Source: Patescibacteria group bacterium (lineage in GTDB: Bacteria; Patescibacteriota; Minisyncoccia; Phycocordibacterales; JACOZG01). Taken from it: a DNA stretch of 64,000 nucleotides. Positions 1 through 64,000 of the stretch are shown here, piece by piece (the stretch's first letter is position 1; each line of letters begins with the position of its first letter). The stretch is taken from contig JBBTTC010000001.1 of the NCBI GenBank assembly GCA_038064435.1, positions 3,170 to 67,169 of the forward strand. Direction: 5' to 3'. Below the pieces are notes generated by a model that saw nothing but the letters and a program-made list of their open reading frames with translations, did no database searches and had not been told where the DNA came from. Position numbers and translations under genes: made by a program.

Positions 1-1034
1 TCTTTTCCGGTTACTTGCGCCGCGAGGGCGTGCGTTACCAGATGCTCAATGCTAAAAATCATGAGGAAGAAGGGCAAATTATTGCTGGGGCTGGCCAGAG
101 AGGCAGCGTGGTGGTGGCCACCAACATGGCTGGCCGTGGTGTAGACATTAAATTGGGTGGTGCGCTCGCCACGCCAGCCGTGGCCGAGGAGGTGAAGAAA
201 CTGGGTGGTCTCTTGGTGTTGGGCACCGAGCGGCATGAGGCGCGTCGGATTGATAATCAACTTCGTGGTCGTGCCGGCCGGCAGGGCGACCCGGGGGCGA
301 CGCAATTTTATATTTCACTCGAGGATTATTTAGCTCGAGTTTTTGCCGGTGACCGGGTGAAAAAATTAATGGGTCGTTTTGGCATTCCGGAAGATGAGCC
401 GATCGAAAACCGTTTGGTGTCACGGTCGATTGAGAGCGCGCAAGCCAAGATCGAAGGCGTTAATTTTGATCGTCGGCGCCATTTACTTGAATATGACAAT
501 GTTCTAAACACTCAACGCACGGCTATTTACCGTCGTCGCAATCAAGCTTTGTTTGGTCTCTCGGCTGATTTGGATGAATTGCTGGCCGGCGTGTCAGTAG
601 AAACTGTTACTGAACACAAACAACGTTTGGGCCAGGATACTTTTTATGTTGCTACTCGGCAGGCGGTTTTGGCCATCATTGATCGTTTGTGGATGGATCA
701 CCTCGAATCTATGGATTATTTAAAAAACATTGTTAGCTTGCGAGCTTATGGTCAACGTGATCCGTTGATTGAGTATCAAAAAGAAGGTTTGCGCCTGTTT
801 AAAGAGCTGGAAGAAAATTTGCGCCAAGCGTTGACTGAAGTATTGACTCGACCGGCTGCGCCGCGGCCGATAAAAATCAATTTGTCGCCGGTTAATCCAG
901 CTGTTAAATCAACCGTCAATCGTAACGATCCCTGCCCCTGCGGCAGTGGCAAAAAGTATAAGAAGTGCGGTTTGCTCAACACCTCTGAACATCAGCAAAA
1001 CTTATCCCCAACAACTCCAACCTCGGTCGCCTAA
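1..1034 (+). CDS. secA: Preprotein translocase SecA, C-terminal portion (5' partial, continues upstream of window)
   Basis: Translation shows the SecA motor/C-terminal region (NMAGRGVDIKLGG, RIDNQLRGRAGRQGDPG) and the C-terminal zinc-binding tail CPCGSGKKYKKC. The frame is open to the window edge. Confidence 0.9.
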   Translation, partial: FSGYLRREGVRYQMLNAKNHEEEGQIIAGAGQRGSVVVATNMAGRGVDIKLGGALATPAVAEEVKKLGGLLVLGTERHEARRIDNQLRGRAGRQGDPGATQFYISLEDYLARVFAGDRVKKLMGRFGIPEDEPIENRLVSRSIESAQAKIEGVNFDRRRHLLEYDNVLNTQRTAIYRRRNQALFGLSADLDELLAGVSVETVTEHKQRLGQDTFYVATRQAVLAIIDRLWMDHLESMDYLKNIVSLRAYGQRDPLIEYQKEGLRLFKELEENLRQALTEVLTRPAAPRPIKINLSPVNPAVKSTVNRNDPCPCGSGKKYKKCGLLNTSEHQQNLSPTTPTSVA

Positions 1035-1049
1035 ATTTGGTTTGCGGGG

Positions 1050-1058
1050 TGTTATAAT
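1050..1058 (+). promoter_or_regulatory. Extended -10 promoter element TGTTATAAT upstream of the LVIVD-repeat gene
   Basis: tgttataat at 1050-1058, about 20 nt before ATG 1079. No SD is visible, so the leader would be short. Confidence 0.4.
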
Positions 1059-1078
1059 TAGACGTCAATTTAATAGTA

Positions 1079-4000
1079 ATGAAGCATGTTTTTTGTCGTG
1101 GTTTAGTGACCAAAAACATCTTCCGGTTTGCAACTCGAATTTTTGTCGGGGGTTTTTTGTTATGGCTAATAGTGGGCAATATTTTCCCACTTCACACGAC
1201 CAAAGCCGCCATCAACCGTCAAATTAATTATCAGGGCAAGCTCACCAACGCTAGTAATGTGCCGGTGGCGGATGGCACCTACACCATTATTTTTGGTCTT
1301 TATACTGTCGCTAGCGGCGGCAGTGCCATTTGGGTCGAGACCCATAGTGCCACCACCACGCCGGTGACGGTTACTAATGGTCTTTTCAGCGTCATGCTCG
1401 GCAGTATTACCAGTTTGGCCAGCCTTGATTTTAACCAAACACTGTATTTGGGTGTCAATGTGGCCCTGGATGGCGAAATGACGCCGCGCAAAACTCTCGG
1501 CGCCGTACCCGGCGCCTTCGAGGCCGACAAACTTGATGGTCTCGACTCCACTTCATTTGTGCGTACTGACGCTGCTAGCACCATCACACTCGGTTCGGCC
1601 AGCACGCCACTCACCATTAATCAAACCAGTACCGGTAATATTTTTGAATTACAAGATGCCGGTTCACCAGTTTTTACCGTTTACGATGGCGGCCGGGTCG
1701 CCATGCTTCAGGCTTCGTCCACGCAATTATCGGTTTTCAACAATGCTTATTTTGGCGCCACGGCCACCTCAACGATTAATGCCACTGGCTGGATTGGTGT
1801 GGCTTCCAGTACACCGTGGGGGCTGCTATCGGTTGAGCTCGACACCACCAACCCGGGTTTTGTGGTGTCCAACAGTGGCAGTAGTACCCCGTCATTTTAC
1901 ATTGGCGGGGTTAATCAAAACGGTAACATTGGCATCGGCACCACCACGCCGTCGGAGCGCCTTGTTTTAGCTGGTGGCAATTTTGCGCAAACGCCAGGCA
2001 ATTTACGCACCGTCGGCAGTTTGGCTCTTAGTACCGAGCCGCGCGCCATCACAGTTGCTGGCCGTTATGCCTATGTTGTTGAACATGGCGACAGCACCCT
2101 CAGGATTATTGATCTGTCTAATCCAGTCTCGCCGGCTCAAATCGGCAGCGTGTCCATTAATGGTGTGTCGTCGGATGTGGCCGTGGCTGGTCGTTATGCC
2201 TATGTTGTTTCCAGCACCGACTTCCGCGTGATTGATGTGGCTAATCCCGCCGCACCCGTTACCCTTGGCACACTTTCGACGGGGATTTTAAATAAACATG
2301 TGCAGGTGGCCGGTGGTTATGCTTATGCCACAAATGACGTGACTAACGATATCAATGTTATCAACGTGACTGACCCTGCCGCGCCGGTTTCAGTGGGCGG
2401 TTATAATGCCGGTACCATCACGTCAATTTATATCGCTGGTCGCTATGCCTACGTTACCGACGATTCGAGTGACTCACTTCGCATCATCGATATTTCTAAT
2501 CCCGCCGCCCCGTCCTCGATGGTCTCATTTTCTGTTGGTACTTCACCTGATCAGGTGGTGGTCTCTGGCCGTTACGCTTATGTGGTGGATGATGCCACTG
2601 ATGACCTAAGAATCATTGATGTTTCCAATCCAGCATCGCCCTCCACCACCGCCTCCTTAAGTTTGGGCAGTCTTGTTTTTTACAGTCCGGGTAAGCCGCT
2701 GTTTGTCTCTGGCCGTTATGCCTATGTTGTTGATTCTAATCTTGATCTTTTGCAAGTAATTGACGTGGGGAATCCATCCAGTCCGTCCATTATTACTAGT
2801 TTGGCCATTGGCACCTCGCCGGCTTCTCTCGTGATCTCGGGTCGCTACGCTTATGTGGTGGATAATGGCAGTGATGATCTTAAGGTGATTGATATTTCTG
2901 GTATTGAGATTACATCGGCTAACGTTTATGCTCTCGAGGCCGGAATTTTGCAGGTGCGTGAGCGGGCGCATATCGATCAGCATCTCACGGTCGGCTCCAG
3001 TTTAAATGTCGGCAACGGCGGCATCTTTAGTGCCGGACCAATTTCCGTTGGCGTGGCCTCGTCCACGCAAAGTGGGGGAATCTCGGCGCTGTTCCATGGC
3101 AATGTTGGCATCGGCACCACTTCGCCTTATGCCAAATTGTCAGTAGTCGGAGAGACTGTGTCGCGCTATTTCACGGCCACCTCGACGACGGCTTCGTCGT
3201 TTGCTGGTGGCGTGACAATTCCGTCGGGAACCGGTCGTTACGCACAAACATTTACTGATACGACTAATGACGCTATGTCAATTACGGCGGCATCGTTAAC
3301 TTCGGGCCAAGCTCTACAAATTACTGGCCCAAGCGGTGGCACAACCGGAGTTAGTGATTTCTTGGTCTCGATTACCGGGGATGTTAATGACGTCGAATCA
3401 CCAGCGGCCCTGACATATTTGAATGCTACGTTTGATTCGACGGGATTAGGAACTGAAAACATGGCTAATTTAAGATTAGCAACAACAAACAGCACCACGG
3501 CCGGTGCGCCGGTGACTTTTGGTATTTATAATGGCATCACCGATTCCGCTAATGTGGGCGGCGAGACGTATGGTAGTTATGACACGCTCACTATTACGGG
3601 GAATCACAGTGGAGTGGAAACGGCCTACGGGTTTTATGCTGCCGTGAGCAACACCAATACCGCTGATCAAGGAACCAGAAATACCTATGGCGGATATTTT
3701 GTTGCGGCGGGGTCAACCAACGGCACTAGTTTGGCTTACGGGATTTATGTTTCGGCCACTGGTGCCGATACCAACTATGATGCCATTTTTGCCAATGGCT
3801 TGGTGGGTATTGCTACCGCCACACCAATTTCTACTTTGTCGGTGCAAGGATCGCTTTGTGTTCGATCCACTGGATCTTGTGGTAGTACGGCGGGCGAAAT
3901 TTATACTACTGGTGGTAATATTACATCTATCGACGTTGCCGAAAACTATCCGACCAAAGATGAGACGATAGAAGCCGGTGACGTTGTGGCACTATCCGAA

Positions 4001-4741
4001 GAAACACTATCTTATTTGTCACCATCGGCCGAGTCGGCTACTAGTACCAAGCGCGAGACTATTGGCACATTAATCAAGGCGCAGGCCGGTAGCGACCGGC
4101 CGTTACTCGGAGTAATTTCCACTAAACCTGGTCTGTTGTTTGGTTACGACATTAAGGATGTACCCATACGAGCCGTGGCTCTGACCGGTCGAGTGCCGAT
4201 TAAGGTCTCGACTGAAGGTGGGGAAATTAGGATTGGTGATCGGTTAACAGTTTCCTCTCGCCCTGGAATTGGCAAGAAAGCTTTACCGTCGGAACCAAGC
4301 GTCGGTATTTCTCTCGAGAATTTTTCTGACCAGTCGGTCGAATATGGTCGGATTATGGTTTTTGTAAATTTGGCCGATGGCCATCTTGATCGAGCGATTG
4401 ATGGTGGTGATATCAAGATTGTTTCGGCGCCACAACCGTTGGCTGGTTTGGAATTAAGTCCGGACGGAATATTGATAGTTAAAAAGATCCAGACTGAAGA
4501 GTTGTGTCTGGGGGGCACTTGTCTTAACGAAGATCAGCTCAAGTCATTATTAAAAACCATTACGCCCAATGCGCCACCGGTGCCACCTGAACCACCTCCG
4601 CAAGTTATACCAGAACCTGCGCCGGATGTAAAGGTTGAGGAAATAGCACCGGTTGAAATAGCGGAAGTCGTCGATGAATCTATGGGACAAGAACCAATGG
4701 TTGAACCAACGCTAGAGGTTTTAAAGGACGAGGAATTATAG
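1079..4741 (+). CDS. Large (1220 aa) secreted/surface protein with N-terminal signal-anchor, seven LVIVD-type repeats and an acidic Pro-rich C-terminus
   Basis: N-terminal hydrophobic segment IFVGGFLLWLIVGNIFPL. About seven repeats of roughly 44 aa each carry GRYAYVV....LRIIDxSNPxxP (LVIVD repeat, PF08309-like). C-terminus is PNAPPVPPEPPPQVIPEPAPDVKVEE. Confidence 0.7.
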   Translation: MKHVFCRGLVTKNIFRFATRIFVGGFLLWLIVGNIFPLHTTKAAINRQINYQGKLTNASNVPVADGTYTIIFGLYTVASGGSAIWVETHSATTTPVTVTNGLFSVMLGSITSLASLDFNQTLYLGVNVALDGEMTPRKTLGAVPGAFEADKLDGLDSTSFVRTDAASTITLGSASTPLTINQTSTGNIFELQDAGSPVFTVYDGGRVAMLQASSTQLSVFNNAYFGATATSTINATGWIGVASSTPWGLLSVELDTTNPGFVVSNSGSSTPSFYIGGVNQNGNIGIGTTTPSERLVLAGGNFAQTPGNLRTVGSLALSTEPRAITVAGRYAYVVEHGDSTLRIIDLSNPVSPAQIGSVSINGVSSDVAVAGRYAYVVSSTDFRVIDVANPAAPVTLGTLSTGILNKHVQVAGGYAYATNDVTNDINVINVTDPAAPVSVGGYNAGTITSIYIAGRYAYVTDDSSDSLRIIDISNPAAPSSMVSFSVGTSPDQVVVSGRYAYVVDDATDDLRIIDVSNPASPSTTASLSLGSLVFYSPGKPLFVSGRYAYVVDSNLDLLQVIDVGNPSSPSIITSLAIGTSPASLVISGRYAYVVDNGSDDLKVIDISGIEITSANVYALEAGILQVRERAHIDQHLTVGSSLNVGNGGIFSAGPISVGVASSTQSGGISALFHGNVGIGTTSPYAKLSVVGETVSRYFTATSTTASSFAGGVTIPSGTGRYAQTFTDTTNDAMSITAASLTSGQALQITGPSGGTTGVSDFLVSITGDVNDVESPAALTYLNATFDSTGLGTENMANLRLATTNSTTAGAPVTFGIYNGITDSANVGGETYGSYDTLTITGNHSGVETAYGFYAAVSNTNTADQGTRNTYGGYFVAAGSTNGTSLAYGIYVSATGADTNYDAIFANGLVGIATATPISTLSVQGSLCVRSTGSCGSTAGEIYTTGGNITSIDVAENYPTKDETIEAGDVVALSEETLSYLSPSAESATSTKRETIGTLIKAQAGSDRPLLGVISTKPGLLFGYDIKDVPIRAVALTGRVPIKVSTEGGEIRIGDRLTVSSRPGIGKKALPSEPSVGISLENFSDQSVEYGRIMVFVNLADGHLDRAIDGGDIKIVSAPQPLAGLELSPDGILIVKKIQTEELCLGGTCLNEDQLKSLLKTITPNAPPVPPEPPPQVIPEPAPDVKVEEIAPVEIAEVVDESMGQEPMVEPTLEVLKDEEL
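2043..2925 (+). repeat. Intragenic tandem DNA repeat (about 130-140 bp period, 7 units) encoding the LVIVD repeats
   Basis: The motif ggYcgYtaYgcNtaYgtNgtN recurs at about 2055, 2187, 2430, 2565, 2706 and 2838. The first unit is the most divergent. Confidence 0.7.
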
Positions 4742-4767
4742 TCCTATAGATTGTCCTTTATGAAGAA

Positions 4768-4801
4768 TCGTTCGTCGTGGTGAACGGTTTTTATTTTTTT
4801 C
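4768..4801 (+). terminator. Rho-independent terminator after the LVIVD gene
   Basis: Stem cgttc(4770-4774)/gaacg(4783-4787) followed by gtttttattttttt. Confidence 0.55.
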
Positions 4802-4939
4802 AAAATACGGCCCAGAACGTGATATTTTCATTGATTTTTAGTTGACCATTTGTTAGTTGTATTAACTGGAATAGCACGTTGACGATGATTGGCTCTTTGT
4901 AGTTGTTGACTCATTTTATTCAAGCTTAACCGCTAAGTC

Positions 4940-6097
4940 ATGACTCGAAGAGCTCCAGTGCTTGCTCTGGTGGCCCTCATTGTAGTTGGGCCGCTTTTTG
5001 CTGTTTCCGGCAATCGAGTTCAGGCGGCAGAAACTAGTAATGGTCCACAGTTGGAATTAGCTATTAGCGAGGAATTTACCGGCGGGTCGGTTGCCATGCC
5101 CAATACGGGAGATGGCGGCGGTGGGACGAATGGTAATAGTGTTAACGTCACGGAAGCGATCTCGAGTGAGAGTCAGTTTGTGGCGGAGGTCGGCGAAGGT
5201 AGTTTTACCACTGGTGCTCGACCAAGTAGTTCAGGCGCCAGTATCGTTAGTTCCGAGAGCGCGTTCCAAACAGCATCGGGTGGTGCGCGGGGCGACGTGG
5301 CAATTGGCGACGAAGTTTCGTTTACTACGGTTTTTGGCGAAGGGCAATTTACCACTTTAGCACCGCCGGGGGGTGGCGGTGGAGGTGGTGGTGGATCAGG
5401 TGGCGGCGGTAGTTCCGGCGAGGGCGGAAGCAGTGGTGGTGGCGGGGGTGGCGGCAGTTTGCGTCGTGTACCGCCACTAGCCACGGCCGGAGCAAGTGTT
5501 TGTCCACCGTATCTTTGGAAGTTTATCAAGCGAGGAGCCAACAACGATCCGGTGCAAGTGCGCCGACTTCAGACCTTTTTGCGTGACGAGCAGGGCTTTA
5601 AGGGTTTGGCGGTGACTGGTTTTTACGATGAGGTAACGTTTGCCGCAGTATCAGTGTTCCAGCGCCGTTATTTCCGTGATGTCTTGGCGCCCTGGGGGCT
5701 AAAAGATGCCACTGGTTGGGTGTATATCACAACCACATTGACGATCAACAATTTGCACTGCCAGCGGGACACTCGTCATAATCTTAACTTCCGATCTCAA
5801 GTCAAATCGGCAACCAGTTTGGTGCCGATTGCGACCTCTACTCCGATTGCACTGCTGGCCAGTAGCACAATAATTAACGCCAGTCCCCAGCCCATTGTTT
5901 CTGGTTGGGAGGAAGGATCTTGGTGGCTAATCGGTGTTTTGCTGGTGGCTTTCGGGGCAATGATTGGCTACATTAGCCAATTGCGAAAACGGGTTAAGGA
6001 ACTGGAAGCCCTGCCATCGCTTGATGGTGGGGATGATGGTTTGGATCAGTTTAATACTGACGGTATCAATGAAAATGATCAAATAGACGAAACGTAG
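4940..6097 (+). CDS. Secreted Gly-rich protein with peptidoglycan-binding (PG_binding_1-like) domain and C-terminal TM anchor
   Basis: Signal peptide MTRRAPVLALVALIVVGPLFAVSG. Poly-Gly/Ser linker (GGGGGGGGGSGGGGSSGEGGSSGGGGGGGS). Segment VQVRRLQTFLRDEQGFKGLAVTGFYDEVTFAAVSVFQRRY matches the PG-binding fold pattern. C-terminal TM WWLIGVLLVAFGAMIGYI followed by an acidic tail. Confidence 0.6.
   Translation: MTRRAPVLALVALIVVGPLFAVSGNRVQAAETSNGPQLELAISEEFTGGSVAMPNTGDGGGGTNGNSVNVTEAISSESQFVAEVGEGSFTTGARPSSSGASIVSSESAFQTASGGARGDVAIGDEVSFTTVFGEGQFTTLAPPGGGGGGGGGSGGGGSSGEGGSSGGGGGGGSLRRVPPLATAGASVCPPYLWKFIKRGANNDPVQVRRLQTFLRDEQGFKGLAVTGFYDEVTFAAVSVFQRRYFRDVLAPWGLKDATGWVYITTTLTINNLHCQRDTRHNLNFRSQVKSATSLVPIATSTPIALLASSTIINASPQPIVSGWEEGSWWLIGVLLVAFGAMIGYISQLRKRVKELEALPSLDGGDDGLDQFNTDGINENDQIDET
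5365..5458 (+). repeat. Low-complexity GGN/GGC simple repeat (poly-Gly/Ser linker coding)
   Basis: ggtggcggtggaggtggtggtgga... run. The antisense strand reads as a proline-rich ORF (5173..5544 -), which is an artefact. Confidence 0.6.
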
Positions 6098-6152
6098 TAG
6101 TGCTGTTTGGCGAAGCGTGGTGGTTCGTTGAAATTTAAACAAGGAGAAGCAA

Positions 6153-6701
6153 ATGAGGAAAACGGTTCTTGGTTTGATGGCTTGTGCGGGGTTGATGGGT
6201 TGCGGTTCAGTCACTGACGATAGTGGCTTGGAGTTGGTGGAGGTTGTTCCCAATGATCTTGTTGTTCTCGATGATCTGGAAGTGGGGGACGATGTTCACA
6301 TTGTTGGGAATTTGGTGGTCGATGGTACGATCACCAGCGGCGGCGGTAATGTGATGGTGCCGGAAGACGTTGACATTCTCGCCGCCAGTATTCTCGAACC
6401 CAATCATCTCGAGGAATTCAAAGTTGGTGATCTGGTGCCACTAAGCGTGATGGTTATTGGTCAAGGAGATTTCCATCTTGCTTGTCAATGGCCAGATGCC
6501 ACATTCAGCGATCAGGATTTGGTAATTGGCGTTGATGGGCTTGTAACGGTTGATTTTAATCATACCTTCTTGATTCCCATCAACACGGGAGCCATCAATT
6601 GTCGAGCGGCGTTAAAGCCGCTGGAAACCGATGAAGCGGAAAACGAAGATGGACCGGAACCGGTGACGGTCTCGGTTTACATCAACGTTGTCACGCCATA
6701 A
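6153..6701 (+). CDS. Acidic lipoprotein (signal peptide with LMGC lipobox), function unknown
   Basis: MRKTVLGLMACAGLMGCGS has a lipobox-like L-M-G-C. An RBS aaggagaagcaaATG precedes it. The mature protein is rich in D/E/V. Confidence 0.55.
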   Translation: MRKTVLGLMACAGLMGCGSVTDDSGLELVEVVPNDLVVLDDLEVGDDVHIVGNLVVDGTITSGGGNVMVPEDVDILAASILEPNHLEEFKVGDLVPLSVMVIGQGDFHLACQWPDATFSDQDLVIGVDGLVTVDFNHTFLIPINTGAINCRAALKPLETDEAENEDGPEPVTVSVYINVVTP

Positions 6702-6732
6702 ACATCGTTCGCAGTCCGCCTCCGGCGGACAG

Positions 6733-6772
6733 CCCCGCTCTCCGCCGCGGCGGAGAGCGGGGCTTTTTTATT
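6733..6772 (+). terminator. Rho-independent terminator
   Basis: ccccgctctccgcc gcgg cggagagcgggg forms a perfect GC-rich hairpin, followed by ctttttta. Confidence 0.75.
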
Positions 6773-6846
6773 TGCGCTGTTTCTTCATTTGTGGTAGCCA
6801 TAGTTGACAGCGTTTGTGAATTTTTAGTGGCTGATTTATCAATAAT

Positions 6847-7752
6847 TTGGCTAATATGAACAAGATTTTAATGCTTATGGCTTTGGTGGCACTAATGGTG
6901 CCGCCAAAGGCGGTGGCCGAGACGGTGGTTTTGGCGGCTTCGATTACGGCGCCGATAAACAATCATAACGCCACCGTTGGTCAGGATATTGCTTTTGCCG
7001 GTTCGGGCACGGGCGGTAATCCGCCCTATTCCTTCGTTTGGACCTTTGGTGATGGTACTAGCGAGGGTGGTCAATCATTTGCGAAAAGTTATGCTACGCC
7101 CGGCGATTACACCGTGACTTTGCAAGTGGGTGATTTCGATCGTCATACGGTTGAAGCGACTGTTCAGGTACATATTACCGACAGTCAGACGCCAGCGCCG
7201 AGCGCTACTCTGGACATGACGATTAATGGCAACTCGGGTGCTAGCGGGCCAGTGTCGGTTACGGCTGATACGGCTTTTACCCTTGCCTGGACGGGCACCA
7301 ATTTAACAGCTTGCACGGCGAGCGGTGATTGGTCGGGGGCAAAGGCCGCCAGTGGTTCCGAGACTATCCCAGGCATTAGCGGCTCGGCGACCAAAATCTA
7401 TTCTTTGTCTTGTGCGACCACAACTGGGCAAAACTTAATTGATAGTGTGAGCGCAGTGACCACCACTTCCGGCGGTGGCGATACCACCACTCTGGCTATC
7501 AGTAACATTCGCGTTACCGACGTGACGCACAACAGTGCCGTTATTCGTTGGACCACCAGTCGGGCTGCTGATAGCCGAGTGATCTACGACAGCACTTCCC
7601 GCAGTATTACCGGCCAGTCGGGACCCAATTACGGTTACGCTCTTTCCAGCCCGACGACCGATAGTTCTACTCCTGTGATTGAGCATGCTGTAACCATAAC
7701 CGATCTGTCGCCAAGCACTAGTTATTTTTTCCGCGTTTTGTCGCAGGGTTAA
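6847..7752 (+). CDS. Secreted protein with PKD-like and fibronectin-III-like domains
   Basis: Signal peptide MANMNKILMLMALVALMVPPKAVA. PKD signature ...YSFVWTFGDGTSEGGQSFAKSYATPGDYTVTLQV. C-terminal Fn3/PAP-N-like segment ISNIRVTDVTHNSAVIRWTT...YFFRV. Confidence 0.6.
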   Translation: MANMNKILMLMALVALMVPPKAVAETVVLAASITAPINNHNATVGQDIAFAGSGTGGNPPYSFVWTFGDGTSEGGQSFAKSYATPGDYTVTLQVGDFDRHTVEATVQVHITDSQTPAPSATLDMTINGNSGASGPVSVTADTAFTLAWTGTNLTACTASGDWSGAKAASGSETIPGISGSATKIYSLSCATTTGQNLIDSVSAVTTTSGGGDTTTLAISNIRVTDVTHNSAVIRWTTSRAADSRVIYDSTSRSITGQSGPNYGYALSSPTTDSSTPVIEHAVTITDLSPSTSYFFRVLSQG

Positions 7753-7777
7753 TTCAAGTGGTATATAATCTGACCGC

Positions 7778-8710
7778 TTGATCGATTTATCTGACCATCT
7801 CCAAAAACAAGTTTCGACCACCTTGCTCACAACCTTTGGCGTGGGCGGTTTGGCTGATTATTATTTGGCCGTCAAGAATGCCGATGAGTTGATCGCCGCT
7901 GTTAAATTGGCCCGTTCTCGTCATTGGTCATATTTCATTTTAGCCGGTGGGAGCAATGTTATTTTCCCGGAGCGTTATCGTGGACTTTTGATCCACTGGC
8001 TACCACAAACTGGTCAGCCAAAAGTTTTGGCCAGCCGGCGAGTGATGTGCGAGGCCGGTTTATCTCTGGGCAAACTTATTGTTTTTGTTAATCGGCGTGG
8101 CTTAGCTGGGCTGGAAACTCTAGCTGATATCCCGGGTACCGTCGGCGGCGCTGTGGTGGGTAATGCCGGTGCTTACGGGCGTACCGTTAGTGAGGTGGTG
8201 CGGCGGGTGGAAATTTTTGACGGCCAGCGTCGCCGTTTCATCGGTGCGCGCGCTTGCCGCTTTGCTTACCGTCATAGTGTTTTTAAAGAGCGACCGTGGT
8301 TGGTGTTGCAGGTGGAGATGGAGTTTGCGGCTGGCAAGCCGCGCACTCTGGCCAAGCGCAGTCGGGAAATTACTATTTTGCGCCGCCAAAGATATTTACC
8401 AACCATGCGTTGCCCGGGGAGCTATTTTAAAAATGTGTTGGCCAAAGAGGCTAGTGTGGCCACGCGCCGACTTATCCCGCCGGAAAAGATTATCGGCGGG
8501 AAAATTCCGGCCGGTTATTTATTAGAGTCGGTTGGAGCGTTGGGTCGGCGGGAGGGTGGCGTGGAGGTATCTGATTTCCACGGCAACTTATTTATTAATC
8601 GTGGCAATGCTACTATTAAGGATGTAAAAAAATTGTCGGGCGATCTCAAACGGCTTGTCCAGCAAAAGTTTGGTATTAAATTGGAAGAAGAAGTGCGTTA
8701 TGCCGGTTGA
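7778..8710 (+). CDS. murB: UDP-N-acetylenolpyruvoylglucosamine reductase MurB (TTG start)
   Basis: LTTFGVGGLADY, ILAGGSNVIF and LADIPGTVGGAVVGNAGAYG are MurB FAD-binding and active-site motifs. C-terminal FGIKLEEEVRYAG. The stop overlaps gatB. Confidence 0.85.
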   Translation: MIDLSDHLQKQVSTTLLTTFGVGGLADYYLAVKNADELIAAVKLARSRHWSYFILAGGSNVIFPERYRGLLIHWLPQTGQPKVLASRRVMCEAGLSLGKLIVFVNRRGLAGLETLADIPGTVGGAVVGNAGAYGRTVSEVVRRVEIFDGQRRRFIGARACRFAYRHSVFKERPWLVLQVEMEFAAGKPRTLAKRSREITILRRQRYLPTMRCPGSYFKNVLAKEASVATRRLIPPEKIIGGKIPAGYLLESVGALGRREGGVEVSDFHGNLFINRGNATIKDVKKLSGDLKRLVQQKFGIKLEEEVRYAG

Positions 8711-16589: not shown

Positions 16590-17085
16590 TGGTGATGGTG
16601 CGCAGGGCGCGAGCTTGGTCAATAAATAATTTTCCATCAAGGTGATCAATCTCGTGTTGAAAGATCTGTGCCAGTAGACCGCTGGCGCTCCGTTCAAATC
16701 TATTGCCGTGTTCGTCTTGAGCGCTAATGGTGACGCGGGTGGAGCGCTTGATCAGGCCATACACCGAGCGAACGCTCAAACATCCTTCTTCCAGCTCACT
16801 TTTTTGTCGTGATTGACGTTTGATCGCTGGGTTGGCAAAAATCAGGTAATTCTCGGTGGTTTTGTTTTTGGGGGCATCAAAAGCCTTGGGCGAGACGATA
16901 AAGAGACGCTGATTAATCCCAATTTGCGGTGCGGCGAGAGCAATACCATCAGGGCAGGCGGCGAGGGTCGCTCTCATCTCATTTAGCAGATCACTAAAGG
17001 CCGTCGTGTTAAATTCTTTTTCGGTTAATACTCTAGACACTTGCCGTAGGCGCGGATCGTTGGTTTGGATAATGGTTGCTGGCAT
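16582..17085 (-). CDS. def: Peptide deformylase
   Basis: Motifs GIALAAPQIG, EGCLSV and HEIDHLDG. Confidence 0.9.
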   Translation of the reverse strand: MPATIIQTNDPRLRQVSRVLTEKEFNTTAFSDLLNEMRATLAACPDGIALAAPQIGINQRLFIVSPKAFDAPKNKTTENYLIFANPAIKRQSRQKSELEEGCLSVRSVYGLIKRSTRVTISAQDEHGNRFERSASGLLAQIFQHEIDHLDGKLFIDQARALRTITND

Positions 17086-17093
17086 TGGTGTTA

Positions 17094-18983
17094 TTATAAG
17101 ATACTTTCCGGATCGACATCCACTTCAAAATCTGGCGGGAGAGAACGGAGTTTGTTTAGTAAGTTGGGGTCAGGCCAGCGTCGTGGATCGAGTTTGAGTA
17201 GGACGTGACGGATGTGCTGGCCCTTAACCTCGGCGGTGAAGGCAGAATAAACCTCCGGTTCATAATCGGTTAGCCACTCGGCCAGTTGATGTGTTTCTGT
17301 TAAAACCGCGGCGCGCGCGCCGCGACGGGTGATCTTGATGAGCAGTTTGAATGGCGGGTAACCAAATTGCCGTCGCTCCACAATCTCGTCGCGGTAGAAG
17401 TCGAGCAGGTTGCCCTTGATCACGTGTTGGAAGATTGGCCGGTTGGGATCTTTGGTTTGAATAGCAAAGCGTTTACTGGCCAACGAGCGAATTTTTATCA
17501 TCAGGCCAAAACCCTTTTCGTTGATACGAAAATCGGGCAAAGTAAAAAGTGAATCAATGGCTAATACTACGCTATTCTCAATTTTCTCTTTCAAATAATA
17601 GAGAGCCTGTTCGGTGCCGAGGAGCAGTCCGCCGTTAGACGACAAAAATTTTTTAACAATTACTGTCGCCTGGCGGCTGTTTTTTACTGTGTCGCTATCG
17701 AGTCGGTATAACGGCCAATTGGGGTAGCTGGCGGCGAGGGCGGCCTCTACTCGCTCAAGGCCAATACCGAGCGCGTAGAGACGCCAACCTCGGCAGTGAC
17801 TACAGCGCTCGGTAACAGTCCGTGTGGCCCGACATTTATGACAGGCAAGAAAATAATCATCAACTTCGCCTTCGGTCTTGTGCCAAACTAGAGGTGAGGA
17901 ACAGCGAGCGCATAAAACAATGGTGCCGCAGTCTTGGCAGACGATAGTGGACGACAGGCCGCGCCGATGAACAAAAATAAAGGTGCGTTCGCCGTGGCCA
18001 ACAGCTTGTCCGAGGAGGTCATGCACCAAGGGGCTGATTGGCATGAATTCCACTTCACGCTTGTATTCCAATTCAACGATTTTTTGTTCGGCGTTGGAGA
18101 AAGAACGATGTTTGGGAGCGGAGGCCGGTGTGAGCTCGCCTTTCTCGGTGCGATAAACCGTTTCCGTGCGTAGGACGGTGTCACCGATCACCAAACGTAC
18201 GCCGAGCGCGCTGGCTAGTAATTCGGCAAATAATCGGTGGTCGATAAATGGGCGTGACAAACTTTTGTAGGCCGATGAATTTTCTTGGTCAATGATTATT
18301 AAACTTAAATCGGGTCGGGGGATAGATAAATAAGTTGGCGTGCCGAGTAGCAGGCAAGGATGCGCGGTGTGGGCGCCGGCTTGCCAATTGGTTAAGAGTT
18401 GTTTGCGCCCGAGTTTGGAATGGAGAACAAAAGTATAGTCCTCGATTCCTTTTTCCAGTTGGCTAGCGACCCTTTCCACTTCACCGCCGGTGGGCAGGCA
18501 CAGAAAAACTGAGTGATGTTTGGCAAATTCAGAGCGAATCAAATTTTTGTAAAAAGCTAGGCGCTCGGCTTCGGGTTCTTGCAGGGTGAGTTTTTCTGGT
18601 TGGGGTCCACTTGGCTTTGGCCCGCCCGGGCCACCATTTAGAGTTTGATGAGCATCTAAAATTGTTTGTGGTAGGAGTTGACGCAGGGTTGCGCCGAGCG
18701 GCGCGGCAAAGTAGTCGGCCGCCCTTCGGGCGGCCGCGAGAAAGGCAGGTTGAAGAAAGCCGGCAGTTTTAATCCGATCGATTTTCTTAAGCGCGTAGGG
18801 CGCACTTTTAATGGCGGCTTTGAACTGGCTGGCGGCCAGTGATTCGATTACCAAAGCTGGAATCTTTTTGCCGCGAACAGAAACGTTTACCATGGTTCCA
18901 GACTCGACCGAGTCCTGGGCAAAGTAAGACAATTCGTCTTTAAATACCCCGCGGGCAATGGGTATAACACGCACAATATTCAT
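17094..18983 (-). CDS. priA: Primosomal protein N' (PriA)
   Basis: N-terminal 3'-DNA-binding-like region, and Cys-rich zinc-binding insert CQDCG...CARCSSPLVWHK...CHKCRATR...CSHCRG typical of PriA. Confidence 0.75.
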   Translation of the reverse strand: MNIVRVIPIARGVFKDELSYFAQDSVESGTMVNVSVRGKKIPALVIESLAASQFKAAIKSAPYALKKIDRIKTAGFLQPAFLAAARRAADYFAAPLGATLRQLLPQTILDAHQTLNGGPGGPKPSGPQPEKLTLQEPEAERLAFYKNLIRSEFAKHHSVFLCLPTGGEVERVASQLEKGIEDYTFVLHSKLGRKQLLTNWQAGAHTAHPCLLLGTPTYLSIPRPDLSLIIIDQENSSAYKSLSRPFIDHRLFAELLASALGVRLVIGDTVLRTETVYRTEKGELTPASAPKHRSFSNAEQKIVELEYKREVEFMPISPLVHDLLGQAVGHGERTFIFVHRRGLSSTIVCQDCGTIVLCARCSSPLVWHKTEGEVDDYFLACHKCRATRTVTERCSHCRGWRLYALGIGLERVEAALAASYPNWPLYRLDSDTVKNSRQATVIVKKFLSSNGGLLLGTEQALYYLKEKIENSVVLAIDSLFTLPDFRINEKGFGLMIKIRSLASKRFAIQTKDPNRPIFQHVIKGNLLDFYRDEIVERRQFGYPPFKLLIKITRRGARAAVLTETHQLAEWLTDYEPEVYSAFTAEVKGQHIRHVLLKLDPRRWPDPNLLNKLRSLPPDFEVDVDPESIL

Positions 18984-19037
18984 TATTTAGAACATAACAC
19001 ATTTACCTGTTTTAACCACGATGCTAATATTTGTAGA

Positions 19038-19850
19038 GTGATCAGTGAGAAATACATCTCAGTAGCGGCGGCCAGCGCCGCTTCCGGTATTGCCGAGGAG
19101 TCTCTGCGTCGCGCCGCCCGTCAGGGAAAAATTAAAGCTCGAGAGATTGGGCGTGACTGGCTGGTGGAAACAAGCCAGCTGGTTAACTTGGCCGCCGCTT
19201 GGGCATTAACTCGGCCGCCGTCAGCTTTGGTGCCAGCCACGGTGGCCTTGCTGCGGCCCTTAATTTTGGCAGTTGTCGTTTTGGCTATGGTTTTTGGTTG
19301 GCGCTGGACCACGGTTCGTTTCACTTCAGGTTCATTTGTCATTAGTGATCCGGCGGCGACCGTGGTGGCGGGTCGGCTAGTGCCGGCTTTTGACGAGGTG
19401 CGTGACGATTTAGAAAAACTCTTTGACTGGGCGCACTGGGTTTTATTACGAGTGGGGGATCGATTGTTTTATTATCGTTTGCGTATCACCGAGAGTTGGC
19501 GTGGGTTTTTTGCCGACTCAACGCTCGATTCGTCTCCAGTTACCGGTAGTTCCTCAATTATTGTTACTCCCGACGATTTGTTAAAAATAAAAGATGAATT
19601 ACGAAGTGAATTATTGAACGATTGGTTGGCGGTGCCGCAAACTGGCCGGGTACAAAATGGCGTGGTGGTATTACCGTCCACTGGCAATGCGCAACTTGAT
19701 GGTGATTTAACATCGCGTTTGGTTGATTTGTTTTCTGATCCGGTGGACGTTAAACTCGATGCTAGTGGTCGGGCGGGCATCATCACGCCGCGTTTCCAAA
19801 CAGCCACGACCAGTAATTTTCTTTTTTTACTCGCGCCAGTTAAAAATTAG
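19038..19850 (+). CDS. Membrane protein with N-terminal excisionase/MerR-like helix-turn-helix (GTG start)
   Basis: YISVAAASAASGIAEESLRRAARQGKIKAREIGRDWLVETSQL resembles HTH_17 (xis-type HTH). TM LLRPLILAVVVLAMVFGW. The remainder is unknown. Confidence 0.45.
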   Translation: MISEKYISVAAASAASGIAEESLRRAARQGKIKAREIGRDWLVETSQLVNLAAAWALTRPPSALVPATVALLRPLILAVVVLAMVFGWRWTTVRFTSGSFVISDPAATVVAGRLVPAFDEVRDDLEKLFDWAHWVLLRVGDRLFYYRLRITESWRGFFADSTLDSSPVTGSSSIIVTPDDLLKIKDELRSELLNDWLAVPQTGRVQNGVVVLPSTGNAQLDGDLTSRLVDLFSDPVDVKLDASGRAGIITPRFQTATTSNFLFLLAPVKN

Positions 19851-19852
19851 TC

Positions 19853-20668
19853 ATGATTAATCGTTTAGCCATTTCTCCGGCTAAGATAGAGGTGGAGGTA
19901 GCGCCCGGTGCCCAAACCACGGTGCCGATTTTTTTACTCAACCCGTCGGCCGAGCCCGTAACGGTGCGTGTTTCGGCCGAGGACGTGGTGGGCGGCACGT
20001 CCGCTGCGGCGGATGGAGAGGTAATTAAATTGTTGGCCACCGACGGCAGCCCATACTCGCTTAAAAGTTATTTAAGTTTTTCCACCCGGGAAGTTAGTCT
20101 CGCGCCCGGTGAGCAAGTGGCCCTACCGGTCACCGTGAGTTTGCCGGCCGGCGCGCCGGCCGGTGGTTTGTACGGGGCCGTGCTTTTTAGTTTTGGTGCC
20201 CCGACCGGCGGGGCGCCGGCGCAAGTTGTGAATCGGTTGGCCAGTTTATTTTTTGTTCGTACCGGCGTGGCCACGGCGCCGAATAGTGAGCTAATTGGTT
20301 TTAAATTAATCACCCGCGAGCCGCTAGCTTTCGCCTTGACAGTTGAAAATAGCGGGAACATTTATCTCAATCCTTACGGTCTCATTACCATCACCAATCG
20401 TCTCACTGGCCGTGAGCGCTTCGTTAAGCTCGATCCGTGGTTTGTTTTGCCCGGGGCCACACGCTTCCGCGAGGTCACAGGACTCGAATTACCGCTTGGT
20501 TTTTACCACGCCACGGCCGAAGTCAATCGCGGTTACGAAGATATTATCGACACTCGGTCAATAAATTTTTACCTATTACCAGCGACTTCGACTTTGGTCT
20601 TGGCTGGGCTAGCACTAATTTGTTTGAGCGTTTTCATTATTGTTTGGCTAAAGAAACGGCGGGTGTGA
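19853..20668 (+). CDS. Hypothetical cell-surface protein with C-terminal TM anchor plus KKRR tail (DUF916/DUF3324-like architecture)
   Basis: Beta-rich N-terminal region. C-terminal LVLAGLALICLSVFIIVWLKKRRV. It follows the HTH-membrane gene with a 2-nt gap. Confidence 0.35.
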   Translation: MINRLAISPAKIEVEVAPGAQTTVPIFLLNPSAEPVTVRVSAEDVVGGTSAAADGEVIKLLATDGSPYSLKSYLSFSTREVSLAPGEQVALPVTVSLPAGAPAGGLYGAVLFSFGAPTGGAPAQVVNRLASLFFVRTGVATAPNSELIGFKLITREPLAFALTVENSGNIYLNPYGLITITNRLTGRERFVKLDPWFVLPGATRFREVTGLELPLGFYHATAEVNRGYEDIIDTRSINFYLLPATSTLVLAGLALICLSVFIIVWLKKRRV

Positions 20669-20681
20669 TAGCATAAAACAC

Positions 20682-22493
20682 ATGAAGTCCGGGGAAATTC
20701 GGCGGCGGTTTGTGGAATTTTTTAAACAGCGCGGGCACGCGGTTTTGCCATCGGCTTCGCTCGTGCCGGCGGGTGATCCGTCGGTACTTTTCACCACGGC
20801 CGGTATGCAACCTCTGGCGCCATACTTGCTCGGCGCGCCGCATCCGCTTGGCCGCCGGCTGGTTAATATTCAGAAGTGTGTCCGGACGCAAGATATTGCT
20901 GAAGTCGGCGATGCCACGCACGATACTTTTTTTGAAATGTTGGGCAATTGGTCGCTCGGGGATTATTTTAAAGAGGAGGCGATTAAGTGGAGTTATGAAC
21001 TACTGACCTCGGCCATCGAAGGTTTTGGCCTCGAGCCGGTGCGCCTCTACGTAACGGTTTTTGCCGGCGACGAAGTAGCGCCGCGCGATGAGGAGTCGGT
21101 GCGTTTGTGGCAAGAGTTAGGAATTCCCGCCCAGCGCATTTACTACCTCGGCGCGAAGGACAATTGGTGGCCCGCCTTCGCCAAGGCTACGGCGGGCAAG
21201 CCCTCCCGCGATACTAACTGGACATGGTCGGGGCCGACGGGGCCGGATACGGAAATGTTTTATGATGTCACACCCGCTGGCTTGGGCGATTTATCTCACG
21301 ATGAGTTTGTGCGGGCCAGCGATGAGCAAAAATTGGTGGAAATTTGGAATGACGTTTTTATGGCTTACGAAGCGCGTGATGGGAAAATTGTTGGGCCGCT
21401 GAAAAATAAAAATGTTGACACCGGCGCCGGCCTCGAGCGTTTGGCCATGGTGTTACAAAAAAAAGATAATATCTTTGCCACCGATTTGTTTGTCGATTTG
21501 CTGGCGGTTTTGCCCGCGGCCAATTTGCGTTCCTCGCGGATCATGGCGGATCACTTGCGGACAGCCGCTTTTCTTATTGCCGACGGTGTGCGTCCGTCCA
21601 ACACCGAGCGTGGTTACGTGTTGCGGCGACTGCTGCGACGGGCGATTTTTCATCATCCCGAGCGCTCATTTACTGTTGAGCAAGTGGCCGCGGCCGCGGG
21701 TGCGATCGTCAATCAATATGCCGAGGTTTATCCTGAAGTTAACGATGCGCCACTGATTAAACAAATTATTGTTGATGAGGGACAAAAGTTTACCCATACA
21801 CTCAAACAAGGTTTGGCGGAATTTAATCGACTGGCGGTGGTTGGGTCAATCAGCGCTCACGACGCCTTCGTTCTTTTTACTAGTTACGGTTTTCCGCTCG
21901 AGCTCACAATGGAATTGGCTAGCGAGCGGGGAGTGGCGATTGAACAGGCTGGTTTGACGGAGGAATTTGCTCGTCATCAGGCTCTGTCGCGCGTCGGCGC
22001 GGGGCCAAAGTTTAAGGGCGGCTTGGCTGATGATTCTCCAGCCACGGTTAGGTTGCACACGGCTCACCACCTACTTTTAGCCGCTTTGCAAAAAGTGTTG
22101 GGTCCGGAAGTTAAGCAACGTGGTTCTAATATTACCGCCGAACGCCTGCGACTCGATTTTACCTTTGCTCGTAAATTAACGGCTGAAGAATTGTTGACGA
22201 TAGAAAAAATGGTTAATGAACATATTGCCGCTGATTGGCCAGTGACGCGGCGCGATCTGCCGCGGGTCGAGGCGGAGAAGCTGGGCGCCGAACATGAGTT
22301 CGGCGCCAAATACGGCGAAGTTGTTTCGGTGTATTTTATCGGCTCAGATGATGCGCCAGTGTCAAAAGAATTTTGCGGCGGGCCGCACGCGGCCCGCACC
22401 GGCGAGCTCGGCCACTTTAAAATTTTGAAAGAAGAAGCCGTTGCCGCCGGCATTCGCCGGATTAAGGCTACTCTTGACAATCACCCCAAATAG
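20682..22493 (+). CDS. alaS: Alanyl-tRNA synthetase, short form (catalytic plus editing domain, no C-Ala domain)
   Basis: SGEIRRRFVEFFKQRGH, FTTAGM, HDTFFEMLGNWSLGDYFK. Editing-domain zinc motifs HTAHHLL and CGGPHAARTGELG. Total 603 aa. Confidence 0.9.
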   Translation: MKSGEIRRRFVEFFKQRGHAVLPSASLVPAGDPSVLFTTAGMQPLAPYLLGAPHPLGRRLVNIQKCVRTQDIAEVGDATHDTFFEMLGNWSLGDYFKEEAIKWSYELLTSAIEGFGLEPVRLYVTVFAGDEVAPRDEESVRLWQELGIPAQRIYYLGAKDNWWPAFAKATAGKPSRDTNWTWSGPTGPDTEMFYDVTPAGLGDLSHDEFVRASDEQKLVEIWNDVFMAYEARDGKIVGPLKNKNVDTGAGLERLAMVLQKKDNIFATDLFVDLLAVLPAANLRSSRIMADHLRTAAFLIADGVRPSNTERGYVLRRLLRRAIFHHPERSFTVEQVAAAAGAIVNQYAEVYPEVNDAPLIKQIIVDEGQKFTHTLKQGLAEFNRLAVVGSISAHDAFVLFTSYGFPLELTMELASERGVAIEQAGLTEEFARHQALSRVGAGPKFKGGLADDSPATVRLHTAHHLLLAALQKVLGPEVKQRGSNITAERLRLDFTFARKLTAEELLTIEKMVNEHIAADWPVTRRDLPRVEAEKLGAEHEFGAKYGEVVSVYFIGSDDAPVSKEFCGGPHAARTGELGHFKILKEEAVAAGIRRIKATLDNHPK

Positions 22494-22563
22494 GTATATA
22501 CTAGAGAGAGTAAAAAGAGTACTTCGAAATATAAAGTTCACTTTTACCGAAAGGAGACTAAGT

Positions 22564-23082
22564 GTGGTTAAGGAAAAGAAGATTCTCGCCCCACCCCTAG
22601 GTGGCCGCGTTCACATAGTTCGCGTGCCAGTTATTCAAGATCTCGACTGGCAGGAGGCCATCAACCGAGCCGGCCCCGACACTGAAGATGTTTGCATTGT
22701 TCGAGACATAGACCACCTATACTTACCCACCGGCACCAGCATCAAAGACGAGGAGATCATTCTTCTCAACTTTGGCCCAGGCGGTGGTAGCTGGGGTCGA
22801 GCTCTAAAATGGAGTCAGATCAATAATCTTGACCGGACCAATCCCCGCCAAGTGTTCGCCATTGGGCAGCACTGTCCCCACCTTAACCACGAACTTGGCT
22901 TCAATTTCATGTACATCGTGGCCACCATCAGATGTACCTTTGGTGGTGAACCTATGGCTGTCTTTCTTCGGTGGGCTGACCTCGAGCGTGAGGTGGGTGA
23001 TGATTGGCTCGGCGACTTCTGGGAGAGTCATGTTTGGTTTGCTTTCTGTTGCCCGGTCGCCTCGCCCAGCCTCAACGCCTAG
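22564..23082 (+). CDS. Hypothetical protein (GTG start after RBS AAAGGAGA)
   Basis: RBS aaaggagactaagtGTG. No recognisable motif apart from the Cys/His-containing segment GQHCPHLNHELGFNF. Lower-GC region. Confidence 0.4.
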   Translation: MVKEKKILAPPLGGRVHIVRVPVIQDLDWQEAINRAGPDTEDVCIVRDIDHLYLPTGTSIKDEEIILLNFGPGGGSWGRALKWSQINNLDRTNPRQVFAIGQHCPHLNHELGFNFMYIVATIRCTFGGEPMAVFLRWADLEREVGDDWLGDFWESHVWFAFCCPVASPSLNA

Positions 23083-23109
23083 ATAATGTTGGATGTTCTT
23101 TTCTCTCGA

Positions 23110-23143
23110 CCCCGTTCGCCGCGGCGAACGGGGTTTTGTTTTT
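23110..23143 (+). terminator. Rho-independent terminator
   Basis: ccccgttcgcc gc ggcgaacgggg followed by ttttgttttt. Confidence 0.7.
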
Positions 23144-23245
23144 GCTAAAATTGGAAATTAAGCCACTCTTGACTAATTAAGCATAAGTATGCTAGCTTAC
23201 GAGCAGAGTTTACCGACAGAACATTAACTTTTTCAGGAGATAGCG

Positions 23246-23794
23246 ATGGGAAAAACAAAGCCGAAGGTCACCAAGTCCAGCTTTTTGGTTGTCCCGATTT
23301 ACCGGAAGGTGGCCAAAAAGAAGCTCTTGGTACTGGATGACATTTTTATAATGTCTAACGAGAACGGGGTGATCGAGGAAAATGACGAGCCGGAGGTTGT
23401 TGTAGCCCACCTAGAGCCATTTTTAAGAGAATGGCGGGATGCTGTTCATGTGGTTAATTCGGTAGGCCAATTGATGGACGTTGATTTTCAGGTGGGAAAT
23501 CGGTTTGGTGTTGGTTTTTACATTATCAAACAGACCGGAAAACAGGCTACTTTCGAAGCAATTCGTGATGCGGTCTCCGTAATGGACCCCGGTTCGAGCC
23601 CCTGTCTCGATGATGCATTTGCGGCCATCAGTGAATTGTCGGTGCATCTTGCGAACATGTATTTGGATACTGGCACTGGTTATGATTATAGTCGTGATTA
23701 CGGCAATGATGTGATTTTGAATCTGATTGGCAAGTTCGCTGTCGAGATTGCCAAGCTCGGCATCCCGACCACGATCGAGTTGAAGTCGAAGTAG
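23246..23794 (+). CDS. Hypothetical protein
   Basis: RBS caggagatagcgATG. 182 aa with no recognisable family. Confidence 0.4.
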   Translation: MGKTKPKVTKSSFLVVPIYRKVAKKKLLVLDDIFIMSNENGVIEENDEPEVVVAHLEPFLREWRDAVHVVNSVGQLMDVDFQVGNRFGVGFYIIKQTGKQATFEAIRDAVSVMDPGSSPCLDDAFAAISELSVHLANMYLDTGTGYDYSRDYGNDVILNLIGKFAVEIAKLGIPTTIELKSK

Positions 23795-23809
23795 GCCTTG
23801 GGGAAGGTT

Positions 23810-23849
23810 ATCGCGGTTATCCATACTCATGGGTAGCCGCGATTTTTTT
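23810..23849 (+). terminator. Rho-independent terminator
   Basis: atcgcgg...ccgcgat stem followed by ttttttt at 23843-23849. Confidence 0.5.
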
Positions 23850-23871
23850 GTGGCGTGATATAATTTTTCTG

Positions 23872-25023
23872 ATGTCCAAGAGTTGCGTGATTGTTGATGT
23901 CGGCAATGACGGTGTGAGTGGTGCGGTGGTTAATTTATCCACTGGCAAAGATTGTGCGCAGTTTCTATCCACCGTGCATGAGCCCGTTCCGAGCCGCGAT
24001 AACTTTGAACTCAAACGTTTTCTCGACGACGTTTTTTCTGCTTTCAAAACAGTGATCAACCGCTTGGGCACACCCTCCAGTCGCTTGGTTATTTTTTTGG
24101 CTTCACCTTTTTACGCTTCGCAAACCCGCATCATTAGATGGCAAAAGGCGGCGCCAATAAATATTAGTCGCAGTTTGGTTAACCAGTTGGTGGGTGAAGA
24201 TCGTGAGCGTTTTCGTCAAGCCGAGCCGCGCCTCTATACCGAGATCATCAATGATCGGCACGAAATTGTGGACGGAAAAATTATGCAGATTAAACTCAAT
24301 CGTTATGCTACCGCCAATCCTTATGGTCAGAAGGCCAGCGAGATCGAGATCGACAATTACATCAGTATTGGTTCGACCAAAATTTTAGATCGCTTGCGGC
24401 AGATTGCCCAACCACTTTGGCATCGCCACCGTCTCGAATTTCACTCTTCGTCATTTGTTTTTTTTAATCTCTTTCGCGACTGGTGGCACGATGTGCCTCG
24501 GGCTCTGCTCCTTAATATTGGTGGCGAAGTAACGGAACTTTCCTTAGTAACCGACGGCGTGTTGGCCGAAACAGTATCTTATCCTCTCGGCCGCAATTCT
24601 TTTTTTCGTCAGTTAACTGCACGGTTGGGCACAATTTTGGCCGAGGCCGAATCGTTAATGAAGATGTATGTTACCACCGACCAGCATGAAGCGGCCGCCG
24701 GTAAGGTCGAAGCGGTGCTTGGCGAGATACGAGTGGAGTGGTTGGCCGCTTTCCGTGAGTTACTTAGAGCCATAAGTGATAATCATTTTCTAGCTGACCG
24801 CATTTTCCTTTTGGCCGATCCGGTTTTGGCACCAGTGTTGGCCAGCTGGATCAAAGAATCTAATTTTAGTAACTTAGTGATGATGAACCGCCCGTCATTT
24901 GAGGTCATAATGTTTTACGATCAGGCTTGGCGCAAACTTTGTCGTCACGGGGAAAAAATTATCCCCGGCCACTACTTGCTGATGGACGCTTTGTTTTGTG
25001 ATAAAATATCTAAAGTTGTGTGA
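23872..25023 (+). CDS. Actin-like ATPase-fold protein (PilM/FtsA-like), hypothetical
   Basis: N-terminal CVIVDVGNDGVSGAVVNL (phosphate-1-like) and LLNIGGEVTELSLVTDGVL (phosphate-2/DIGGGTT-like). An extended -10 tgatataat at 23856-23864 sits right before the ATG, suggesting a leaderless mRNA. Confidence 0.4.
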   Translation: MSKSCVIVDVGNDGVSGAVVNLSTGKDCAQFLSTVHEPVPSRDNFELKRFLDDVFSAFKTVINRLGTPSSRLVIFLASPFYASQTRIIRWQKAAPINISRSLVNQLVGEDRERFRQAEPRLYTEIINDRHEIVDGKIMQIKLNRYATANPYGQKASEIEIDNYISIGSTKILDRLRQIAQPLWHRHRLEFHSSSFVFFNLFRDWWHDVPRALLLNIGGEVTELSLVTDGVLAETVSYPLGRNSFFRQLTARLGTILAEAESLMKMYVTTDQHEAAAGKVEAVLGEIRVEWLAAFRELLRAISDNHFLADRIFLLADPVLAPVLASWIKESNFSNLVMMNRPSFEVIMFYDQAWRKLCRHGEKIIPGHYLLMDALFCDKISKVV

Positions 25024-26345
25024 TGGCTATGCGACCCATAATTCAAGATATTAAGCGACCCCGCAAAACTCTGCGGGAAGTTTTGCCCAAGGAGGAATTA
25101 CACCGACCGCCAGAGGTGAAAAATATTAATGTTGTTTCCGAGACAACTTTACCGCCCACACTTCCACCACTATCTCGGTCGCGCCGCGGCGGCCGGTCGC
25201 ACCGTGGCTGGCTTTGGCTTTTGGTGGTGGTGGTTTTGGCGATAGCGGGCTTAGTTTTTGGCTGGGAGGGCAAAGTTTCAATCGTAGTTACTCCCAAACA
25301 GGAAGAGTTTCGTTTGGTCGAGATGCCTATTACGGTTCAACGCACGGCTGAAGAGGGGGCGCCGATTTTTCGTTTGGTTAATCTAGAAATGACCGATAGC
25401 AAAATTTTGCCGTCGGCTGGGCGCGAGCAAGTTAGTCGTAAAGCCAGTGGCCGAGTGATTATTTACAATCGCTACAATCAAAGTTCTCAACGACTTATCA
25501 AAACTACCCGCCTCGAAGCTACCAACGGCAAGATTTATCGGATAGACGAAGCGGTGATCGTCCCCGGGCAAAAGGTTGTTGATGGCAAGTTGGTGGATGG
25601 CCAGGTGGAGGTGATGGTTTACGCTGATGCGCCGGGAGAGGAATACAACCAGCCAGCGACCGATTTTACGATTCCCGGTTTTCGTGGCACACCTCAATAT
25701 AGTAAATTTACGGCCAAGTCCCAAGGGCCATTATCTGGTGGTGCGCTGGGTGAATGGCAAGTGGTAACAGACAATGATCGCCAGGCCGGTGAGGCAGAAC
25801 TATCGACCAATCTACGGACTAAGCTAATCAGCGGTGTCGCCGCGCAGGTGCCACCAGAGTTTGCTTTTTATGAACCACTGACGCAATTTTCTTTTGAAGA
25901 AATCGAGCGTCCGGCAACAAATAATTCAACTTATGAATTGGCCATGCGCGGGCAACTAACGGCAGTAATACTAGACAAGGCCTCCGTTGGCCGAGCGCTG
26001 GTGACCAAGGGTTTACCTAAGTCACTGGACTACAGTCCGACCGTTACTAATTGGTCTAATTTGGCGGTGACTATCTCATCGGCTGATTTAAAATCTTTAC
26101 CAGATACCAACAAATTAACGATTAATTTTAGTGGTGTGGCTCAAGCTTATTGGCAGATCAGTGAGAGCGAGATCATTAATAGTTTGATGGGCGCGCGAAA
26201 AAATTCTTACAGTAATATTTTAGCTAGTTTTCCAGCCATTAGTGGGGCTGAAGCGCGTTTTAGTGTACCGTGGATGAATCGTTTCCCAGATCGTTCAGAA
26301 CAGTACGATATTGAGATTAACTTGACCGACGATGATGACATTTGA
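25020..26345 (+). CDS. Hypothetical bitopic membrane protein (one TM near residue 70, large extracytoplasmic domain)
   Basis: TM WLWLLVVVVLAIAGLVFGW. Overlaps the preceding actin-like gene by 4 nt, so the two are likely cotranscribed. Confidence 0.4.
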   Translation: MMAMRPIIQDIKRPRKTLREVLPKEELHRPPEVKNINVVSETTLPPTLPPLSRSRRGGRSHRGWLWLLVVVVLAIAGLVFGWEGKVSIVVTPKQEEFRLVEMPITVQRTAEEGAPIFRLVNLEMTDSKILPSAGREQVSRKASGRVIIYNRYNQSSQRLIKTTRLEATNGKIYRIDEAVIVPGQKVVDGKLVDGQVEVMVYADAPGEEYNQPATDFTIPGFRGTPQYSKFTAKSQGPLSGGALGEWQVVTDNDRQAGEAELSTNLRTKLISGVAAQVPPEFAFYEPLTQFSFEEIERPATNNSTYELAMRGQLTAVILDKASVGRALVTKGLPKSLDYSPTVTNWSNLAVTISSADLKSLPDTNKLTINFSGVAQAYWQISESEIINSLMGARKNSYSNILASFPAISGAEARFSVPWMNRFPDRSEQYDIEINLTDDDDI

Positions 26346-26379
26346 TAGTATGGTCCCAGCCATAATTTTAGGTTAATTA

Positions 26380-26589
26380 ATGGAGGATAGCGCCAATTTA
26401 GTGACCGGCACTGTCCGCGAGGCCCTACCCAATGTTCTTTTTCGGGTAGAGTTGGATGATGGTCGGGAACTTTTGGCTTATTTGGCTGGCCGGATGCGTT
26501 TGCATCGCATCCGCGTGCTGGTTGGCGATCGAGTCGAAGTCCTGCCTGATTCTTATGGCGGCAAGGGCAGGGTTGTGAAGCGGCTATAA
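26380..26589 (+). CDS. infA: Translation initiation factor IF-1
   Basis: GTVREALPNVLFRVELDDGRELLAYLAGRMRLHRIRVLVGDRVEV is the S1-like IF-1 signature. Confidence 0.85.
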   Translation: MEDSANLVTGTVREALPNVLFRVELDDGRELLAYLAGRMRLHRIRVLVGDRVEVLPDSYGGKGRVVKRL

Positions 26590-26625
26590 CATTATAACTG
26601 GCCGCGTTTTTGTCACTGATTAAAT

Positions 26626-26742
26626 ATGCAAGTACGATCCGCAATAAAAAAACGATGTGAACACTGTCAACTCGTGCGTCGGCGCGGGCACTTGTATATT
26701 ATCTGTGCCAATAAAGCTCGTCACAAACAAAAACAAGCTTAA
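26626..26742 (+). CDS. rpmJ: 50S ribosomal protein L36 (not in the ORF track because it is under 60 aa)
   Basis: Manual translation gives MQVRSAIKKRCEHCQLVRRRGHLYIICANKARHKQKQA, the L36 zinc-ribbon pattern (C..C...C....H). Confidence 0.85.
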   Translation: MQVRSAIKKRCEHCQLVRRRGHLYIICANKARHKQKQA

Positions 26743-26749
26743 TTATTTT

Positions 26750-27130
26750 ATGCGTATTGCCGGGATTACCCTACCTGATCAAAAGCGAATGGAGATTGCT
26801 CTGACGGCCATCTTTGGCATTGGCCGCCGGCGCGCCACCGCAATTTTAAATGAGGCCAAGGTGGATGTAGGCAAGAAGCCGACGGAGATCAATACTGACG
26901 AAGAGGGTCGTTTGCGAAAGATTATTGATGGCTTGGCAGTGGAAGGAAATTTAAAGCGGGAAACTGCTGGCAATATTAAACGACTGGTTGATATTAAAAG
27001 TTATCGCGGCTCGCGCCACGCTCGCCGTTTACCCAGTCGCGGCCAACGCACTAAAACCAATTCCCGGACGCGGCGTGGCAACATTCGTAAAACTATGGGC
27101 TCGGGTCGCAAAAAGGTGGAGAAAAAGTAG
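26750..27130 (+). CDS. rpsM: 30S ribosomal protein S13
   Basis: MRIAGITLPDQKRMEIALTAIFGIGRRRA..., C-terminal basic tail. Start at ATG 26750 rather than 26657 (26657 would overlap rpmJ). Confidence 0.9.
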   Translation: MRIAGITLPDQKRMEIALTAIFGIGRRRATAILNEAKVDVGKKPTEINTDEEGRLRKIIDGLAVEGNLKRETAGNIKRLVDIKSYRGSRHARRLPSRGQRTKTNSRTRRGNIRKTMGSGRKKVEKK

Positions 27131-27139
27131 GAATAATTT

Positions 27140-27574
27140 ATGGGCAAAAAACGAGTTATAAAGAAGTCAACCGGTTCTGTGGACGAAGGTCTGCGTAGTC
27201 GATCTTTGTCGCGGGCCACAAAAAAGAAGGTCAGTGCTGGTATTTTGCATATTCAATCTACTTACAACAACACGCGCTTGCAGTTAACTGATCAGGCCGG
27301 CAACAGTTTGGCCTGGTCGTCTAGCGGAGCACTGGGTTTTAGCGGTGCGAAAAAGGGCACGACCTTTGCCGCCGGTAAGGTTGGGGAGCTTTTGGCTGAT
27401 CGAGCCGAGGGTATGGGAGTAAAGGAGGTGGAGGTAGTAATCCGCGGCGTTGGTTCTGGTCGGGAGGCAGCGATTCGTGCTTTTGCTAGTCGTGGCATTG
27501 CTATCAACGCCATCAAAGATGCCACGCCACGGCCGTTTAATGGCCCTAAACCCAAAAAACCCCGCCGCGTCTAG
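27140..27574 (+). CDS. rpsK: 30S ribosomal protein S11
   Basis: GILHIQSTYNNTRLQLTDQAGNSLAWSSSG...AIRAFASRGIAINAIKDATP. Confidence 0.9.
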   Translation: MGKKRVIKKSTGSVDEGLRSRSLSRATKKKVSAGILHIQSTYNNTRLQLTDQAGNSLAWSSSGALGFSGAKKGTTFAAGKVGELLADRAEGMGVKEVEVVIRGVGSGREAAIRAFASRGIAINAIKDATPRPFNGPKPKKPRRV

Positions 27575-27589
27575 AATTAATTTCTCACT

Positions 27590-28225
27590 ATGAAAATTGG
27601 ACCAAAGTATAAGATTTGTCGCCGGCTTGGAGAAAGAGTTTTTGCTCAGTGTCAAACCACCAAGTTTAGCATTTCTGGTAGCTCGACTACTGGCCGCGGA
27701 GGCAAGGGTGGGCGGGGATCATCCCGGCCGCGCAAGAATCTCTCTGACTACGGTCGTCAGTTGTTGGAAAAACAAAAGGCTCGTTACACCTACGGTTTGG
27801 GTGAACGTCAGTTTGCCAACTATGTAGCCCAGAGTCGTTCGTTGGCCAAGACCTCTCCCGGCAATAATCTCTACGAGCGTCTCGAAAGCCGTTTAGACAA
27901 CGTTGTTTTTCGTGCTGGCTTGGCCGCTTCGCGATTAATGGCTCGCCAGATCGTTTCGCATGGACACATTTTACTCAATGGCCGGCGGATGAACGTCCCT
28001 TCACACCAATTGATCGTTGGTGATCGTTTGTCTATTCGTCCAGCGAGTCGAAACAAGGGAGTGTTTGGTAATTTAGCCGAGCGCCTCAAGGATCACCGCA
28101 GTCCGAATTGGCTGAGTTACGACGAGACGGCTAATCAGTGGCAGATCGGCGGGCGGCCGCAAGCGGAGACCGGAGAGTTAAACGTTAATTTTAGCACTAT
28201 TGTTGAGTTTTATAGTCGGGTTTAA
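27590..28225 (+). CDS. rpsD: 30S ribosomal protein S4
   Basis: MKIGPKYKICRRLGERVF...LEKQKARYTYGLGERQF...S4 domain. Confidence 0.9.
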   Translation: MKIGPKYKICRRLGERVFAQCQTTKFSISGSSTTGRGGKGGRGSSRPRKNLSDYGRQLLEKQKARYTYGLGERQFANYVAQSRSLAKTSPGNNLYERLESRLDNVVFRAGLAASRLMARQIVSHGHILLNGRRMNVPSHQLIVGDRLSIRPASRNKGVFGNLAERLKDHRSPNWLSYDETANQWQIGGRPQAETGELNVNFSTIVEFYSRV

Positions 28226-28255
28226 TTTAGAAGCGCAATTAATTTTTTTAATAAT

Positions 28256-29257
28256 ATGACCGATCTAAACATTATTTTGCCTTCCAAGCCGAAAATTATT
28301 TTTGAAGGCGATAATCGTGGTGTGTACGAAATAGAGGGTCTTTACCCCGGCTATGGCCAAACATTGGGCAACTCTTTGCGTCGCATCGTCCTGTCTTCAA
28401 TGATTGGGGTGGCAATAACTTCATTGCGAGTTGAAGGCGCTCCGCATGAATTCTCGACTCTGGAGGGGGTTAAAGAAGATGTTTTAGCTATTATTCTTAA
28501 TCTCAAACAGGTACGTTTTAAAATGGAAGGTGATGAGCCACAAATTGTAACACTGGCAATTAAGGGGGCGCGCGAGGTTATGGCCGCTGATATCAAGTTG
28601 CCGGGCCAAGTTGAGGTGATGAATCCCAAACAATATATTACCACTATGACCAATAAAACAGCTGAGCTCAAAATGGAGTTAACTCTAGAAAAAGGCATCG
28701 GCTACTTACCAAAAGAGATGGTTCGTCGCGACAAAACTGATATTGGCACGGTGGTGCTCGATGCCGCTTTTTCACCCATCCGCCGTGTGGGTTATGAGGT
28801 AGAAAATATGCGAGTCGGAGATCGTACCGATTATAATCGTTTACGAATCAATATCGAAACTGATGGCTTGGTGGAGCCGCGCGAAGCACTCGAGAAGTCG
28901 ATTGAGATTATGATCCATCAACTTAAGGCCATTGTGGGTTTTAAGGAGGATCGTCCAATCAAACCTCTTTTAGATGTTGTTGAAAACACTGATGGTGCTA
29001 GCGGCGTGACGGAAACAGTTATGGACTTGCCGGATGGTTTGGCCGATGATAAAAAAGAAGAGATCCTAAAAACTAGGATTGAAAACTTAGAACTCTCCAC
29101 GCGAACTCTAAAGGCTTTAGCGGCGGCTGGCATCCGGACTCTAGGCGGACTAGCTAGAAAGAAAGAGTCCGATTTGGAAGAAGTTGGCGGTTTGGGCGGT
29201 AAGGGGATTGAGGAGATTCGGGCTGTTTTGAGCCAGCACGATATGGTTTTAAAATAA
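28256..29257 (+). CDS. rpoA: DNA-directed RNA polymerase alpha subunit
   Basis: N-terminal domain YPGYGQTLGNSLRRIVLSSMIGVAITSLRVEG and C-terminal alpha-CTD (LELSTRTLKALAAAGIRTLGGL). Confidence 0.9.
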   Translation: MTDLNIILPSKPKIIFEGDNRGVYEIEGLYPGYGQTLGNSLRRIVLSSMIGVAITSLRVEGAPHEFSTLEGVKEDVLAIILNLKQVRFKMEGDEPQIVTLAIKGAREVMAADIKLPGQVEVMNPKQYITTMTNKTAELKMELTLEKGIGYLPKEMVRRDKTDIGTVVLDAAFSPIRRVGYEVENMRVGDRTDYNRLRINIETDGLVEPREALEKSIEIMIHQLKAIVGFKEDRPIKPLLDVVENTDGASGVTETVMDLPDGLADDKKEEILKTRIENLELSTRTLKALAAAGIRTLGGLARKKESDLEEVGGLGGKGIEEIRAVLSQHDMVLK

Positions 29258-29261
29258 ATAA

Positions 29262-29618
29262 ATGAGACACCACAATGTTAATCGTAAATTTGGTCGTGAG
29301 AAAAATCAGCGTTTGGCGCTGAAGCGTTCTTTGGCGCGCGAGTTGGTGAAGCGGGGAAAGATTCGTACCACTACGGCGCGGGCCAAAGAACTGCGACCAT
29401 TTATTGAGCGTTTAGTTACCAAGCTCAAAGTTAATAAAAGTGATCTAGCTAGTCGTCGCTTGGTTATTGCTCGTTTGGCTAGTGTGGCCGAAGCTCGGAC
29501 CTTGGCCGAAAAGATTACCCCGCGCTATGTTGATCGACCGGGTGGCTACACAAGGATTACCAAATTGACTCCGCGGCGCGGCGACAATAGTCCGATGGCC
29601 GTGATTGAGTTTGTATAA
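29262..29618 (+). CDS. rplQ: 50S ribosomal protein L17
   Basis: MRHHNVNRKFGREKNQRLALKRSLARELVKRGKIRTTTARAKELRPFIERLVT. Confidence 0.9.
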   Translation: MRHHNVNRKFGREKNQRLALKRSLARELVKRGKIRTTTARAKELRPFIERLVTKLKVNKSDLASRRLVIARLASVAEARTLAEKITPRYVDRPGGYTRITKLTPRRGDNSPMAVIEFV

Positions 29619-29620
29619 TC

Positions 29621-29968
29621 ATGACTAAACATACCGTTAATGCCGCTGGTCGAACACTTGGTCGCTTAGCCACCGAGGTGGCTGTTTTACTCCGGGGTAA
29701 AAATTCGCCCGCTTTTCAACGTCATCTTTTGCCGATGACCATGGTGGAAGTGATTAATCTTGATCAAATTAGAATTACGGCTAAGAAGGGGCGACAAAAA
29801 ACTTATGTTACTTACAGCGGTTATCCCGGTGGCATTAAGCGACAAAGTTTGGACAAATTAAGACAAGAGCGCGGGCCGGAAGAAGTTTTGCGGCGCGCTG
29901 TTTACGGCATGATCCCCAACAATCGTTTGCGACCAAAGATTATGAAACATCTAATTTGCCATCGTTAA
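29621..29968 (+). CDS. rplM: 50S ribosomal protein L13
   Basis: AGRTLGRLATEVAVLLRGKNSPAF...YVTYSGYPGGIKRQSL...AVYGMIPNNRLR. Confidence 0.85.
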   Translation: MTKHTVNAAGRTLGRLATEVAVLLRGKNSPAFQRHLLPMTMVEVINLDQIRITAKKGRQKTYVTYSGYPGGIKRQSLDKLRQERGPEEVLRRAVYGMIPNNRLRPKIMKHLICHR

Positions 29969-29972
29969 AATT

Positions 29973-30374
29973 ATGGTTACTCCAGCGATATATTTTGAGG
30001 CTGTTGGTCGGCGCAAGGAGTCTATTGCCCGCGTGCGCTTAATACCCCGTACTCGTCAGGAAGTTATAATCAACACCAAACCGGCCGATAAATATTTTTC
30101 TCTTCAATATTTAGGCGACGCCGCTCTGGGTCCACTTCGGGTGGTTGGCACCAGTCAAAAGTTTATGATTACGGTGCAGATTCGGGGCGGTGGCATTGTG
30201 TCTCAATCTGCAGCTATGGCACATGGCTTGGCTCGCGCGCTCCTAGTTTTTCAAAATGAGTGGCGCCCCGTGCTTAAAAAGGCTGGTTACCTCAAGCGCG
30301 ATCCGCGAATTAAGGAGCGGCGTAAATTTGGTCTCAAGAAGGCACGCAAGGCGCCACAGTGGTCAAAGCGTTAG
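29973..30374 (+). CDS. rpsI: 30S ribosomal protein S9
   Basis: YFEAVGRRKESIARVRLIP...QIRGGGIVSQSAAMAHGLARAL...C-terminal KKARKAPQWSKR. Confidence 0.9.
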   Translation: MVTPAIYFEAVGRRKESIARVRLIPRTRQEVIINTKPADKYFSLQYLGDAALGPLRVVGTSQKFMITVQIRGGGIVSQSAAMAHGLARALLVFQNEWRPVLKKAGYLKRDPRIKERRKFGLKKARKAPQWSKR

Positions 30375-30387
30375 ATAAAAACAAAAA

Positions 30388-30954
30388 ATGAAGGACAACC
30401 AAGATCCACCGATTGAAATTGTGGAGGAGAGCTACGCCGATGCCGATGAACACGATATTGATCCGGCGGCAACACTCAAGAAGCTCAAAGACAAATTAAA
30501 ACGTTGTTTGGAAGAGAAGCAGATGTATCTTGATTTATCACAGCGTTTTAAGGCCGACTATTCCAATTTACAAAAGCAGACCGCGGTTGATCGTGAGGGT
30601 ACTATCAAGCGGGCTAATCAGAACTTATTGCGCGATTTGTTGGAATTGGCTGATGCCTTTGATTACGCGTTGGGTGATGAAGCGTCACTGGCGGCGGTGC
30701 CCGCTGGTTGGCGGCAGGGGTTGGATGGCCTGCGGGCCAAGTTAGTAGCCATTTTTCGTCAACATGGCTTAGAACCCTTTACCCCGGCCGTTGGTGACAA
30801 TTTTGATCCCAGTTCGCACGAGCCTGTTTCTTCGGTTGACGCCGAGTCGGCGGATCAAGATAATTTAATAATCGCCGTAGTCGACAAGGGGTATCGGTTA
30901 TATGATAAAATTATTCGACCAGCTAAAGTTAAAGTTAGTGTTTATAAACAATGA
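30388..30954 (+). CDS. grpE: Nucleotide exchange factor GrpE
   Basis: Coiled-coil N-terminus, ...NLLRDLLELADAFDYAL..., C-terminal beta domain. Immediately upstream of dnaK with a 4-nt overlap. Confidence 0.85.
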   Translation: MKDNQDPPIEIVEESYADADEHDIDPAATLKKLKDKLKRCLEEKQMYLDLSQRFKADYSNLQKQTAVDREGTIKRANQNLLRDLLELADAFDYALGDEASLAAVPAGWRQGLDGLRAKLVAIFRQHGLEPFTPAVGDNFDPSSHEPVSSVDAESADQDNLIIAVVDKGYRLYDKIIRPAKVKVSVYKQ

Positions 30955-32786
30955 GTAAAATTTTAGGTATTGATTTGGGAACAACAAATTCTGCCATGGC
31001 TTACGTGGAGGGAGGTGTGCCTAAGATTATTGAAAATCACGAAGGGGCACGCACAACACCATCTATTGTAGCCATGTCTAAGTCCGGCGAGCGAATCGTG
31101 GGTCTTTTAGCTAAACGTCAGGCTATCACTAATCCAGCCAATACGATTTTTGAGGTTAAAAGAATGATGGGGCATCGGTTTGACGATCCCAACATCAAGC
31201 GTGATGTGGAGGTGGCGCCCTTTAAAACCGAACGAAGTGATGATGGTGGCATTAAAATCAAGATGGGCGACAAATCTCATCGTCCGGAAGAAATTTCGGC
31301 CATGATTTTACAAAAGTTTAAACATGATGCCGAGGCGAAATTGGGTGAGAAGTTGGAAGAGGCCGTAATTACTGTCCCGGCGTATTTTGATGACTCGCAA
31401 CGCAAGGCCACGCGCGATGCTGGTGAGATAGCTGGTTTTAAGGTGCGACGCATTATCAATGAGCCTACGGCAGCCGCCTTAGCTTATGGCTTTAATAAAC
31501 ACAAGGACGAGAAGATCGCCGTTTACGATTTTGGTGGTGGGACTTTTGACGTTTCTATCCTCGACATCGCTGGCGGTGATGGAGAGCAGAGCATTCAGGT
31601 TAAAGCCACTGACGGTGACTCGCATTTGGGTGGCGGTGATATTGATCAGCGAATAATTAAATGGATTGCCGAGGAGTTTAAAAAAGAATCGGGCATTGAC
31701 GTGTTAAGGGACGCCTTAGCTTTGCAACGCCTTAAGGAAGCAGCCGAGAAAACCAAACACGAACTTTCCACTACGCTCGAATCGGAGATTAACATTCCGT
31801 TCATCACCTCTGATGCTTCCGGTCCGCGTCATCTGTTGATCAAGATGACGCGGACCCAGCTCGAAGGCTTGGCTCGGGAGTATATCGATCGCTCGATCGA
31901 AATTACAAAACGGGCGCTTGAAGCTTCGGGTTATAAAACAACCGAAATTGATGAAGTAATCTTGGTGGGTGGGCAAACTCGTATGCCAGCGATCGAGAAG
32001 GCGGTGCGTGATTTTTTTGGCAAGGAGCCAAATAAGTCCATTAATCCGGATGAAGTAGTGGCTGTTGGCGCGGCCATCCAAGCCGGTATTTTTCAGGGTG
32101 ATGTTAAAGACGTTTTATTGCTTGATGTTATCCCGTTGTCTTTGGGGATCGAGACCTTGGGTGGCGTGGCGACCAAACTGATCGAACGCAATACTACCAT
32201 TCCGGCTGCTAGAACCCAAGTTTTTTCGACCGCGGCCGATAATCAAACAACGGTTGAAATCCACATTACCCAAGGTGAGCGGCCGCTAGCTAGTGACAAT
32301 AAAAGTTTGGGTCGTTTTATTCTTGATGGCATTCCACCATCACCTCGCGGCTTACCACAGATTGAGGTGACTTTTGATGTTGATGCTAATGGTATTCTTA
32401 ATGTTAAGGCTAAAGACAAAGCCAGTAGCAAGGAACAGTCTATTAGAATTGAGGCGCGTAGCGGTTTGACGGACGACGATATTGCTCGAATGAAAAAAGA
32501 TGCCGAGGCACATGCCGAGGACGATAGACGTAAGAAAGATGTTGTTGAGGCCCGTAATTTGGCCGAGCAGATGATTTATCTGGCTGAGAAGAGCGTGCGT
32601 GATGCCGCTGGCAAAATCACCGATGAAGTGAAAAAAGAAGTCGAAGAGAAAACTGAGGCACTAAAAAAGATTAAAGATGGTGACGATCAGACGGCGATCA
32701 AAGTTGCCACCGAAGCGTTAAGTGTGTCAATGCAAAAAATTGGTCAGGCCATGAATAAACCGCCCGAGCCACCACCACAAAATTAA
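30951..32786 (+). CDS. dnaK: Molecular chaperone DnaK (Hsp70)
   Basis: [42 protein letters not shown]. Confidence 0.95.
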
Positions 32787-32789
32787 CTT

Positions 32790-33878
32790 ATGTCTAAAGA
32801 CTATTATGAAATTTTAGGCGTATCGCGTAACGCACCGCGCGAGGAAATTCAGAAGGCGTTTCATCGTCTGGCGCATAAATATCATCCCGACAAAAAAGGC
32901 GGCGACGAGGCGAAATTTAAAGAAGTCAATGAGGCCTACCAAGTCCTTTCTAATGACCAACGTCGGGCGGAATATGATGCCTACGGTAATGTTTTTTCGG
33001 GTGGTGGCCGATCGGGCAGCGCGTCTGGTGCCGAAGCTGGAGGTTTTGGGTTTGATTTTGATTTTAGCAACATGGGTGGAACGGGCGCGGCCTTTGACTT
33101 GGGCGACATTTTCAGTGATTTTTTTGGCGGTCGAGCTGGCGGTCGCGGTCGCGGCCGGCGCGGCCGCGACATTTCAGTCGATATTCAAATTTCATTTGCT
33201 GAAGCTGTTTTTGGGACTGAACGCAAAGTAATTATTTCCAAAATTAGTGTTTGTTCAACATGCCAGGGTAAGGGGGGCGCACCGGGTAGCGCCATGATCA
33301 AATGTCAGGTTTGTGCGGGTCGTGGCAAACTTCACGAAACACGCCAGTCTTTGCTTGGTTCTTTTACTACAGTTCGCGAATGTCAAAATTGTTTGGGCAC
33401 GGGCGAAATGTCGGACAAAAAATGTCCGGAATGCGCGGGTCATGGTGTAGTGAAGAAGAATGAGGAAATCCAAATTGTCGTGCCGGCCGGCATCAGTGAC
33501 GGTGAGATGATCCGCTTGTCTGGTCAGGGTGAGGCGACACGCGGCGGAGTCACGGGCGATTTGTATGTCAAAGTTCATGTTGAAGCACACGCAATGTGGC
33601 GTCGTGATGGTAACAATTTAACAACTGATCTCGCGATTAAATTAACTGACGCTTTGCTTGGCAACGATTACACTGTTGAAGCCTTGGACGGTAATATTAA
33701 GGTTAAGGTTCCGGAGGGCGTTAACCATGGCGATGTGATTAAGGTAAAAGATCGGGGCGTGCCATTGCGCGGCGGCAAGCGCGGCGACCTGCTAATCCGC
33801 GTGATGATCAAAACACCGTCAAAACTATCTCGTCAAGCCAGAAAACTAGTCGAAGAATTAAGGCGGGAGGGGATTTGA
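32790..33878 (+). CDS. dnaJ: Molecular chaperone DnaJ
   Basis: J-domain DYYEILGVSRNAPREEIQKAFHRLAHKYHPDKK, G/F-rich region, four CxxCxGxG zinc-finger repeats. TGA stop. Confidence 0.95.
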   Translation: MSKDYYEILGVSRNAPREEIQKAFHRLAHKYHPDKKGGDEAKFKEVNEAYQVLSNDQRRAEYDAYGNVFSGGGRSGSASGAEAGGFGFDFDFSNMGGTGAAFDLGDIFSDFFGGRAGGRGRGRRGRDISVDIQISFAEAVFGTERKVIISKISVCSTCQGKGGAPGSAMIKCQVCAGRGKLHETRQSLLGSFTTVRECQNCLGTGEMSDKKCPECAGHGVVKKNEEIQIVVPAGISDGEMIRLSGQGEATRGGVTGDLYVKVHVEAHAMWRRDGNNLTTDLAIKLTDALLGNDYTVEALDGNIKVKVPEGVNHGDVIKVKDRGVPLRGGKRGDLLIRVMIKTPSKLSRQARKLVEELRREGI

Positions 33879-34251
33879 CATATAAAAGTAACTCAGTACA
33901 ATACCTAAACAGAGGAGATCGGGTTATGGAAGGCTCGATCGAAGCGTGGTTCTTTTGGTGAGGGCCAAAAGCATGTTAGACAGATCTCTTGGTGGCCGTT
34001 ATCATCTCTTTCTCCATTTTGAGGCAGGACGTTTTCTCAAAACAATGGGCTACGACGCTTGTGGGAAGGTGCAAAAAAAACACAGTCCCAACCCGCGACG
34101 ACAGGCTCGGTTTGAGAAAACGATTTGTCGCCAGTGTCGCCGTTTCGATAACGGCTGGTGGAGTGATGACGTTTGCCCTCGTGATCTGATCCGTAATACC
34201 TAGGATGGTGTTGCGGCGTTTGGTTTCGTAGAACCCATTACACCCATTTTT

Positions 34252-34286
34252 CCCGGTCGGCAGTGAATACTCCGACCGGGTTTGTT
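34252..34286 (+). terminator. Rho-independent terminator closing the dnaJ-downstream transcript
   Basis: cccggtcgg cagtgaatact ccgaccggg followed by tttgtt. The next gene's -10 tatact (34286-34291) follows immediately. Confidence 0.7.
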
Positions 34287-34296
34287 ATACTAGGTT

Positions 34297-34785
34297 ATGA
34301 TTCTGGCGACTCACGCTGTTGTTGGCGCTGGTCTGGTTAGTTTAATGTCGACCGAATCCGTCGCTGGCGGATTCGGCTTAGCTTTTGCCAGTCATTTTTT
34401 ACTCGACAGTCTCCCTCACTGGGATTATCAGCTACTGTCAACTAACAAGCACCCCGGTGATCGTCTACGGGTGGTTTTTAATTCCGGACGTGCGCTTATT
34501 GTTGATCTAACTAAAATTAGTCTGGACGGAATAGTTGGTTTGACGTTTGCTATGTTAATTTTTACGCCTTGGCCGCTCGCGGCGCTGGGCGCCGCGGCGG
34601 CTATGTTGCCGGATGCTTTGCAGATGGCTTATTTTTTGTGGTCGCACGAACCACTTCGTTCGCTCCAGCGTTTTCATCTATGGATTCATACCGATCGGCG
34701 TTTGGTCGGTCGGCCATACGTTGGTTTGGCTTTCCAAGCGTTAGTTCTCGTAGTTTTTATTATTTTCACTAAAGCAGTGCTATAA
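34297..34785 (+). CDS. Membrane-bound metal-dependent hydrolase-like protein (YdjM/DUF457-like), -10 box abutting start codon
   Basis: Polytopic membrane protein with HFLLDSLPHWDY and WIHTD His/Asp motifs. tatact lies 6 nt before the ATG. Confidence 0.45.
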   Translation: MILATHAVVGAGLVSLMSTESVAGGFGLAFASHFLLDSLPHWDYQLLSTNKHPGDRLRVVFNSGRALIVDLTKISLDGIVGLTFAMLIFTPWPLAALGAAAAMLPDALQMAYFLWSHEPLRSLQRFHLWIHTDRRLVGRPYVGLAFQALVLVVFIIFTKAVL

Positions 34786-34792
34786 TCGCCGC

Positions 34793-35179
34793 ATGAAAAT
34801 TAATATTAAAGGTACCAATATTGAACTTACACCGCCCATTCGTGCTTATCTTGAAGATAAGTTAAATAGTCTTGCTCGATTGGTAGATCAACATGATGCC
34901 GAGTCCGTGCTTCAAGTCGAGGTTGGTAAAGATAGTCGGCACCATAAACATGGTGAGGTTTTCCGCGCCGAGATCAACCTCCATTTGTCGGGATGCGATC
35001 TGCGGGCCGAGAGTTTTAATGACGATCTCTATGCCGCTATTGATCTAGTTAAAGACGAAATTGTTAATGAGTTTAAGTCGTCTCGGGCCAAGCGCTCCAC
35101 GGTGGTGCGGCGCGGCGCGCGGGCGCTTAAAAATTTAATTAAAGGTTTATATCGCGGGAATAAAAAATATGGGAAATAA
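34793..35179 (+). CDS. hpf: Ribosome hibernation promoting factor (HPF/RaiA family)
   Basis: MKINIKGTNIELTPPIRAYLEDKLNSLARL...EVFRAEINLHLSG is the S30AE fold signature. Confidence 0.85.
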   Translation: MKINIKGTNIELTPPIRAYLEDKLNSLARLVDQHDAESVLQVEVGKDSRHHKHGEVFRAEINLHLSGCDLRAESFNDDLYAAIDLVKDEIVNEFKSSRAKRSTVVRRGARALKNLIKGLYRGNKKYGK

Positions 35180-35795
35180 ATTTACGATTGGTTTAGTTGT
35201 GATAATAATTGTTTTGGCGGTGATCTTGGTTTTGAGAAACAACCGAAAGGTGGCACTAGTGATTCCCATGTCGTCTACGCCTAGTGAAGTTTCGACAACG
35301 GGTAATCCGGTAGTGATAATGGACACCAGTTTGGGCAAGATCGAGTTAGAGCTTTGGCCCAACAAAGCACCAGCGACGGTGGAAAAATTTCTTCTCCTAG
35401 CCACGGATAATTTTTACGCTGGCACGCATTTCCACCGCGTTATATCAAATTTTATGATACAGGGCGGTGATCCATTAACTAAAACTGATCCAACCAATCG
35501 TGCTGTGCACGGCACTGGTGGTCCGGGCTATACTTTTGCCGACGAAATTAATGACGAAAAGTTGGTTCGTGGCGTGTTGGCCATGGCCAATTCTGGTCCC
35601 CATACTAATGGTTCGCAGTTTTTCATCATTACAGCTGACGCCACACCTTGGCTTGACGGCAAACACACGGCTTTTGGTCGAGTGATTTCGGGCCTCGAGG
35701 TCGTTGAGACTATCAGTAATTTACCAACTCATCAGGACGGCAGTGACCATCCAGTGACTCCGCCGATCATCAATAGTTTGACCATCAAAAAATAA
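35169..35795 (+). CDS. Cyclophilin-type peptidyl-prolyl cis-trans isomerase with N-terminal membrane anchor
   Basis: N-terminal TM. FHRVISNFMIQGGDP, GVLAMANSGPHTNGSQFFI and WLDGKHTAFGRV are cyclophilin motifs. Confidence 0.85.
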   Translation: MGNKFTIGLVVIIIVLAVILVLRNNRKVALVIPMSSTPSEVSTTGNPVVIMDTSLGKIELELWPNKAPATVEKFLLLATDNFYAGTHFHRVISNFMIQGGDPLTKTDPTNRAVHGTGGPGYTFADEINDEKLVRGVLAMANSGPHTNGSQFFIITADATPWLDGKHTAFGRVISGLEVVETISNLPTHQDGSDHPVTPPIINSLTIKK

Positions 35796-35812
35796 GCCGT
35801 TAAGATGGGGGC

Positions 35813-37054
35813 ATGCGCCAATCAGAGCTGTTTGCTCGCACTCGCCGTGAAGCTCCCAAGGATGAAGCCTCGCGTAACGCTGAACTTCTAATTCAAGCCG
35901 GTTTTGTTAATAAGGAATCTTCTGGGGTTTATTCATATTTACCTCTGGGTCTGCTAGTTTTGCGACGAATTGAGGCCGTCGTTCGCCAGGAACTTACTAG
36001 TTTGGGAGCGATTGAGATGTTGATGCCGGCCCTGCAGACTAAGGACAACTGGCAAGCTACTGGTCGATGGGACACCTTCACTGATGTTTACAAATTGAAA
36101 GATAGTTCGGGGAAGGATTTTATCCTCGGGCCAACACATGAAGAGGTTATTACTCCATTGTTAAAAAATTTTTTGTCGTCGTATCACGATTTGCCGATTA
36201 GCGTTTACCAATTTCAAACCAAATTTCGTGACGAAAAACGTGCCAAGTCAGGTCTGTTGCGTGGTCGTGAGTTCGTGATGAAAGACTTATATTCTTTCCA
36301 CCGTACGCCGGCCGATTTGGATCAATTTTATGCTCGCGTAGCGAATTCTTATCGGAACGTATTTGAGCAACTTGGTTTGGGTCGATATACATATTTGACT
36401 CTGGCCAGTGGTGGCGCTTTCGCGCCACACTCCGAAGAATTTCAAGTGATTACGCCGGCGGGTGAAGATACGATCCATGTTTGTGATAATTGCCGTCTGG
36501 CGATAAATAGCGAGATTGTTAATGAAGTTAGCGAGTGTTCTGGCTGCCATACGCCGGTAGCCAAACTTCGTGTTGAGCGGGCGATCGAAGTGGGAAATAT
36601 TTTTAAGCTTAAAACTCGTTTTACCGAGGCCTTTGATTTGTGTTACAAGAGTGAGTCTGGCCAGTTGGAGCGGCCGGTAATGGGTTGCTATGGTCTGGGG
36701 ATTACTCGGACGCTTGGGGTTTTGGCCGAAGTGCTCTCTGATGATGGTGGTTTGGTTTGGCCCGAAGCGGTAACCCCCTTTGATCTCCATCTGTTAATTT
36801 TAGGTCCGGAAAATGCCGACGTGCGTGCCGCTGGCGACAAGTTGTATTCTGACCTCGGGGCTGCTGGTTGGCGGGTGCTTTATGATGATCGAGCGGTTAG
36901 TGCTGGTGAAAAGTTTGCTGATGCCGATCTCATTGGTTTACCGCGCCGATTGGTGATGAGTGCCAAAACTTTGACTACTGGTCAGGTGGAAGTTAAACAG
37001 CGATCTAGTCGAGAGGTGCAGCTGATGTTCCCGAGTGAACTGTTGGGGCGCTAA
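35813..37054 (+). CDS. proS: Prolyl-tRNA synthetase (short, no insertion/editing domain)
   Basis: Class II motifs FRDEKRAKSGLLRGREFVMKDLYSF, anticodon-binding and zinc-binding C-terminus (CDNCRLA...CSGCH). 413 aa. Confidence 0.9.
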   Translation: MRQSELFARTRREAPKDEASRNAELLIQAGFVNKESSGVYSYLPLGLLVLRRIEAVVRQELTSLGAIEMLMPALQTKDNWQATGRWDTFTDVYKLKDSSGKDFILGPTHEEVITPLLKNFLSSYHDLPISVYQFQTKFRDEKRAKSGLLRGREFVMKDLYSFHRTPADLDQFYARVANSYRNVFEQLGLGRYTYLTLASGGAFAPHSEEFQVITPAGEDTIHVCDNCRLAINSEIVNEVSECSGCHTPVAKLRVERAIEVGNIFKLKTRFTEAFDLCYKSESGQLERPVMGCYGLGITRTLGVLAEVLSDDGGLVWPEAVTPFDLHLLILGPENADVRAAGDKLYSDLGAAGWRVLYDDRAVSAGEKFADADLIGLPRRLVMSAKTLTTGQVEVKQRSSREVQLMFPSELLGR

Positions 37055-37056
37055 AC

Positions 37057-38109
37057 ATGTTTCAGCGTTGGTATCAAAGCTTAGCTCACGACATTGGTAT
37101 CGACCTCGGTACCGCTAACACTCTGGTTTATGTCAAAGGTCAGGGGGTGGTGATAAATGAGCCGTCGATTGTGGCGCTTAATCAAAAAACTGGTCAGGTG
37201 GTGGCCATCGGCAATGACGCCAAACAGATGGTTGGTCGCACGCCGGCGCACATTGTTGTTACTCATCCGATTATCGACGGTGTGATTTCCAATTTTGAGG
37301 TGACGGAGGAAATGCTGGCTTATTTTTTGCGTCGGGTTATGCGTCAACCGCCGCGCAAATTGTTGCGTCCGAGGGTGATCGTTGGTGTTCCTTCCGGTCT
37401 AACTAATGTGGAAATAAGGGCTGTGCGTGACGCGGCCATTGGTGCCGGCGCGCGCGAGGTGCACATTATTGAAGGGCCAATGGCGGCAGCGATTGGTATT
37501 CGTTTGCCGATCCAACAACCGGCCGGCAATATGATCGTGGATCTGGGCGGTGGTACGGCTGACATCGCGGTGATCTCGCTGAGTGGAATTGTTCGGTCCA
37601 AAAATTTGCGTGTGGCTGGTGACCGACTAAATCAAGATATTATCACCTACATTCGTGACGAGTTTAAAATTTTATTAGGCGAAAAAACAGCCGAGGAAGT
37701 AAAAATGGCCATTGGGTCGGTTTTTAAACCGCCAGAATCTTTGGAATCAGCCGTGCGTGGTCGTGATTTGGTAACCGGTTTGCCTAAAGAAGTGGTGGTG
37801 ACTGATTCTGATATTCGCGAAGCGATCATTGTTTCGGTTAGTCGCTTGGTTGATGCGATCAAGGAAGTTATGGAATCTACACCACCGGAGGTGTTGGCCG
37901 ATATTATGCACAAGGGAATCATCATGGTTGGTGGTGGCTCGCTTTTGAGTGGAGTGAAAGAACTATTGGAGCAAGAGCTCAAAATTCCAGTGCAGTTGGC
38001 CGATGATCCGCTGACGGCCGTGGTGCGAGGCATGGGGTTGATTCTAGAGGATCTTGATGCTTATCGAGAATTATTGCTTGACGATGAAGAAATTCTCCCA
38101 CCTCAATAG
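37057..38109 (+). CDS. mreB: Rod shape-determining protein MreB
   Basis: IGIDLGTANTLVYVKGQGVVINEPSIVA, DLGGGTADIAVISL. Confidence 0.9.
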   Translation: MFQRWYQSLAHDIGIDLGTANTLVYVKGQGVVINEPSIVALNQKTGQVVAIGNDAKQMVGRTPAHIVVTHPIIDGVISNFEVTEEMLAYFLRRVMRQPPRKLLRPRVIVGVPSGLTNVEIRAVRDAAIGAGAREVHIIEGPMAAAIGIRLPIQQPAGNMIVDLGGGTADIAVISLSGIVRSKNLRVAGDRLNQDIITYIRDEFKILLGEKTAEEVKMAIGSVFKPPESLESAVRGRDLVTGLPKEVVVTDSDIREAIIVSVSRLVDAIKEVMESTPPEVLADIMHKGIIMVGGGSLLSGVKELLEQELKIPVQLADDPLTAVVRGMGLILEDLDAYRELLLDDEEILPPQ

Positions 38110-38926
38110 GCGTTCTCCAGCTTGGTTAACCGCTTGGCATCGCTGGGGAGGCTTAGCGTTGCTCATTGTTACCATTCTTTTTTTGGCCAGCGCCGGGTCA
38201 TGGTTGAGCGGCTTGTTATCTGGCCCGATGATCAACACCCTAGACGTTGGTTGGCGAACAGGCGGTTGGTTGGAGCGTCAATTAACAGGTTGGCGAGTGC
38301 TGTTTGTGACTAAATCCAATTTGCAGGTCGAAAACCGGCAGTTACGGTCGGAGATTGAGCGGCGCAATGTAATTTTAGCTAGTTACCGTTTGTTGGTTGA
38401 AGAAAATCACCGATTGGCGGCTTTGCTCGGTCGTCAACCGGCTGAAGGTAAGCCAGTGGCCATGGCTCGGGTGTTAAGCCGAGCCAGTCAATCACCTTAC
38501 GATGCGCTGCTTATTGATTTGGGGCATGATAATTCTAGCGTTCCTTTAACGGTGGGAGATTGGGTGGTGGTTGATGGTCAAATTGCTTTAGGGCAAATAG
38601 CGGCCGTGGCAAGTCGTACCGCCAAGGTTAAACTTTTCTCCCTTCCCGGAGTGGAAACGCCAGTGCGGGTGGGGGATGACGAGGTGGTCAGTTTGGCTCG
38701 AGGTCAGGGTGGTGGGAATTTTTCGATTCGTCTACCTCGTAGTTTGGAAGTTAGTTCTGGCGCTCCCGTACGCGTCGTCGCTCCTGATCGGATGCTTACT
38801 CTCGGCGTGGTGGCCGAGACGATAAAGACCCCGGCCGATTCTTTTCAGGAAATTATTTTCAAGACCCCAGTCAATATTTACGAACTTAATTATGTGGAGA
38901 TTTACCCCGCCGCGTTGGCTTTATGA
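38084..38926 (+). CDS. mreC: Rod shape-determining protein MreC
   Basis: N-terminal TM, coiled coil RQLRSEIERRNVILASYRLLVEEN, beta-rich C-terminus. The ATG at 38084 overlaps the mreB 3' end; an alternative ATG at 38054 is in frame. Confidence 0.8.
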   Translation: MKKFSHLNRRSPAWLTAWHRWGGLALLIVTILFLASAGSWLSGLLSGPMINTLDVGWRTGGWLERQLTGWRVLFVTKSNLQVENRQLRSEIERRNVILASYRLLVEENHRLAALLGRQPAEGKPVAMARVLSRASQSPYDALLIDLGHDNSSVPLTVGDWVVVDGQIALGQIAAVASRTAKVKLFSLPGVETPVRVGDDEVVSLARGQGGGNFSIRLPRSLEVSSGAPVRVVAPDRMLTLGVVAETIKTPADSFQEIIFKTPVNIYELNYVEIYPAALAL

Positions 38927-39164
38927 TCTAATTTTAGTTCTGGCTCTGCTTTTGGGCCCCTGGTGGTTTTTTACTTTATTGATAGCTATTGGTGTGCCAT
39001 TATATCAACGTTTTTTTGAGGCGCCTCTTGGTATGCTGATTTTTGATTTGTCGTACGGTTGGCCCGGGGTGGGATGGGCAGGTTGGCAATTTTGGCCCAC
39101 AGTCGTTGTGGCTTTTTGGTTTTGGCTTTGGCCACACTGGCGCCGGCGTATTTATGTGGTTTAA
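38892..39164 (+). CDS. Small polytopic membrane protein in the mreD position (MreD-like)
   Basis: 90 aa, three hydrophobic segments, Trp-rich, located between mreC and mrdA. Confidence 0.45.
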   Translation: MWRFTPPRWLYDLILVLALLLGPWWFFTLLIAIGVPLYQRFFEAPLGMLIFDLSYGWPGVGWAGWQFWPTVVVAFWFWLWPHWRRRIYVV

Positions 39165-39204
39165 ATCGAAAAATCGTCGGCTTCTTGAACCAGACGAGGT
39201 CTTT

Positions 39205-40827
39205 ATGGACTCGACCAATCTGCCTGATTTCGATACTCAGCAGTTTGAGGGGCAGTTGGAACGACCAATTACCAAAACGATGTTTTATCTCGTCGGCGTG
39301 TTAACGGTCTTGGCTAGTTTGGCTATGGCTGGCCGGGCGGTTGATTTGCAAATTACTCGCGGCGCTGAATTTAATCAACTTAGTATTGATAACACTTTGC
39401 GTCAGATTGTAATTTTCCCCGAGCGCGGCGTGATTTACGATCGAATTGGTATTGAGCTAGCTTGGAACGATGGTGCCGGGCGTGCTTACGTTCCGGGCGG
39501 TGGCTTTGGTCACCTGCTTGGCTATGTTAGTTACCCGCGCGAAGAAGAAATTGCCACGAGTGGCTATCACCCCAAAAGTTATATTGGTCGTGCCGGCGCT
39601 GAACGGGCTTTTAATAGATTGTTGGGTGGTAGGAGTGGACTCAAGGTGGAGGAAGTCAACGTGCAGGGACAGATTTCTTCGGACTACCTTTATCAAGCAC
39701 CAGAAGATGGTCAGGGTTTAAAATTGAGTATTGACTCACGAATACAGACTAAACTTTTTGAGACGATAAAAAACTTGTCGTTGGAAAAAGGTTTTACTGG
39801 CGGCGCCGGATTAATCATGGATGTGCGTACCGGGCAACTCTTAGCCGCCACCAGTTACCCGGAGTACGATTCCAATGTTTTGTCTCGCGGTCAAGATCGG
39901 GCGGCCATTAGCGGTTATCTTAATGACGCTTCTAAACCCTTTCTTAATCGTATTGTTGATGGCTTATACACGCCCGGATCGACGGTTAAACCAATTATGG
40001 CTTTGGGTGCCTTAGCGGAAAAAGTTATCAGTCCGGATAAAGAAATTTTAAGTACCGGCGCACTCACGGTGCCCAATCCCTATTTTCCTGATCAGCCATC
40101 AGTGTTTAAGGATTGGAAAGCGCATGGTTTGGTTAACATGGAACGAGCCTTGGCCATGTCATCAAATGTTTATTTTTATGAAATCGGTGGTGGTTATGAA
40201 GACCAGCGAGGTATAGGCATCAGTGGCATCGAAAAATACGCTCGACTTTTTGGCTTAGGCCAGCCCATTGAGTTTGAATTAGGCTCTAGTGCGTCTGGTG
40301 TGATCCCTACACCGGCCTGGAAGGCCAAGCAGTTTGCTGGCGAACCGTGGCGTCTGGGCGACACTTACCACACGGTTATTGGCCAGTATGGCTTTCAGGT
40401 CACGCCTCTACATATGGTGAGAATGATGGCCGCCATTGCCAATGGTGGAAAATTACTGATGCCGAGTGTGCAATATGACCTGCGGCCCGAGGAAATTAAA
40501 TTTACCAATTTACCATTTTTGGCCGATGATTTTGAGATCGTGCGCCGCGGCTTGCGTCGCGGTGTTGAGGAGGGCACAGGCATGGGCTTGAGTGTGCCCT
40601 ATGTCCAAGTGGCGGCCAAAACTGGCACGGCCGAACTAGGGGTGGAAAAAACCGAAACCAGTTCTTGGGCGCTCGGCTTTTTCCCTTACGAGGCACCGCG
40701 TTACGCCTTCGCCGTGGTGATGGAACGGGGACCGAAGGAAAACCTCGTTGGTGGTGTTTATGTGATGCGCCAAATGCTCGATTGGCTCCATGCTGAGGCC
40801 TCGGATTATTTACAGCCATCTTTTTGA
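39205..40827 (+). CDS. mrdA: Penicillin-binding protein 2 (class B transpeptidase, elongasome)
   Basis: N-terminal TM MFYLVGVLTVLASLAMAG, PBP dimerisation domain, transpeptidase motifs including STVKP and KTGTA. Start at ATG 39205; an alternative ATG at 39154 overlaps mreD. Confidence 0.8.
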   Translation: MDSTNLPDFDTQQFEGQLERPITKTMFYLVGVLTVLASLAMAGRAVDLQITRGAEFNQLSIDNTLRQIVIFPERGVIYDRIGIELAWNDGAGRAYVPGGGFGHLLGYVSYPREEEIATSGYHPKSYIGRAGAERAFNRLLGGRSGLKVEEVNVQGQISSDYLYQAPEDGQGLKLSIDSRIQTKLFETIKNLSLEKGFTGGAGLIMDVRTGQLLAATSYPEYDSNVLSRGQDRAAISGYLNDASKPFLNRIVDGLYTPGSTVKPIMALGALAEKVISPDKEILSTGALTVPNPYFPDQPSVFKDWKAHGLVNMERALAMSSNVYFYEIGGGYEDQRGIGISGIEKYARLFGLGQPIEFELGSSASGVIPTPAWKAKQFAGEPWRLGDTYHTVIGQYGFQVTPLHMVRMMAAIANGGKLLMPSVQYDLRPEEIKFTNLPFLADDFEIVRRGLRRGVEEGTGMGLSVPYVQVAAKTGTAELGVEKTETSSWALGFFPYEAPRYAFAVVMERGPKENLVGGVYVMRQMLDWLHAEASDYLQPSF

Positions 40828-40858
40828 CCCCGCGGGATATTTAAGCTAGAATGGCGAC

Positions 40859-41323
40859 ATGCGGCAAGATAAGGAATATATCAGTCAGGAGAAACGCAAG
40901 GAGCTAGAAGCCGAATTGGTTGAACTAAAAACTAATAAGCGTCGGGCCGTGGCTGACCGTCTCGAGTTTGCCAAATCTATGGGTGACTTGGCCGAGAATG
41001 CGGAGTACCATGCCGCGCGCGATGAACAAGCCGACACCGAAAACCGTATCATCCAAATCGAAAATATTTTAAAAAACTCGGTTATCGTTTCCAGTCATCA
41101 CAGTTCAAAGGTGGAAGTTGGGTCTGGGCTGTTGGTTAAAAAGCCCGATGGCAGTGAGTGGCGGGTGATGATCGTTGGTTCGGAGGAAGCCGATATTAAA
41201 AAAGGCAAAATCTCTTACCTCTCGCCGTTGGGTGAAGGTTTGTTGGGCCGTCAGCCAGGCGATTTGGTAGAAATAATTACCCCGCGCGGTCCGGTTAAGT
41301 ACCAGATTATTTCCATTGACTAA
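40859..41323 (+). CDS. greA: Transcription elongation factor GreA
   Basis: YISQEKRKELEAELVELKTNKRRAVADRLEFAKSMGDLAENAEYHAARDEQ. Confidence 0.9.
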   Translation: MRQDKEYISQEKRKELEAELVELKTNKRRAVADRLEFAKSMGDLAENAEYHAARDEQADTENRIIQIENILKNSVIVSSHHSSKVEVGSGLLVKKPDGSEWRVMIVGSEEADIKKGKISYLSPLGEGLLGRQPGDLVEIITPRGPVKYQIISID

Positions 41324-41330
41324 ATACTAA

Positions 41331-42803
41331 ATGGCATCGCTGGACACTATTCGGCAGGAGCGGATCAAAAAACTGGAGCGCTGGCACGAAAAAGGTTTAA
41401 TTCCATACCCCATTCGGGCCACACATGATCGTGACTTAGGTGAAGTGATAGCGGATTTTGCTGATTTGACGACTGCTGGTAAATCTCTGGTTTTATCAGG
41501 TCGGATTATGGCGTTGCGGGCGCAAGGCGCGATGATTTTTTTTGATCTCGATGACGGCACTGGCCGTTTACAAATTTTACTTCGTCGCGATGAGCTTGGT
41601 GAAGAGGAAACCGATTTTTTTGCCGATACGGTTGATGTGGGAGATATAGTGGAAGTGAGTGGAGAATTGTTTTTAACTAAGCGCCGAGAAGAAAAAACTC
41701 TATTAGTAAAAAAGTGGCGACCGCTGGCTAAAAGTTTGCGCCCCTTGCCTGACAAATGGCATGGTTTGCAGGATGTCGAGGAGCGTTTTCGTCGTCGTTA
41801 TCTCGACAGTTTGATGGAGCCGGTGGTTAAAGAGCGTTTTGTTCGCCGCGCCAAAATGATTTCCGCGACCCGGGCTTTTTTGGACAAGGCGGGGTTTGTG
41901 GAAGTGGAAACGCCGATGTTGCAGACACTGGCGGGCGGAGCTTCGGCCGAACCTTTTGTCACTCATCATCAAGCACTCGACGTTGACCTTTTTTTGCGCA
42001 TCTCGCCCGAACTTTATCTTAAGCGTATGGTGGTGGGCGGGTTGCCGCGTGTGTATGAGTTGTCGCGAAATTTTCGGAATGAAGGTATTGATCTCACGCA
42101 CAATCCCGAATTTACCATGTTGGAATTTTACGAAGCTTGGTCTGATGCCGCGGCCCAACGAGAACAGGTGGAAAAATTGTTGCGTTTCGTAATTAAAAAA
42201 ACAGCCGGAGAATTGGAGGTAAAATATCAAGGTGAGGTGATAAATTTTGCCGAAAAATTTAAGTCAGTAACGTATTATGATTTACTTAAGCGTTACGCTT
42301 TGATTACTGATCCGGTGACCGTGCGCGACGAGGAATTGGTGGTCAAGGCGCATCAACTTGGCCTAGTGTTTGAGTCAGGATCTAGCCGGGAAAAGATTTT
42401 TGATTTAATTTATAAAAAGGTTTGTCGGCCAAAATTAATCCAGCCGACTTTTGTCGTTGATTATCCGCGAGACTACTTGCCACTGGCTAAGGCGCGCGAA
42501 GATGACCCAACCTTAGTTGACGCCTTTCAGCTGGTGGCTGGTGGACTGGAATTGGTTAAGGCCTTTTCAGAACTCAATGATCCGCTGGAGCAACGCGCGC
42601 GCTTCGCACGTCAAGAGGAAATGCGTCGCGCCGGGGATAATGATGGGCAAAAACTGGACGAGGATTTTATTGAGGCGTTGGAATATGGTTTGCCGCCGTC
42701 TGGCGGTGTGGGTATCGGCATTGATCGTTTAGCTATGTTGCTTGGTGATGTGGCCAACATCCGCGAAGTCATTTATTTTCCCACTCTACGGCCCAAAAAC
42801 TAA
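41331..42803 (+). CDS. lysS: Lysyl-tRNA synthetase (class II)
   Basis: OB-fold N-domain, then class II motifs FRNEGIDLTHNPEFTMLEFY and GGLELVKAFSELNDP...GLPPSGGVGIGIDRL. Confidence 0.9.
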   Translation: MASLDTIRQERIKKLERWHEKGLIPYPIRATHDRDLGEVIADFADLTTAGKSLVLSGRIMALRAQGAMIFFDLDDGTGRLQILLRRDELGEEETDFFADTVDVGDIVEVSGELFLTKRREEKTLLVKKWRPLAKSLRPLPDKWHGLQDVEERFRRRYLDSLMEPVVKERFVRRAKMISATRAFLDKAGFVEVETPMLQTLAGGASAEPFVTHHQALDVDLFLRISPELYLKRMVVGGLPRVYELSRNFRNEGIDLTHNPEFTMLEFYEAWSDAAAQREQVEKLLRFVIKKTAGELEVKYQGEVINFAEKFKSVTYYDLLKRYALITDPVTVRDEELVVKAHQLGLVFESGSSREKIFDLIYKKVCRPKLIQPTFVVDYPRDYLPLAKAREDDPTLVDAFQLVAGGLELVKAFSELNDPLEQRARFARQEEMRRAGDNDGQKLDEDFIEALEYGLPPSGGVGIGIDRLAMLLGDVANIREVIYFPTLRPKN

Positions 42804-42824
42804 ATAATTATCCGTGTGCTTAAA

Positions 42825-42852
42825 AAGCCGCCGTGACACTTCACGGCGGCTT
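42825..42852 (+). terminator. Hairpin after lysS (weak T-tract)
   Basis: aagccgccgtga cact tcacggcggctt is a perfect 12-bp stem, but only TT follows it. Confidence 0.4.
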
Positions 42853-42938
42853 AATGCTTGTGGATAACTATGGTTGGTGAGTGGGTCAAAGTGGTTTATA
42901 CTTCCTCTCAAGTGGGATAAAGTGGGATGTGATGTTTT

Positions 42939-43373
42939 ATGTTAATTGGTGAATATCGTCATACTCTCGATCCCAAGAAGAGGCTAGCCGTTCCGGTTAA
43001 GTTTCGAAAAGAACTGGGGCGGCGCGTAGTGATTACCAATGGTCTCGACAATTGCTTGTTCATTTACACAATGAGTCAATGGCAAAAAGTGGCCGAACGT
43101 TTAGGCAATCTGTCACTCGGCGCGGCCGACACTCGCGGCTTCAACCGTTTTATGTTGGCGGGAGCGGTGGAGAGTGATGTGGACGGTTTGGGGCGCGTGC
43201 TAATTCCCGATTTTCTTAAAGAGTTTGCTGGCCTCAAGAATAAAGTGGTCATTGCTGGTTTGCACGACCGGGTAGAGATTTGGGATGAAAAGCGTTGGTT
43301 GGAATATAAGTCGCGTTTGGGTCGTCAGGCCGATGTATTGGCAGAAAAACTCGGCGAGATCGGTGCAATTTAA
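42939..43373 (+). CDS. mraZ: Transcriptional regulator MraZ
   Basis: MLIGEYRHTLDPKKRLAVPVKFR and a second SpoVT/AbrB-like repeat. First gene of the dcw cluster. Confidence 0.9.
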   Translation: MLIGEYRHTLDPKKRLAVPVKFRKELGRRVVITNGLDNCLFIYTMSQWQKVAERLGNLSLGAADTRGFNRFMLAGAVESDVDGLGRVLIPDFLKEFAGLKNKVVIAGLHDRVEIWDEKRWLEYKSRLGRQADVLAEKLGEIGAI

Positions 43374-43377
43374 TCAT

Positions 43378-44280
43378 ATGACGGTAACTGTGCATCAACC
43401 AGTTATGAAAGACGAGGTTATCGCGGCCATCCGGCCCAAAGTCGGGGACGTGATTGTGGATGCCACGGTAAATGCCGCCGGCCATGGCGAGGCTTTGTGT
43501 GGCGCTTTGGGTCACACCGGTTGGTTTATAGGCATTGATGCTGACGCGCGAGCTATTAATCTGGCGCGGCCGGTGTTGGCGGGCGCGGCTTGCCGCTTTG
43601 ATTTGGTGGTCGAGAATTTTCGCCACTTGGATCATGTTCTTGATCGCCTAAAAGCTCAACCCCGCGTCATTTTTTTTGATTTGGGTTTGAGCTCAGATCA
43701 ATTGGAAGTTTCTGGGCGAGGTTTTTCTTTTCAGCGCAATGAACCACTACTGATGACCTTTCATGACCATGTTACCGAAGCAGATCTGACGGCAGCCGAC
43801 GTAGTTAACACTTGGCGTGAAGCAACTCTAGCTGACGTTATTTACGCTTACGGAGAAGAAAAATTTGCACGTCGTATTGCCGCCGCCATTGTCGCGGCCC
43901 GGCGCGGCAAATTATTTCAGACCACTTTTGATCTCGTGACGGTGATCAAGGAAGCGGTGCCAGACTGGTACACAAGGCGACGATTACATTTTGCCACTAA
44001 GACTTTTCAGGCTCTACGTATTGCTGTCAATGACGAACTTGGTTCTTTGCGTTTGGCACTCAATCAGGCGTGGCGCCGTTTACAAGTCCCAGGCCTGATC
44101 GCCCTCCTTACCTTTCATGGTCTTGAGGCGCGAGTCGTTAAAAATTTCGTTAGCGAGCATCGTCACATCAATCGTCAGACTATTCGGTTAGATAAGCCGA
44201 TCGTTCCCAGTCGGGCCGAAATTTTGCTTAATCCTCGCTCACGCAGCGCCGTATTAAGACTCATTCACAAATTACAATGA
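43378..44280 (+). CDS. rsmH: 16S rRNA (cytosine1402-N4)-methyltransferase RsmH (MraW)
   Basis: HQPVMKDEVIAAIRP..GDVIVDATVNAAGHGEAL, FFDLGLSSDQLE. Confidence 0.9.
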   Translation: MTVTVHQPVMKDEVIAAIRPKVGDVIVDATVNAAGHGEALCGALGHTGWFIGIDADARAINLARPVLAGAACRFDLVVENFRHLDHVLDRLKAQPRVIFFDLGLSSDQLEVSGRGFSFQRNEPLLMTFHDHVTEADLTAADVVNTWREATLADVIYAYGEEKFARRIAAAIVAARRGKLFQTTFDLVTVIKEAVPDWYTRRRLHFATKTFQALRIAVNDELGSLRLALNQAWRRLQVPGLIALLTFHGLEARVVKNFVSEHRHINRQTIRLDKPIVPSRAEILLNPRSRSAVLRLIHKLQ

Positions 44281-44630
44281 AAACATCTTCTATAAATTTT
44301 AAATTTCGCCGGCGCATGCTTTTTAGCTTTTTGGCGGTGAATTTGCTGTTGGCCGCTGGTTACCTATATTTAGTCAATAATTTAGTTTTAACGGCTGCCG
44401 CTTACGAACATCACCAAAATGAAAGCGAGCGATTGTCGGCCGAATTAGCATTGTTGGAGTCACAGTTTACGAAAAAAGCGGCCACCATTACCATGGATTA
44501 TGCCTATAGCCTAGGCTTCGAAGATGCTACCAGTCGCTCATTGTTTGCTTATCGCACGCCGGCTAGTTCCCCTTTTATTAGCGCCACAGCGCTTAGTTTG
44601 GCTCAGAGCGGACTCGTTTATCGTCCCTAA
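44277..44630 (+). CDS. FtsL-like small bitopic membrane protein (dcw cluster position)
   Basis: Short cytoplasmic N-terminus, TM LFSFLAVNLLLAAGYLYLV, then a coiled-coil-like segment. Located between rsmH and ftsI. Confidence 0.5.
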   Translation: MKTSSINFKFRRRMLFSFLAVNLLLAAGYLYLVNNLVLTAAAYEHHQNESERLSAELALLESQFTKKAATITMDYAYSLGFEDATSRSLFAYRTPASSPFISATALSLAQSGLVYRP

Positions 44631-44632
44631 TC

Positions 44633-46348
44633 ATGGTCGTGGATTTTCGGTGGCGGATCAGGCTCCTCGCGCTGATGGTGATTTTGTTCGCGGGAATTAT
44701 CGGCGCGAAGCTTTTTTTTATACAGGTAGTGCGGGGCGATTATTATCGTGCTCGCGCAGTTGATCAGTCGCAAACAGCTAGCACGTTGTTTGATCGGGGG
44801 ACGATATTTTTTTCTTCGCGTGACGGTCAACTAACTCGAGCGGCGGCCACTCAGACTGGTTATACTTTGGCCATCAATCCCAGTCGGCTTACTGATTCGA
44901 TGGGCACTTTTAATATTTTGCGGCAAATTATTCCAAGTCTTGATCAAGACGATTTTACGACTCGGGCAAGTAAGGTCCGGGATCCATATGAAGAAATTGC
45001 CACGCGACTGCCAACAGATCTGGGGCAAAAGATAAAGTCTTTAAAATTGGCGGGCGTGCAAATCGTGCCGGATCGCTGGCGTTCCTACCCAGCTGGGCGT
45101 ATGGCTAGTCACACCATTGGTTTTATGGGTTATGAAGATGATTTGTTTGCCGGGCGGTATGGTTTGGAGCGGCGCTACGATTCTTATCTAGTCCGTCAGA
45201 ATAATTTGTCGTTCACTAGTTTTTTTACCGAAATTTTTAGCGGTTTGGGCGATACGCTTATCGGTCGACACAGTCGCGAAGAAGCTGATTTAGTTACAAC
45301 TATTGAGCCGGTGGTGCAATCATTTGTGGAAGAGCAATTAACTGCCATCACGGAGCGATGGCATAGTCGATCCAGTGGTATTGTGGTGCTCGAGCCGGCC
45401 ACCGGACAGATTTTGGCTATGGGGGCTCGACCCGACTTTGATCCTGGAAAAAAGCAGGAATCAATAGAGCCGCTAAAGAATCCGCTAGTTGAAGACGTGT
45501 GGGAAATGGGCTCAATCTTAAAACCCCTGACTCTGGCCGCCGCGATTGATACTGGTGTTGTGACGCCAAGTTCAACTTATATTGATACTGGTTCGGTGAC
45601 TCTAAATGGTTTAACCATCACGAACCATGATGGTCGCGCCCACGGCCAAGTAACTATGCAGGAAGTGTTGAGTCAATCGCTTAATACTGGCGCAGTCTAT
45701 GCGGCCACAAAATTGGGGCACGATAAATTTCGTCGCTATTTTCTGGACTTTGGGTTGGGCGAGATAACGAATATTGATTTGCCTAACGAGAGTTTTGGTT
45801 TAGTGAGCAATCTTGACAGTCAGCAGGAGGTTGATTACGTTACTGCCTCTTTTGGTCAGGGGATAGCTGTTACACCAATTAATATTGTCCGGGCACTTGG
45901 GGTTTTAGCCAACGGCGGGCGTCTCATGCGTCCATATGTGGTGAAGCGCCTCGATTATTTATTTCGCCCAGCCGAAGACCTCGAGCCATTAATGCAGAGA
46001 CAAGTTATTAAGCCAGAAACCGCGGCAACGATTACCACCATGTTGGTTAAGATTGTGGATGAGACATTGGCCGGTGGTCGAGCCAAGTTACCAAATCACA
46101 GTATCGCCGCGAAAACCGGTACTGCTCAGATTGCCGATCCTACCACTGGCGGCTATCACACCGACCGCTTCCTCCATTCTTTCTTTGGATATTTTCCTGC
46201 CAAAGCCCCGCGTTTTCTAGTTTTTATTTATCAAGTGGAACCGGTGGGGGCTAATTATGCTTCTGAAACGTTAACAGATCCGTTTATGAATCTAGCCAAA
46301 TTTTTGTTAAACTACTATAAAGTATCACCCGATCGAGTCGCTCAGTAA
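44633..46348 (+). CDS. ftsI: Penicillin-binding protein 3 / FtsI-type class B transpeptidase
   Basis: N-terminal TM, PBP dimer domain, transpeptidase motifs SILKPL and KTGTAQ. Confidence 0.85.
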   Translation: MVVDFRWRIRLLALMVILFAGIIGAKLFFIQVVRGDYYRARAVDQSQTASTLFDRGTIFFSSRDGQLTRAAATQTGYTLAINPSRLTDSMGTFNILRQIIPSLDQDDFTTRASKVRDPYEEIATRLPTDLGQKIKSLKLAGVQIVPDRWRSYPAGRMASHTIGFMGYEDDLFAGRYGLERRYDSYLVRQNNLSFTSFFTEIFSGLGDTLIGRHSREEADLVTTIEPVVQSFVEEQLTAITERWHSRSSGIVVLEPATGQILAMGARPDFDPGKKQESIEPLKNPLVEDVWEMGSILKPLTLAAAIDTGVVTPSSTYIDTGSVTLNGLTITNHDGRAHGQVTMQEVLSQSLNTGAVYAATKLGHDKFRRYFLDFGLGEITNIDLPNESFGLVSNLDSQQEVDYVTASFGQGIAVTPINIVRALGVLANGGRLMRPYVVKRLDYLFRPAEDLEPLMQRQVIKPETAATITTMLVKIVDETLAGGRAKLPNHSIAAKTGTAQIADPTTGGYHTDRFLHSFFGYFPAKAPRFLVFIYQVEPVGANYASETLTDPFMNLAKFLLNYYKVSPDRVAQ

Positions 46349-46353
46349 TTATT

Positions 46354-47673
46354 ATGTTTAAATCTTTTTTTAGAAAAATAATTTCCACTCTTTTGCGTTG
46401 GGAGGCGCGGCTGGTGCTCATCAAGTATCGACCCAAAATCGTGGCAGTGACGGGCAGTGTGGGTAAGACTACCACTAAGGATGCTGTCTATCATTTGTTG
46501 AACCATTTTTATCCTACAGGCCGGAGTCAAAAAAGTTATAACAGCGATTTGGGTTTGCCGTTGACAATTTTGGGTTGCGACAGCGCCGGCCGGAGGCCGG
46601 CGGGCTGGATCAAGAATTTGCTCGAGGGTTTGGTGTTGGTTTTTTGGCCCAATCATTATCCCAAGTGGTTGGTGTTGGAGGTGGGAGCTGATCGCCCGGG
46701 TGACATAGCTTCGATCATTGCTTGGCTTCGACCGGACATGGCGATATTAACTGCTTTGCCGGAGGTGCCGGCCCACATCGAGTTTTTCGCCACCGCCGAG
46801 GCCGTGGCACGGGAGAAAAGTTTTTTGTTGGCGGCGATAAAGAAAAAAGGAATCGCGATTTTGAATCATGACGATGAGCGTATTGCTGGAGTAAAAAAGT
46901 CATTGGCCAATCATTGGGCCGAACGCCAGATTCGTATTCTAAGTTACGGGTTTGGGGGTGGGGATGTTCGAGCCTCGCACGACCACTTAATTGCTGGCGC
47001 TGATGGGGAGATGTGGCCACGTGGTTTGAGTTTCAAGATCAATTATGGTTCGAATTCCATCCCGCTTTCAATTCCGGCGATTTTAGCGCGTGAGCAAGCC
47101 CAAGCTGTGTTGGCGGCTTTGGCGGTTGGTCAGGCACTGGAATTGTCGTGGCTCAAAATGACGGAGGCAATGACCACTTTTGTACCGCCGCCCGGTCGTT
47201 TACGTTCGCTCCCCGGGATTAAAAATACCTTATTGATTGATGACACTTATAATTCTTCGCCGGCGGCATTGGTAGCGGCGCTGGAGCTGGTCAAAAAAAT
47301 TCCCGTCACCGGTCGGCGTATTGTGGTGCTCGGCGATATGCTGGAACTCGGCACGCAAACCATGGCGGCGCATCGCGCCGCCGGTGTGGCGGCCGCGGCG
47401 GTGGCTGATTTTTTAATTACCGTTGGACCGCGAGCTAAATTTATTGCCGAGGCGGCTGATAAAAAGAGGTTTGGCAAACGCAAAATGAAACATTTTGATG
47501 AGCCGAATGAAGTTGGGCAGTTTTTGCAAAACTTTCTCCAGCCCGGCGACTTGGTTTTGTTTAAAGCCTCGCAGGCCGTGCGTCTCGAGCGCGCCGTACT
47601 GGAGGTTATGGCCGAGCCGGCCCGGCGCGCAGAACTGCTTGTCAGGCAAGACCGCGACTGGTTAAATAGGTAA
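46354..47673 (+). CDS. murF: Mur ligase, most likely UDP-MurNAc-tripeptide--D-Ala-D-Ala ligase MurF
   Basis: IVAVTGSVGKTTTKDAVYHLL (P-loop), Mur ligase middle and C-terminal domains. 439 aa fits MurF better than MurE. Confidence 0.65.
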   Translation: MFKSFFRKIISTLLRWEARLVLIKYRPKIVAVTGSVGKTTTKDAVYHLLNHFYPTGRSQKSYNSDLGLPLTILGCDSAGRRPAGWIKNLLEGLVLVFWPNHYPKWLVLEVGADRPGDIASIIAWLRPDMAILTALPEVPAHIEFFATAEAVAREKSFLLAAIKKKGIAILNHDDERIAGVKKSLANHWAERQIRILSYGFGGGDVRASHDHLIAGADGEMWPRGLSFKINYGSNSIPLSIPAILAREQAQAVLAALAVGQALELSWLKMTEAMTTFVPPPGRLRSLPGIKNTLLIDDTYNSSPAALVAALELVKKIPVTGRRIVVLGDMLELGTQTMAAHRAAGVAAAAVADFLITVGPRAKFIAEAADKKRFGKRKMKHFDEPNEVGQFLQNFLQPGDLVLFKASQAVRLERAVLEVMAEPARRAELLVRQDRDWLNR

Positions 47674-47687
47674 TATCTAACGGTTAG

Positions 47688-47737
47688 TCCCGATTCCGTA
47701 AACGGAATCGCGGATCCACGTCCCGACAAGTCGGGAC
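47688..47737 (+). repeat. Hairpin-pair repeat unit, copy 1 (conserved hairpin cgattccgtAAacggaatcg plus variable hairpin gtcccgacAAgtcgggac), upstream of the GIY-YIG ORF
   Basis: 27-nt tcccgattccgtaaacggaatcgcgga at 47688-47714 recurs at 48020-48046 with 26/27 identity. It is embedded between tRNA-Glu-like fragments tctaacggttag (47676-47687) and gacatcagcccctca (47742-47756). Confidence 0.6.
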
Positions 47738-47764
47738 GGGAGACATCAGCCCCTCATTCATTAG

Positions 47765-48007
47765 ATGTATAGCACGTATATTTTAAAATTAAGTGACAAT
47801 TCTTATTACATTGGTAGTACTGGCAATTTATCTCAACGTATTTTTGCACACGAACAAGCAAAAGTTCGTTCTACCAAAAACAAGTTACCTTGCCAATTAA
47901 TCTATCAAGAAAATCATGGCACCAGAAGTGAAGCTCAAGCCAGAGAATATCAGATCAAAAAATGGAAAAGTCGCGCGGCGATTGAAAGGTTATTGAAAAA
48001 TCAGTAG
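47765..48007 (+). CDS. GIY-YIG nuclease superfamily protein (small YhbQ/UPF0213-type)
   Basis: YILKLSDNSYYIGSTGNLSQRIFAHEQ is the GIY-(10 aa)-YIG motif with conserved R. 80 aa. Confidence 0.75.
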   Translation: MYSTYILKLSDNSYYIGSTGNLSQRIFAHEQAKVRSTKNKLPCQLIYQENHGTRSEAQAREYQIKKWKSRAAIERLLKNQ

Positions 48008-48019
48008 GATAAGTATCGG

Positions 48020-48072
48020 TCCCGATTCCGTTTACGGAATCGCGGACTCGCGATTTTTGCTAGCAAAAATCG
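48020..48072 (+). repeat. Hairpin-pair repeat unit, copy 2 (same conserved hairpin plus different second hairpin cgatttttgcTAgcaaaaatcg), immediately 5' of tRNA-Glu
   Basis: tcccgattccgtttacggaatcgcgga at 48020-48046, then a perfect 10-bp-stem palindrome at 48051-48072. Confidence 0.6.
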
Positions 48073-48075
48073 GAG

Positions 48076-48147
48076 GGCCCTATCGTCTAACGGTTAGGAC
48101 ATCAGCTTCTCAAGCTGGTAATCCGGGTTCGATTCCCGGTGGGGTCA
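48076..48147 (+). tRNA. tRNA-Glu (anticodon CTC), no encoded CCA
   Basis: Manual fold: acceptor ggcccta/tggggtc; U8; D-arm gtct-aacggtta-ggac; anticodon arm tcagc-ttCTCaa-gctgg; T-arm ccggg-ttcgatt-cccgg; discriminator A. Confidence 0.8.
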
Positions 48148-48388
48148 TAAAAACAAGGAACCAGATGCGAAGCATCGGTGACTATGTTTTTATGATCTAA
48201 TCATATCCTTTTCGCGAACTTTTTTCCAGCAAAACTAACTCATCCCGCCACGCCTCGGGAGTACCCTCGGCGTCCGCCCTCCGCCCCAGCGCCAATCCAT
48301 GCTTTTTGTTTGGCGTGGGTTTTTTGATTTCGGAATGGGCGCTGGGGCTTCGGGCGGACCAAATTTAGTTTATCAAAAATTTCGATTA

Positions 48389-48422
48389 CGAAAAAGAAAA
48401 ACCCGCACACAAGGTACGGGTT
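48389..48422 (-). terminator. Rho-independent terminator (minus strand) after the small membrane-protein operon
   Basis: On the minus strand: aacccgtaccttgtgtgcgggtt followed by tttctttttcg. Confidence 0.6.
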
Positions 48423-48462
48423 CCAGATTTTGTTCACCACTTCTGGAAAGTGGACCATCTGG

Positions 48463-48693
48463 TCATTGGTGGAAAAAGACGACTAGGCATGTTACGAAAC
48501 ATAACATCCCTTCCAACATAACTCTTTTTCTACGCAAAACTCGAGGCGTGGAGGAAGAACTCTTGTTCGTGTAATAGTTGGTAATGGTTTCGAGATCCTC
48601 CTTTGCTCCCAACCAAAAATAGGAACCAAAAACTACAACCAAGGCCGAGAGAAACATTCCGACTTTAGTCAAATCAAGCAAATTCGGGTGCAT
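48463..48693 (-). CDS. Small membrane protein (2 TM), hypothetical
   Basis: 76 aa with two hydrophobic helices. Its own terminator lies downstream, and it sits 5 nt after the preceding gene on the same strand. Confidence 0.5.
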   Translation of the reverse strand: MHPNLLDLTKVGMFLSALVVVFGSYFWLGAKEDLETITNYYTNKSSSSTPRVLRRKRVMLEGMLCFVTCLVVFFHQ

Positions 48694-48698
48694 GGCAA

Positions 48699-49205
48699 CT
48701 ATTCCTTTGTTAAAGTGCTTGGTTGATTCTCAACTTCGTTGAGGGCAAAAACCAAACTTTCCTTGGAAATAAACAATTCCTTCTCTTTGTTTGTTTGGTC
48801 GTGGAAGCGATACACACCGTCCACAATTTTTTGGAAGCAAAGATGTTCACCCCCACGCAGATTAACAATGTTGCCCGCCTGCAAACGATTGACTATCTCA
48901 TTTGCTTTTTGTTCCCACGCTCTGTACAGCTGGCCGGGGGTTTGTTCGTCGAGATTTTTCCTTTCGTGTGACAGGGGTGGAAGCGAATGTGTATACATCA
49001 TAACAAATCCTCCCAAAATCACACCAGCAATTCCAGCCCCACCGAACCAACCAACAAGAAAGATCTTGTTGCGTCGGTTCTGTAAACTTTCTTCCTGCAG
49101 ACCGCACAAACCGATCAGGACCATGAAAGAAATACAACAAATCATAATCATCTCTAATTCTCCTCTGGCCAAGCTTGGCCAAAACGGGTTCCATTCTGTT
49201 GTCAA
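48699..49205 (-). CDS. Membrane protein (2 TM plus soluble C-domain), hypothetical
   Basis: Hydrophobic helices MIMICCISFMVLIGLCGL and IFLVGWFGGAGIAGVILGGFVMM. A promoter lies upstream on the minus strand. Confidence 0.5.
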   Translation of the reverse strand: MTTEWNPFWPSLARGELEMIMICCISFMVLIGLCGLQEESLQNRRNKIFLVGWFGGAGIAGVILGGFVMMYTHSLPPLSHERKNLDEQTPGQLYRAWEQKANEIVNRLQAGNIVNLRGGEHLCFQKIVDGVYRFHDQTNKEKELFISKESLVFALNEVENQPSTLTKE

Positions 49206-49252
49206 GGTGGTGAACGCTCACCACGAACAATTTGCAACGATTTACTAATGCT

Positions 49253-49281
49253 AGTTTAGCACATCGCCCTAAACTTGTCAA
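49253..49281 (-). promoter_or_regulatory. Sigma70-like promoter on the minus strand (TTGACA -17- TAAACT) for the membrane-protein operon
   Basis: Minus-strand sequence ttgacaagtttagggcgatgtgctaaact, with an exact 17-nt spacer. Confidence 0.5.
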
Positions 49282-49419
49282 GTGTTTTGGCTATGTCAAA
49301 TAACCATTATTTCAAGGCACATTCTGACCCCTTGACGCCGTTTGAGTATTTGCTATTATGGGAATACAAACGGTTTCGGCCTCATCCGCCTCGGCGGATA
49401 GAAAACGCAAAAGCGGTTA

Positions 49420-49809
49420 TCACTGGCAAAGTTTGATGACCGCTTTTTGTATTTTGGCATAATCCTCGGTTTTCAAAACGGCAAATTTATCGAGCAACCG
49501 CTTGGCATCCACTAATCGTAATTGAGAAATGATAGCCGAGCGTTCCTCGCCATCACTTAAATCTACTGGCACATAGAATTTACCGCCTTTGCGTTTTCTG
49601 GTCAGTGGAATAGACCAAAAAACTTCATTGTTGAACTTTTTGAAAATGATGATCGGACGAGCGAAGTTGTAACCTTTGCCATCTTGCTCAAAACCAACAT
49701 TGTAACCGAGTGAGCACCACCAGACCTCACGCTCGTGGAAAAACACCCGCGCGCCCTCGTTATGTAACTTCTCTTTCTTTTTGTGCCACTTCAAAAAGTC
49801 TTTCTCCAT
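49420..49809 (-). CDS. MazF/PemK-family endoribonuclease toxin-like protein (orphan: no adjacent antitoxin ORF)
   Basis: REVWWCSLGYNVGFEQDGKGYNFARPIIIFKKFNNEVFWSIPLT...SAIISQLRLVDAKRL matches the PemK/MazF pattern (ge.w.v.lgpn.GsEq.G.rPvlvl...fn...f...P.T.......S.vl.dQiR.vdk.RL). Start at ATG 49809 preceded by tattat with no SD, so leaderless-like. The TTG at 49839 was rejected. Confidence 0.65.
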   Translation of the reverse strand: MEKDFLKWHKKKEKLHNEGARVFFHEREVWWCSLGYNVGFEQDGKGYNFARPIIIFKKFNNEVFWSIPLTRKRKGGKFYVPVDLSDGEERSAIISQLRLVDAKRLLDKFAVLKTEDYAKIQKAVIKLCQ

Positions 49810-49897
49810 GATTTGATAATAGCAAAATTTGCTTCTCAATTGAAAAAGTTAGTCGTGTGCAAAATCCGAGCGAATGATATAATTAGTTCAAAATAAC

Positions 49898-50878
49898 TTG
49901 AGGAAAAAAATTCGCGTGGCGGTGGTGTCGGGAGGTAAGTCGGCGGAGCATGAGGTATCACTCCGTTCGGCTAAGAACGTGGCTGCGGCCATGGACAAAA
50001 GTAAGTACGAAGTGGTACCAGTTAAAATTGGTAAGACTGGTCAGTGGCCAATTCGTGGTTCGTGGGAAAAATTTTTTAGCTCAATAGACGTAGTATTCCC
50101 AATTTTGCATGGGCCATTTGGTGAAGACGGTACGGTGCAGGGCTTGCTCAAAATTATTGGCGTGCCGTTTGTTGGCGCTGGCGTGTTGGGCTCAGCCGTG
50201 GGGATGGATAAGGACGTGATGAAGCGACTGTTACGTCAGGCCAGTATTCCGGTCGGTAAATTTATGGTTTTTAAATCTGGTGAGAAAATTAGTTTTGTTC
50301 GGGTAAGACGGGGGTTAGGTTTACCACTTTTTGTTAAACCGGCCAACATGGGTTCGTCGGTGGGGGTGAGTAAGGCGGTTGATGAATTGTCTTTGGCCAA
50401 AGCTATTAAGACCGCATTTAAATTTGACACCAAAATTATTATTGAAGAATTTATTGCCGGTCGAGAATTGGAATGTGCTGTGCTCGGCAATGACGAGCCG
50501 ATAGTTTCGGTGCCTGGCGAAGTTTTGGTCAAAGGTGGCTTTTATTCTTATGAGGCCAAATATAGCAGCGCGAGCGAGGCCGTAACGGAAATTCCAGCTA
50601 AGGTTCCACAAAAAATAGTCAAAGAAATTCAAAAACTAGCCGTAAAAACCTTCACCACCCTGTGTGGCGAGGGTTTGGCGCGGGTGGATTTTTTTCTCAA
50701 GAATGACGGCCGAATTTATGTTAATGAAATAAACACCATGCCCGGGTTTACTAATATCAGCATGTATCCTAAACTATGGGCCGAGAGCGGGATATCGTAC
50801 TCGCACCTAATTGACCGTCTCATCCAACTCGCTCTCGCTCACACCAAAGCCGAGAAAAAATTGAGAATTTCTATATGA
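49898..50878 (+). CDS. ddl: D-alanine--D-alanine ligase (TTG start)
   Basis: RVAVVSGGKSAEHEVSLRSAKNV, ATP-grasp motifs, C-terminal ...INEINTMPGFT. Confidence 0.9.
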   Translation: MRKKIRVAVVSGGKSAEHEVSLRSAKNVAAAMDKSKYEVVPVKIGKTGQWPIRGSWEKFFSSIDVVFPILHGPFGEDGTVQGLLKIIGVPFVGAGVLGSAVGMDKDVMKRLLRQASIPVGKFMVFKSGEKISFVRVRRGLGLPLFVKPANMGSSVGVSKAVDELSLAKAIKTAFKFDTKIIIEEFIAGRELECAVLGNDEPIVSVPGEVLVKGGFYSYEAKYSSASEAVTEIPAKVPQKIVKEIQKLAVKTFTTLCGEGLARVDFFLKNDGRIYVNEINTMPGFTNISMYPKLWAESGISYSHLIDRLIQLALAHTKAEKKLRISI

Positions 50879-51591
50879 AAGCCGAAAGGGCGACTAACCC
50901 ACATCAGTACGATTCTCCGGAAATTAATTGGCCCGTTTTGGGTGCCGAAGACGCTCGCAAATATTTTCGTGATGTTCTAGATTCAATCATCAAGGATGAT
51001 TATTTAGAGGGGAAAAAAGTAATTGATATCGGTTCCGGAGTCGGGCACTTGTTTGATTGGTTACGCACAAGAGGCGCTAGTGATGTAACTGGCATCGATC
51101 CGTCAACAAAAAATATTGCAATAAGCAGTAATAAATACCCATGGGCGATTTCGGTGGTATCAACATGAAATGAAGTTGCCGAGAAAAATGTTGAGCCCTT
51201 TGATGTGGCGATAGCAATTTTAGTTTTCGAACATATCCAAAACCTGCGCGAAGCTTTTGGTGACGTAAACAAACTTCTTCGCACTGGGGGACAGTTTTAT
51301 CTAATTGTATGCGACAAAGATTACAGTGTTTCTAATGATAAAGAATTGAGAAGCGCTGGGTTTGTAAGTACGGAAATAATAAAAGAGTTGGAGGGCGACG
51401 CTGTTGAAACCAAAACCGTAAGAGATTTAACCGACGGTTCTTCTAGCGTGATGTACGATATTTTTCGACCGGTCGAACAGGTTCGAGAGGCAGCTAAGAC
51501 AGAAGGATTAACATTAATTACCGAGCAAGCTTTATTGAGTTCCACCGCAACCCCGGTTCCCATGTTGCATGTTTTAGTCTTCACTAAATAA
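50875..51591 (+). pseudogene. Class I SAM-dependent methyltransferase interrupted by a single in-frame TGA (51166-51168)
   Basis: The upstream part carries motif I VIDIGSGVGHL and post-I DVTGIDPS. The downstream part carries FDVAIAILVFEHIQN...LLRTGGQF (motifs II/III). Both parts are in the same frame, separated only by TGA (VVST*NEVAE). Confidence 0.55.
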
Positions 51592-51602
51592 GATTTGTAA
51601 AA

Positions 51603-51785
51603 ATGATCAAACTAATTGTGTTGTTGGGAATAATTGGAGTAATGGTTTGGTACAGTTTGAGTTTGTTTGAAAACAATGTGACGACTGGTGATTCGTCAGA
51701 CGATAATGTTAATCCAATCCAAGCGGCCAAAGAGGCAAAAAACTTGATTGAAGGTAGGTTTAATCAACAAACATTGCCGGAGTAG
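51603..51785 (+). CDS. Small single-TM protein, hypothetical
   Basis: 60 aa, N-terminal helix LIVLLGIIGVMVWYSL. Weak evidence. Confidence 0.3.
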   Translation: MIKLIVLLGIIGVMVWYSLSLFENNVTTGDSSDDNVNPIQAAKEAKNLIEGRFNQQTLPE

Positions 51786-52000
51786 GTTTTTGTTGGTAGT
51801 ATCAAAAAAGTCATTAGTTCTCGAGTTTAGCAGGAGATAAGGGGTGAAAGTTTTTTATTGGGTACGGATCGAGAGTGGTCACTGGTTGCAGGTTAGTCGG
51901 CGCCGCTGGGAACGAGCCACTGGGCCGAGAATAATTGTCCACGCCCTTGGCACGGCGGCTAATCATGAAAGGATCAAACGATTGATGTCGTTGCCGAATT

Positions 52001-52035
52001 GAGCGGTTGTTTTACACAGCCGCTCGTTTTTTTTA
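52001..52035 (+). terminator. Hairpin plus T-run overlapping the 3' end of thrS (plus-strand terminator)
   Basis: gagcgg ttgttttacacag ccgctc followed by gtttttttttattt. Confidence 0.5.
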
Positions 52036-53238
52036 TTTAAAACGCGACAGAAAATCAGAGACGGACGATTTACTTGATTGGCCGGTGTCGCGATCTTCGA
52101 TGGTGATATTGCCGGCCACGGCCTCGGCCGCGCCGATGATGAGCAGATAAGGAATCTTTTGTAATTTGGCGCCGCGAATTTTTTTGCCCAGAGTCTCATT
52201 ATCAAAATTGGTTTCAACTCGGATATTGGCTTGACGTAATTCGGTGGCCACGCGCTCGGCGTAGGCCACTTCTTTTTCGCTCACCGAGAGGATCATGGTT
52301 TGCACGGGCGCGAGCCAAATTGGCAAAGCGCCGCCAGTAAATTCCAAAACAGTGGCCACGAAGCGCTCGATCGAACCCATGATGGCGCAATGCACCATCA
52401 TGATTCGCTCTTTTTCACCCTGCTCATTAATGCAAGTTAGATCAAAGCGCTCTGGCACATTAACGTCAAGTTGAATGGTGGCCAATTGCCATTCGCGACC
52501 AAGTGGATCAATGGCGGTGAAATCAATTTTTGGACCGTAAAAGGCCGCTTCGCCCGCCACTTCTTCGGCGTTAACCTGACGATCGTGTACCACTTCACGC
52601 AAAACATTTTCGGCTTTTTGCCAGTCGATCTCGGTGCCGAGGTATTTTTCCATCTTTTGCGAGTCGTGAAAGGAGAGACGGATTTGCCATTTATCAAAGC
52701 CAACGGCGCCATAAAATTCTTCAATAATTTGCCAAACTTTTTCGATTTCGCTTTTCGCCTGATCGGCCCGACAAAAAACGTGAGCATCATCTTGAGTGAT
52801 GGAGCGCACGCGCGTGAGACCGCCCAATTCGCCTGTTTGTTCGTCGCGATAGACCATGGTGGTATTGGCGTAGCGTATCGGCAGGTCGCGGTAGCTTTGC
52901 GGTCGCCGCCGGTAAATCTCGATATGGTGCGGGCAATTCATCGGTTTAACAGCAAAAAGGTGCCCCTCTCGGCTAGTGATTTTGAAAAGCTCGTCGGAAA
53001 ATTTGGTCCAATGGCCGCTGGTCTCGTACAGATCCTTTTTGGTAAGGTGCGGAATTTCCACTTTTTGATAGCCGCGCCGTTGGCGCAATTCCCACACCAA
53101 TTTGTCGGCGGCATCACGAATGGCCGTGCCGCGCGGCGTCCAGAGTGGTAGGCCCGAGCCAACTAAATCGGAAAAAACAAATAAGTCCAACTCTTGACCG
53201 AGCTGGCGATGGTCGGGCTTGGCAGGTATTTCAGACAT
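52033..53238 (-). CDS. thrS: Threonyl-tRNA synthetase, catalytic core plus anticodon-binding domain only (no N-terminal editing domains)
   Basis: DHRQLGQELDLF, class II motifs (FRAEQ-like ...YRDEQTGELGGLTRVRSITQDDAHVF), zinc-site PMNCPHH, C-terminal anticodon-binding domain. 401 aa against about 640 typical. Confidence 0.85.
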   Translation of the reverse strand: MSEIPAKPDHRQLGQELDLFVFSDLVGSGLPLWTPRGTAIRDAADKLVWELRQRRGYQKVEIPHLTKKDLYETSGHWTKFSDELFKITSREGHLFAVKPMNCPHHIEIYRRRPQSYRDLPIRYANTTMVYRDEQTGELGGLTRVRSITQDDAHVFCRADQAKSEIEKVWQIIEEFYGAVGFDKWQIRLSFHDSQKMEKYLGTEIDWQKAENVLREVVHDRQVNAEEVAGEAAFYGPKIDFTAIDPLGREWQLATIQLDVNVPERFDLTCINEQGEKERIMMVHCAIMGSIERFVATVLEFTGGALPIWLAPVQTMILSVSEKEVAYAERVATELRQANIRVETNFDNETLGKKIRGAKLQKIPYLLIIGAAEAVAGNITIEDRDTGQSSKSSVSDFLSRFK

Positions 53239-53255
53239 TTGGTTATCTTAGCAAT

Positions 53256-56200
53256 TTATGCAAGCTCCTTCAAACTATCGGCGACGATACTCGGTTCGCC
53301 GTTTCGAAAGGATACGCGACCGCGTATTGCCACGCAGCGTTCGCTTTCAAGCAAGGGCTTAAACTGATCAAATAAACGAGAAAAGACCACCACTTCAATT
53401 TTGTCGTTAAAGTCAGCGAGCCGAACAAAAGCCATGCGTTCGCCCTTGCGCGTATTGATGACTTTGGCTTCCTCGATTACTCCAGCCACAATCGCTAAGG
53501 TTCCCTCGCGCGCCGCCTTGGCCGCTTTGATTTGTTCTTTGGCTTGAGCAAATTTTTCTCGAAAGCGGTCGAGCGGATGACCAGAAAGATATAAACCCAG
53601 TAATTCTTTTTCCCAAGCCAGTTTTTCTTCCATGCTGGCCGGCGGACTTGCTTTGAGTTTGAGTGGTGCTGTCGCCACGACGGTGAGAGTACCAAATAGT
53701 GAAACTTGACTGTGGTCCTGCTTACTCACTTCACGATGATATTCAAGCAACTCGTCGAGATTGGCTAAAAGTTGTCCGCGTTCTTCACCCAAGCTGTCCA
53801 CCGTGCCAGCCTTAATTAAGGCCTCGAGAGACTTTTTGTTTAGGTTTTTGTGTGTGACGCGTTCTAGCAAGTCGGCAAAAGAACGGAAGTGTCCTCGGGC
53901 ATGACGCTCGGCCACGATGACGTTGGCAATTTCTTCACCCAGATTTTTAATGGTATAGAGGCCAAAGCGTACTTTGTCACCGGCTGGATCTTTGACCACG
54001 GTAAAATCGCCAACACTTTCGTTGATGTCGGGCGGCAAAACCGGCAAGCTCATTTTTTTGCATTCACTGATGACATTGGAAATTTCTTCCACATCGCCCG
54101 ACTCGGCCGAGAGTACGGCCGTCATGTACTCGCTAGGATAATTAGCTTTGAGATATGAGGTTTGGTAAGCCACGCGACCGTAACTAGCGGCGTGAGCTTT
54201 GTTAAAGCCGTAGGCGGCAAACGGTTCGATGAGTTGCCACAATTCCTCTGCTTTTTTCTTGTCTAAACCATTGGCCACCAAGCCCTTGACCAAGCCTTCT
54301 TTTTGCGCTGCCATTTCTTTGGGAATTTTTTTACCCATGGCTTTGCGTAATTTGTCGGCCTCGGTCCAAGAATAGCCGGCGAGTTTGATGGCGATCATCA
54401 TTACATCGTCTTGGTAAGTGATGACTCCGTATGATTGGTCCAGAATTTCTTTCAACCGCGGATCAAGATATTTAATTAATGAGGGTTTGTGTTTGCGTTT
54501 GATGTATTCGGGAATTGATTCCATTGGCCCGGGGCGATAGAGGGCGACCATGGCATTGATATCGTAAATATTTGTCGGCCTAAGTTCTTTTAGCCAACGA
54601 GTCATGCCCGTGCCGTTTAGCTGGAAGAGTCCGGTGGTCTCGCCGCGCGCCAGCATGGCAAAAGTTTTTTTATCTTCGATCGGGATGTTTTCGATGTCGA
54701 TTTTTTGCTGACTAGTTTCGGCAATAATTCGGATGGCGTTTTCTAAAATCGACAGGTTGCGAATGCCGAGAAAGTCAAACTTGAGCAAGCCGGCATCCTC
54801 CACCGCGTGCATGTCGTACTGAGTAATAATTTTGCCACCCTTAGGGTCGTATTGCAGAGGCACAAAGTCGGTGAGCGGTGTGGGCGCAATGACTACGCCA
54901 GCGGCGTGGACGGAGATGTGTCGGGCACAACCTTCAATTTTGCGGGCTAGATCAATGATTTGTTTTGTCGATGAGTCACCGTCGTACAAAGTTTTTAATT
55001 CAGGTGTGGCTTTGAGTGCGCGCTCAATTGTCATGGGGAAGCCCTGCGAGCCGAGCGGGATTAAGTTAGAAATTTTGTCGCCTACGCCGTAGGGGTGGCC
55101 GAGCGCGCGAGCCACGTCGCGTACCGCTCCACGTGCTAGCATGGAACCAAAGGTACCGATTTGGGCCACGTGATCAGTGCCGTATTTTTGCCGCACGTAG
55201 TCCAGCACTTCATCGCGGCGGCGATCAGCAAAGTCCATGTCGATATCGGGCGGTGATGGTCGGTCAGCGTTGAGGAAACGTTCGAAAGGAAGTTTGTACA
55301 CCAGTGGATCAACATTGGTGATGCCGAGCAAAAAGGATACCAAGGAACCAGCGGCCGAGCCGCGAGTGTTGGTAAAAATTCCATGCTCACGAGCATAGTT
55401 AATAATGTCAGCCACGACTAAAAAATATGGCGCGTAGCCTTTTTTGGTAATAACACCAAGTTCGTAATTGGCACGAGTCTCAGCTTCGTTGGCGCGCTCG
55501 TGTGACCGCGTTTGGTAATCTTCGAGACGCTGCCGGGTTAAGCGTGTTAGTTCATCGGCTGGTGTGGTGCCGGCGGGCAAAGGGAATTCGGGAAAGACCC
55601 AGCGACCCAACTCCAGTTCTAACTGGCAACGCTCGGCCACTAGGGCAGTATTGCTAACGGCCTCGGGCGCGGCGGCAAAATAGCGTTCAGCCGTGGCCGG
55701 ATCAATAAAAGAAAAGTCTTCGTTCTGATTGGAGAAGCGCTTGGTGTCTTCGATGTCGGTATTTGTTTGGATGGCTACTAAAGTATCGTGAGCTTTGGCG
55801 TCGCTGGGGTCGAGGTAGTGGGCATCTTGAGTGGCTACTAGAGGAATTTTAAGTTCATGCGCTAGTTTTATAATTCCCTCCGTCACTTCTGTTTGCCGCT
55901 CAATTTTGGGGTGGTACATAATTTCGAGAAAATAATTTTCGGCACCGAACAAGTTTTGATACTCTAGCGCTACCACGCGCGCGGCGTCGTAACCCTGATT
56001 GACTATGGTGCGCGAGAGCTCGCTGGCGAGACAACCCGAGAGACAAATTATGCCTTCGCGATGCTGACGCAATAGATCTTTATCCATGCGTGGTTTGTAA
56101 TAGTAACCCTCAAGATTGGCCGCGGTTACCAACTTCAATAAATTTTTATAGCCGGCAAGATTAGATGCTAGTAAGGTGAGATGGTAGCGACGATTGTCAA

Positions 56201-56441
56201 TGTTTGATTCCTTATCAAAGCGCGAACGTTTGGCCAAGTAAGCTTCGACGCCAATGATTGGTTTAATGCCAGCGGCGCGGCATTCTTTGTAAAATTCAAT
56301 GGCGCCGTAGAGATTGCCATGATCAGTGAGAGCAAGAGCCGTGAGACCTATTTTTTTGGCTTTGGCCACCATGTCACTAATTTTCGACAATCCATCAAGC
56401 AGGGAATAGTGGCTATGGTTGTGGAGATGTACAAATGCCAT
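53256..56441 (-). CDS. dnaE: DNA polymerase III alpha subunit
   Basis: PHP domain FVHLHNHSHYSLLDGLSKI, polymerase core, HhH, and C-terminal OB fold. Start placed at ATG 56441 (MAFVHLHN). The upstream in-frame extension to 56642 overlaps the divergent gene and was rejected. Confidence 0.9.
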   Translation of the reverse strand: MAFVHLHNHSHYSLLDGLSKISDMVAKAKKIGLTALALTDHGNLYGAIEFYKECRAAGIKPIIGVEAYLAKRSRFDKESNIDNRRYHLTLLASNLAGYKNLLKLVTAANLEGYYYKPRMDKDLLRQHREGIICLSGCLASELSRTIVNQGYDAARVVALEYQNLFGAENYFLEIMYHPKIERQTEVTEGIIKLAHELKIPLVATQDAHYLDPSDAKAHDTLVAIQTNTDIEDTKRFSNQNEDFSFIDPATAERYFAAAPEAVSNTALVAERCQLELELGRWVFPEFPLPAGTTPADELTRLTRQRLEDYQTRSHERANEAETRANYELGVITKKGYAPYFLVVADIINYAREHGIFTNTRGSAAGSLVSFLLGITNVDPLVYKLPFERFLNADRPSPPDIDMDFADRRRDEVLDYVRQKYGTDHVAQIGTFGSMLARGAVRDVARALGHPYGVGDKISNLIPLGSQGFPMTIERALKATPELKTLYDGDSSTKQIIDLARKIEGCARHISVHAAGVVIAPTPLTDFVPLQYDPKGGKIITQYDMHAVEDAGLLKFDFLGIRNLSILENAIRIIAETSQQKIDIENIPIEDKKTFAMLARGETTGLFQLNGTGMTRWLKELRPTNIYDINAMVALYRPGPMESIPEYIKRKHKPSLIKYLDPRLKEILDQSYGVITYQDDVMMIAIKLAGYSWTEADKLRKAMGKKIPKEMAAQKEGLVKGLVANGLDKKKAEELWQLIEPFAAYGFNKAHAASYGRVAYQTSYLKANYPSEYMTAVLSAESGDVEEISNVISECKKMSLPVLPPDINESVGDFTVVKDPAGDKVRFGLYTIKNLGEEIANVIVAERHARGHFRSFADLLERVTHKNLNKKSLEALIKAGTVDSLGEERGQLLANLDELLEYHREVSKQDHSQVSLFGTLTVVATAPLKLKASPPASMEEKLAWEKELLGLYLSGHPLDRFREKFAQAKEQIKAAKAAREGTLAIVAGVIEEAKVINTRKGERMAFVRLADFNDKIEVVVFSRLFDQFKPLLESERCVAIRGRVSFRNGEPSIVADSLKELA

Positions 56442-56533
56442 AGTCGGATTATAGCAGATTGGCTTTGATTTGACCGATAGAACATAGGTGTGATATGATT
56501 GTGATGGCAGTTCTCTAACAGAAAGGAGAAGAA

Positions 56534-57160
56534 ATGGATCGTGACGATGATCGACTTGTCGCCCGAGCTGTGGCCCGAGTGATAGTGAGGATGCCGGATA
56601 AGCTTTATGTGGCTGTTGGAACGGCCCGCCGGCTGGAAACAATCGGTGCTGACAATTACGTCCAGGCCGCGGCGATACTTATTGTGGCTGGTGTGTCGAC
56701 TCGGATCGCTGAAGAGGAGTTTGGATCAGCGAACCAGGGAATTGTGGAACTGGTTAAAGAGTTGGACTTGCGACCACCCAAAGAGAACAACTGGGTGAGA
56801 AAATCGCAGATCACACTTGATGCCGTGCCCGGTCTCACCTATGCGGCCATGCAAATTTTGATTATGGCTAAAATAGATGAGCTGGAGGGCAAACTGGCGC
56901 TGGCCGATTCCAGTCCCACAACCGAATTATGGCCCAATCAGTCAGTGAGCGAACTCCAACATTGGTACAATGTGCGTTTGTGCCAAACAGTTGATCGCCG
57001 AAATCAAAACGATCGGATCAACAATTTGTCGAACGCGTTGTGCCGGATGCTAGAAAAACATCGGGCGCTGATTTCCGAAGTTTGGCCCACGCGTTGCGAT
57101 CAGGATGCCGACATTTTGGAGAATCGCCAGCGTACGCCATTGTTTTCAGCTTTAATTTAG
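56534..57160 (+). CDS. Hypothetical protein (strong RBS)
   Basis: aaaggagaagaaATG. 208 aa with no recognised family. Divergent from dnaE. Confidence 0.4.
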   Translation: MDRDDDRLVARAVARVIVRMPDKLYVAVGTARRLETIGADNYVQAAAILIVAGVSTRIAEEEFGSANQGIVELVKELDLRPPKENNWVRKSQITLDAVPGLTYAAMQILIMAKIDELEGKLALADSSPTTELWPNQSVSELQHWYNVRLCQTVDRRNQNDRINNLSNALCRMLEKHRALISEVWPTRCDQDADILENRQRTPLFSALI

Positions 57161-57235
57161 TCGCTTGATCTCACCGGTTTTTGCCGGGTACTCGTTAAAC
57201 GCGGGTACTCGGCTTTTTTGTTAAAATAATTAAGT

Positions 57236-57820
57236 ATGATTAGGGTGGGAATTGATGAAGCTGGCCGCGGGCCACTGGCCGGGCCGGTGGCCGTGGGTGC
57301 CGTGCGTTTCAATCGGCCGCTGGCCATTCGTGCCTGGCATGATTCCAAGCAACTCACATCGGCCGGTCGCGAGCGTTGGTTTGCTTGGCTCAAAATTAAA
57401 CAAAAAAGTGGCGCGCTTGATTGGACGGTAGCATTAATCAGCGCGCGCCAGATTGATCGGCACGGCCTCACGGTAGCGATTAAATTAGGCATCAAACGTT
57501 GTTTGCTTGGATTGGCCGTTGACCCAGCCAACTGCCGCGTTTGGCTTGACGGGGGGCTGACGGCTCCGGCCGAGTTTAAACATCAGCGCACCATTATCCG
57601 TGGAGATGAAAAGAAGGCGGTAATCGCCCTGGCTTCCGTCGCCGCTAAGGTGATGCGTGACCACCATATGATCAACTGCCACCAACGCTGGCCGGAGTAT
57701 GGCTTTTTCAATCACAAGGGTTACGGCACTTCAGCGCACCACAGCGCTCTGCGTCGCCACGGTCCCTGCCCCATCCACCGCCGCACTTTCGCGCCCATAA
57801 AAATATCAAAAATCAAATAA
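57236..57820 (+). CDS. rnhB: Ribonuclease HII
   Basis: MIRVGIDEAGRGPLAGPVAVGAV...DSKQLT... Confidence 0.9.
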   Translation: MIRVGIDEAGRGPLAGPVAVGAVRFNRPLAIRAWHDSKQLTSAGRERWFAWLKIKQKSGALDWTVALISARQIDRHGLTVAIKLGIKRCLLGLAVDPANCRVWLDGGLTAPAEFKHQRTIIRGDEKKAVIALASVAAKVMRDHHMINCHQRWPEYGFFNHKGYGTSAHHSALRRHGPCPIHRRTFAPIKISKIK

Positions 57821-57981
57821 TCTAGTTCCAATATTTGTTCCATCGCTTGTATTTTAACGACCGTTAATTTACGAACAATCGAATTTTTAAAGGTGAGTGT
57901 CTCCAATTTCATACGATCGTAGCAAGTTTGGGACGGGTGAAAATTGGATTCACAAGGGGCTTGTTTGGGTGTGCCAAATGC

Positions 57982-58056
57982 TTGACACACGTGTTGTGTT
58001 GTGCTACGATCAGACCGGATTTAAAATTGAGGTTTTTATCGTTAACACGTGTTGAT
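57982..58056 (+). promoter_or_regulatory. Sigma70-like promoter (TTGACA -17- TACGAT) with two ACACGTGT-core palindromes (candidate operators)
   Basis: -35 at 57982-57987 and -10 at 58005-58010. Palindrome acacgtgt at 57987-57994 sits in the spacer; perfect 10-bp palindrome aacacgtgtt at 58044-58053 lies between the -10 and the RBS. Confidence 0.45.
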
Positions 58057-58080
58057 TATGAATGCCAACTAGAAAGGAAA

Positions 58081-58518
58081 ATGTTTATGTTCTATTCTGA
58101 TGGGCAACCGAAGTCTGGACACACTCATCGAGAGGCCCCTTCTATGTGCATTACAGATGAGACTCTTGATAAGTTGGGAGAGTTAAATGAGGAAGATCGT
58201 CGGTTGGTTGAAGACATGATCCAGAATTGTGTCTTCTGCAAGCGAATCTGGTTATTCCATGGTAGTCGAGAAACCAAGAAGCCGGAATTTCCTCCCGTCG
58301 ATGATTCCTTCATGCAGAAGGCCGAGGAATTGTTCCGCGGCGAAGGTGAGGGAGCCGAAAAGCTTCTGGAAGAAGTGGCTCGACGCTTGTTCAAGATCAA
58401 CATGATCAACAGACCGTTAGTTCAGCGTGTGATAGGTGAAGTTTACGGCTCTGTACCAACGCCACTCGATTTTTCCGAACGACTTATGGAAAAGCTCCAG
58501 AAGTTGCGTAAACAATAG
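58081..58518 (+). CDS. Hypothetical protein (145 aa), RBS AGAAAGGAAA
   Basis: Start ATG 58081 after agaaaggaaa. No family recognised; acidic/basic helical C-terminus. Confidence 0.45.
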   Translation: MFMFYSDGQPKSGHTHREAPSMCITDETLDKLGELNEEDRRLVEDMIQNCVFCKRIWLFHGSRETKKPEFPPVDDSFMQKAEELFRGEGEGAEKLLEEVARRLFKINMINRPLVQRVIGEVYGSVPTPLDFSERLMEKLQKLRKQ

Positions 58519-58559
58519 GCTGTAGTTTGAGCCGTTTTGTCCCAGGTATGTATTTTTGT

Positions 58560-58600
58560 GCCACGTTTGTTCGCCACGGCGGGTGAACGTGGCTTTTTTC
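58560..58600 (+). terminator. Rho-independent terminator
   Basis: gccacgtt ...loop... aacgtggc followed by ttttttc. Confidence 0.65.
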
Positions 58601-58629
58601 TTGCCTTTTGGGGGCTAGTCCACTATACT
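58601..58629 (+). promoter_or_regulatory. Sigma70-like promoter for rpmF (TTGCCT -17- TATACT)
   Basis: ttgcct at 58601-58606, 17-nt spacer, tatact at 58624-58629, 9 nt before the ATG. Confidence 0.5.
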
Positions 58630-58638
58630 TTAAATTCT

Positions 58639-58857
58639 ATGGTTGTACGGATGAGACATACTCGGGCGCATACTGGCAATCGCCGGTCGCATCATGCTCT
58701 CACTGCACCACGGCTATCCAAATGCCCGAAGTGCAGTGAATTGCATTTGCGTCATCGGCTGTGTGCCAACTGCGGCTTTTACCGCGGCCGGATGGTGGTT
58801 GACGTGGCTGCGCGCGCGGCCAAAAAGGAAAAAAAGCAGGCCAAAAACAAGAAATAG
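58639..58857 (+). CDS. rpmF: 50S ribosomal protein L32
   Basis: [56 protein letters not shown] is the L32 zinc-ribbon pattern. The ORF-track start at 58537 was rejected. Confidence 0.85.
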
Positions 58858-58878
58858 TTTTTCAAAATTTAATACACA

Positions 58879-59781
58879 ATGGCTAATCGTCATTTATCGC
58901 GGAGCATTGCCGTTCAATCTCTGTTTGAGTGGGACTGCCGAGAAGGTGAAGGCGCTCCGATTGAAGAAATTCTCCGTCGCAATGTTGAGGAATTTGCTCC
59001 CGGCATTGAGGACTCGGTGTTTATTGAAAATTTGGTGAAGGGCGTGATTAAGCATCGGGTCGAACTCGACGACATCATCAGCAAGGCGGCGCCGGATTGG
59101 CCCATTGCCATGATCGCACCGGTGGATCGTAATGTTTTGCGTCTTGGTTTGTGCGAACTTTTATTTTCTGATCGCAAAGAGGTGCCGGCCAAGGTGGCCA
59201 TCAATGAAGCTATTGAAGTGGCTAAAACTTTTGGTGGGGAAGCCAGCGGCAAGTTTATTAATGGCGTGCTTGGTACGATCTACAAAGAGATGGGTGAGCC
59301 CGGGAAGGATGAAGTCTCGGCTCGCAAACGCCGTCCGCCCGAAGTTAGTTTTGAAGACATGCCGGTTGAAAAATTGGCCGGCGCCGTGATCTTTAATCGT
59401 GGCACGCGGGGAGTGGAGCTGGCACTGGTGCACGATATTTTTGGCTATTGGACAATGTCGAAAGGGCATATTGAAGCCAATGAAGATGCTCGCGCTGGTG
59501 TGGCGCGAGAAATCAAAGAAGAATTGTCGCTCGATCTTAAAATTATCAAAGAATTAGGCAATAATGAATATGTGGCTTTGGATCCGGAGAAGGGCAAAAT
59601 TAGAAAACAGGTGACCTATTTTTTGGCCGAGACCGAAAATCCGTCACGATTGCATTTAAATAAAGAACAGGGTTTGGATGATGCGCGTTGGTTCTCGGCC
59701 GCCGAAATCGGTGAGCTCAAAATCTATGACGACATCTTGCCGATCATCACCAAGGGCATTAGAATGATTGCGGCGACATGA
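58879..59781 (+). CDS. nusB: Fusion protein: transcription antitermination factor NusB (N-terminal) plus Nudix hydrolase domain (C-terminal)
   Basis: The N-terminal ~150 aa look like NusB (SRSIAVQSLFEWD..., VDRNVLRLGLCELLFSDRKEVPAKVAINEAIEVAKTFGGEASGKFINGVLG). The C-terminal part carries a Nudix box GHIEANEDARAGVAREIKEELSL (GX5EX7REUXEEXGU). Confidence 0.75.
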   Translation: MANRHLSRSIAVQSLFEWDCREGEGAPIEEILRRNVEEFAPGIEDSVFIENLVKGVIKHRVELDDIISKAAPDWPIAMIAPVDRNVLRLGLCELLFSDRKEVPAKVAINEAIEVAKTFGGEASGKFINGVLGTIYKEMGEPGKDEVSARKRRPPEVSFEDMPVEKLAGAVIFNRGTRGVELALVHDIFGYWTMSKGHIEANEDARAGVAREIKEELSLDLKIIKELGNNEYVALDPEKGKIRKQVTYFLAETENPSRLHLNKEQGLDDARWFSAAEIGELKIYDDILPIITKGIRMIAAT

Positions 59782-60482
59782 ACGATTCTCGCGATTTTTC
59801 GAGTTTAGAAAAAAAAATAGGTTTGACTTTTTCCAATCCGGTTTTACTCAAACAGGCGTTGACCCATCGTTCGTATCTCAACGAACATAAGGATGTTTCT
59901 TGGGATCATAATGAACGTTTAGAATTTTTGGGCGACGCGGTGCTGGAGTTAATAATTACAGATTATTTGTTTCATCATTATCCGGCGGTGGCTGAGGGCG
60001 AGTTAACGGCCTATCGCTCGGCTCTGGTTAATGCCGATTTGGTGGCCGAGGTTGGAGTTGATCTGGATCTTAATGACTATTTATTTTTATCGCGGGGTGA
60101 AGCGCGCGACACTGGTCGCGCGCGACAAATAATTTTGGGCAATACGGTGGAAGCGTTGATTGGGGCCATTTATTTGGATCAAGATTTTAAGGTTGCACAG
60201 TCGTTCGTTGGCCGTTATTTTTTTCGGCGGGTTGACGAGATCGTGGCCAATAATCTCTGGCAAGATGCCAAAAGTTTTTTTCAAGAACAGGCGCAGGCCA
60301 AAGTTAACCTCACGCCCACTTATCAGGTTTTAAATGCTCTTGGTCCGGATCACAATAAGCGTTTTACCGTTGGTTTGTATTTGGGTTCGGCATTGGTAGC
60401 CACGGGTGAGGGGCACTCCAAACAAGAGGCCGAGCAAGCCGCCGCTCGTCTGGGCCTAGAGGAAAAGGGTTGGAAGCGGTAA
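59778..60482 (+). CDS. rnc: Ribonuclease III
   Basis: RNase III signature HRSY...NERLEFLGDAVLEL and C-terminal dsRBD. Confidence 0.9.
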   Translation: MNDSRDFSSLEKKIGLTFSNPVLLKQALTHRSYLNEHKDVSWDHNERLEFLGDAVLELIITDYLFHHYPAVAEGELTAYRSALVNADLVAEVGVDLDLNDYLFLSRGEARDTGRARQIILGNTVEALIGAIYLDQDFKVAQSFVGRYFFRRVDEIVANNLWQDAKSFFQEQAQAKVNLTPTYQVLNALGPDHNKRFTVGLYLGSALVATGEGHSKQEAEQAAARLGLEEKGWKR

Positions 60483-60486
60483 TGCC

Positions 60487-62724
60487 ATGCGTCTTAAAAA
60501 TCTCGAATTAACTGGCTTCAAGTCTTTTTATAAAAAGACGATTTTAACTTTTGACACGCCGATTGCCGCCATTGTTGGTCCCAATGGTTCGGGCAAGTCC
60601 AATGTGGCCGAGGCTTTTCGCTGGGTGCTCGGTGAGCAGTCGGTTAAGTCGTTGCGCGGCCGGCGTGGAGAGGACTTAATTTTTAACGGTACCGGTGCCA
60701 CTTCGCATCTTAATCGGGCCAGTGTTTCTCTGACCTTTGATAATCGCGATCATAAGTTTAATTTGCCGTACGAAGAAATCATTTTAACGCGCGAGGTGTA
60801 TCGTGATGGTGTCAATAATTATTTAATCAACGGTTCAGCCGTGCGCTTACGCGACATTGTGGAATTGTTGGCTGCGGTCTCGCTTGGTGCCTCGGGGCAC
60901 CACATTATTAGTCAGGGCGAGGCGGATCGTTTGCTGGGCGCCAGTTTACTGGAGCGACGGTCGATGATCGAAGATGCGCTTGGACTCAAAATTTATCAAT
61001 GGAAAATTGGTGAGAGCCAGCGTAAGTTCCACAAGACAGAAGAAAATTTACGACAGGTGGCGGCGCGCCGCCAAGAGATTGCGCCGCATTTGCGTTTTCT
61101 CAAAAAAGAAGTTGATAAAATGTCTAAGGCTGATGACTTGCGCCGAGATTTAGTGGTAAAGTATTTGGATTATTTTTCTCATCTCGATAAATATTTGCGT
61201 GAGGAAGCAGCGGTTGTGGCGCGCGGCCGCGCGCCAATTCAAGCGGAATTGTCGCGCTTGAATGAGCAGTTAAAAAAATCCGAACATAATGATGTAACTA
61301 AACCAGTTGCCGATGAGCTTAAGCCAAAATTGGAGGCGGAGATAAAGAAACTAGAAAACGAGAAATCAGAATTAGTGCGACGTTTAGGGCGATGGGATGG
61401 ATTGCTGGAATCAAAAGATTGGGCGGATGATAGAGTAATTGAACAATCAACCTTACCTCGGACGGCAGTTGAAGAATTAATTAAAACCATTCGCTCCTGC
61501 GTTGCCTCGGCTCGAGCAATGAATGACTTTATTTTGGTTCGGCAATCACTGGATCGGCTGGAGGCGGCGCTGGATAACTTTTGGCTATCGGCTAGTCACC
61601 CAGTGGCAATTAGTGGCCGAGATCAGGCAGATAAAATTCGACGTCAGCAAACGGCCGACGTTGAAGCTTTACGTGTATTAGATAATCAGTTAACCGAGCG
61701 CGCCGCCGCGCTAGGGGCGGCGGAAAGCGCGGCCGCCGGGGCGGCGGCCGCGGAACAGTCGGCCCTGCGGGCCGTATTGGAACTCAAAATGCGCCGCAGT
61801 GAATTAGCGGTTGAAGAACAAACCTGGAATAATCGAGCCAGTAAACTTGAGGTTGATAAACAAAATTTTAAAATTGCACTGGAAGAAGCCGCAACGGTGG
61901 CCGGTGCGGCGGCCATTCGTTATGGAACAGTGACCAGCGAACTTTCAACAACTGAGTTGGAGTCTCGGCGCCGCGAGATCGAGAAGCTTAAATTGCGCCT
62001 TGAAGATATGGGTGCGCCACGGGAGGAGGTGATGACCGAGTATCGCGAAACGCAGGCCCGAGAAGAATTTTTAGCTCGCGAGGTGACTGATCTGGAGAAA
62101 AGCGCTGAATCACTCAAGTTGATTATTGCTGAACTGCAGATTAAAATCGATCGTGAGTTTAAGCGCGGTCTGGACTTAGTTAATGAAGCATTCAAGAAAT
62201 TTTTTGTCACCATGTTTGGCGGCGGTACTGCGTCGTTGGTGGTGATGCGCAAAACTAAGCGATCGCGCCGTAGTGACCTGGAATTATTAACCGATGAAGA
62301 GGCGGCCGCGGCTGCCAGCGAAAGCCCGTCTCCGGGTGGCGTTGAGGGGAGCGAAGTTGAGGGAGAGGAAGGAGTGGAAATTAACGTTAGTTTGCCACGC
62401 AAGAAGATCAAGAGTTTAGAAATGCTTTCGGGCGGGGAACGGGCGCTTACCTCCATTGCTCTTTTGTTTGCTATGTCGCAAGTTAACCCGCCGCCATTTT
62501 TAATTTTAGACGAAACTGATGCGGCGCTAGATGAATCAAACTCGCGAAAGTATGGCGAGATGATCAGCGACTTAGCTCGCCATTCGCAATTGATCTTGAT
62601 TACCCACAATCGCGAAACGATGTCGCGTGCCGATTTACTCTATGGTGTAACTATGGGCGGCGACGGTGTGTCCAAACTTTTGTCCATCAAATTTGACGAC
62701 GCCCAAGCCTATGCTAAGCAATAA
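60487..62724 (+). CDS. smc: SMC-family chromosome segregation ATPase, short form (745 aa)
   Basis: N-terminal Walker A GPNGSGKSN. C-terminal signature LSGGERALTSIALLFA and Walker B FLILDETDAALD. Coiled-coil middle with Ala-rich stretch. Confidence 0.8.
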   Translation: MRLKNLELTGFKSFYKKTILTFDTPIAAIVGPNGSGKSNVAEAFRWVLGEQSVKSLRGRRGEDLIFNGTGATSHLNRASVSLTFDNRDHKFNLPYEEIILTREVYRDGVNNYLINGSAVRLRDIVELLAAVSLGASGHHIISQGEADRLLGASLLERRSMIEDALGLKIYQWKIGESQRKFHKTEENLRQVAARRQEIAPHLRFLKKEVDKMSKADDLRRDLVVKYLDYFSHLDKYLREEAAVVARGRAPIQAELSRLNEQLKKSEHNDVTKPVADELKPKLEAEIKKLENEKSELVRRLGRWDGLLESKDWADDRVIEQSTLPRTAVEELIKTIRSCVASARAMNDFILVRQSLDRLEAALDNFWLSASHPVAISGRDQADKIRRQQTADVEALRVLDNQLTERAAALGAAESAAAGAAAAEQSALRAVLELKMRRSELAVEEQTWNNRASKLEVDKQNFKIALEEAATVAGAAAIRYGTVTSELSTTELESRRREIEKLKLRLEDMGAPREEVMTEYRETQAREEFLAREVTDLEKSAESLKLIIAELQIKIDREFKRGLDLVNEAFKKFFVTMFGGGTASLVVMRKTKRSRRSDLELLTDEEAAAAASESPSPGGVEGSEVEGEEGVEINVSLPRKKIKSLEMLSGGERALTSIALLFAMSQVNPPPFLILDETDAALDESNSRKYGEMISDLARHSQLILITHNRETMSRADLLYGVTMGGDGVSKLLSIKFDDAQAYAKQ

Positions 62725-62732
62725 TTTATTTG

Positions 62733-64000
62733 TTAAACCATCGTGAAATCGAGTTGGCGCAGAGCGAGATCGGCGGCGATGAGTTTAACTTGCACTGGGT
62801 CGCCTAGGCGGTAACGCCGGCCGGAGCGTTCGCCCACCACAGCGTAATTTTTTTCGTCAAAAATATAATAATCATCACCCAGTTCGGCTAAACGCACTAA
62901 ACCGTCGGCTAAAGTTTCTTTTTCCTCCACATAAATGCCCCATTTGGTGATGCCGGAGATGGTAGCGGCAAAAGTTTGGCCGATGTGTGCCTGTAAAAAT
63001 TCCACCTGTTTGTATTTAACCGAGTCCCGTTCGGCGTCGGCGGCTTCTTGTTCGCGGATTGAGGAATGGACGACCAAACGCAAATAATTTTTGAGTAAAT
63101 CGGCTGGCGGTGTTTCTCCCCGTAGGTAGTAGTCGAGCAGGCGATGGACCATCACGTCGGGGTAACGACGAATGGGGGAAGTAAAGTGAGTGTAATGCTC
63201 AAAAGCCAGGCCGTAGTGGCCAATATTTTCGGTTGAATAAATGGCTTTGGCCATGGAGCGCATCAGAGCAGTGTTGATAAGAGCCTCCTCGGGTTGACCA
63301 CGGACGCTCAATAAAAATTGATTAACCAAGCGGGAGGCGATGGTGCCATCTTTGACTTCTAGACGGTAACCGAGACGGTGAAGAAAATCGGCTAGTTCGG
63401 CGAGGCGCTCGGCATCGGGGGCGTCATGGATGCGGTACACAAATTTGTATTTGGCATCTTTAATAATGGCCGACACGTGTTCGGCTACACGACGATTAGC
63501 CAAGAGCATAAAATCTTCTACTAACCGATGGCTGTCGCCACGCTCTTTCTTTATCACTTCAATCGGCCGGCCTGCGGCGTCAAGTCGAAATTTGATCTCG
63601 GTTTTTTCAAAAGCGATAGCACCCGCGGCAAACTTTTTTTCGCGCAAACGATACGCCAATTGGTTGAGGGTTTTTAGTTCGACGGCGTAATCACCTTGGA
63701 CGGTAGCTAGCACGTGCTCGGCCTCTTCATAACTAAAACGGCGATGAGAATGAATAATCGTTCGGCCAAACCAGTTAGATTTAATCTCACCCTCAGTGTT
63801 TAAAGTAAAAACTGCCGAAAAAGCTAGCTTGTCTTCATTGGGATTGAGACTGCAAAGATCGTCCGATAAAATTTCCGGCAACATGGGGATAGTGCGATCC
63901 ACCAAATAAATTGACGTGGCGCGATTTTGCGCCTCGCGGTCAAGTGCTGTGCCCGGCCGGAGGTAGTGAGCCACATCAGCAATATGCACCCCAACTTCCC
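62733..64000 (-). CDS. rnr: RNase R / RNase II family exoribonuclease (3' part; the 5' end runs beyond the window)
   Basis: RNB catalytic domain (HYGLAFEHYTHFTSPIRRYPD) and C-terminal S1 domain. The frame is open to position 64000. Confidence 0.8.
   Translation of the reverse strand, partial: EVGVHIADVAHYLRPGTALDREAQNRATSIYLVDRTIPMLPEILSDDLCSLNPNEDKLAFSAVFTLNTEGEIKSNWFGRTIIHSHRRFSYEEAEHVLATVQGDYAVELKTLNQLAYRLREKKFAAGAIAFEKTEIKFRLDAAGRPIEVIKKERGDSHRLVEDFMLLANRRVAEHVSAIIKDAKYKFVYRIHDAPDAERLAELADFLHRLGYRLEVKDGTIASRLVNQFLLSVRGQPEEALINTALMRSMAKAIYSTENIGHYGLAFEHYTHFTSPIRRYPDVMVHRLLDYYLRGETPPADLLKNYLRLVVHSSIREQEAADAERDSVKYKQVEFLQAHIGQTFAATISGITKWGIYVEEKETLADGLVRLAELGDDYYIFDEKNYAVVGERSGRRYRLGDPVQVKLIAADLALRQLDFTMV

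Follow-up and report, generated by a model that had tools for sequence, protein, structure and literature searches.

A double-hairpin element with a small predicted GIY-YIG nuclease gene next to tRNA-Glu in Patescibacteria

Introduction

Mobile endonuclease ORFs (mORFs) of fungal mitochondria are inserted in essential genes together with a foreign copy of the gene's end, as in Allomyces atp6 and Glomus atp6, atp9, cox2, and nad3 (PMC3630166). The native end is displaced and left as a remnant, and the inserted and native copies are diverged at the DNA level but similar at the protein level, which was read as horizontal transfer. Double-hairpin elements (DHEs) and repetitive hairpin elements of mitochondrial genomes are short units, two adjacent hairpins each, dispersed in intergenic DNA and in structural RNA genes (PMC10085805, PMC2800124). 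They have no flanking target duplications, are not removed from transcripts, and are conserved across species, with suspected horizontal spread. Rickettsia palindromic elements (RPEs) are a palindromic repeat family of 100-150 bp with a single fold-back in a reduced bacterial genome, present both between genes and in-frame inside protein-coding genes (PMC1779305).

SegB of phage T4 is a free-standing GIY-YIG homing endonuclease encoded in the tRNA gene cluster, and this site-specific enzyme drives preferential inheritance of the tRNA gene region (PMC2330249). Homing-endonuclease GIY-YIG proteins belong to the UvrC+ lineage and not to the Slx1 lineage (PMC1564403). Bacterial Slx1-like stand-alone GIY-YIG proteins (UPF0213, COG2827; PDB 1ZG2 and 1YWL) are of about 80-100 aa and of unknown function. 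They were predicted to be repair enzymes inherited vertically, and one fusion to TrmH hints at tRNA metabolism (PMC1564403). REP/RAYT and IS200/IS605 systems seem to combine a single small nuclease gene with hairpin-forming repeats that also exist as many ORF-less copies, the enzyme there probably being an HUH (Y1) transposase acting on ssDNA hairpins with defined cleavage motifs.

Here, a locus of a Patescibacteria group bacterium is described in which an 80-aa GIY-YIG ORF, two copies of a double hairpin (HP), and a fragment of tRNA-Glu lie just upstream of an intact tRNA-Glu gene. The analysed window is a stretch of 64,000 nt of contig JBBTTC010000001.1. Loci fetched for comparison are designated L with a number.

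Anatomy of the locus

The features of the locus are listed in Table 1. A sequence-only reading had recognized a 27-nt repeat on both sides of the ORF, each copy followed by a different palindrome, and two segments of tRNA-Glu that are contiguous in the real tRNA. All these features were confirmed. The 27-mer, which is hairpin 1 of each HP, occurs exactly twice in the window with up to three mismatches allowed, while no matches are expected from shuffled sequences. However, the palindrome after each 27-mer is the second hairpin of one conserved two-hairpin unit, and the block inserted between the two tRNA pieces is the whole 54-nt unit. The HP is a dyad-symmetric unit of 54-56 nt with the arrangement TCC-CGA[stem-loop]TCG-N-GGA followed by YCC-N-CGA[stem-loop]TCG-GRG. 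The two 27-mers differ only in the loop (AA vs TT), so their 20-nt cores are exact reverse complements. Both units fold as ssDNA into the same architecture on both strands, 11 bp + 1-nt bulge + 3 bp, then 3 bp + 1-nt bulge + 8-9 bp, with energies of -20.6/-20.6 and -18.4/-18.1 kcal/mol and z about -5.4. Strict and looser motif scans revealed no further copy in the window, and a genome-wide REP is therefore rejected for this window. No Rfam family matched the HPs of the window or of nine related loci at permissive E-values.

Table 1. Coordinates of the features of the tRNA-Glu locus in the 64-kb window
Coordinates	Strand	Feature	Supporting data
47676..47687	+	Fossil of tRNA-Glu positions 11-22 (D-arm), tctaacggttag, immediately after the murF stop codon (47671-47673)	12/12 identical to 48086-48097 of the intact tRNA
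47688..47741	.	Upstream double hairpin (HP-U), inserted between tRNA positions 22 and 23 of the fossil; hairpin 1 at 47688-47714 (TCC-CGATTCCGT/ACGGAATCG-C-GGA), hairpin 2 at 47715-47741 (TCC-A-CGTCCCGAC/GTCGGGACG-GGA)	Same fold and energy on both strands, z=-5.5; same motif and same 22/23 insertion point in L016, L019, L021, L024, and L023-minus
47742..47756	+	Fossil of tRNA-Glu positions 23-37 (5' anticodon stem and loop), gacatcagcccctca, followed by 8 nt and the ORF start	13/15 identical to 48098-48112; the two mismatches hit loop positions 32-33, including the normally invariant U33
47765..48007	+	80-aa stand-alone GIY-YIG nuclease gene (predicted), Slx1/UPF0213-like	Pfam PF01541, E=5e-14, 52.7 bits against a cut-off of 22.6
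47982..48010	+	Weak sigma-70-like promoter match inside the ORF 3' end, upstream of HP-D and the tRNA (tentative)	TTGAAA-17-TAGGAT, 9 of 12; consensus match only
48020..48075	.	Downstream double hairpin (HP-D), ending at the base before tRNA position 1; hairpin 1 at 48020-48046, hairpin 2 at 48047-48075 (CTC-G-CGATTTTTGC/GCAAAAATCG-GAG)	Same position directly 5' of tRNA-Glu in L006, L009, L013, L018, L026, and L030; absent from the ORF-tRNA junction of L014, L016, L022, and L025, to which the window's spliced flanks align across the junction
48076..48147	+	Intact tRNA-Glu (anticodon CTC), the functional copy	ARAGORN; Rfam tRNA, 61.4 bits, E=2e-12

The GIY-YIG protein

The sequence-only reading proposed a homing-endonuclease-like cassette as one possibility, but the protein is not a classic homing endonuclease. 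It represents the catalytic domain only, of the Slx1/UPF0213 type. A profile of 25 homologues hits PDB 1ZG2 (E=4.7e-14) and 1YWL (E=1.4e-10), with no UvrC or I-TevI hit at E of 0.01 or better. Residues Y5, Y15, R25, H29, and E61 are invariant in the 25 homologues, which are 79-90 aa long, and no invariant Asn follows E61, in agreement with the criteria for the Slx1 lineage (PMC1564403). NCBIfam, PHROGs, and PADLOC gave no match.

The gene is under purifying selection, with dN/dS of about 0.1-0.25 and saturated synonymous sites. The order murF-ORF-tRNA-Glu is conserved in at least four diverged lineages (the window, L006, L013, and L018), and the cassette is fixed in all population contigs of this organism. 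It is not a recent insertion. The protein is 75-76% identical to that of L006, while MurF is only 49% identical, but because of the saturated dS this high identity reflects constraint and not recent horizontal arrival. Relatives with tRNA-Glu(CTC) near murF but without the ORF or HP exist (L050 and L051), although these are distant, with MurF about 50% identical.

Related loci with the ORF

Thirty-four loci were found by protein similarity alone. Of these, 23 have a same-strand tRNA starting within 100 nt after the ORF and six have one within about 130 nt upstream, so that 29-30 of 34 lie near a tRNA. The partner tRNA (Glu-CTC, Glu-TTC, Arg, Ala, Met, and others) changes among close homologues, and in many loci the ORF stop overlaps or abuts the tRNA. 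Usually, a 5' piece of the same tRNA cut by an HP lies upstream of the ORF. The cut is at position 7/8 (L020, L023), 11/12 (L014, L022, L025, L028, L037), 22/23 (L016, L019, L021, L024), in the D-loop (L032), or at 35/36 (L035). The syntenic relatives L006, L013, and L018 have no tRNA fossil around their upstream HP, and the fossil of the window may come from a later conversion.

The HP is tightly linked to this ORF family. TCCCGA, TCGGGA, and GGATCC lie within 130 nt of the ORF in 26, 25, and 17 of 34 loci and are enriched 25-, 17-, and 13-fold, respectively. Nearly every Patescibacteria ORF of this clade has an HP within 140 nt. The gene lies 10-40 nt 3' of the HP or between the arms of hairpin 1 (L027, L031, L034, L035, and L038), while in L011 it is in the tRNA D-loop. 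Tandem arrays were also seen. Relatives outside Patescibacteria have only a single CCCGA..TCGGG hairpin.

The double hairpin as a dispersed repeat

Most HPs have no ORF, and in that sense the repeat is REP/MITE-like. They lie in intergenic DNA, in tRNA-gene ends, at topA and leuS 5' ends, and in-frame inside coding genes. The 151 non-redundant HPs have a mean length of 64 nt with 25 bp paired (z=-6.8); the closing motifs are conserved and the stems vary freely. Only nine HPs are adjacent to a GIY-YIG ORF. Of 126 HPs from metagenomes, 24 lie by an intact tRNA whose end they duplicate, covering at least 11 isoacceptor types. When ARAGORN was run on the HP-deleted flanks of the 126, no tRNA spanned any junction, which shows that the interrupted copies are fragments. 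Long ORFs read through 16 of 127 HPs, and 15 of those 16 have a length that is a multiple of three; one example is gatB in L058.

HP-filled and HP-empty orthologous sites were identified in L143 vs L154, L138 vs L071, and L116 vs L118 (in both directions). L023 carries an intact tRNA-Glu(TTC) and a paralogue with an HP inserted precisely at 22/23, and removing the HP restores a perfect cloverleaf. Insertion in tRNAs is precise, without target-site duplication, and the insertion points share no consensus. Instead, long imperfect direct repeats of gene ends abut the HP and are enriched, with 16.7% vs 3.4% of controls at score 14 or more. The two copies of the gene end differ mostly at synonymous sites, with four synonymous and no non-synonymous differences for topA in L136, five and three for leuS in L172, and three and three for leuS in L115. 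Both copies therefore evolved as working genes, which implies transfer between lineages, although the fossil in the window is too short to reveal its origin. The same topA site is occupied with the ORF in L038 and without it in L136 and L169.

A palindrome at the DNA level is favoured over a sense-RNA structure. G·U pairs number 39 on the sense strand and 56 on the antisense strand, and the folding energies are equal (Wilcoxon p=0.8, n=48). Compensatory changes of TCC/GGA to TGC/GCA occur in five loci. These closing variants do not track protein clades, as protein identities are 0.53 vs 0.52 vs 0.51.

Origin and possible mechanism

The locus is interpreted as one resident copy of a composite selfish element of Patescibacteria, and this seems somewhat more probable than not. 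The part of the sequence-only reading that proposed a GIY-YIG cassette with a hairpin repeat in or next to tRNA-Glu, with partial duplication of the tRNA, is supported by the recurrence of the same anatomy in dozens of independent genomes. In this interpretation, the element entered the 5' half of the tRNA-Glu(CTC) gene at the DNA level together with a replacement 5' part, so an intact tRNA-Glu follows the ORF and the displaced piece survives upstream as a fossil. The ORF is probably co-transcribed with the tRNA. How the element spreads is inferred only; no activity, cleavage site, or movement has been observed. The nuclease could act as a structure-specific enzyme, as Slx1 does (PMC1564403), on the HP extruded as hairpins or a cruciform, or on the HP loop in heteroduplex with an HP-less allele. 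Recombinational repair of the nick or break would then copy the HP, with or without the ORF, plus the adjacent gene end into the homologous locus in a homing-like biased gene conversion, and ORF-less HPs would be mobilised in trans. The 80-aa protein has no DNA-binding domain for sequence-specific homing, only two HPs occur in the 64 kb, and in this lineage the cassette is old and stably kept, which also fits a domesticated gene.

A housekeeping Slx1-like repair or RNA-metabolism enzyme, simply co-transcribed with tRNA-Glu, with the hairpins as processing, termination, or insulation structures and the tRNA fragment as an incidental relic, is an unlikely but possible alternative. It agrees with the conserved synteny, the low dN/dS, the close ORF-tRNA spacing, and the predicted vertical inheritance of Slx1-like proteins. 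It does not agree with the change of partner tRNA among close homologues, the HPs far from any such gene and inside coding genes, the filled and empty sites, the tandem arrays and interrupted full-length tRNAs, the relatives lacking the gene, or the absence of the sense-strand bias expected of an RNA signal. Somewhat more doubtful is that two independent parasites are present, an HP moved by some unseen enzyme and a mini GIY-YIG gene that prefers HPs or tRNA leaders as landing and expression sites or uses the HP as its cleavage target. In favour of this, more than 90% of HPs have no adjacent ORF, the ORF takes different positions relative to the HP, relatives outside Patescibacteria have the single hairpin only, and protein and HP do not co-vary. 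On the other hand, no other candidate mobilising gene recurs next to HPs in the fetched loci, nearly every Patescibacteria ORF of this clade has an HP nearby, and the shared topA site is as expected of autonomous and deleted forms of one element.

A new kind of bacterial tRNA intron, analogous to archaeal bulge-helix-bulge introns at non-canonical positions and encoding a homing or splicing nuclease, is very unlikely. In its favour, the insertion is precise, the full-length interrupted tRNAs of L023, L035, L037, and L011 become cloverleaves callable by ARAGORN once the HP and its cargo are removed, and the HP folds as a separate domain in the L023 precursor. However, an intact copy of the same tRNA is always adjacent, most interrupted copies are short fragments, and the outer tRNAs of L011 and L037 have damaged anticodon stems. 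The borders lie at the base of fully paired hairpins without bulge-helix-bulge geometry, no Rfam intron matched, there is no sense-strand G·U excess, and in proteins the HP is either translated in-frame or leaves a dead gene fragment. An island of the integrase type is not supported either, as there is no recombinase between the repeats and the duplicated part is the 5' half of the tRNA. A serine recombinase downstream of the tRNA in L013 is a separate feature.

Comparison with described systems

In contrast to fungal mORFs, the host is here a bacterial chromosome, the targets are mainly tRNA genes and mostly 5' ends, the nuclease is a Slx1-like domain without a DNA-binding part, and a conserved double hairpin marks the junction and also spreads without the ORF. 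DHEs have no sequence relation to the HP, are GC-rich and organellar, and have not been linked to a dedicated nuclease gene; in-frame insertion in proteins and gene-end duplication are not their hallmark. RPEs have no associated nuclease gene, no preference for tRNA-gene ends, and no gene-end duplicates. SegB is a phage gene without hairpin repeats and is not linked to a tRNA duplication. In place of the HUH transposase of the REP/RAYT and IS200/IS605 systems, the only ORF is GIY-YIG, and the unit is a dyad-symmetric pair of bulged hairpins. For Slx1-like proteins, no link to hairpin repeats, tRNA-gene duplication, or mobility appeared in the searched passages of PMC1564403 or in any other paper found, and no description of the repeat family or of the system was found among open-access papers.

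The element would provide a first biological context for stand-alone Slx1-like GIY-YIG proteins, whereas a published phylogenomic analysis placed selfish GIY-YIG enzymes outside this lineage (PMC1564403). It also adds a dispersed repeat family to Patescibacteria, whose tiny genomes are thought to carry few mobile elements, and suggests that essential genes can be partly replaced by foreign ends in bacteria, much as in fungal mitochondria. The Slx1-like family is large, with 3,699 clusters at 50% identity matching at E of 1e-10 or better. It is a speculative and rather unlikely possibility that these proteins are engines of a structure-guided gene drive, in which the nuclease does not read a target sequence but recognizes its own double hairpin, extruded from a cruciform or from a heteroduplex with an HP-less allele, nicks there, and forces repair to copy the hairpin, the ORF, and the neighbouring gene end. 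This would be a new class of bacterial mobile element in need of no transposase, integrase, or sequence-specific homing enzyme, possibly usable as a compact tool, and it would also explain the association of these genes with duplicated tRNAs in the few loci examined outside Patescibacteria.

The searched phage records contain only relatives of 42% identity or less, and the searched viral contigs contain one HP, next to a GIY-YIG ORF. The element accounts for recurrent annotation artefacts, such as GIY-YIG proteins extended through hairpins or tRNA sequence, pseudo-tRNA fragments, and inserts of 16-30 aa in conserved proteins, and possibly for the assembly breaks seen at the tRNA 3' end.

Structure of the locus

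All elements listed in the sequence-only reading are present (see the table). The 27-mer occurs twice in the window and nowhere else, even with 3 mismatches allowed, and none is expected by chance. What that reading described as a hairpin followed by a different palindrome is one unit of two adjacent bulged hairpins. Both units fold the same way on either strand with equal energy as single-stranded DNA (z about -5.4), and the two 27-mers differ only by an inverted loop. Loci and genomes used for comparison are designated by L numbers.

Coordinates of the features in the window and in the compared loci
Sequence	Position	Strand	Feature
Window	47676-47687		12-mer equal to tRNA-Glu positions 11-22
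Window	47688-47741		Upstream double hairpin, 54 nt
Window	47688-47714		27-mer, upstream copy
Window	47742-47756		15-mer matching tRNA-Glu positions 23-37 at 13 of 15
Window	47765-48007		ORF of 80 aa, Pfam GIY-YIG match (E=5e-14)
Window	48020-48075		Downstream double hairpin, 56 nt
Window	48020-48046		27-mer, downstream copy
Window	48076-48147		tRNA-Glu(CTC)
Window	48150-49900		Lower-GC stretch between tRNA-Glu and ddl
Window	48272-48359		GC-rich imperfect long hairpin, 88 nt
Window	49420-49839		PemK/MazF-like toxin gene
L023	4066-4204	minus	Complete tRNA-Glu(TTC) gene with ORF-less double hairpin between positions 22 and 23
L031	300-560		Region with long-range complementarity
L031	369-425		ORF-less double hairpin interrupting that region
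L058	12493-12558		Double hairpin in-frame in gatB, 22 codons
L143	10646-10693		Double hairpin in-frame in a second conserved gene, 16 codons
L136	3621-3706		Double hairpin at the topA 5' end, without ORF
L169	2154-2228		Double hairpin at the topA 5' end, without ORF

Distribution of the ORF family and its association with tRNA genes

The protein sequence is found on contigs from Hainich groundwater and related runs, all of which have the same murF, ORF, tRNA-Glu order. The MurF of the window and the close GIY-YIG homologues are labelled in NCBI as Patescibacteria group bacterium. Homologues of 60-76% identity were traced to their contigs; all are followed by a tRNA-Glu(CTC), and all are flanked by the same kind of double hairpin. 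The consensus is TCC-CGA[stem-loop]TCG-N-GGA, directly followed by (T/C)CC-N-CGA[stem-loop]TCG-GG(A/G). The stems differ completely between genomes but stay paired, and the motif is its own reverse complement at the conserved positions. The unit was designated HP.

A scan of one genome per GTDB species with a profile of the protein gave 34 loci. In 23 of them a same-strand tRNA starts within 100 nt after the ORF, and in 6 more a tRNA lies within about 130 nt upstream. The partner is most often Glu-CTC or Glu-TTC, but also Arg-TCT, Arg-GCG, Ala-CGC, Met, and Val in Bacteroidia. Upstream of the ORF there is usually a 5' fragment of that same tRNA, interrupted by an HP at position 7/8, 11/12, 22/23, in the D-loop, or at 35/36. 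In five loci (L027, L031, L034, L035, and L038) the ORF lies between the two arms of hairpin 1. In L035, the ORF is in hairpin 1 and a complete tRNA-Ala is in hairpin 2, and the whole insert sits inside the anticodon of an outer tRNA-Ala; L037 and L011 are similar nested arrangements. In non-Patescibacteria relatives (L040, L041, and L043-L047; Bacteroidia, and MAGs labelled Gemmatimonadales or uncultured bacterium), a single CCCGA..TCGGG hairpin replaces the anticodon arm of a duplicated tRNA next to the ORF, and L040 and L041 show tandem repeats of ORF plus disrupted tRNA. Without any pattern pre-selection, TCCCGA, TCGGGA, and GGATCC are 25-, 17-, and 13-fold enriched, respectively, within 130 nt of the ORF ends.

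HP as a dispersed element

HP is mostly found without the ORF, as only 9 HPs lie next to a GIY-YIG ORF. In the viral collection, the single hit is again beside a GIY-YIG ORF. Twenty-four HPs lie by an intact tRNA and are flanked by a partial copy of that tRNA, mostly the 5' part, upstream and on the same strand, and at least eleven isoacceptor types are involved. Others sit at the 5' end of topA, where the same insertion point (after ...SPTK) is occupied in three diverged genomes, in L038 with the GIY-YIG ORF inside hairpin 1 and in L136 and L169 without it; each is followed by about 8-13 nt of old gene and then a complete new topA start. Others were located at the 5' end of leuS (L115 and L172), just after stop codons with a diverged copy of the gene's last codons beyond the HP (L058), or inside coding genes. 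Sixteen of 127 are read through by long ORFs, and 15 of those have a length divisible by three, as in gatB of L058. A double hairpin is also inserted in-frame in the second conserved gene of L143. HPs are nevertheless depleted in coding sequence, with 13% read through against 51% of random windows. Several ORF-less HPs (L081, L089, L097, L111, and L167) are embedded in short tandem repeats of about 7 nt, for example ggaattt, ccagtct, and ctgccta. In L031, an ORF-less HP interrupts a region that resembles a long-hairpin non-coding RNA and has no Rfam match.

Insertion polymorphism and gene-end duplication

Orthologous stretches with and without a given HP exist in L143 and L154, where the 16-codon insert is absent from the L154 orthologue, in L138 and L071, and reciprocally in L116 and L118. 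L023 holds two tRNA-Glu(TTC) genes, one intact and the other, nearly identical and about 800 nt away, carrying an ORF-less HP; removing this HP gives a perfect cloverleaf. The interrupted gene lies next to a possible transposase-like ORF. The downstream HP of the window is itself optional in the family, as the spliced ORF-tRNA junction aligns continuously to L014, L025, L022, and L016, which lack it.

Imperfect direct repeats of 17-47 nt abutting the HP are five- to seven-fold more frequent than at control positions. Where the host is a protein gene, the old fragment and the working copy differ mainly at synonymous positions, with a total of 12 synonymous against 6 non-synonymous codon differences in topA (L136) and leuS (L172 and L115). 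Both copies therefore evolved as functional genes, which implies that one came from another lineage. This is the pattern described for mobile endonuclease ORFs of fungal mitochondria, which bring a foreign gene end and displace the native one (PMC3630166).

DNA or RNA nature of HP

For 48 HPs whose sense strand is known, G·U pairs are not more common on the sense strand (39 vs. 56), and folding energies are equal (p=0.8). No Rfam family matches. The precursor of the interrupted L023 tRNA shows the HP as an extra two-hairpin domain without bulge-helix-bulge geometry, and two of four reconstructed outer tRNAs have damaged anticodon stems. Compensatory changes in the closing triplet (TCC/GGA to TGC/GCA) occur in five loci, so the bulged hairpins themselves are selected. 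Together, these results favour a DNA-level palindrome (hairpins in single-stranded DNA or a cruciform) over a spliced RNA.

The GIY-YIG protein

A profile of 25 homologues hits only the two bacterial Slx1-like structures, 1ZG2 and 1YWL. Catalytic Tyr, Tyr, Arg, His, and Glu are invariant, and there is no conserved C-terminal Asn and no extra domain. In the published phylogenomic analysis, this clade was taken to be vertically inherited repair-type enzymes, and selfish GIY-YIG enzymes were placed in the other (UvrC+) lineage; eukaryotic Slx1 is a structure-specific endonuclease (PMC1564403). The dN is 0.22-0.53 with saturated dS, giving dN/dS of about 0.1-0.25. The wider family is large, with 3,699 clusters at 50% identity matching at E of 1e-10 or better. 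There is no match in NCBIfam, PHROGs, or PADLOC. Database proteins of this clade (P0011-P0029 and P0015 in our set, and many hits in the wider family) often carry artefactual extensions. C-termini ending in ...SSNG or ...SSSG are read-through into the tRNA, while N-terminal extensions of 20-50 aa appear to be read-through of the tRNA fragment and hairpin, as inferred for P0015 by back-translation.

History of the copy at murF

The order murF, HP, ORF, HP, tRNA-Glu is shared with the relatives L006, L013, and L018, whose MurF is only about 49% identical, and the cassette is therefore old. The nuclease is 75-76% identical between the window and the L006 genome, but because synonymous sites are saturated, this reflects unusually strong constraint on the small protein rather than recent transfer. 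In these relatives, the upstream HP starts right after the conserved Trp codon at the murF end, and there is no tRNA fossil. In the window, a 26-nt piece that includes tRNA positions 11-22 lies between that codon and the HP, and positions 23-37 follow the HP, which is the layout of the 22/23-type cassettes (L016, L019, L021, and L024). Either the relatives trimmed the fossil, or the upstream end in the window was converted from such a cassette. The near-identity of hairpin 1 in the two HPs of the window, with a flipped loop, also points to local conversion, as does the identity of hairpin 2 in the two HPs of L009. More distant relatives (L050 and L051) have tRNA-Glu(CTC) near murF with neither ORF nor HP.

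Interpretation

The best-supported reading is a composite selfish element, consisting of a double-hairpin palindrome that spreads mostly without an ORF and a nuclease-bearing form that lodges in the 5' part of tRNA (and some protein) genes while supplying a replacement gene end. The mechanism is only inferred from the anatomy, and could be structure-specific nicking at the extruded hairpins or at a heteroduplex loop, followed by recombinational copying. The lack of any target consensus, the lack of target duplication, the strict two-fold symmetry, the Slx1 kinship, and the co-transfer of flanks are in its favour, whereas the long-term synteny and the purifying selection on this copy speak against a purely selfish view. 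A domesticated tRNA-operon gene, two independent parasites, and an RNA intron are the alternative explanations.

No description of the combination of an Slx1-like mini nuclease, a conserved double hairpin, and tRNA 5' replacement in Patescibacteria was found, although only open-access texts were searched and this is not proof of absence. Each ingredient has a known analogue, namely mitochondrial mobile ORFs with replacement gene ends, mitochondrial double-hairpin elements, Rickettsia palindromic elements, and T4 SegB among tRNA genes.

Region downstream of tRNA-Glu

The lower-GC stretch between tRNA-Glu and ddl holds small minus-strand ORFs and the PemK/MazF-like toxin gene. Relatives carry different cargo at the same tRNA 3' side, such as a serine recombinase in L013, and several Logan contigs end exactly at the tRNA 3' end. 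This looks like a variable island at tRNA-Glu, separate from the GIY-YIG cassette. The long hairpin located there has 25-nt arms with 84% complementarity and AT-richer surroundings; it is single-copy in the window and gives only a spurious microRNA-like Rfam score.

What the first reader, a model, noticed from the sequence alone, without database searches (positions are those of the whole stretch)
48150..49897. Small lower-GC island between tRNA-Glu and ddl that splits the dcw cluster: membrane-protein operon plus orphan MazF/PemK-like toxin
murF and ddl are normally linked within the dcw cluster. Here they are separated by the GIY-YIG cassette, tRNA-Glu and about 1.7 kb on the opposite strand. 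That segment has a well-defined operon (promoter TTGACA-17-TAAACT, two small membrane proteins, terminator) and a MazF/PemK-family toxin homologue. No antitoxin-sized ORF flanks the toxin, and its start codon sits directly after a -10 box. A tRNA-adjacent island with an unpaired toxin suggests horizontal acquisition. The toxin might be neutralised in trans or act as an abortive-infection-type module together with the membrane proteins.
Basis: partly seen in the sequence, partly recalled or inferred. Interest (0 to 1): 0.55.

Follow-up and report, generated by a model that had tools for sequence, protein, structure and literature searches.

The report
MazF toxin paired with convergent sRNA
The "orphan" MazF/PemK toxin gene has a partner after all: a roughly 90-nt structured small RNA gene that faces its 3' end in almost every copy of this toxin family across the Patescibacteria, and probably replaces the usual protein antitoxin.

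Summary

- **The toxin is not orphan.** A structured sRNA gene lies at 49366-49454 (+), with its own promoter at 49332-49359. It converges on the toxin gene, and its terminator hairpin covers the toxin stop codon.
- **The RNA is conserved with the toxin.** It sits next to almost every copy in 81 related loci, second copies included. Covariation is strong (94% of cells paired against 66% shuffled). Rfam has no match.
- **Only about 0.6 kb is imported.** PemK plus sRNA (49253-49890) is 82% identical in DNA to copies in unrelated contexts, while MurF has no relative above 52%. A sister strain has the membrane operon without this module.
- **The membrane ORFs are resident** and have no homologues elsewhere.
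- **murF-ddl linkage is not ancestral here.** In relatives the block ends at murF, followed in two of three by tRNA-Glu.

Best reading: a toxin-antitoxin module with an RNA antitoxin. Whether the RNA binds the protein or acts by antisense pairing is unresolved.

The parts
48076..48147 (+). tRNA-Glu(CTC), the conserved left anchor of the variable region
   Evidence: ARAGORN and Rfam tRNA at 61 bits. tRNA-Glu(CTC) follows murF, with one small gene between, in relatives L175 and L177.
48398..48424 (-). Terminator-like hairpin ending the membrane-ORF operon
   Evidence: 11-bp stem followed by a T run.
48463..48693 (-). 76-aa ORF with two hydrophobic stretches; resident, with no homologues outside the species
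   Evidence: ORF list; no Pfam, NCBIfam or PADLOC family. Present in sister strain L178; pN/pS 0.71 from only 7 differences.
48699..49151 (-). 150-aa ORF with two hydrophobic stretches and a soluble C-terminal part; resident, with no homologues outside the species
   Evidence: GAGGAG lies 8 nt before the ATG. One homologue among 5.8 billion proteins, 94% identical, from the sister strain. pN/pS 0.35 from 14 differences.
49253..49281 (-). Hybrid promoter TTGACA-17-TAAACT, which is also the recombination junction
   Evidence: Promoter scan, 10 of 12 matches. Homology to the PemK modules of L001 and L005 ends at 49253. Homology to sister strain L178 ends at 49263.
49332..49359 (+). Promoter of the sRNA (TTGACG-16-TGCTATTAT)
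   Evidence: Promoter scan, 10 of 12 matches with an extended -10. The same two boxes sit at the same distance from the RNA's 5' motif in 76 distinct loci.
49366..49454 (+). Structured sRNA, about 90 nt. Layout: 5' tail ACAAAC; P1 49372-49381, GGU(UUCG)GCC; P2 49384-49399; A-rich linker; P3 terminator hairpin about 49405-49450 plus a U tract. Candidate RNA antitoxin.
   Evidence: Covariance model hit of 70.1 bits, E 2e-12, the only copy in the window. Folding energy -33.4 kcal/mol, z -3.98. Covariation across 63 sequences. No Rfam match.
49420..49809 (-). PemK/MazF-family endoribonuclease gene, 129 aa; its last 35 nt are antisense to the sRNA
   Evidence: Pfam PF02452. Profile matches to B. 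subtilis MazF/EndoA (1ne8, 4mdx), with Arg51 and Thr70 aligned to catalytic R25 and T48. Predicted fold matches MazF structures, TM 0.6-0.77.
49816..49824 (-). Extended -10 (TGCTATTAT) 6 nt before the PemK ATG; the mRNA is probably leaderless
   Evidence: Read from the sequence. Kept in L001 and L005. Similar boxes lie 5-9 nt before the ATG in many family members. Leaderless status is inferred, not shown.
49857..49890 (+). 34-bp stretch shared with the PemK locus of L001-L004. It carries TGATATAAT (49875-49883), which faces ddl. This is the outer edge of the imported segment.
   Evidence: 94% identity over 34 bp. L001-L004 carry an extra 237 bp between this stretch and PemK.

Best explanation
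The 1.7-kb segment has two unrelated parts.

Part 1, 48150-49252. This is a resident, strain-level variable region downstream of tRNA-Glu. It holds two small membrane ORFs of unknown role that have no homologues outside this species.

Part 2, 49253-49890. This is a horizontally acquired module of about 0.6 kb. It holds a probably leaderless gene for a MazF/PemK-fold endoribonuclease and a convergent sRNA gene of about 90 nt with its own sigma-70-type promoter. The two transcripts share a bidirectional terminator hairpin that covers the toxin stop codon.

Proposed mechanism (inferred, not shown). The sRNA takes the place of the missing MazE/PemI protein as antitoxin. Its nearly invariant 5' domain is a single-stranded ACAAAY tail, a GGC(UUCG)GCC hairpin (P1) and a variable hairpin with a GNRA or UUCG loop (P2). 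I propose that this domain is recognised by the RNase and occupies or blocks its RNA-binding groove, as in type III systems. The 3' hairpin is a terminator that also gives 35-50 nt of perfect antisense to the 3' end of the toxin mRNA, which may add control of the type I kind.

The module has promoter-like sites facing outwards at both ends. In the window these now face the membrane operon and ddl.
For: - **The RNA is real.** A covariance model built from 13 sequences hits window 49366-49454 at 70.1 bits, E 2e-12.
- **Covariation is strong.** Across 63 sequences, 94.3% of cells are paired, against 66% after shuffling and 44-53% with partners slid. 28 of 30 pairs show changes on both sides.
- **The strand is the one opposite PemK.** 60 of 76 P2 loops are GNRA or UNCG on that strand, against 1 of 76 on the PemK strand. 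P1 has a UUCG loop. A -35/-10 pair keeps a fixed distance from the 5' motif in 76 loci.
- **Linkage to the toxin is tight.** There are 78 convergent hits at E<0.01 in 74 of 82 sources, including beside second copies in L018, L035, L053 and L071, and no copy away from a PemK gene in 816 kb.
- **Divergent second copies keep the layout.** The second copies in L019 and L031 use a different P1: GGG(GAAA)CCC and GGG(GUUA)CCC.
- **No protein partner.** No conserved neighbouring ORF in 71 loci.
- **The toxin looks active.** Catalytic Arg and Thr/Ser are kept, and the fold is MazF.
- **The 5' domain is not explained by antisense pairing.** It is no more complementary to its own PemK 5' region than to others (p 0.39).
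- **Horizontal transfer.** PemK is 93% and 84% identical in amino acids, and 82% and 78% in DNA, to copies beside a serine recombinase and inside a type-IV-secretion-like cluster. MurF has no relative above 52%.
- **Sister strain.** L178 has the membrane operon without the module, and the junction falls at 49253-49263.
Against: - No expression data. The promoter and transcript ends are inferred from sequence and conservation only.
- Toxicity of this PemK family and neutralisation by the RNA are untested.
- The strict convergent, overlapping layout is typical of type I antisense control, not of the known protein-binding RNA antitoxins, which are tandem repeats upstream of the toxin.
- The alignment used for pair counts was fitted to the model, which favours the structure.
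- One locus with an intact gene (L012) has no clear RNA.
- The literature check covers only the held library, so an earlier description cannot be excluded.
Confidence: 0.5

Rival explanations
1. Pure type I-like control. The sRNA acts only as a cis-antisense RNA. It pairs with the 3' end of the PemK mRNA through the shared terminator hairpin, which triggers degradation (for example by RNase III) or blocks translation. There is no contact with the protein.
For: The convergent layout with 35-50 nt of perfect overlap recurs throughout the family. A shared bidirectional terminator is the architecture of par (fst/RNAII), and convergent 3' overlap is that of txpA/RatA; both comparisons are from my own knowledge of those systems. 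In the window/L001/L005 subgroup, an 18-nt string in the sRNA is repeated in sense inside the ORF, which points to an RNA-RNA interplay.
Against: The most conserved part of the RNA (5' tail plus P1) lies outside the overlap and has no complementary site in the mRNA. Divergent second copies change P1 while keeping the layout; a cis-antisense mechanism would not need that. The ORF-3'UTR repeat is not general in the family (p 0.16).
Confidence: 0.22
2. The sRNA is a real partner but not an antitoxin. For example, it could be the dedicated substrate or cargo of a non-toxic PemK-like processing RNase, or a regulatory RNA of mobile elements that happens to share a terminator with the gene.
For: Protein conservation is unusually high for a toxin (58-93% amino-acid identity in a sample of 28 members spanning many named candidate phyla). 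The module is tolerated inside a core operon, between atpG and atpD, in 4 loci. There is no PADLOC hit.
Against: The catalytic residues and fold are those of MazF toxins. Multicopy, patchy, context-free distribution near recombinases and conjugation genes is typical of addiction modules. No third conserved component exists.
Confidence: 0.18
3. This is an orphan toxin on a tRNA-adjacent island. It is neutralised in trans or works with the two membrane proteins as an abortive-infection module.
For: No protein antitoxin is present. The segment lies next to a tRNA and has low GC.
Against: The membrane operon exists without PemK in sister strain L178. No other copy of the PemK module has these membrane genes. 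A conserved cis partner, the sRNA, exists. There is no PADLOC match.
Confidence: 0.04
4. The conserved stretch acts at the DNA level only, as a terminator plus promoter or insulator, or as a recombination site. It does not act as a functional RNA.
For: It contains a terminator and promoter-like boxes. The module junctions lie in promoter sequence.
Against: P2 keeps its pairing through changes on both sides, with strand-specific GNRA/UUCG loops. P1 is a canonical C(UUCG)G hairpin placed just after the inferred transcription start.
Confidence: 0.06

Closest known systems
Type II MazEF / PemIK (e.g. B. subtilis EndoA-MazF, PDB 1NE8, 4MDX, 4ME7)
   Same: The toxin fold and catalytic Arg and Thr/Ser are the same. 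Pfam PemK_toxin matches above its threshold.
   Different: There is no MazE/PemI gene in the window or the family. The protein has about 25 extra N-terminal residues and a longer, highly conserved loop before the catalytic Arg (GFEQDGKGxxFARP). The gene is probably leaderless and monocistronic. Its partner is an RNA.
Type III toxin-antitoxin systems (ToxIN, CptIN, TenpIN)
   Same: An endoribonuclease toxin with an RNA as its only linked partner, and a terminator between the two. From my own knowledge, ToxN has a Kid/MazF-like fold. The conserved, structured, non-antisense part of the RNA fits recognition by the protein.
   Different: Known type III antitoxins are tandem repeats upstream of the toxin on the same strand, cut into units by the toxin (PMC3401426, PMC8860590 abstracts). 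Here the RNA is a single copy, downstream, convergent and with its own promoter. The toxin belongs to the PemK/MazF family, not the ToxN family.
Type I systems with convergent RNAs: par (fst/RNAII) with a shared bidirectional terminator; txpA/RatA and bsrG/SR4 with 3' overlap; SymE/SymR as a non-peptide example
   Same: A cis-encoded sRNA with its own promoter that overlaps the toxin mRNA. For par, the terminator is shared.
   Different: Type I toxins are mostly small hydrophobic peptides; this one is a 129-aa RNase. The best-conserved RNA domain lies outside the overlap and has no target in the mRNA.
pemK RNA motif (Rfam) and the aMEF antisense RNA of E. coli mazEF (PMC8749433)
   Same: Both are RNA elements associated with PemK/MazF genes.
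   Different: From my own knowledge, the pemK motif is a 5'-UTR cis element in Firmicutes. Neither it nor any other Rfam family matches this RNA, even at E up to 10. aMEF acts on a system that still has MazE.

Membership tests
Type II MazEF/PemIK | Toxin of the MazF/PemK fold with the catalytic Arg and Thr/Ser | tested here: met
   PF02452 at 34.6 bits against a cut-off of 23.1. R51 and T70 align to R25 and T48 of B. subtilis MazF. Foldseek top hits are all MazF.
Type II MazEF/PemIK | Adjacent, co-transcribed protein antitoxin (MazE/PemI) | tested here: not met
   No suitable ORF in 49206-49419 or 49810-49897. No conserved neighbouring ORF in 71 loci apart from artefacts that lie over the RNA. 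The 64-aa ORF called upstream in L002 and L004 is low-complexity and absent from the window.
Type III (ToxIN-like) | RNA antitoxin encoded as tandem direct repeats upstream of the toxin, on the same strand | tested here: not met
   Single copy, downstream and convergent. No tandem repeat was found in the region.
Type III (ToxIN-like) | The RNA binds and inhibits the toxin protein directly | not testable with these tools
   Indirect support only: an invariant 5' domain with no antisense target, and P1 differs in divergent second copies.
Type I | Antitoxin is an sRNA with its own promoter that can base-pair with the toxin mRNA | tested here: met
   Conserved promoter. The sRNA overlaps the last 35 nt of the ORF, including the stop codon, plus the 3' UTR. 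Transcription itself is not shown.
Type I | Toxin is a small, usually hydrophobic peptide | tested here: not met
   The toxin is a 129-aa soluble MazF-fold protein.
tRNA-adjacent genomic island | A contiguous foreign segment next to a tRNA, absent from close relatives, usually with an integrase and direct repeats of the tRNA end | tested here: inconclusive
   Only 49253-49890 behaves as foreign DNA. There is no integrase in the segment and no repeat of the tRNA 3' end. The region after tRNA-Glu differs between relatives. In L001-L003 the same module lies near a tRNA-Glu and a serine recombinase between perfect 126-bp inverted repeats.

The most novel reading that the evidence does not exclude
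Across the Patescibacteria, a MazF-family RNase has exchanged its protein antitoxin for a single-copy, convergently encoded structured sRNA. The sRNA's 5' tail and UUCG hairpin bind the toxin directly as a pseudo-substrate. This would be a new toxin-antitoxin architecture, between types I and III, carried on a self-contained cassette of about 0.5 kb that can sit even inside core operons.
Probability: 0.3. Interest if true: 0.85.

Novelty: new variant of a known kind. Interest (0 to 1): 0.72.

Why it matters
MazF toxins are textbook type II toxins, defined by a protein antitoxin. Here a whole branch of the family has no protein partner and carries a strictly linked structured sRNA instead. That branch covers at least 501 matches in species-level genomes and 192 clusters at 50% identity with E<=1e-30.

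If the sRNA is the antitoxin, this links the type I, II and III classes through one toxin fold. It would also explain why "solitary MazF" genes appear in reduced genomes, and it adds an RNA family, absent from Rfam, to a phylum with very few known regulatory RNAs.

The cassette is small enough (about 500 bp) to test directly in E. coli.

Tried and rejected
- **A protein antitoxin.** I listed ORFs of 25 aa or more within 600 bp of PemK in 71 loci and clustered them. The only recurrent cluster (16 loci) lies over the RNA itself. It has variable length and starts upstream of the inferred transcription start. 1-2-nt indels in the stretch also argue against coding.
- **The 64-aa ORF upstream of PemK in L002 and L004.** It is low-complexity and the window lacks that 237 bp.
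- **Extra pairing of the sRNA 5' domain with the PemK mRNA.** Its own and other loci's 5' regions pair equally well.
- **ORF-3'UTR long-range pairing as a family feature.** It is strong only in the window, L001 and L005.
- **Depletion of the sRNA 5'-tail 5-mers inside PemK ORFs.** None found.
- **Known RNA families.** Rfam gives nothing at E up to 1 in the window or up to 10 in L024.
- **Defence-system models.** No PADLOC hit.
- **Viral origin.** No relative in IMG/VR.
- **Synteny through ddl.** The metagenome scan returned only relatives at 52-64% identity, none sharing other genes of the window, so it was uninformative. MurF contexts were used instead.
- **Membrane ORFs.** No family in Pfam, NCBIfam or PADLOC, and a single near-identical homologue. 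Their function is left open.
- **Structure model.** Only moderate quality (pLDDT 64, N-terminal 36 residues unreliable), so it was used for fold assignment only.
- **Literature.** Five searches found no description of this RNA or of an antitoxin-less MazF with an sRNA in the candidate phyla radiation (CPR).
Full report
**What is at the coordinates.** The window comes from a Patescibacteria/Paceibacterota-type genome. PemK homologues are named that way by their sources. Contigs that encode an identical MurF protein come from Hainich groundwater metagenomes, and the longest (L169) has the same gene order as the window. The order is rsmH, an ftsL-like gene, a PBP gene, murF (46354-47673), a GIY-YIG gene (47765-48007) and tRNA-Glu(CTC) (48076-48147), all on the + strand. 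On the minus strand follow a terminator-like hairpin (48424-48398), a 76-aa ORF (48463-48693), a 150-aa ORF (48699-49151, with GAGGAG before the ATG) and a promoter-like TTGACA-17-TAAACT (49281-49253). Next comes a 129-aa ORF (49420-49809), and then ddl on the + strand from 49898.

The 129-aa protein passes Pfam PemK_toxin (E 2.4e-8, 34.6 bits against a cut-off of 23.1). GC of 48150-49897 is 0.436 against 0.491 for the window, in the lowest 1% of same-size windows. ddl and the following genes are also low, at 0.42-0.46.

**The toxin family.** The protein belongs to a large and well-conserved family:
- 965 clusters at 90% identity, most about 130 aa long.
- 192 clusters at 50% identity with E<=1e-30, and 1758 with E<=1e-10.

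Nearly all named sources are Patescibacteria lineages. A family profile reaches B. subtilis MazF/EndoA (1ne8, 4mdx; E 1e-4). The invariant Arg51 and the Thr/Ser at position 70 align with its catalytic R25 and T48. A moderate AlphaFold model (pLDDT 64) matches only MazF structures, with TM 0.6-0.77. The family therefore looks like an active MazF-type endoribonuclease. It has an extra basic N-terminal segment and a longer, very conserved loop before the catalytic Arg.

**No protein antitoxin, but a conserved RNA.** The flanks of the window gene hold no suitable ORF. In 71 related loci no neighbouring ORF is conserved. Instead, DNA similarity between the window and the closest homologues' loci runs about 165 bp past the stop codon. 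In the 80 genome loci, the roughly 100 nt after the PemK stop carry one recurring element. Read on the strand opposite to PemK, it runs in this order:
- TTGACn, a spacer of 16-17 nt, then (TG)nTAnnAT.
- About 6 nt, then ACAAAY and GGC(UUCG)GCC, which is hairpin P1.
- A variable GC-rich hairpin, P2.
- An A-rich linker.
- A long hairpin, P3, which covers the PemK stop codon, followed by a U tract.

A covariance model built from 13 sequences finds the element at window 49366-49454 (+) with 70.1 bits and E 2e-12. It is the only copy in the 64 kb. The model gives 78 convergent hits at E<0.01 in 74 of 82 sources. Most of the sources it misses still show recognisable variants by eye.

Every extra hit lies beside a second PemK copy, in L018, L035, L053 and L071, and none lies away from a PemK gene in 816 kb. 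The covariation figures are:
- 94.3% of cells are paired, against 66% after shuffling and 44-53% with partners slid.
- 28 of 30 pairs show changes on both sides.

One caveat applies: that alignment was fitted to the model.

The strand is clear. 60 of 76 P2 loops are GNRA or UNCG on the strand opposite to PemK, and 1 of 76 on the other. P1 is a canonical C(UUCG)G hairpin, weakened to U(UUCG)G in the window. The window RNA folds at -33.4 kcal/mol (z -3.98), against -27.6 (z -2.61) for the other strand. Indels of 1-2 nt exclude coding. Rfam has no match, even at permissive thresholds. Five literature searches found no description.

**How it may work.** The shown facts are tight genetic linkage of an RNase gene of toxin type with a structured sRNA gene that has its own promoter, the absence of a protein partner, and a shared hairpin that can terminate both transcripts. 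That hairpin makes their 3' ends perfectly complementary over 35-50 nt. That the sRNA is the antitoxin is inferred.

Two modes are possible. The layout is that of type I systems with convergent RNAs. However, the most conserved part of the RNA (5' tail and P1) lies outside the overlap. It shows no better pairing to its own PemK 5' region than to those of other loci (p 0.39).

Divergent second copies in L019 and L031 keep the layout but carry a different P1, GGG(GAAA)CCC or GGG(GUUA)CCC. That is what one would expect if each RNA must be recognised by its own protein. I therefore favour recognition of the 5' domain by the RNase, as in type III systems, with the antisense overlap as a second layer. 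I hold this loosely: 0.5 for the overall RNA-antitoxin model with protein contact, and 0.22 for pure antisense control.

In the window/L001/L005 subgroup, an 18-nt string of the sRNA recurs in sense at codons 70-76 of the ORF. As a result the mRNA's own 3' UTR can pair with its coding region (-32 kcal/mol). This is not general in the family and remains unexplained.

Many copies, including the window's, have a -10 box 5-9 nt before the ATG and no Shine-Dalgarno sequence, so the mRNA is probably leaderless.

**What was acquired and what was not.** PemK is 93% identical to a copy in another Paceibacterota genome. That copy lies beside a large serine recombinase flanked by perfect 126-bp inverted repeats, next to a tRNA-Glu. 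PemK is also 84% identical to a copy inside a TraC/VirB4/PrgI-type cluster. DNA identity is 82% and 78% over window 49253-49832, plus a 34-bp stretch at 49857-49890. By contrast, MurF of this genome has no relative above 52%.

A sister strain (L178) is 94.7% identical over 48240-49263. It carries the two membrane ORFs, but upstream of their promoter it has a different, divergent gene whose N-terminus looks like that of a valyl-tRNA synthetase (by eye only). It has no PemK, no sRNA and no ddl. The two homology boundaries, 49253 and 49263, meet inside the TTGACA-17-TAAACT promoter, so that promoter is a hybrid junction.

The imported piece is therefore about 0.6 kb, not 1.7 kb. In four other genomes the same module sits between atpG and atpD. 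That gives a minimal unit of about 0.5 kb: the ORF plus the sRNA gene.

The membrane ORFs have a single near-identical homologue among 5.8 billion proteins and match no family. pN/pS is 0.35 and 0.71, from 14 and 7 differences. They are resident, of uncertain function, and unrelated to the toxin.

**Synteny.** In three relatives (MurF 49-52% identical), the block mraZ-rsmH-ftsL-PBP-murF ends at murF. Two of the three then have one small gene and tRNA-Glu(CTC), and what follows the tRNA differs in each. ddl never follows. None of 80 loci fetched with ddl has murF upstream. The segment therefore lies in a naturally variable spot after tRNA-Glu. It does not split a conserved murF-ddl pair.

**Verdict.** The main result is a previously unlisted sRNA family that always accompanies a MazF-type toxin lacking an antitoxin, throughout the Patescibacteria. 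I class it as a new variant of a known kind of system (toxin-antitoxin). It can be tested directly.

Noticed in passing
window 47660-48075 and L177 8280-8700: The 80-aa GIY-YIG gene is flanked on both sides by a two-hairpin repeat (47687-47714 and 48019-48046, 26 of 28 nt identical). The GIY-YIG gene of distant relative L177 has the same layout with different, compensating hairpin sequences. The upstream copy sits within a stretch resembling the 5' half of tRNA-Glu (TCTAACGGTTAG; GACATCAGCCCCTCA). GIY-YIG is 76% identical between genomes whose MurF is 49% identical.
   Followed up: partly
window about 48146 (3' end of tRNA-Glu): Two independent Logan assemblies that carry an identical MurF end at this point, and a third ends about 35 nt earlier (L170-L172). 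This fits either strain variation after the tRNA or a repeat shared with a near-identical tRNA-Glu paralogue.
   Followed up: no
window 49400-49417 and 49582-49599: An 18-nt inverted repeat with 17 of 18 matches. The sRNA and codons 70-76 of PemK carry the same sense string, so the PemK 3' UTR can pair with its own ORF. The repeat is also present in L001 and L005 but is not general in the family.
   Followed up: partly
L002 6050-6175 and 7585-7710 (also L001, L003): Perfect 126-bp inverted repeats enclose a large serine recombinase gene, starting at the 3' end of a tRNA-Glu and ending beside the PemK module. This may be an invertible segment.
   Followed up: partly
L045, L056, L076, L078 (about 5400-6500): The PemK plus sRNA module is inserted between atpG and atpD of the ATP synthase operon.
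   Followed up: partly
window 50875-51591: A class I methyltransferase is split into two ORFs (97 aa and 128 aa) that match the N- and C-terminal parts of the same Pfam models. This is a frameshift, a pseudogene or a split gene.
   Followed up: no
window 48272-48359: A 25-nt inverted repeat (84% complementary) with 38 nt between the arms lies between the tRNA and the operon terminator. It gives weak hairpin-type hits on both strands in Rfam. A 72-aa ORF called here in L169 is probably spurious.
   Followed up: no
window 49875-49883: An extended -10 (TGATATAAT) lies 14 nt before the annotated TTG start of ddl, inside the 34 bp shared with the PemK locus of L001. ddl may therefore be driven by a promoter that came in with the module. 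Gene callers place the ddl start 18 nt further in (320 aa).
   Followed up: no
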